Shown here: in pieces, positions 1-22,999 of the stretch | Position numbering within the stretch: position 1 is the first letter of the stretch | Layout: each line of letters opens with the position of its first letter | Source: Candidatus Pacearchaeota archaeon | GTDB taxonomy: Archaea > Nanobdellota > Nanobdellia > Pacearchaeales > GW2011-AR1 | Direction of reading: 5' to 3' | DNA: 22,999 nt | NCBI GenBank assembly: GCA_018304175.1 | Contig: JAGVWT010000007.1 | Coordinates: forward strand, 1-22,999 | The notes under the pieces: model-generated | What the model was told of the DNA's origin: nothing | The model's database searches: none | What the model saw: the letters and a program-made list of their open reading frames with translations, nothing else | Position numbers and translations under genes: made by a program

Positions 1-2
1 CA

Positions 3-722
3 ATGAGGCGTGATTGCGACGGAGATGAAGCAGCAGTGATGTTATTAACAGATGTTTTATTAAATTTCTCTCTTGAATTTCTTCCAAAACATCGAGGAGG
101 AACACAAGATGCTCCATTAGTCTTGAATGCAAAAATCAGCGCAGGAGAAGTTGATGACCAGATACTTGATTTCGAGTTTACAAATGAGCATGGATCTTAT
201 CCTTTGGAACTTTACAGACTCGCAGAACAGAGAAAGCATTCTTCAGAAGTAAAAATATACAATGTTAGAAAAGCATTGAAGGAAGATAAAGACCCTTTCA
301 CAAATATTGGTTTTACTCATAACACTTTAAATATAAACGAAGGGGTTTTATGTTCCTCATACAAATCACTTGTAACAATGTCTGATAAACTTCAACATCA
401 GATGAATCTTGTGGAAAAAATACGTGCGGCAGATACCGCTGATACAGCTAGATTAGTAGTTGATAAACATTTCATAAAAGACATAAGGGGAAATTTGAGG
501 AAATTCTCGACGCAGAGTTTTAGGTGTGTTGTTTGCAACGAATCAATAAGGAGGATTCCTTTAACAGGAGTTTGCCCTGCTTGCAACGGCAAAATAATTT
601 TTACTGTGAATGAAGGTGGGATTAAAAAATATCTTGAGCCTGCTATTGAGTTAGTTGAGAAATATAGTAATTCTCCTTACTTAAAACAGAACCTAGATTT
701 AATAAAAGTTTTAAACTTTTAA
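3..722 (+). CDS. polC: DNA polymerase II (PolD) large subunit DP2, C-terminal part (gene starts upstream of the window)
   Basis: DP2 catalytic motif RRDCDGDE; RGGxxDAPLVL; C-terminal Zn finger FRCVVCNE...GVCPACNG followed by KIIFTVNEGGIKKYLEPA. The ATG at 3 is internal. Confidence 0.95.
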   Translation: MRRDCDGDEAAVMLLTDVLLNFSLEFLPKHRGGTQDAPLVLNAKISAGEVDDQILDFEFTNEHGSYPLELYRLAEQRKHSSEVKIYNVRKALKEDKDPFTNIGFTHNTLNINEGVLCSSYKSLVTMSDKLQHQMNLVEKIRAADTADTARLVVDKHFIKDIRGNLRKFSTQSFRCVVCNESIRRIPLTGVCPACNGKIIFTVNEGGIKKYLEPAIELVEKYSNSPYLKQNLDLIKVLNF

Positions 723-795
723 GTTCTAACAAACTTTTAAAAATGAAATTTTATTTTTTCTCTGAAAATCTATAAAAGGGTGTTAAAAGAATAAT

Positions 796-1029
796 ATGTA
801 CAGGCAACTTGAACTTAATTTATATGGTGGAATAAATACAAATATGGTTCTACTTAATGAAATTAATAATAATGGTGATGTAGGGCATCTTGAGGGGATG
901 TTGGAAGAAATTAATTCAAATAATAATATGTCACAGCAAGAGAGGGGGTATTTTTATAATAAAATACGTAACAGGGTTAAAGAATTAAAATGGGAAGTAG
1001 ATTTAGGTAATGGTTTATTAAGCAAATAA
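796..1029 (+). CDS. Small hypothetical protein (77 aa, Asn-rich)
   Basis: ATG-initiated ORF filling the gap between polC and the convergent tctA-like gene; TATA-like ctataaaa about 20-25 nt upstream; 12-nt 3' overlap with the next gene. No family recognised. Confidence 0.45.
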   Translation: MYRQLELNLYGGINTNMVLLNEINNNGDVGHLEGMLEEINSNNNMSQQERGYFYNKIRNRVKELKWEVDLGNGLLSK

Positions 1030-2214
1030 GTAAAATAAAATAACAGGGACTATCAAACATCCCATCATGTTTGTTCTTCTGACTTTTAGGGATATTGAGT
1101 AAATTCCTGTAAGCGTTGAAATTATCAAAACTGCTAAGCCAAAAAATCCTGAGACAAGAAAAACAATAATCACAAGTAAAATTAGTGTTACTATTGAGAT
1201 TTTTGTATAGTTTACTTTTTCCATTTTTTGAGAGAAAAAAATTGTGATATATTTGACAATAAAGAAAGAGATTATACCACTAATTATAATCGCTACAATT
1301 ATCAAAATAAGTATGTTTTCCGTGATGCTTCCTAAAATTTCCTGAACAGCAACGGCAGCGCCTGTACGAGTACGAGAGATTATGTAAAGAGTTATGAATG
1401 AAAATCCCATAACTAAAGTGTTTGTTGCTCCGAGCAAAACTAAAAATCCTTTAATGTCTGTTTGTGAAATGCTGTTTCCAATAATTGCTGCTTGTCCTGA
1501 ACCTAATCCCGGTAAGAAACTGCAAATCGGCGACGCGATTACTGCACCAAGCAAAGGTTTTAATATTTTTGTTTTAGGTTTAGTAATCTTTTGTTTAGGA
1601 ATCTTGGTTTTATTTCTTATGCTGATTAAAAGCATCGAGCTTCCAAAAAGTCCTGTTAGAAGAGGTAGTAAAAATTTATCTGAATTTTCAAAAGTATTCA
1701 AAACACTAAAACCCAGAAAGCCAGAAATCAAAAAAACAAATAATGCTTTAAATTTGTATTTTTCAGAGAACACTAAAGCAAAAGAAACAGCAACTAAAAG
1801 AAAAGGTATTATTTCTTTTATGATATCAAATGTTTTTGAAATTAAAATTATTGAAGGATATGAAATCAACGCGAGAATAAAAACAGCTGCTAAACTCCCG
1901 TAATTTGTGAGCATTACTGCTTCGTAGCCTTTTCCTTTAATTAACAATTCATGTCCTGGTAAAATACTTAATTCTGTATCTGTATCTGGGCAACCTAAAA
2001 ACACAGAAGGAATAAAATCAACAAACGTGTGCGTAATTGCCATTGAGACAATAAAAACAGCAATGTAAATCGGATTTATCTGATAAAGGGTACTTGTTGC
2101 TGTCAAGGAAATTAAAATCGCACCAATAAGATTAACATGAATCCCGGGGATTAAGCCTGTGAAAGTTCCAGCGATAACCCCGGCAAATAATATAACAAGT
2201 ATTTCAATGAGCAT
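1018..2214 (-). CDS. tctA: Tripartite tricarboxylate transporter TctA-family permease (archaeal DUF112/COG1784 type)
   Basis: Polytopic hydrophobic protein with GTFTGLIPGIHVN in the N-half and its internal-repeat counterpart ICSFLPGLGSGQAA in the C-half, plus ELSILPGH. These are typical of TctA-like proteins. Confidence 0.8.
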   Translation of the reverse strand: MLIEILVILFAGVIAGTFTGLIPGIHVNLIGAILISLTATSTLYQINPIYIAVFIVSMAITHTFVDFIPSVFLGCPDTDTELSILPGHELLIKGKGYEAVMLTNYGSLAAVFILALISYPSIILISKTFDIIKEIIPFLLVAVSFALVFSEKYKFKALFVFLISGFLGFSVLNTFENSDKFLLPLLTGLFGSSMLLISIRNKTKIPKQKITKPKTKILKPLLGAVIASPICSFLPGLGSGQAAIIGNSISQTDIKGFLVLLGATNTLVMGFSFITLYIISRTRTGAAVAVQEILGSITENILILIIVAIIISGIISFFIVKYITIFFSQKMEKVNYTKISIVTLILLVIIVFLVSGFFGLAVLIISTLTGIYSISLKVRRTNMMGCLIVPVILFYLFA

Positions 2215-2286
2215 AATTAATCTTAATTTTGAATTTTAAAACTATTCTTGTGTTGTAGAATATACTCCTTTTGAACTATGTTGTCA

Positions 2287-2339
2287 AAATCAGAAATTTT
2301 TATAAACTCATTTTGTTTATTTGAAGGGTTTAAAAGAGG
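2287..2339 (+). promoter_or_regulatory. BRE/TATA promoter plus RBS, copy 1 of a duplicated cassette
   Basis: aaatcagaaatttttataaactcattttgttta (2287-2319) is identical over 33 bp to 4041-4073. It contains BRE-like cagaaa and TATA tttataaa, followed by ttaaaagagg (2330-2339) just before ATG 2345. Confidence 0.8.
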
Positions 2340-2344
2340 GATTC

Positions 2345-3946
2345 ATGAATAAAATAATTTCTTACAATAAAAATTTTTTTCTTAGTTTTACATTCATTTT
2401 TTTAATTTTTGTTATGTCAATTTTTTCTGTCTCATTAGTTTATTCGAAAGATATTTCTGGTCAATCAATTAATGATGTTATAAGTGTTGAACTAAAACAT
2501 ATGGGGCTTTTTGATGGTATTTTCAGTTCAATAAGAGATGCGTTCAGAAAAATAACTAGGGAATCACCGCCTCCAACTGAGCCTATACCCATTCCGACTT
2601 CCCCAAGTTTAGTATATCCTGCAGCACGAATCTCTCCAGTTTCTCTTTCTAAAGATGAATTTATTTCAATTTTAAGTGAGAATGGTCCTAATACTCCTTA
2701 TCACACTGCATCTCAGGTTCTTAGTTCTGGTGTAAGTGCGGATGTTTTAAAAATAATTCAGACAACTAATACAGAATATCCTTACATAGGTCTTTTCCAT
2801 AATTATATTGGTAATGGATTATTTGAAGTCAATCTTGCGCATTCTCCTGACCTTAAAACTTGGACAACACTTTCTCAAATAGAAACAGCAGCGGGTATGC
2901 CGGATACAGTAATAATGCCGGATAACAGCGTAATTTATGCACATGAGCGTAATCCGTCGGGAAATCGCCCTTACATTGAAGTAAGATATTACCAAACTCT
3001 TTCAGGATTTTTATCAAATCCAAAATCACCTACGAAAAGTATTAACTTACCCTTCACAGCTGATGCATCTGCCGATGGAACACCCCAATTTGCTCGCATA
3101 GGTTATAATGGAAATATCTCTAATTCAGTGATTGAAATTTCATATCATTATTTTGAAGGAAGTATAAAGGATCAACAAGGATTTGGTACTTTGACAAATT
3201 TTAATAGTTGGTCCGGAAGTCCTGATGCGCAATTAAACACTGCGATGGCAAATCTTGGATATAATCATGTTGGAGATAGAGAATGGTTTAAAATTGATTC
3301 AAATGTTTATGAACTATTTGAAGCACGTCCATCCATATCTTCCGGTTGGGATTCTTGGAGAATTTTTTTGCTTGACAAAAATACAAATCAAATAACTCCA
3401 CTTTCCCCAAATATTTCAGGAGGAGCTTATTCTCTTGGAAATCCTTCGGGTTCTTTCATAAAACTTCCCGACGGCAAATCTGCATTGGTATTTGGATATT
3501 TTCTTTTTAGTGAAGGAGCCCAGAACACACTTCCAGGTCAGCATGTTTATGTTTATCCCCTTGTCGCTAATGAAACATCTCCTACTGAACCTATACCACA
3601 ACCCCCACAAAATGAAACACCAACAGAACCTGCACCAACCCCGGAGCCTCCACCATCCACACAGACAGGGTTACCCTCATGCATTATCACAACAGATAAA
3701 CAAACATATATTGTTGGTGAAAAAGTTATTCTTACTTGGACTAGCCAAAATGCAGTAGACATAAGTTGGGTAAGAAATAGTGCTACAACTGTTCTCAAGC
3801 TTTATGCCTTTGAAGATTTAGAGTTAAGCGGATCAAAGGAAGGAATAGCGCGCATTGCAAGAACAATTTCACCGACGTTAAAGGTTGAAGGTAGTGGTGG
3901 ACAAACTTCTACATGTTCCACAACAATTACAATAAACAAAAATTAA
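2345..3946 (+). CDS. Secreted multidomain protein: signal peptide, glycosidase-like beta-propeller domain, Pro/Thr linkers, C-terminal Ig/PKD-like domain
   Basis: ATG 2345 is preferred to TTG 2321 because the RBS lies just upstream. Hydrophobic N-terminus; AHSPDLKTW propeller-blade-like motif; PPPTEPIPIP and PTEPIPQPP...PEPPPS linkers flank the central domain; C-terminal PSCIITTDKQTYIVGEKVILTWTSQNA...STCSTTITI beta-sandwich. Confidence 0.8.
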   Translation: MNKIISYNKNFFLSFTFIFLIFVMSIFSVSLVYSKDISGQSINDVISVELKHMGLFDGIFSSIRDAFRKITRESPPPTEPIPIPTSPSLVYPAARISPVSLSKDEFISILSENGPNTPYHTASQVLSSGVSADVLKIIQTTNTEYPYIGLFHNYIGNGLFEVNLAHSPDLKTWTTLSQIETAAGMPDTVIMPDNSVIYAHERNPSGNRPYIEVRYYQTLSGFLSNPKSPTKSINLPFTADASADGTPQFARIGYNGNISNSVIEISYHYFEGSIKDQQGFGTLTNFNSWSGSPDAQLNTAMANLGYNHVGDREWFKIDSNVYELFEARPSISSGWDSWRIFLLDKNTNQITPLSPNISGGAYSLGNPSGSFIKLPDGKSALVFGYFLFSEGAQNTLPGQHVYVYPLVANETSPTEPIPQPPQNETPTEPAPTPEPPPSTQTGLPSCIITTDKQTYIVGEKVILTWTSQNAVDISWVRNSATTVLKLYAFEDLELSGSKEGIARIARTISPTLKVEGSGGQTSTCSTTITINKN

Positions 3947-4040
3947 TTTCGAAAATTTCAGTTTTAAAATTAATTTTATGATATGATGTGCATTTATGAT
4001 ATACATTTAATTTAGTTCAGAGATTTTAAGCATAGGATAG

Positions 4041-4092
4041 AAATCAGAAATTTTTATAAACTCATTTTGTTTAAGTATTAAATTAAAAGAGG
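4041..4092 (+). promoter_or_regulatory. BRE/TATA promoter plus RBS, copy 2 of the duplicated cassette
   Basis: 4041-4073 is identical to 2287-2319; ttaaaagagg at 4083-4092 precedes ATG 4101. Confidence 0.8.
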
Positions 4093-4100
4093 CGAAGGGA

Positions 4101-7100
4101 ATGTATTTTGAGCACAGTAAATTTTTTTTAGTTTCACAGTTGTTTTTTTTAACCTTGGTTATGCTTGTTTTTTCTGTTTCAATTGTCCTTTCTCAAGAAG
4201 ATGCAGTTGATTCTGTTATAAGTGACTCTATTGACGAAGAATTAGTGTGTGTGTCTTGTGGGAATAGCTGTATATCATCTGATGTTGCTGCAGTATCATT
4301 TTGTTCCCCACCGACGAATGGAGAGCCAATTTGTGGTGCTGAAAATGGGGAATGTATTGTTCTAGGTTACGAAGAAGTCGAACTTGAAGAAGGATCTTGC
4401 GCAGATGGTGAAGTTTATGATTTTTTTACAGATAGTTGCTCTCTTGCTGAAGAAATTGAATTGAATGTTGAGCCTCCAGGATTTCTTGATTTTTTTACAG
4501 ATAGAATAAAGATTATACTTGCCGACGAGAATACAAAAGCAGAACTTGTAGCAGAAGTAACTGCTAAGAGGATTGTGGCTTTTGAGGATGCTATTGAAGC
4601 AGGAGATTATGCTGCAGCCAGGAATGCCGCTGAAGATATCAGACAAGGACTTGGTGAAGGGGGAAGATACATAGAAGAATTTGGTCCTGGGCCAGAAAGT
4701 TATAGCTATGAAGATTTACAAAACGGAAGAGGCGCATATTATGATTTCTATCACACAAAAGGACTTTGGGTTCAGACAATAGATATGGTTTCTGAAGGAA
4801 AAAATATGCTCCTAGCAAAAGTTGAATCTGGTGAAATTTCACAAGAAGATGCAGATAGAATTTTAAGAGAAATTTCCGAAGGTGAAGTCTCTCCAATAAT
4901 TGCATTTGAAAAAAAACAAGATGAGATAATTGATTATATATATGAAAATTCTCAAGGTGAAGTAACAAAACTAGAAATAGAAATGGGCATTGCAAGCAAT
5001 AATGAAAAGACAGGACTTGAGACATATTACCAAGTTCCATTTTCAGATATTGCTTATGATAAATATGTGCTTGATGCATATTATGATGAAATTTCTAATA
5101 GTCCTGATTTGGAATTCAGGGATGTTACAGACTATTATGAAACAGCAAGATTGAATCTGCAGTTTGCAGAAAATGCAATGGTTAATGGAGATTACGAAGA
5201 TGCGTATACTTACTATCATGAATGCTCTTATTTGATTGACGCTATTGGGAATTATGTTGATGATGGAACTGCAGGATTGCAGGAATTCGATGAGGATGTA
5301 GCAAACATTGAAGAAATAAACAGGGAAATTGAGGAAGAAAGTTTGGAGTTGTTTAATGATTACACTACACTTAAAGAAGAAGGAAAACTAGATGATTTAG
5401 AAGAAGAAAATCCAGGTCTTGTTGCAGAGTTGGAAGCACAATATTCTCAAGCAGAAGAAATCGTCAATCTTCAAGAAAAAATCGATAGCGAGTTTTATGA
5501 TGCTCGATATGAAAGTTTAATCCAAGATGGAATGAGTGAAGAGGAAGCAAAAGCAAAGATGGAAGAAGTGATTTCTGAATCTTATTATTATATAAGCGGC
5601 GGAAAATATTTTCCTGTTGGTTATGTTGATATTTCTGAAAACGAAGAAGGGGGTCTTGTCTATGAGTACAGTGGCGGATTTCCAAAAAGCATGAATATTA
5701 GAGATGATGCAAATGAAATAACTTTTAGATTTGGTAATAATGGTTATAGTTGGACAGACCCATTAACTGGAGAGAGATATACAAACTCTCATCCTGGGGA
5801 TTATGATCCTATGAGAATTCAGCATGGGGATGAAGTTTTCACAAATAATGTAGAAACATCTGATGGAACATACACTTATGAATACACAATGTTTGGCTAC
5901 AAAATTACAGAGCCAGATGGAACAGAAACAGAAATAGTTTATGGTAACACTGCAGCAAGCACCCAATTTGTCGGCGGATCTATTGTAACGTTTTCTCCTT
6001 TTGGCGCAGATATAACATCTCAAGGACAAACAACGCGTTGGACCGGAAATCCTGTATTTGGAAATATGATTGATATTGCAACTGGAAAATATTTCAATCC
6101 AGATGTTTCTCACATGGAAAATGCGGTTTATAATGAAGAGGAAGGAGTTTATGAGTATGCTGTTGGTCCTAATCTTTGGAAATTTAATCCTGAGACAAAT
6201 GTTTTCAGCAACGAAGATGGAACTGTAGAAACTTCTATCCCTACAATTCCTGAAATGCCTATCGGAAAAGAAAGTGAAGAAATAATTTTGGATGATGGAA
6301 CAGAATGGAATTTCAATGATGCAGATGAAACCTGGGAAAAAACCACTGCCGACGGAACTGTTGAAGAATTTGTTCCTGCTCCAAATAATTATTATATAAG
6401 TTCTTTAGTTGATCCATTGTTTATTGCTGACGAAGAAGGTAGTAGTTATGTTGATGTATATGGAAAAGTGGTCGAAGAAGTTATATTTGATGATAGAGGC
6501 TGGAAGCAGAATGAATTAGGAAATTGGGTTTCAGAGGAGGGCTACACATATTATCCTCAATCAACAGAAGTTGTTGGAAGTGGTTTGAATTACGGAAAAG
6601 TTTATGATAATGAAGGAAATATTATAAAAGAAAACACGGTAAGTGGAGGTAAATATATTTGGGATCCTGCAACAAGAGCTAATAGATGGGTTCCTATAGA
6701 AGGACTTTTAACTTATGATCCTGCAAATCCATCAAAGTATGAAGTAGCTGATGCCGACGGAGGTATTTTGGCAACATGGATTCAGAATAAAGATGGAAGA
6801 TGGCAGATAGAAGGTTCTGGAGAAGGAGAAGGATATTATGGTTATGAAAATTACAGAAGAGATTTCACAGATTATTCAGGAGTTAGTACTCCTACTGGAA
6901 CAACTTTCACTGCTCCAGGTAGAGAAGGCGGTGGTGTTTATACAAAGACAGAAGATGGATGGCTGAGTCCTTATGGTTATACAGTCGGAACCCCTCCAGG
7001 ATATGGAAGTAATTATGGATATTATTCAAGTTATTATTCAGGAGGAAATTTGGCATCTATTGGGACTAGTGTTGTTGTCGAAGGAAAAACATATACAGTT

Positions 7101-8537
7101 ACTGCAGAAAAAGGCTGGACAGATGAAAACGGAAATGCTGTTCCACCTCCTCCAGGACACCCAAGCTCAGTCGTTGGTGTTATGGGATATGATTATCGTG
7201 CACCAGGAGATTATGGTTATGGATATGAATATACTCCTCATTCTGGAGGGTATAACAATGAATATTATGGCTACGGTGCTAACAAGAACTATAATTATAT
7301 TGAAAATGGAGAAGCATATTATTTCCCTCCAGGAGTAGACCCATTAAGTGTTGTGAATAAAGAATCTTACAAAATAACTGATGCATATGGTTATGACCCT
7401 GCATTTGGAACAGACTTCGGAGCACCAACAACACAAGGAAGAGATTATTATAGTTATTATGGTGGAAGTTATGGGCATGTAAAAGATTCTACGACAGGAG
7501 AGTGGAGACAAGCAACAAAAGAAGAAGCAGAAGTAGCAATGACATCTAATGATCCTAACTTCTCTCCTCCAGGAGGATGGACTACTGCTTATTCAGGAGG
7601 ATATAATAATTTTGCAGGAGGTTATTATTCCTATTCCAGCGCAGGAGGTTATTTTGATTCAAGTGGAAATTATGTAAGCGGAGGTGATTATACCGGAGGT
7701 GGGGGGTATGATTCATCAGGAAATTACGTCGGTGGTGAATATGGAGGTTATGATTCATCAGGAAATTACGTCGGTGGTGAAAGTTATACTTATAACGCCG
7801 AGACAGGAACTTATTCTTATACAGGAGGAAGTACAGGAAGTGGAAGTGGTTATGGATACACAGGAGGAAGCTATCCAGGTAGTTATGGAGGTTACTATGA
7901 TTCATCAGGAAACTATGTAAGTGGAGGAAGCTATCCAGGATATTATGGAGGGTATTATGATTCGTCAACGGGAAGTTATGTTGGAGCAACAGGTTGTACT
8001 GGTGGTGCATGTCCTGTTACCGGAGAACCTTATGGAAGTTATAGCGGAGGATATTATGACTCTTCAGGAAATTATGTAAGTAGTGGAAGTTATAGCGGAG
8101 GATATTATGACTCTTCAGGAAATTATGTAAGCGGAGGAAGTTATAGCGGAGGATATTATGACTCTTCAGGAAATTATGTAAGCGGAGGAAGTTATAGCGG
8201 AGGATATGATTCTGCAACAGGAACTTATGGATATTATTCTGGAGGAAGTTACTATACTGGGGGAGGAGGTTATGATTCTTCAGGAAACTACGTCGGTGGT
8301 GAATATGGAGGTTATGATTCAAGTGGAACTTATACTGGTGGAGAAACTTATAGTGGAAGTGAAAGCACAACAACAAGCGATGGCAGTACAAGTAGTAGCA
8401 CAACAACAAGCGATAGTGGGGGAGGCGATAGTAGCGGTGGAACAACAGGAGGAGTAGTCGCTGAAATTAAAAAAGGAGAGCAATTGTCTCTCGGAGATTT
8501 TTTAAGAGATTTTTTCAACAATTTTTTTAGTGAGTGA
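4101..8537 (+). CDS. Giant acidic secreted/surface protein (1478 aa): Cys-rich N-domain, DUF5667-like helical region, beta-hairpin-rich middle, Tyr/Gly/Ser repeats, C-terminal amphipathic helix
   Basis: 4.4-kb uninterrupted ORF; signal peptide ending VLS-QE; 8-Cys cluster near the N-terminus; EPPGFLDFFTDRIK...KAELVAEVTAKRI helical motif; repeated GGYYDSSGNYV; ends LGDFLRDFFNNFFSE. Confidence 0.9.
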   Translation: MYFEHSKFFLVSQLFFLTLVMLVFSVSIVLSQEDAVDSVISDSIDEELVCVSCGNSCISSDVAAVSFCSPPTNGEPICGAENGECIVLGYEEVELEEGSCADGEVYDFFTDSCSLAEEIELNVEPPGFLDFFTDRIKIILADENTKAELVAEVTAKRIVAFEDAIEAGDYAAARNAAEDIRQGLGEGGRYIEEFGPGPESYSYEDLQNGRGAYYDFYHTKGLWVQTIDMVSEGKNMLLAKVESGEISQEDADRILREISEGEVSPIIAFEKKQDEIIDYIYENSQGEVTKLEIEMGIASNNEKTGLETYYQVPFSDIAYDKYVLDAYYDEISNSPDLEFRDVTDYYETARLNLQFAENAMVNGDYEDAYTYYHECSYLIDAIGNYVDDGTAGLQEFDEDVANIEEINREIEEESLELFNDYTTLKEEGKLDDLEEENPGLVAELEAQYSQAEEIVNLQEKIDSEFYDARYESLIQDGMSEEEAKAKMEEVISESYYYISGGKYFPVGYVDISENEEGGLVYEYSGGFPKSMNIRDDANEITFRFGNNGYSWTDPLTGERYTNSHPGDYDPMRIQHGDEVFTNNVETSDGTYTYEYTMFGYKITEPDGTETEIVYGNTAASTQFVGGSIVTFSPFGADITSQGQTTRWTGNPVFGNMIDIATGKYFNPDVSHMENAVYNEEEGVYEYAVGPNLWKFNPETNVFSNEDGTVETSIPTIPEMPIGKESEEIILDDGTEWNFNDADETWEKTTADGTVEEFVPAPNNYYISSLVDPLFIADEEGSSYVDVYGKVVEEVIFDDRGWKQNELGNWVSEEGYTYYPQSTEVVGSGLNYGKVYDNEGNIIKENTVSGGKYIWDPATRANRWVPIEGLLTYDPANPSKYEVADADGGILATWIQNKDGRWQIEGSGEGEGYYGYENYRRDFTDYSGVSTPTGTTFTAPGREGGGVYTKTEDGWLSPYGYTVGTPPGYGSNYGYYSSYYSGGNLASIGTSVVVEGKTYTVTAEKGWTDENGNAVPPPPGHPSSVVGVMGYDYRAPGDYGYGYEYTPHSGGYNNEYYGYGANKNYNYIENGEAYYFPPGVDPLSVVNKESYKITDAYGYDPAFGTDFGAPTTQGRDYYSYYGGSYGHVKDSTTGEWRQATKEEAEVAMTSNDPNFSPPGGWTTAYSGGYNNFAGGYYSYSSAGGYFDSSGNYVSGGDYTGGGGYDSSGNYVGGEYGGYDSSGNYVGGESYTYNAETGTYSYTGGSTGSGSGYGYTGGSYPGSYGGYYDSSGNYVSGGSYPGYYGGYYDSSTGSYVGATGCTGGACPVTGEPYGSYSGGYYDSSGNYVSSGSYSGGYYDSSGNYVSGGSYSGGYYDSSGNYVSGGSYSGGYDSATGTYGYYSGGSYYTGGGGYDSSGNYVGGEYGGYDSSGTYTGGETYSGSESTTTSDGSTSSSTTTSDSGGGDSSGGTTGGVVAEIKKGEQLSLGDFLRDFFNNFFSE
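7689..8351 (+). repeat. Dispersed in-frame 99-bp duplication (7689-7787 and 8253-8351)
   Basis: YTGGGGYDSSGNYVGGEYGGYDSSGNYVGGESY vs YTGGGGYDSSGNYVGGEYGGYDSSGTYTGGETY: 30 of 33 aa identical, with several synonymous DNA differences. Confidence 0.9.
8034..8207 (+). repeat. In-frame 51-bp tandem repeat, about 3.4 copies (17-aa unit GSYSGGYYDSSGNYVSG)
   Basis: Unit ggaagttatagcggaggatattatgactcttcaggaaattatgtaagcgga starts at 8034, 8085 and 8136, with a partial copy at 8187-8207. Only unit 1 differs (agtagt vs agcgga at its end). Confidence 0.95.
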
Positions 8538-8827
8538 TAAAATTTAAGATTTTAAAGATAAATTTAACAAAATTGCTTTGTTTAATTCACACATTGTCTT
8601 ACCATTACATGATAAAATTTTCAAGTTAATATATTCATGTTCAGATATTAATATTATTTTTAATGTATAAAACAAAAGTTTATGTTAACAATCTACACTA
8701 ATTTCAAACGAGTTTACGAGTGGGAAATTTTTGAATAACACAGTGAGTAAGGGGGATTTAAACAGGTATTAATTTTCAAAATCTTCTTTTACAAAACTTT
8801 TATAAATAAGTTTTTATTTATTATAAA

Positions 8828-10777
8828 ATGAAAAGAGTTGGAAATGTTTTATTTTTTTATCTATTTTTTATGTTTTTTAGTATTTTTGCTTCAAGTTTCA
8901 TAATAGTTTCTGCTCAAGAAAATGATTCTGGACTAGGGGGCGTTGAAGTTGAGGATGACGATAGTGATTCTGATGCAGTGTCTGAAAGTGATGTTAGTGC
9001 TGATATTGAAACTGATGTAGAAAGTTTTGATGATGCTGATGTAGAAGATTCAGATTTTGAAGAAGATTTTAATGAAGATGACGCAAGCAGTGTTGAAAAT
9101 GAAATTAATTTTGAAGAAGATGTTGAACTTGAAACAAGTGAAGGAATAACACCTGATTCTGCATTGTATTTTTTTGATGAATTTACAGACCAGTTTGGAG
9201 ATAGGATTGATGTAAGGGAAGAGAAGATTGCAGAAATTCGTGCTATGATACAAGAAGGCAAGATTGAAGAAGCAAAAATAGCGCTTGCAAATTATATAAA
9301 ACATGCAGAGGAACTTGAAAGAGAAGTTTCTCCAGAGGAAAGGGAAAGAGCCAGAGAGAGTGCGTCTGCAATTTATAATGTTTTAAAAGAAATAGAAGGT
9401 GAAATTCCTGAGGAATACAGAGGTGAGTTTTTCGATGATATAATCGAAAGGGAGGGTAGAATTATTACTGCTGCAGAAATTGCATCAAAAATTAAAGAAC
9501 TCTGTGAAGGACTTTCTGAATTGGATCCTTTAGAATATTCGCGTGTATGTAAAATAGATGATAATGCTCCTACATGGCAGCAGAGATTAGACCGGGATTT
9601 AACCGACGAGCAAAGAGAAGAAGCAAAGAAATTCGGGAAAATTATGCAACAGTGTTTTGAGACTGCTGGACAGGAATGTGCGTGCGAAGAAATTCCGTTC
9701 GCAGACTTTGCCGAAGCATGTTCTATAGCAGCACCGTTGGCTACTGCATGTGAAATTGAAGGCAATGATGAAGCATGTGAACAAATGGACAATTTGGAGA
9801 TGCCTGAGTTGCCAGATTACTTACAAGATATTATGGATGATTTGGAAAATGATGTCTCTGGCTCAAGAATGGATCTTCATATGCCAAGAGAGTGTAGGGA
9901 AGCAGGGGCTACAAATCAAAGAGATTGCATGATAGTAATGGTTGAGACGCATGCACCTCCTGAATGTAAGCAGGCAATTTTAGATTCAAATGTGCAGAGT
10001 GAGAGAGAAGCAAGAGAAATCTGTGAAAAAATAATGTTTGAGCAAAATGCGCCATTTGAGTGTGTTGAAGCAGGACTAACAAATCCTAAAGAATGTGGAA
10101 GATTTATGTTTGAACAGAATGCTCCGCAAGAATGTATTGATGCAGGCTTGACTGGTGAACACAGAAATGATCCTAGAAAGTGTGAAGAGCTCATGATGGA
10201 ACTTGGAGGGTTTGACAATAGGGGACATGGAAATTTCCGTGACAGAGGATTTGCATCAGGAGCAAACTGCAAGACCATAAGTAATCCTGAAGAAAGATTA
10301 GCATGTTATGACGGAGCAACTCAGGGAATAAATGACTTTAATTCAAGATTCCAAGAAACAAAAGAAAGGGAAAGGATGTGTGCTCAAAGCTGTCTTAGCC
10401 AAGGGGGAGCGTGGGACTTTTCAAACGGAGAATGTACTTGCAATTTTGATAATTTTAGAGAGGAATTTAATAGCAAATTTGAAGGGAATTTCCAAGAAGA
10501 TTTTAAAGATGAATTCAGCGAGGAATTTTCTCCTCCTGAAGGGTTTGAAGAAGGGGAATTTATCCCTTTTGAAGATGAGTTTAACGAATTTGATAATTCT
10601 GGAGAGGGAAGCTTTTCGTTTGGAACAGGTATTGAAGGAAGTTTTGAAGAAGATAATTCCGGTTCAAGTGATAGTTCTGGTGGCAGTTCAGAAGAAATTA
10701 CGAGTGAAGAATCTCCAGATGAAATAACAGGAAGTTTCATAACAGGAAATGTATTTTTGGATTATCGTTTCGGATAA
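8828..10777 (+). CDS. Acidic Cys-rich secreted protein (649 aa) with a DUF5667-like domain and Cys-containing helical repeats
   Basis: Signal peptide ending VSA-QE; D/E/S-rich linker; GITPDSALYFFDEF...EEKIAEIRAMIQEGKIEEAKIAL (DUF5667-like, typical of DPANN/CPR); about 22 Cys by my count; E/F-rich tail ending ITGSFITGNVFLDYRFG. Confidence 0.9.
   Translation: MKRVGNVLFFYLFFMFFSIFASSFIIVSAQENDSGLGGVEVEDDDSDSDAVSESDVSADIETDVESFDDADVEDSDFEEDFNEDDASSVENEINFEEDVELETSEGITPDSALYFFDEFTDQFGDRIDVREEKIAEIRAMIQEGKIEEAKIALANYIKHAEELEREVSPEERERARESASAIYNVLKEIEGEIPEEYRGEFFDDIIEREGRIITAAEIASKIKELCEGLSELDPLEYSRVCKIDDNAPTWQQRLDRDLTDEQREEAKKFGKIMQQCFETAGQECACEEIPFADFAEACSIAAPLATACEIEGNDEACEQMDNLEMPELPDYLQDIMDDLENDVSGSRMDLHMPRECREAGATNQRDCMIVMVETHAPPECKQAILDSNVQSEREAREICEKIMFEQNAPFECVEAGLTNPKECGRFMFEQNAPQECIDAGLTGEHRNDPRKCEELMMELGGFDNRGHGNFRDRGFASGANCKTISNPEERLACYDGATQGINDFNSRFQETKERERMCAQSCLSQGGAWDFSNGECTCNFDNFREEFNSKFEGNFQEDFKDEFSEEFSPPEGFEEGEFIPFEDEFNEFDNSGEGSFSFGTGIEGSFEEDNSGSSDSSGGSSEEITSEESPDEITGSFITGNVFLDYRFG
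9881..10195 (+). repeat. Four degenerate ~24-32-aa Cys-pair protein repeats (P-x-EC-x-x-AG-x-T...C-x-x-x-M)
   Basis: MPRECREAGATNQRDCMIVM / APPECKQA...EICEKIMFEQN / APFECVEAGLTNPKECGRFMFEQN / APQECIDAGLTGEHRNDPRKCEELM. Confidence 0.8.
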
Positions 10778-10811
10778 AAACATTTAATAATTCTTTTTGC
10801 CTGTTTTTAAA

Positions 10812-11780
10812 ATGCCTAAAGTTTTAAGTATTGACGAAAAAATTGAATTGATAAAAAGAAACACTGAGGAAATCATAACTTTAGATTCATTGAAAGAACT
10901 CATAAAAGAAAAGAAAAATCCTAGAGTTTATTGTGGCTATGAGCTTTCAGGACCTATGCATTTGGGACATTTTGTTACAATCACAAAACTTCTTGATTTA
11001 CAAAAAGCTGGATTCAAAATTGTTATATTACTAGCAGATGTTCATACAATGCTGAATAGAAAAGGAGATTTTGATGGAATTAAAAAAGAGGTTAACAACT
11101 GGAAAAAAACAATGAAAGCGATAGGGATAAACGCAGAAATTGTTTTGGGAAGTGATTTTGAATTTGATAAAAATTATCAGTTGGATGTTATGAAGCTTTC
11201 ACAAAATTCGTCGATAAACCGTGGTTTGAGGAGCATGCAAGAAATTGCTCGCGATGTTGAGAACGCGACGATTTCGCAGTTGTGGTATCCTCTGATGCAG
11301 GTTGCAGATATAAAACACCTTAACGTTGATGTTGCTCTTGGGGGAATTGAGCAGAGAAAAGTTCACATGATTGGAAAAGATATGTCAAAAGTAATTGGGT
11401 ATGATTTTGTTGCAATTCATACACCCTTAATAACCTCACTAAAAGGGCCTGGACAGAAAATGTCAAAATCCATTCCCGGAAGCGGAATAAGCGTTACAGA
11501 TTCACTTGATGAAATAAAAAAAGCAATAAAATCGGCTTACTGTCCTGAAAAAACATCGAATGATAACCCAATTCTGCAAATTTTCCAGCTAGTAATTTTT
11601 CCGCGATTTGATGTTGAAATAAAAAGACAGGAAAAATTTGGTGGAAATATCAAATTCAAAAATTATCAAGATTTAGAAAAAATTTATTTTCAAGGAAAAA
11701 TTCATCCTTTAGATTTGAAAGAAGCATGTATTGAATATTTGTGGAAAATTACAGAGTCAATCAGAAAAAATTGGAAGTGA
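10812..11780 (+). CDS. tyrS: Tyrosyl-tRNA synthetase (archaeal type)
   Basis: VYCGYELSGPMHLGH (HIGH), YPLMQVADI, GGIEQRKVH, KMSKS. ATG 10812 is preferred to TTG 10797 because the TATA-like catttaataa lies about 25-30 nt upstream. Confidence 0.97.
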   Translation: MPKVLSIDEKIELIKRNTEEIITLDSLKELIKEKKNPRVYCGYELSGPMHLGHFVTITKLLDLQKAGFKIVILLADVHTMLNRKGDFDGIKKEVNNWKKTMKAIGINAEIVLGSDFEFDKNYQLDVMKLSQNSSINRGLRSMQEIARDVENATISQLWYPLMQVADIKHLNVDVALGGIEQRKVHMIGKDMSKVIGYDFVAIHTPLITSLKGPGQKMSKSIPGSGISVTDSLDEIKKAIKSAYCPEKTSNDNPILQIFQLVIFPRFDVEIKRQEKFGGNIKFKNYQDLEKIYFQGKIHPLDLKEACIEYLWKITESIRKNWK

Positions 11781-12161
11781 TTATTTATCCTTCCCGAAAC
11801 TAAAGTTAAAATTATATCCTTCTCTCGGGACGTTTTTTCCTTTATCAATAAGTTCAATTCCTCTTCTTACTACTTCTGATGGTGTGTTATATACCTCTCC
11901 TAAAATATCTGAAGCAGCACTCTTTGCAGCTTCATTGTTGTCGTAGCCGTAGCGGTTTCTGAATCTTTGATTGATTATGTCGCCGAGTTGTCTAAATGAT
12001 TCTTGTGTTTTTATAACACCTGAATCGTTTCTAATGGCTTGCCCAATTCTGTTCTCCAAACGCGTTACGTTGTTATTTTGATTATTCTGCGCGTGAACAC
12101 TTGTTGTTAAAACCAACGACGTTCCAATAACTCCTAAAAAATAATTCAAACCTCTTTTCAT
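11781..12161 (-). CDS. Small secreted hypothetical protein (126 aa)
   Basis: Strong RBS gaggtga 3 nt before the ATG; signal peptide MKRGLNYFLGVIGTSLVLTTSVHA-Q; its stop abuts the tyrS stop with no gap. Confidence 0.75.
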   Translation of the reverse strand: MKRGLNYFLGVIGTSLVLTTSVHAQNNQNNNVTRLENRIGQAIRNDSGVIKTQESFRQLGDIINQRFRNRYGYDNNEAAKSAASDILGEVYNTPSEVVRRGIELIDKGKNVPREGYNFNFSFGKDK

Positions 12162-12206
12162 TTTTCACCTCTTTTCCCAGTCATTTTATTAAGAAGTTGC
12201 TTATAT

Positions 12207-13139
12207 TTATAAATTTAACTTTAATTTGAATTCTATAATATCCATATCCTTCAGAACATGTGTTAAACTCACAATTTGATTTGAAAATTTACTGCTAGGT
12301 CCTGTGATTCGCGACTCTTTAATTTTTTCAATGTTTTTAAAAACTTTTTTTGCTATGTCTTTTACAGTACTATTTTCATCTAAAATGATTGGATTTTCTG
12401 ATTTATTTTTTCCGGGCTCTTTTGTATAAACCCTTATTTTATCAAAACTCTGGAAGATCTTATTTTTCAATTCTTCTAATCCCCCATAATTTTTATTGGA
12501 AATTATTGTGAAGTTGTATTTTTTACTTTGAAGATTTGCAGTGATTTTTCTTTTCTCATCGTTACTTAATAAATCTGTTTTATTGAAGACGATTAGCTGC
12601 TTTCCTTTTACCTTTTCCAAATGTTTTCTTATTTCTTCAATTTGTGCTAATTTTGTTACTAAAATTAAAATAACATCTGCACTATTTGTTAAACCTTTGT
12701 CGTAATATTCTGATTCAATAGCAGGAATTTCTATTAACTGTATTTTTATTCCTTGTCCATAATTTATCATCCCTATTTCCGGAGTTTTTGTTGTAAACGA
12801 AACATTTTCTCCTGAAGAAATTTTTGGCTTCGCGTTTGTTAATGAAGAAATTAGTGAAGATTTGCCTGAATTTGTAAAACCGATTATTGCTGCCTGCATA
12901 TCTTCTTTTTTAATTCCTTTTTTGCCTGATGTTTTTGAAACCTTTTTATATCTCTCAATTTTTTCTTTGAGCTTTTTAAATCGAGTTTTTAGCTGTGCAA
13001 GCATTTTTTCTGCCGATTTGTGTTTCGGACATTCCTTTATCATTTCTTCTAATGCCTCTAGTCTCTGCCCGTCGTTTTGTGCACTCAGAAATTTTGATTC
13101 TGCTTTTTGATATTGCGGTGATTGATTTGTTGAAGCCAT
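12207..13139 (-). CDS. DRG/OBG-superfamily GTPase with C-terminal TGS domain
   Basis: N-terminal helical ECPKHKSAEKMLAQLK; G1 GFTNSGKS; G2 FTT; G4 NKTD; TGS-like RVYTKEPGK...STVKDIAKKV...HVLKDMDIIEF. G3 is atypical (EIPA). Confidence 0.85.
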   Translation of the reverse strand: MASTNQSPQYQKAESKFLSAQNDGQRLEALEEMIKECPKHKSAEKMLAQLKTRFKKLKEKIERYKKVSKTSGKKGIKKEDMQAAIIGFTNSGKSSLISSLTNAKPKISSGENVSFTTKTPEIGMINYGQGIKIQLIEIPAIESEYYDKGLTNSADVILILVTKLAQIEEIRKHLEKVKGKQLIVFNKTDLLSNDEKRKITANLQSKKYNFTIISNKNYGGLEELKNKIFQSFDKIRVYTKEPGKNKSENPIILDENSTVKDIAKKVFKNIEKIKESRITGPSSKFSNQIVSLTHVLKDMDIIEFKLKLNL

Positions 13140-13172
13140 ATAGCTTTTAAACCAACATGGCTTAAAAAATTT
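13140..13172. promoter_or_regulatory. 33-bp bidirectional promoter region for two likely leaderless transcripts
   Basis: atagcttttaaaccaacatggcttaaaaaattt: ttttaaa about 25 nt before ATG 13173 (+) and tttttaag on the minus strand about 25 nt before ATG 13139 (-). There is no room for an RBS. Confidence 0.6.
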
Positions 13173-13928
13173 ATGAATAAAAAGGAAGTTCTTAAAAAAA
13201 TAATGGAAAAGAAAGAATTTTCAGAGCTTCCTATTGAAGATGTTGAAATGGCCCTTTTTTTGTGTTTTAACAAGGATTTATCTGAGAAAGGGCAAATCAA
13301 ATACACGCGAGAAGTGCTTCATAGGGTTTATGGGGCTTTTGGAAGCAGGAAGTTACTTGTTTCTAAAGAGAGAAATCCGGAGTGGATTTTGAAAAAACAT
13401 CTTTCAACTAGAGAAAGATTGCCTTACTACAAAGAAATTTATAGCAGGCTTCTGAAAAATCAAAAACAGGTTACAATAATAGATTTGGGTGCAGGCGTCA
13501 ATGGGTTTTCTTTGGGATTTATTTCCGGAATAAGATATGTTGGGATTGAAGGAATTGGGCAACTTGTTAACTTAATGAATGATTATTTTAAAAAACAAAA
13601 ACTTAATGCAAAAGCGATTCATTTGAGTTTGTTTCAGTTTGAGAAAATAAAAAATTTGATAAAAAAAGAAAAAGGAAAAAAAATTGTGTTTTTGTTTAAA
13701 GTTTTGGATTCCTTGGAAATTTTGGATAGAAATTATTCAAAAAAGCTGATTATTGAAATATCTAGTTTAGTAGATGAAATAGTTGTGAGTTTTGCTACAA
13801 GAAGTATGGTAAAAAGGAAAAAATTCTTTGCAAATAGGAAGTGGATTATTGATTTTATAAAGGAAAACTTTAAAATTATTGATGATTTTGAGCTTGGGGG
13901 AGAGAGATATACAGTCTTTGAAAAATGA
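13173..13928 (+). CDS. ArmA/Rmt/Sgm (FmrO)-family 16S rRNA m7G1405 methyltransferase homologue
   Basis: Family motifs in the correct order across the full length: KKEFSEL, LHRVYGAF, HLSTRERL (HxSTxER), IDLGAGVNG (SAM motif I), FLFKVLDSLE, VVSFATRSM, ELGGERYTVF. Confidence 0.8.
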   Translation: MNKKEVLKKIMEKKEFSELPIEDVEMALFLCFNKDLSEKGQIKYTREVLHRVYGAFGSRKLLVSKERNPEWILKKHLSTRERLPYYKEIYSRLLKNQKQVTIIDLGAGVNGFSLGFISGIRYVGIEGIGQLVNLMNDYFKKQKLNAKAIHLSLFQFEKIKNLIKKEKGKKIVFLFKVLDSLEILDRNYSKKLIIEISSLVDEIVVSFATRSMVKRKKFFANRKWIIDFIKENFKIIDDFELGGERYTVFEK

Positions 13929-13942
13929 ATTTATAAGTCAAA

Positions 13943-15148
13943 ATGAAAGAAAACTTTAGAAAAAAAGTCCTGAAAAATGGCTTGACAATACTATTTGAAA
14001 AGAGAGAACTGCCTGTTGTTAGTATTGCAATCGCTGTTAAATGCGGCGGAATGTATGAATCGGAAAATGAAAAAGGAATTTCCCATTTTATAGAACATAT
14101 GCTTTACAAAGGCACTTCAAAAAGAACCCCAAAACAAATTTCTGAGGAAATAGAGAAAAATGGAGGAGTCATGAATGGTTTTACCGACGAGAATGTTACA
14201 GCTTTTTGGTGTAAGATGCCGAGTGTTCATTTAGACATTGGGCTGGACGTTCTTATAGATATGATGAGCAATTCCTTATTCGATGAAAAAGAGATGGAAA
14301 AAGAGAGAAAAGTTATTTTTGAGGAATTAAAAATGAGGAAAGATAACCCCCAGATTTATTCAATTGATCAAAATATGGGTCTAATATATGAAAAACCTTT
14401 CGGAATTCCTTTGATAGGTAATGAGAAGAGCATGAATTCTATAAACAGAAAAAAAATTATTCAAAGATTCAAAGAATTTTATCATCCAAAAAACATGATC
14501 CTGTGTGTTGTTGGAAATGCTGATTTTGAAAGAGTTGTGAGATTCGCTGAAAAAAGTTTTGGAAGAACAGATGGAAAACCAAAAAAATTCAAAATAAAAC
14601 AAAAACAGAGTTCTAAGACAGAAAAAAGAAAAGGAATTTCTCAGACAAATATTATTTTTTCTTATCATACTCCTTTGTACTCTGATAAAAAAAGTTTTGC
14701 TGCTGAGGTGTTAAATACACTGATGGCCCAAGGGATGTCGTCGAGACTTTTTATGGAAATAAGGGAGAAGAGAAATCTTGCTTATGCAATTCAAGGATAT
14801 TCCCAAATAAACAAAGATTTTTCATATAGTATGATTTATGTTGGGACTACAAAAGAAAATGTTGGAAAGGTTAAGAAGCTTGTACTGGAAGAGTTTGAAA
14901 AAGTTGCAAAAAATTTTACGGAAAGAGGATTGAATCAAATCAAGGAGCAATTGAAAGGAACTCACAAAATTTCTATGGAAGATTCAACAAATCAGATGGT
15001 TGGCCTTATTGCTAGTGAAGTAAATGGTAAAGCAGAGGATTATTATGATTTTGGCAAAAATGTAGATGGCGTCAAATTAAAAGATGTTATAGAGTTGTCA
15101 AAAAAAGCGGCAAAAAAACACAGTTTTTTTGTCCTAATTCCTGGTTGA
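13943..15148 (+). CDS. M16 (insulinase/pitrilysin) family zinc peptidase
   Basis: GISHFIEHMLYKGT (HxxEH), NGFT, downstream Glu in VIFEEL, GMSSRLFMEIREKRNLAY in the C-domain. Confidence 0.95.
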   Translation: MKENFRKKVLKNGLTILFEKRELPVVSIAIAVKCGGMYESENEKGISHFIEHMLYKGTSKRTPKQISEEIEKNGGVMNGFTDENVTAFWCKMPSVHLDIGLDVLIDMMSNSLFDEKEMEKERKVIFEELKMRKDNPQIYSIDQNMGLIYEKPFGIPLIGNEKSMNSINRKKIIQRFKEFYHPKNMILCVVGNADFERVVRFAEKSFGRTDGKPKKFKIKQKQSSKTEKRKGISQTNIIFSYHTPLYSDKKSFAAEVLNTLMAQGMSSRLFMEIREKRNLAYAIQGYSQINKDFSYSMIYVGTTKENVGKVKKLVLEEFEKVAKNFTERGLNQIKEQLKGTHKISMEDSTNQMVGLIASEVNGKAEDYYDFGKNVDGVKLKDVIELSKKAAKKHSFFVLIPG

Positions 15149-15187
15149 GGAAGTTAATCTTAAAAACTTCCTTATTTTTTGATTTTT

Positions 15188-15994
15188 ATGTTTATAGTAA
15201 AAGTTCCTGGAATAAACGGGTTGAGGAAAACAAATGGTTGCAAGGAAGCAGGAAATGCAATTATAGGTGAACTTAAAAATTTTTCTTTGAGCGAATTCGG
15301 AAAAAATATAAATTTTGATTCTTTAGATTTTGAAGAAATACACCTCGATAATTCAGACCTTAAACATTCTGATAATTTGATTCATAAAAACTGTATGAAA
15401 ATTTTTGAAACAAAACCAAAAACTGTTTTTCTTGGTGGAGATCATTCTGTAAGTTACTCAATATTGAAAGCATTTTCTGAATACTGTGATAATGAAAATA
15501 AAAAGCCGTGTTTGATTATTTTTGATGCGTGTGTTGATTTAGCTGAAAATTCCGAAGTTCCAAATAATAACAATTGGCTAAAGGAACTTATTGATATAGG
15601 TTTTCCAGCCGAAAATGTATTAATCGTTGGTGCAAGAAGTATATCTTATGAAGAAAAAGAATTAGTAAAAAGCAAAGGGATTAAATTGATTCAGATGAGC
15701 ACTCTTTTTGAAGATATAAAAGGAATTTGTGATACTATTATGGAATTTTCTCGTGGAAAAGAGCTTTATATTTCAATTGACATAAGTGTTGTTGATCCTG
15801 CATTCGCTCCTTCGACGATTCATTCTGAAACTGGTGGATTAAGCAGCAGGGAATTTATTTATCTTATTCAGAGATTAAATAAAGTAAAAAATCTCAAGGC
15901 AGCCGATATTGTAGAAATAAACTCTGAAGATGATAATAAAAGAGATAACCTCACTGTTAAACTTGGTGCTAAAATATTAAGCGAGCTGATTTAA
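15188..15994 (+). CDS. Arginase/agmatinase (ureohydrolase)-fold protein with degenerate metal site
   Basis: LGGDHS, FDACVD (canonical DAHxD), SIDISVVDPAFAP (canonical DxD), GGLSSRE, DIVEIN. ATG 15188 is preferred to TTG 15179. Confidence 0.9.
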   Translation: MFIVKVPGINGLRKTNGCKEAGNAIIGELKNFSLSEFGKNINFDSLDFEEIHLDNSDLKHSDNLIHKNCMKIFETKPKTVFLGGDHSVSYSILKAFSEYCDNENKKPCLIIFDACVDLAENSEVPNNNNWLKELIDIGFPAENVLIVGARSISYEEKELVKSKGIKLIQMSTLFEDIKGICDTIMEFSRGKELYISIDISVVDPAFAPSTIHSETGGLSSREFIYLIQRLNKVKNLKAADIVEINSEDDNKRDNLTVKLGAKILSELI

Positions 15995-16534
15995 ATGAGG
16001 TGTTTTGTATCAATAAATTTTTCAGAAGAAGTGGAAAAAGAAATCAGAAAAATACAAAGTTTATTGCCTAAGTTTTCAGGAAAGAAGACTGAACCAGGTA
16101 GTTTACATTTAACTTTGAAGTTTCTTAGAGAGGTTGATGAAAACAAAATTAATGGGATAATTGATAGACTAAGAGAAATTAATTCTGAAAAATTTGATGC
16201 AGAGATAGATTCCATTGGTTTTTTTGATAATCGGAAATCAAGAAAGTATGAAAGGCAGATAATTATTTGGTTGCGTATGTTAAATTGCGAAAAACTCCAG
16301 AAAAAAGTTGATAATTCTTTAAAGAGCTTATTTGAAATGGAAAAAAGATTCATGAGCCATATAACAATTGCCAGGGTTAAAGATGTAAAGGACAAAAAAA
16401 GATTTTTGGAAGAATTGAAAAAAATTAAAATTCCTAAAATAAAGTTTGAAGTTAGTGAATTTTATTTAATGAAAAGTGATTTGAGTAAAGACAAGCCAAC
16501 ATACACAGTCTTGGAAAAATTCAAGCTTAATTAA
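15995..16534 (+). CDS. thpR: RNA 2',3'-cyclic phosphodiesterase (2H phosphoesterase, LigT/ThpR family)
   Basis: MRCFVSI start, two HxT motifs (HLTL, HITI), C-terminal FYLMKSDL...PTYTVL. Confidence 0.92.
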   Translation: MRCFVSINFSEEVEKEIRKIQSLLPKFSGKKTEPGSLHLTLKFLREVDENKINGIIDRLREINSEKFDAEIDSIGFFDNRKSRKYERQIIIWLRMLNCEKLQKKVDNSLKSLFEMEKRFMSHITIARVKDVKDKKRFLEELKKIKIPKIKFEVSEFYLMKSDLSKDKPTYTVLEKFKLN

Positions 16535-17220
16535 TATTTTTCATTTACTATTCTAAATGGACTTGCTTTTTTACCTATGACTTCTTGAAGTTTTTCAGGG
16601 GTTGCGTTGATTATGTTTTTAACTGTTTTGAATTTTTTTAGCAATTTCTTAGCTGTTTTTGGTCCAATCCCTGGAAAACTTTCAATAATAAACTGCATTC
16701 TTTCTTTTTTACCTAGTGTTTTTTTAGCAACATTTAATGAAGCCTCCTTTGGTTCGCGTTTAGAAAGGACAGAAATAAATCTTGCGGTATCCTGATAGTT
16801 TTTTGTGAATATTATCGGTACATTGTACTTCAATAAAATTGAAAGCAAAAATCCTCTAACTGAATTTGGATGCATGCCAATTTTTTCCTTGGAAAAATCA
16901 TCAGAATACAAATCTTGTTCGTCAATGCCTTCTATTATCAAAAGCCTGTTTTTGTATTGCTGTAGTTCTTCAAGTTGTTTTACCAAACGCCGATTTTTCA
17001 TTGATGAAATAAAGTCAAAAACAGTTTTCCTTTCTATTGCCACATCGTTGACAATGTAATCTGCAACTTTTAATTCCATTAAATCAACTTCAATTCCAAG
17101 AGATATAACTTCTGAAATAACTAGAGAGTTTTTCTCTCTATAATCTGCCTTTATTTTCAACTTTGGTTTCTCCTTTATTCTTGTTTGTCGTTTTGAAAAT
17201 ATATCAAAAATTTGCTTCAT
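16531..17220 (-). CDS. ERCC4/XPF-type structure-specific nuclease with HhH domain (C-terminal half of Hef as a separate gene)
   Basis: ADYRE...ADYIV...IERKTVFDF (ERKx3D), LIIEG, and HhH FPGIGPKTAKKLL. Start is ATG 17220 (GTGAT upstream as RBS) or GTG 17229 overlapping the helicase stop. Confidence 0.92.
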   Translation of the reverse strand: MKQIFDIFSKRQTRIKEKPKLKIKADYREKNSLVISEVISLGIEVDLMELKVADYIVNDVAIERKTVFDFISSMKNRRLVKQLEELQQYKNRLLIIEGIDEQDLYSDDFSKEKIGMHPNSVRGFLLSILLKYNVPIIFTKNYQDTARFISVLSKREPKEASLNVAKKTLGKKERMQFIIESFPGIGPKTAKKLLKKFKTVKNIINATPEKLQEVIGKKASPFRIVNEKY

Positions 17221-17225
17221 TTTAA

Positions 17226-18758
17226 TCACAATGTCTTTTGTTCCTGTTTTTTAGACAAATCACTGTTAAGTTCTTCTTTTATTGAACTTATTGCAGAGTG
17301 CATGCGTCTTTCTTTTGCTTTTGAGACATAATAATAATTCTCATCTCGTGTTTTTTTAGTTATTAGTATTATCAATTTCCCCTCCATTAGCCTTGCTGTT
17401 CTACCTGTACGTTGAATTGTCCTTATCGCTGATGCTACAGGCTCGTAAAAAATAACGGTGTTGACCTCTGGGATATCAATTCCTTCTTCTCCAATACATG
17501 TTGCACAAAGTACATTTATTTTTCCTTCTGAAAATTCATCAAGAAGTTTTTTTTGTTCTTTTTGGCTCAGACCGCTGAACTTTTTCTTTGCCTGCCCAAC
17601 GAAGATTTTTGACTTAAGGTTTAGGGTTTCATTAATTTTTTTTGATATCATTGACGCCGTGTCTCTGAATTGTGTAAATATTATTATTTTCCCATTTTCA
17701 TTTTTTATTATTTCTATGGTCTTTTCTACTTTAGGATGTTCCTTTCCCTTTGCTAGAAGTATTTCTGCTTTTTGGAGTGACATTTTAAACTCTGGATTTG
17801 AGACGAGTTTTATAACTCCTTTACTTTGTTTTTTTTCAGCTTGTTTTAAAAGGTCTTTCAAATAATCTCTGAAGCCTAAGAGAGTTTGTGTTTCCAAAAG
17901 CTCTAATGCATGCTGGATTTTCAGTGTCTGAGCGCAAATGCTTGCCCCCCACATATAATTAAAGTTTCTACTTCCGTTTGAAATTGAGAAAGAGATTCTT
18001 TTCTGAAGATTTATAAGTGCTGTTTTTGTAGGCGGACCGAAGAGCAAATTTCTTGACTTTAATTCATCAATGTTTTTGTTCAGCAATTTCCTTAAATGTG
18101 TTCTTATTTCCTCAAATTCCTTTGGAAAATCAATATTAACTTTTTCAAATTTAAGTTCCTGCAAATACTTTGAGACATCTTCACTTTCTCTAGTGCGGAG
18201 TTCAACTTCTTCTATTGAAAGGTTCTTGCAGATTTCCTGTATTTTGGATTTTTCACTTCCGGGAGAAGCAGTCAAACCAACAATTCTTTGATGTAGCCCT
18301 TGAGATTTGTATTTCTGTGCAACATAATTGTAATCATAATTTTTAAGACACCTATGTGCTTCATCTTCAATCAAAAGACAAACTTCATTTAAATTATACA
18401 AATTATTTTTTAAGTCATTTGCAACGCATTGTGGTGTCGAGAAAATTATTTCTGCTGTTTCCCATATTTTTCTCCTATTTTTTGCAGGAACACCACCAGT
18501 AAAAAGCTGCATATCCGCGAATAATTCAGGCAAGTGTTTTTTGAAATAATTAAAATGCTGTTCTGCTAAAGGTTTTGTCGGAGCCAAAAACAGAACTTTT
18601 TCACCAGGATAAGCTTTCAGCCTTTCTATCACAACCATCAATGCAATTAATGTTTTTCCCAAACCAGTTGGGATTACAACAAGGCAATTTTTTTTCAGAC
18701 AAGTTTCAGCTATGTTTTTTTGGTAATCTCTCGGGACTACATTTTTTAAATATCCCAT
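17226..18758 (-). CDS. Hef/FANCM-like SF2 DEAH helicase (N-terminal half of Hef)
   Basis: PRDYQ (Q motif), PTGLGKT, LAPTKPLAEQH, DEAHR, GLTASPG, IFTQFRDT, FVGQA, EEGIDIP, QRTGRTAR. Confidence 0.95.
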   Translation of the reverse strand: MGYLKNVVPRDYQKNIAETCLKKNCLVVIPTGLGKTLIALMVVIERLKAYPGEKVLFLAPTKPLAEQHFNYFKKHLPELFADMQLFTGGVPAKNRRKIWETAEIIFSTPQCVANDLKNNLYNLNEVCLLIEDEAHRCLKNYDYNYVAQKYKSQGLHQRIVGLTASPGSEKSKIQEICKNLSIEEVELRTRESEDVSKYLQELKFEKVNIDFPKEFEEIRTHLRKLLNKNIDELKSRNLLFGPPTKTALINLQKRISFSISNGSRNFNYMWGASICAQTLKIQHALELLETQTLLGFRDYLKDLLKQAEKKQSKGVIKLVSNPEFKMSLQKAEILLAKGKEHPKVEKTIEIIKNENGKIIIFTQFRDTASMISKKINETLNLKSKIFVGQAKKKFSGLSQKEQKKLLDEFSEGKINVLCATCIGEEGIDIPEVNTVIFYEPVASAIRTIQRTGRTARLMEGKLIILITKKTRDENYYYVSKAKERRMHSAISSIKEELNSDLSKKQEQKTL

Positions 18759-18759
18759 T

Positions 18760-18888
18760 TTAACTTTTTTGTTTTTTCTTCTTTAATTTTTCAAAATCTA
18801 CCTCGTAATTCAAGGTCCCTACATTGAATTTCAAAGGAGCTGTGATAAATTTTTTCCCTTTTTTGTCACGCGCTTTAGTGCTTTTCAC
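18760..18888 (-). CDS. Small basic protein (42 aa), not in the ORF track
   Basis: GTG-initiated ORF MKSTKARDKKGKKFITAPLKFNVGTLNYEVDFEKLKKKKQKS*. TATA-like tttaaa lies 27 nt upstream, and its TAA is 1 nt before the helicase ATG. Confidence 0.6.
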   Translation of the reverse strand: MKSTKARDKKGKKFITAPLKFNVGTLNYEVDFEKLKKKKQKS

Positions 18889-18930
18889 AAAAATGTTATA
18901 TAGTGCTTGTTTAAATTTTTTGTCATACTT

Positions 18931-19557
18931 TTATATTATTAAGAAAGCGTATGCGAGTCCAATCAAAATTAGCGATGCAAAGAAGCTCCACATAATAACA
19001 CTACCGAAGAAAATTTTATTTCCGTCTAAATCTGAAATTGGGAGAATGTTAAAAAATGCGTAGTAAATGTTAAGTTTTGCGAATTCTTCAAAGCCGATTA
19101 AATATCCTGCAACTGCTAGTATGAGATTTGCTAAAATTCCTGAAGCTGCTATTAATCCGACGTGATATTCTGTCATTTCCGAAAAAGTGTATAAATCATG
19201 CCTTTTTGCTGTCCTGTAGATTTTTGCCTTTACTTCAAACACTAAAGAAGCGAGCCAAGTAAAATATCCAAATGAAATCGCAGTTGTTATTATGGGCAAA
19301 AGTGCCCCCACAGGCAAAGATTTTTTAAAATATCTTTGTGGTTTAAAGCCGTATCTCTTAATTTCCCAAATGCCTGTTTCTATTTCAGATTCAAGGTAAT
19401 AACTTATTATTTTTTTTGCAGAGATGTTTATGAGAATAATTATTAAAACAGATAGTAATGTGTAAAGAAAAATTTCAATAGATTCGATTAGACTTATTGA
19501 AAAGGAAAATACCAAAGCTATAATCAACACAGATACAATCTCTTTTCGGCTTAACAT
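18931..19557 (-). CDS. M50/site-2-protease-like membrane protein lacking HExxH
   Basis: GLIAASGILANL and FFNILPISDLDG match the M50 C-terminal NxxPxxxLDG motif. The expected HExxH position reads INISAKK. Confidence 0.75.
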   Translation of the reverse strand: MLSRKEIVSVLIIALVFSFSISLIESIEIFLYTLLSVLIIILINISAKKIISYYLESEIETGIWEIKRYGFKPQRYFKKSLPVGALLPIITTAISFGYFTWLASLVFEVKAKIYRTAKRHDLYTFSEMTEYHVGLIAASGILANLILAVAGYLIGFEEFAKLNIYYAFFNILPISDLDGNKIFFGSVIMWSFFASLILIGLAYAFLII

Positions 19558-19652
19558 GTCTATTCTATGAATAAGATTCTTATAAATTTTTGTATACTTT
19601 TTATCACGGAAAACTATTTAAATAATACATGATAATTTTAGGTATGAGGGTT

Positions 19653-19910
19653 ATGAAATTAAGTGAAGTTTTGGGAGCAAAAGTTTATACAGATTCTGGC
19701 GACTATTTTGGAGAAGTCGAAGAGGCAAATATATCTGGAAATAAAGTTGACAGCTGGCGAATCAGAGTTGCAGGAACCATGGCAACTTTATTATCAGGAG
19801 CAAGAGGAGTCATAATTCCCCATCAGTTTGTGAGGTCGATAAGTGATATATTCATAATAACCAAATCAGCATTGCCGAGTCCTGAACCCGAAGTTGAAGA
19901 ATTGGCTTGA
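19653..19910 (+). CDS. PRC-barrel domain protein (CdpB-like candidate)
   Basis: KLSEVLGAKVYTDSGDYFGEVEE and IIPHQFVRSISDIFII match the PRC-barrel pattern. ATG 19653 follows gaggg; alternative starts at 19629 and 19644. Confidence 0.85.
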   Translation: MKLSEVLGAKVYTDSGDYFGEVEEANISGNKVDSWRIRVAGTMATLLSGARGVIIPHQFVRSISDIFIITKSALPSPEPEVEELA

Positions 19911-20135
19911 TTTTTTTATATTAGTGTAAATATTCTGGCGGGATAAAGTTGGTTGTGATATACAAATTTTCAAAGTTTTATATTAACATTTTAATCAATA
20001 TCGAGCGAACGAAGTGGTTGAGACTTTTTCAACAGGGCTATAAAAATATTCCTAAGTGATACGAGAACATCAAAATATTTAAATAGACTTTTTTGTTCTT
20101 ATAAATGTCTAAAATTAACACTGACAAATAATAAA

Positions 20136-20633
20136 ATGGCAGATATAACAATTTTACAACATTGGATATTAACAAAATTCGCTTTCCCATTCTTACTGGT
20201 TTTTTTTCTGGTTTATGCAATTCTTGAAAAAACAAAAGTTTTGGGAGACAACAAACATCAAGTTAATGCGCTGGTTGCTTTTGTGATAGGCTTGATTTTT
20301 GTCGGTTTCGCATACCCTAAAGAAGTTGTTGAGAATTTGATATTGTTCTTGACAGTTGCACTTGTTGTTGTTTTCGTGGCGTTGCTTTTGTGGGGATTTG
20401 TTACAGGAGGAGAAGCAAAAATCTCTAACAACAAAATAAAAGCGCTTACAGCAGGAGCAGTCATAATTGTTACAATAATTGCCGTAATCTGGGCGACCGG
20501 GACTGATAATGAAATCATTGACTTTTTCTTCTATCAGAGCTGGAGCAAAGCATTTTGGACAAATGTTGTCTTTGTTGTTGCAATCGCCACAGCTTTAGCA
20601 CTTGTTTTGAGAAGTTCTTCAGGCGGGAATTAA
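20136..20633 (+). CDS. Uncharacterised polytopic membrane protein (paralogue 1)
   Basis: About 5 hydrophobic helices; FPFLLVFFLVYAILEKTKVLG...VNALVAFVIGL motif shared with 21034-21594. Confidence 0.85.
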   Translation: MADITILQHWILTKFAFPFLLVFFLVYAILEKTKVLGDNKHQVNALVAFVIGLIFVGFAYPKEVVENLILFLTVALVVVFVALLLWGFVTGGEAKISNNKIKALTAGAVIIVTIIAVIWATGTDNEIIDFFFYQSWSKAFWTNVVFVVAIATALALVLRSSSGGN

Positions 20634-20692
20634 GTTCTAAATATATCTTTAAGTGAATAAATGTTTAAATATTGGTTTTGTTGTGTAAATTG

Positions 20693-20986
20693 ATGGTTGC
20701 CTATGGTGAAACACAAGATAAGTTAATAGAAGATATTCTTAAAAATATTCATATTGGGGATTTTGTTTTGTTATCTGTGGATGGAAAATTTTTTAATAGG
20801 GGAGATGGTAGACATGAAAGATATGGGGGTTATGTGGCCTCTATAAATAATAGAATAATCACTCTTTCTCCTTCACATCATGAAAATGCTTTTCATGGAT
20901 ATAATAGCTCTGAAAGTCGTAGTAGAGAAAGGGCTACGACAGATATGGAGTTGGCGCAGATTAGACATTACAAAATTTTCAAGTAG
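20693..20986 (+). CDS. Hypothetical protein (small beta-rich, possibly Sm/SH3-like barrel)
   Basis: ORF with its own upstream TATA-like tgtttaaata; GDFVLLSV...YGGYVASINNRIITL...ELAQIRHY strand pattern. ATG 20693 is preferred to TTG 20672. Confidence 0.6.
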   Translation: MVAYGETQDKLIEDILKNIHIGDFVLLSVDGKFFNRGDGRHERYGGYVASINNRIITLSPSHHENAFHGYNSSESRSRERATTDMELAQIRHYKIFK

Positions 20987-21033
20987 CTTTCCAACATAAA
21001 AACATATTTAAAGTTATTTTCATATTTTTACCA

Positions 21034-21594
21034 ATGAATCCGGGAGTATTTTTACAGTATTATGGTTATACTGGCGGAGACATAGGAAATTTTTTGTCTC
21101 AGCTTGAACAAATGGGATTTTTTGCCTATGCACTTCCTTTCCTGCTGATCTTTGCGATAACGTTTGGGATTTTATCCAAAGTCCATATTTTTAAAAATAA
21201 ATCAATTAATGCAACCATTTCAATTTCTGTTGGATTGATATCATTGCAGTTTGGATTTGTCACGGTTTTTTTCGCGAATATTTTTCCAATGGTTGGTGCA
21301 GGAATGGCAATTATGCTGGTGCTTCTGATACTCATAGGTTTTGGTTCCAATTTCGAAAAAGATGACAGACTTTGGAAAATAGTTTTGTTTGCAGCAGGAT
21401 TAGTTGTTTTTGTAGTGATTGTTTCAAACACTTATGCAATTCCATGGACTAATCCTTTCTGGTGGAATCTAAATTGGTCTCTTGTTTTTACCATTGTAGT
21501 TATAATAATATTACTTACGGCAATCATAGTTGGAGGTAAAGAAAAACACAAGACAATTTTAGAACACATTAAAGATACAGCTCAAGGTATATAA
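21034..21594 (+). CDS. Uncharacterised polytopic membrane protein (paralogue 2)
   Basis: LPFLLIFAITFGILSKVHIF...INATISISVGL aligns with the 20136 protein; about 5 hydrophobic helices. Confidence 0.85.
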   Translation: MNPGVFLQYYGYTGGDIGNFLSQLEQMGFFAYALPFLLIFAITFGILSKVHIFKNKSINATISISVGLISLQFGFVTVFFANIFPMVGAGMAIMLVLLILIGFGSNFEKDDRLWKIVLFAAGLVVFVVIVSNTYAIPWTNPFWWNLNWSLVFTIVVIIILLTAIIVGGKEKHKTILEHIKDTAQGI

Positions 21595-21601
21595 TTTGAA
21601 T

Positions 21602-22309
21602 TTATCTTCTATTAACTCTTTTTTGATCTGAACTTTCTTTCTGGTCTTGCGGATTTGAATAATTTGTAGAACTTTGAGAGTAGCTTTTTTGAGTAGAATT
21701 TTTATTTGCAAACTTGCTGAAAGTGTCCTGCATCATTGACATTTCTCTTTTTATACTGTCAAGGTTTTGCCCATAAGAACCAACTCTTTCCAAAATTGAA
21801 ATTTGTAATTTGTCAATTATTGATTCTACTTTTTTTAGCCTTTCAGAAATGTTCTCAATCTTTGTTTCTGTAATTGCTTTGAACTCATTTATTTCCTCAA
21901 TCTGCTTCTGAATTTTTTGAATTTTGTCAGAGAAAACCTGTTCTGCTATTTCGATTATCGTGTTTGAAGAAGAAGGAGTAATTGTTTCGGATGGATAGCT
22001 GTAATCACTATATTGGTAATTTCCTGGGGAGTAATATTCTCCAGTTGACTCTTGTGGTGTGTAATAATCCTCATTTTGTGAGACTTCTTGCGTTGTTGAG
22101 TAATCTCCTTGATTCTGCTGTGATGAAGGCGAAGGTATGTATTCATTCTCGCTTCCATACTCATCTGAAACTGCTTTTTTTATTTGTTCGTTATTCATTG
22201 CATCATCTATCGCTCTTGGCGAAACTCCATCTTCTTTAAGATTTTTGATTATATCTTTTTCCTTTAATCCTTGCTTCCTCATTTGAGATATCTTATCTAA
22301 AACGCCCAT
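21602..22309 (-). CDS. Hypothetical protein: N-terminal helical domain, S/Q/Y/E-rich linker, C-terminal coiled coil
   Basis: QMRKQGLKEKDIIKNLKEDGVSPRAIDDAM N-domain; low-complexity middle; heptad-rich EIAEQVFSDKIQKIQKQIEEI...LDSIKREM. Confidence 0.85.
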   Translation of the reverse strand: MGVLDKISQMRKQGLKEKDIIKNLKEDGVSPRAIDDAMNNEQIKKAVSDEYGSENEYIPSPSSQQNQGDYSTTQEVSQNEDYYTPQESTGEYYSPGNYQYSDYSYPSETITPSSSNTIIEIAEQVFSDKIQKIQKQIEEINEFKAITETKIENISERLKKVESIIDKLQISILERVGSYGQNLDSIKREMSMMQDTFSKFANKNSTQKSYSQSSTNYSNPQDQKESSDQKRVNRR

Positions 22310-22316
22310 CTCATTG

Positions 22317-22631
22317 TTACATGAAAGCCCTTGACATTTTTATTTGTTTTGATAATATTTCAACATCGTCTTTTTTCGCGAATTTGGAAAATTCATTGGA
22401 AATTGTTTCAATGAATGATTTTATTCTTTCTAAGTCTTGTTTCATTTTTTCTATGTCTTTTTTGATTTCAAGCATTTTCCTGCTTGTTTCCTCTCTTGAC
22501 TCTATCATATTCTTTCCTATCATAAGGAGCCTTTCTCTTAGAATATTTTGTTTTTCCTCTATGTCTCTAACTTTTGTGTTAGCATCGCTGTAAAATTCAT
22601 TTGGATTGTAACCCTCTTGTGTGTTAGCCAT
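22317..22631 (-). CDS. Small coiled-coil hypothetical protein
   Basis: Heptad pattern across most of the length (VRDIEEKQNILRERL...IKKDIEKMKQDLERIKSF); 7-nt gap to the downstream co-directional gene. Confidence 0.8.
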   Translation of the reverse strand: MANTQEGYNPNEFYSDANTKVRDIEEKQNILRERLLMIGKNMIESREETSRKMLEIKKDIEKMKQDLERIKSFIETISNEFSKFAKKDDVEILSKQIKMSRAFM

Positions 22632-22747
22632 GTTTAATTTATATTAAGGAAGTTTAAATTTGTTGTGATTGATTTGAATAAGAATAACAAATTTAAGTTA
22701 TAATTTACTACCATAAACCTTATAAAATGTATTTTTATGTTTGATTC

Positions 22748-22999
22748 ATGGCACCAACAATAGATGTTAGCAGCGAAGTTTTGGAAGGTTTGGATAAGCT
22801 TGGTGTACCTTACAAAATCCAGAATCCCAAAATCCAATCACAAAATAATAAAAACAAAAGAACACTTTCTAAAAATACTCAAGAAGATTACATAGAACTC
22901 CCATCAGGAATTCTCGTAGCAAAGCAAAAAATTCTTCATGGAAAAAACTGGTCTGAAACTCATGGAGCACTTCAAGAACAAGGAAAAAGAATGTTAATA
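22748..22999 (+). CDS. Hypothetical protein, N-terminal 84 codons only (runs off the window)
   Basis: Hand-translated open frame MAPTIDVSSEVLEGLDKLGVPYKIQNP...YIELPSGILVAKQKILHGKNWSETHGALQEQGKRMLI; TATA cttataaa about 25 nt upstream. Absent from the track because it has no stop. Confidence 0.75.
   Translation, partial: MAPTIDVSSEVLEGLDKLGVPYKIQNPKIQSQNNKNKRTLSKNTQEDYIELPSGILVAKQKILHGKNWSETHGALQEQGKRMLI

Follow-up and report, generated by a model that had tools for sequence, protein, structure and literature searches.

The window analyzed here, a stretch of 22,999 nucleotides, is located on contig 10 of a 544 kb (0.54-Mb) MAG belonging to the Nanoarchaeota (DPANN), which consists of 17 contigs and is 87.7% complete. 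A fragment of PolD DP2 and an archaeal SSU rRNA were identified as archaeal markers in this genome. On the forward strand, at positions 13173..13928, the window carries a methyltransferase gene of the FmrO/Arm family, an ORF with an ATG start encoding 251 amino acids followed by a stop codon. The shorter public gene call (P0001, 204 amino acids, i.e., 81% of the query) is too short, since residues 1–47 are conserved among the homologues (P20, D23, A27, and R46 being invariant) and form the expected helices in the structure model. The orthologues to which names have been given come from MAGs of Nanoarchaeota or Nanoarchaeia and are labelled "hypothetical protein" in the public records.

The gene located at 12207..13139 on the reverse strand is divergent from the methyltransferase gene and encodes a ribosome-interacting GTPase of the DRG/Rbg family, in which Pfam identified the MMR_HSR1 and TGS domains and which matches Rbg2 (7nrc, 1.9e-17) and Rbg1 (4a9a, 5.4e-17) in the PDB. 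Between these two genes lies an intergenic spacer of 33 nt (13140..13172) including two A/T-rich TATA-like stretches, which probably holds the predicted promoters of both flanking genes, the transcripts presumably being leaderless. A scan for bacterial promoters and terminators at the spacer gave nothing above the shuffled background, as expected in an archaeon. On the other side, a co-directional gene encoding an M16 peptidase (13943..15148, forward strand) starts 14 nt past the methyltransferase stop codon, and the two genes are probably co-transcribed; it is followed at its 3′ side by the genes of an arginase-fold protein and LigT. The neighborhood is of the housekeeping type: it includes TyrRS, the DRG/Rbg GTPase, the M16 peptidase, the arginase-fold protein, LigT, an ERCC4 nuclease, and a helicase. 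No transposase or integrase was found among the neighboring ORFs based on their Pfam annotation, and no aminoglycoside biosynthesis or efflux genes were seen around the locus. The GC content of the methyltransferase gene (0.298) is similar to that of its neighbors (0.293 and 0.323), and the same is true of GC3. The native composition and the lack of a mobile element, both of which had been claimed in an earlier reading of the sequence alone (the sequence-only reading), were therefore borne out.

A single Pfam family, PF07091 (FmrO), matched the protein, with a score of 32.9 bits as compared with a gathering cut-off of 27 (E 5.8e-08), and the six-frame search of the genome also gave a score above the cut-off of 27 (29.4 bits), so that the profile assigns the protein to the family which had been proposed. 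The generic Rmt model of NCBIfam, NF000466 (Rmt family 16S rRNA (guanine(1405)-N(7))-methyltransferase, an equivalog-level model), aligned residues 5–246 with its positions 2–250 of 254 and gave 93.3 bits (E 1.4e-26); since this score is far below the equivalog threshold of 250 bits, the protein is a homologue of the family and cannot be named as an Rmt equivalog. In the sequence search of the PDB, the best single-sequence match was Sgm (3e-6), RmtB was matched at 2e-4 with a full-length alignment, and the top eight matches were all to Sgm, RmtB, ArmA, RmtF, and RmtC, unrelated proteins occurring only from E ≥ 0.047 onward.

The AlphaFold2 model, which was built from 36 orthologues (pLDDT 88.8, pTM 0.88), shows a two-domain architecture consisting of a helical N1/N2 domain and a class I Rossmann methyltransferase domain. 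Upon comparing this model with known structures using VIA-align, the ten best matches were all m7G1405 methyltransferases (Z 17.9–26.0), nine of which run from residue 1 or 2 to residue 250 or 251, while the remaining one, ArmA (3fzg), covers residues 57–251. RmtF came first (Z 26.0, rmsd 2.5 Å, 242 residues, query residues 1–251), and Sgm (Z 25.0, 236 residues) and RmtB (Z 25.0, 233 residues) were likewise matched across residues 1–251, the superposition on these three folds involving 233–242 residues at 2.3–2.5 Å. The unrelated methyltransferases gave Z values of 16.1 or less and a coverage of about 48–251, corresponding to the Rossmann domain alone. With Foldseek, the leading 16 matches were again all m7G1405 methyltransferases. 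The Pfam, NCBIfam, PDB sequence and fold matches go well past anything expected by chance and agree with the previous description of this gene as a full-length homologue of ArmA/Rmt/Sgm (FmrO): the protein is a distant but genuine relative of the bacterial aminoglycoside-resistance rRNA methyltransferases.

The roles of individual residues were taken from studies on Sgm (Husain et al., 2010; PMC2896518) and RmtC (PMC10054953) and transferred via HMM alignments and a further alignment (A2), and their conservation was scored in the 36 orthologues showing 56–74% identity (alignment A1). The hallmark blocks listed in the sequence-only reading, HLSTRERL, DLGAGVN, FKVLDSLE, and SFATRS, are all present and collinear. 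The N-terminal helical domain (N1/N2; 13173..13457, forward strand) corresponds to the part of RmtC which docks on the 30S subunit, and its helices in the AlphaFold2 model consist of residues 3–10, 21–29, 38–57, 69–80, and 83–94. The sequence K-K-E-F (13209-13220) stands here in the place of the bacterial K-K-Y: K20 and Y21 of RmtC align with E15 and F16, which adjoin K13 and K14. The RmtC residue K20 is indispensable for 30S binding, and the Y21F substitution sharply reduces the resistance which that enzyme confers (PMC10054953). The K-Y pair is likewise absent from RmtF, which has N-L at this site in alignment A2. Residues R46 and H50 are retained and, along with F56, correspond to R50, H54, and Y60 of RmtC; all three are invariant or nearly so in the 36 orthologues. 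In RmtC, R50 and H54 read h45, and Y60 is the aromatic residue stacked between SAM and G1405 (PMC10054953).

Motif X, HLSTRERL (residues 76–83, including H76, S78, T79, E81, and R82; 13398..13421, forward strand), which makes contacts with the carboxyl/aminopropyl end of SAM, is invariant in the 36 orthologues, S78 being the equivalent of S107 in RmtC and T79 and R82 those of T105 and R108 in Sgm. The alignments place motif I, the SAM glycine loop, at DLGAGVN (residues 104–110; 13482..13502, forward strand). It reads DLGAGVNG here, as compared with D-[LI]-[AG]-C-G-L-N-P in the family, which amounts to the replacement of Cys by Ala, Leu by Val, and Pro by Gly: D104, G106, G108, and N110 are kept and the glycine loop is intact, whereas the family-specific Cys and Pro are absent. 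The acidic residue of motif II is E126 (13548..13550, forward strand), the equivalent of D156 in Sgm and D160 in RmtC, which contacts the SAM ribose; it is conserved in at least 90% of the orthologues and replaced by Asp in a few of them.

A further difference concerns motif III. After strand beta-3, S152, L153, and F154 (13626..13634, forward strand) are invariant in the 36 orthologues, and Ser152 occupies the site of the motif III Asp (D182 in Sgm) throughout the clade of the sequences of the same type as that of the window, which are called window-type sequences here. The Asp is therefore missing in this clade, whereas it is retained by the other aligned Nanoarchaeota and by RmtB, RmtC, RmtD2, and RmtF, and this residue or an equivalent is found in all five Rmt/ArmA sequences of alignment A2. 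In Sgm, D182 contacts the adenine, and the D182A substitution eliminates SAM binding (PMC2896518). With the Asp gone, the Cys and Pro of motif I replaced, and a ribosome-associated GTPase gene next door, the protein might be thought to have lost SAM binding and to be a catalytically dead ribosome-binding protein serving as an assembly or quality-control factor. This seems highly improbable, however, in view of the invariance in the 36 orthologues of R82, the glycine loop, K176, and Ser152 itself, as well as that of E126 apart from the few cases of Asp, and of the natural absence of a carboxylate from motif III in some class I m7G methyltransferases, as pointed out for RsmG by Husain et al. (2010; PMC2896518). 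Since the replacement residue is itself invariant across the orthologues, its conservation argues for a SAM pocket that has been remodelled rather than one that has decayed.

The block FKVLDSLE (residues 175–182; 13695..13718, forward strand) includes F175 and K176, which are invariant in the 36 orthologues. K176 is the equivalent of K204 in RmtC, based on the HMM alignment to 8ghu, and K204 is an essential residue which contacts the N7 of G1405 (PMC10054953). Directly after this block, I183 occupies the position of R211 in RmtC. The SFATRS block (residues 206–211; 13788-13805), in which R210, at the position of K236 of RmtC, is mostly retained in the orthologues, is followed by the basic loop SMVKRKKFFANR, the equivalent of Loop237-246 of RmtC; block and loop together extend over 13788..13838 on the forward strand. 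The confidence of the model is low in this basic loop, where the pLDDT falls to 63 at residues 211–220, which matches the behavior of the RmtC loop 237–246, shifting from a disordered to an ordered state on 30S binding (PMC10054953). The alignment of the loop, which is uncertain, pairs K216 with R241 and A220 with M245 of RmtC, two residues which distort h44 jointly with R211 (PMC10054953).

These substitutions raise the question as to whether the window-type proteins, with the same fold and the same chemistry, might methylate the small-subunit rRNA at another position, or else an RNA other than this one. The swapping of residues involved in docking and in the distortion of h44 (K20/Y21 to E15/F16, R211 to I183), the altered motifs I and III, and the length of the stem of this sub-branch (1.2–1.3 substitutions per site) all speak in favor of a change of this kind, and the function of the archaeal homologue NEQ545 was also left open by Husain et al. 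(PMC2896518). However, the residues which in RmtC secure the methyl donor and the flipped base of G1405 (Y60/F56, K204/K176, and S107/S78) are invariant, as are those reading h45 (R50/R46 and H54/H50), the overall geometry agrees over 233–242 residues at 2.3–2.5 Å, and RmtF itself, with its N-L, manages without the K-Y pair. A changed specificity is therefore unlikely in our opinion, although it deserves more credit than the dead-protein explanation, and methylation at or near G1405 is the reading which we prefer.

As far as the rRNA target is concerned, the 16S rRNA gene of the window genome is cut off by a contig edge at model position 828, and a search of the genome for its 3′ part gave nothing. 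The top of helix 44 was therefore read in three relatives, G009 and G125 (both window-type) and G427 (classical type, see below), where its two strands read GCCCGUCAAACC and AAGUCGUCACAAGG. Based on these sequences, all three relatives have G1405, A1408, and C1496 in their 16S rRNA.

PF07091 was matched in 126 of the 201 genomes of the order and in 229 of the 401 genomes sampled throughout the phylum (a tally in which three unpublished genomes, G436, G507, and G568, are included, and the sole result relying on them), mostly with one copy in each, whereas none of the 14 control genomes, four of which are archaeal, gave a match. The family is therefore widespread in the phylum. The matches are complete or nearly so in several families of Nanoarchaeota (41/42, 13/13, 11/11, and 10/10), while some other families gave no match at all in the genomes sampled (0/10 and 0/8, for example), which means that the gene is dispensable. 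Since the Pfam model picks up the window type only weakly, the family to which the window genome belongs was rescanned with a profile made from alignment A1: a homologue was detected in 124 of the 161 genera sampled in this GTDB family and in 28 of the 32 genomes which are at least 90% complete. The methyltransferase gene is native, near-core, and old in the Nanoarchaeota.

Twenty loci were compared by examining the genome regions and by performing tblastn searches, and they fall into two groups. Twelve of them carry a window-type protein, showing 37–59% identity with that of the window. In 11 of these 12 loci (45–59% identity), the order is TyrRS, divergent GTPase, methyltransferase, and M16 peptidase; in the twelfth, G085 (37% identity), M16 alone stays nearby, and the sequence is also intermediate in alignment A2. 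In the remaining eight loci, which show either 26–31% identity or no tblastn match with the window protein, the contexts are different. The proteins of the second type, which we have called classical, show the ACGLNP sequence and the motif III Asp of the bacterial enzymes, both of which are lacking in the window type (alignment A2), and their Pfam scores range from 60 to 120 bits as compared with 29–33 bits in the window type. No clear case of a genome carrying both types was found among the genomes sampled. In four classical-type members of the family, the GTPase and M16 genes adjoin each other divergently at a distance of 64–90 nt, and the methyltransferase gene is located elsewhere. This adjacency indicates that the window-type gene was inserted between the GTPase and M16 genes and hence that its head-to-head pairing with the GTPase gene is derived and not ancestral. 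The arrangement with a translation GTPase pointed out in the sequence-only reading does exist, the two genes being divergent and 33 nt apart, but it arose in a single sub-lineage. An ancestral functional link with the GTPase was also considered and is ruled out by the genomes of the classical type, where the methyltransferase gene lies away from both the GTPase and the M16 genes.

Phylogenetic trees were drawn up with IQ-TREE (LG+C20) on 50–51 sequences; they are unrooted and contain no true outgroup. They included five plasmid genes from PLSDB (RmtB1, ArmA, RmtD2, RmtC, and RmtF1) together with seven loci taken from bacterial GTDB genomes, of which six bear the label Chloroflexota and the seventh belongs to a MAG classified no further than "bacterium", and they left out NEQ545 and the sequences of the actinomycete producers. 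The locus search, in which a six-sequence alignment (A5) and a CGLNP-type motif I pattern were used, yielded at least 80 loci, this pattern being blind to the window-type genes. The Nanoarchaeota core forms one side of a branch with 99/96 support, and the window-type clade (100/100) is nested inside this core on its long stem. RmtB/D/F, ArmA, RmtC, and the Chloroflexota clade (100/98) are all placed outside the archaeal clade, RmtC being sister to the unclassified bacterial MAG (98/87); the placement of the long branches L039, L041, and ArmA is of low certainty. The archaeal sequences are thus one clade which has been mostly vertically inherited, as the claim of a native archaeal branch implied, and the window type is a fast-evolved sub-branch of it. 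The suggestion that this branch might be informative about the origin of the family did not fare so well: since no acquired gene nests within the archaeal clade, the latter is not the proximate source of the plasmid genes and is ruled out as their donor, and since the trees have no outgroup, they give no direction for any ancient transfer between domains. An acquired resistance island, which was also considered, is ruled out by the composition, the context, and the phylogeny.

Taken together, the gene encodes a native, vertically inherited Nanoarchaeota member of the Arm/FmrO family of SAM-dependent methyltransferases, and we consider it fairly probable that this protein is a constitutive 16S rRNA methyltransferase which acts at or near G1405, its likeliest product being m7G1405. 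What the enzyme modifies, at which atom, and to what physiological end was deduced by homology, and the course of events would be as follows. With its helical N-terminal domain, the enzyme would dock on the h24/h27/h44/h45 surface of the small subunit once the latter is assembled, and the basic C-terminal loop would prise open the top of helix 44; F56 and K176 would then hold the flipped base while SAM donates its methyl group, most likely giving m7G1405. The enzyme would be expressed constitutively for the purposes of ribosome maturation, rather than being an inducible or mobile resistance factor, and insensitivity to the 4,6-disubstituted deoxystreptamine aminoglycosides would be a by-product. 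In the literature searched, there was no report of activity for any archaeal member of the family.

The other role that might be attributed to an m7G1405 methyltransferase is that of a resistance or self-protection determinant, retained because the archaea or their hosts encounter aminoglycosides. All the characterized members of the family give aminoglycoside resistance, and the elements of the drug site, A1408 and G1405, are kept in the 16S rRNA of the relatives. However, the gene belongs to an operon-like row of housekeeping genes, with nothing seen around it that would point to aminoglycoside biosynthesis, efflux, or mobile elements; it occurs phylum-wide, mostly as a single copy, in MAGs from many sources, and according to the literature, also in N. 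equitans and Nst1, which are hyperthermophiles; and its inheritance follows the archaeal tree, without any patchy transfer. A resistance role therefore seems improbable to us, more so than a changed specificity but less so than the loss of catalysis. The sequence-only reading had left the choice between a housekeeping modifier and a cryptic resistance gene: the native, vertically inherited archaeal branch fits the former better than an acquired resistance gene.

A broader scenario can be put forward only tentatively and is, in our opinion, possible rather than probable: constitutive methylation of G1405 or a neighboring nucleotide of helix 44 might occur in a large part of the Nanoarchaeota and constitute the first housekeeping use of this family, and in the sub-lineage of the window, the gene might have moved to its place next to that of the DRG GTPase and the SAM pocket might have been remodelled (Asp to Ser) alongside a change in the decoding center of the substrate (C1400U in the 16S rRNA). 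In a 2026 review (PMC13602947), m7G1405 was presented as a recent adaptation tied to horizontal gene transfer and known from the actinomycete producers and plasmid-borne armA; a near-core family inherited vertically in an archaeal phylum suggests that methylating the top of helix 44 may have an older physiological role. If this is true, the Nanoarchaeota carrying the gene would be intrinsically insensitive to the 4,6-DOS aminoglycosides. The archaeal part of the family also offers structural biologists a series of naturally diverged solutions for the docking surface and the SAM pocket.

The presence of this family in archaea is not new in kind and has been in print since 2010: NEQ545 of Nanoarchaeum equitans was described as the first archaeal ortholog of the Arm family, with a diverged N-terminal domain and a function that was left open (Husain et al., 2010; PMC2896518). 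A homologue was subsequently reported to be a genomic signature of the Nanoarchaeota, the only functionally assignable one among 15 Nanoarchaeota-specific genes (Podar et al., 2013; PMC3655853), and uncharacterized homologues from Chloroflexi were included in the family tree by Nosrati et al. (2019). The sequence-only reading, in naming producer actinomycetes and clinical plasmids as the known sources of the family, was therefore outdated. The present analysis mainly adds the breadth of the family across the phylum, its division into two sequence types, the insertion that placed the window-type gene next to that of the GTPase, and the Ser found at the site of the motif III Asp.

In comparison with the known systems, NEQ545, which has an orthologue in Nst1, resembles the window protein in being a strongly diverged family member of the Nanoarchaeota with a helical N-terminal domain and has the status of a lineage signature; however, its C-terminal motifs are perfectly conserved according to Husain et al., whereas motifs I and III are altered in the window sub-branch, NEQ545 being compared here by its description only. 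The classical FmrO homologues of Nanoarchaeota and Woesearchaeota belong to the same archaeal clade as the window type, while the Chloroflexota homologues, which are part of the same family, still have the K-Y pair of the bacterial enzymes and lie beyond this clade in the trees. As regards the self-resistance methyltransferases Sgm, KgmB, GrmA, and FmrO of the aminoglycoside-producing actinomycetes, the SAM contacts T105, R108, and D156 of Sgm have their counterparts in T79, R82, and E126 of the window protein, but the window gene has no biosynthetic cluster context and the equivalent of D182 is Ser. RmtB, RmtF, RmtC, RmtD2, and ArmA show the same two-domain fold (Z 17.9–26.0) and the same order of motifs as the window protein, which has the equivalents of R50, H54, Y60, S107, D160, K204, and K236 of RmtC in common with the Rmt/ArmA enzymes; the identity with RmtB is 21–22% over the alignment. 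The window protein differs from these enzymes in having Ser instead of the motif III Asp, Glu-Phe instead of Lys-Tyr, and GAGVNG instead of ACGLNP, and its gene is chromosomal, native, and near-core, whereas the acquired Rmt/ArmA genes are borne by plasmids of Gram-negative pathogens, with IS91 transposases and beta-lactamase genes as neighbors.

At E. coli 16S rRNA position 1400, in the decoding centre, C is near-universal. The 3' region of the 16S rRNA carries U at this position in two relatives (G009, locus L056, and G125, locus L055), both of which carry a window-type methyltransferase gene, that is, one of the derived sub-branch located next to the DRG/Rbg GTPase gene. In pattern counts over 161 genomes of the GTDB family to which the window genome belongs, CACACTGCCCGTCA was found in 29, among which 24 have a window-type gene, five have no detected gene and none has the classical type (CGLNP plus the motif III Asp). 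The pattern CACACCGCCCGTCA is present in 15 of the 161 genomes, and these are classical, intermediate or devoid of the gene. Since the base at position 1400 and the methyltransferase type both follow lineage, the co-occurrence of U1400 with the window-type gene may reflect just a few events.

The gene at 13173-13928 (+) is represented in the public protein collection by a 204-aa product (P0001) covering 81% of the query, which is shorter than the 251-aa ORF, and all the NCBI orthologues of this methyltransferase are labeled "hypothetical protein". The methyltransferase profile match consists of two adjacent pieces in the family genomes G630, G602, G637, G594, G661, and G148, and contains a single in-frame stop in two others (TGA in G106 and TAA in G665); these split or stop-bearing matches could correspond to insertions, frameshifts or decaying copies. 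Two FmrO-family genes occur in one Nanoarchaeota genome, G290 (L039 and L040): an ordinary archaeal-type gene and a very divergent one, which is placed in the tree outside the archaeal core on a branch 1.8-2.0 in length. Among the matches listed, FmrO genes also come from many TPA assemblies whose records bear the name "uncultured Methanosarcinales archaeon" (L060, L071, L073, L076, L107, and others). L107, the only one of these loci placed in the tree, falls inside the Nanoarchaeota clade. The assemblies have probably been assigned to the wrong taxon, in which case their titles do not constitute evidence for the FmrO family in Methanosarcinales.

Between the TyrRS and GTPase genes of the window lies a 126-aa ORF (11781-12161, - strand) with a hydrophobic, signal-like N-terminus, which showed no Pfam match and no tblastn match in any of the 20 related loci checked.

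Among the bacterial relatives, the chromosomal homolog L121 (JACIXS010000100.1, "bacterium isolate MAG-58"), from an unclassified environmental bacterium, was recovered in the tree as the sister of the plasmid-borne RmtC (98/87), a placement that is tentative because RmtC is on a long branch. On the plasmid L049 (NZ_KT935446.1), a tRNA-guanine transglycosylase (Tgt) gene is located directly upstream of rmtD2, which is also adjoined by an IS91 transposase gene; the arrangement resembles a leftover piece of chromosomal surroundings that moved together with the resistance gene.
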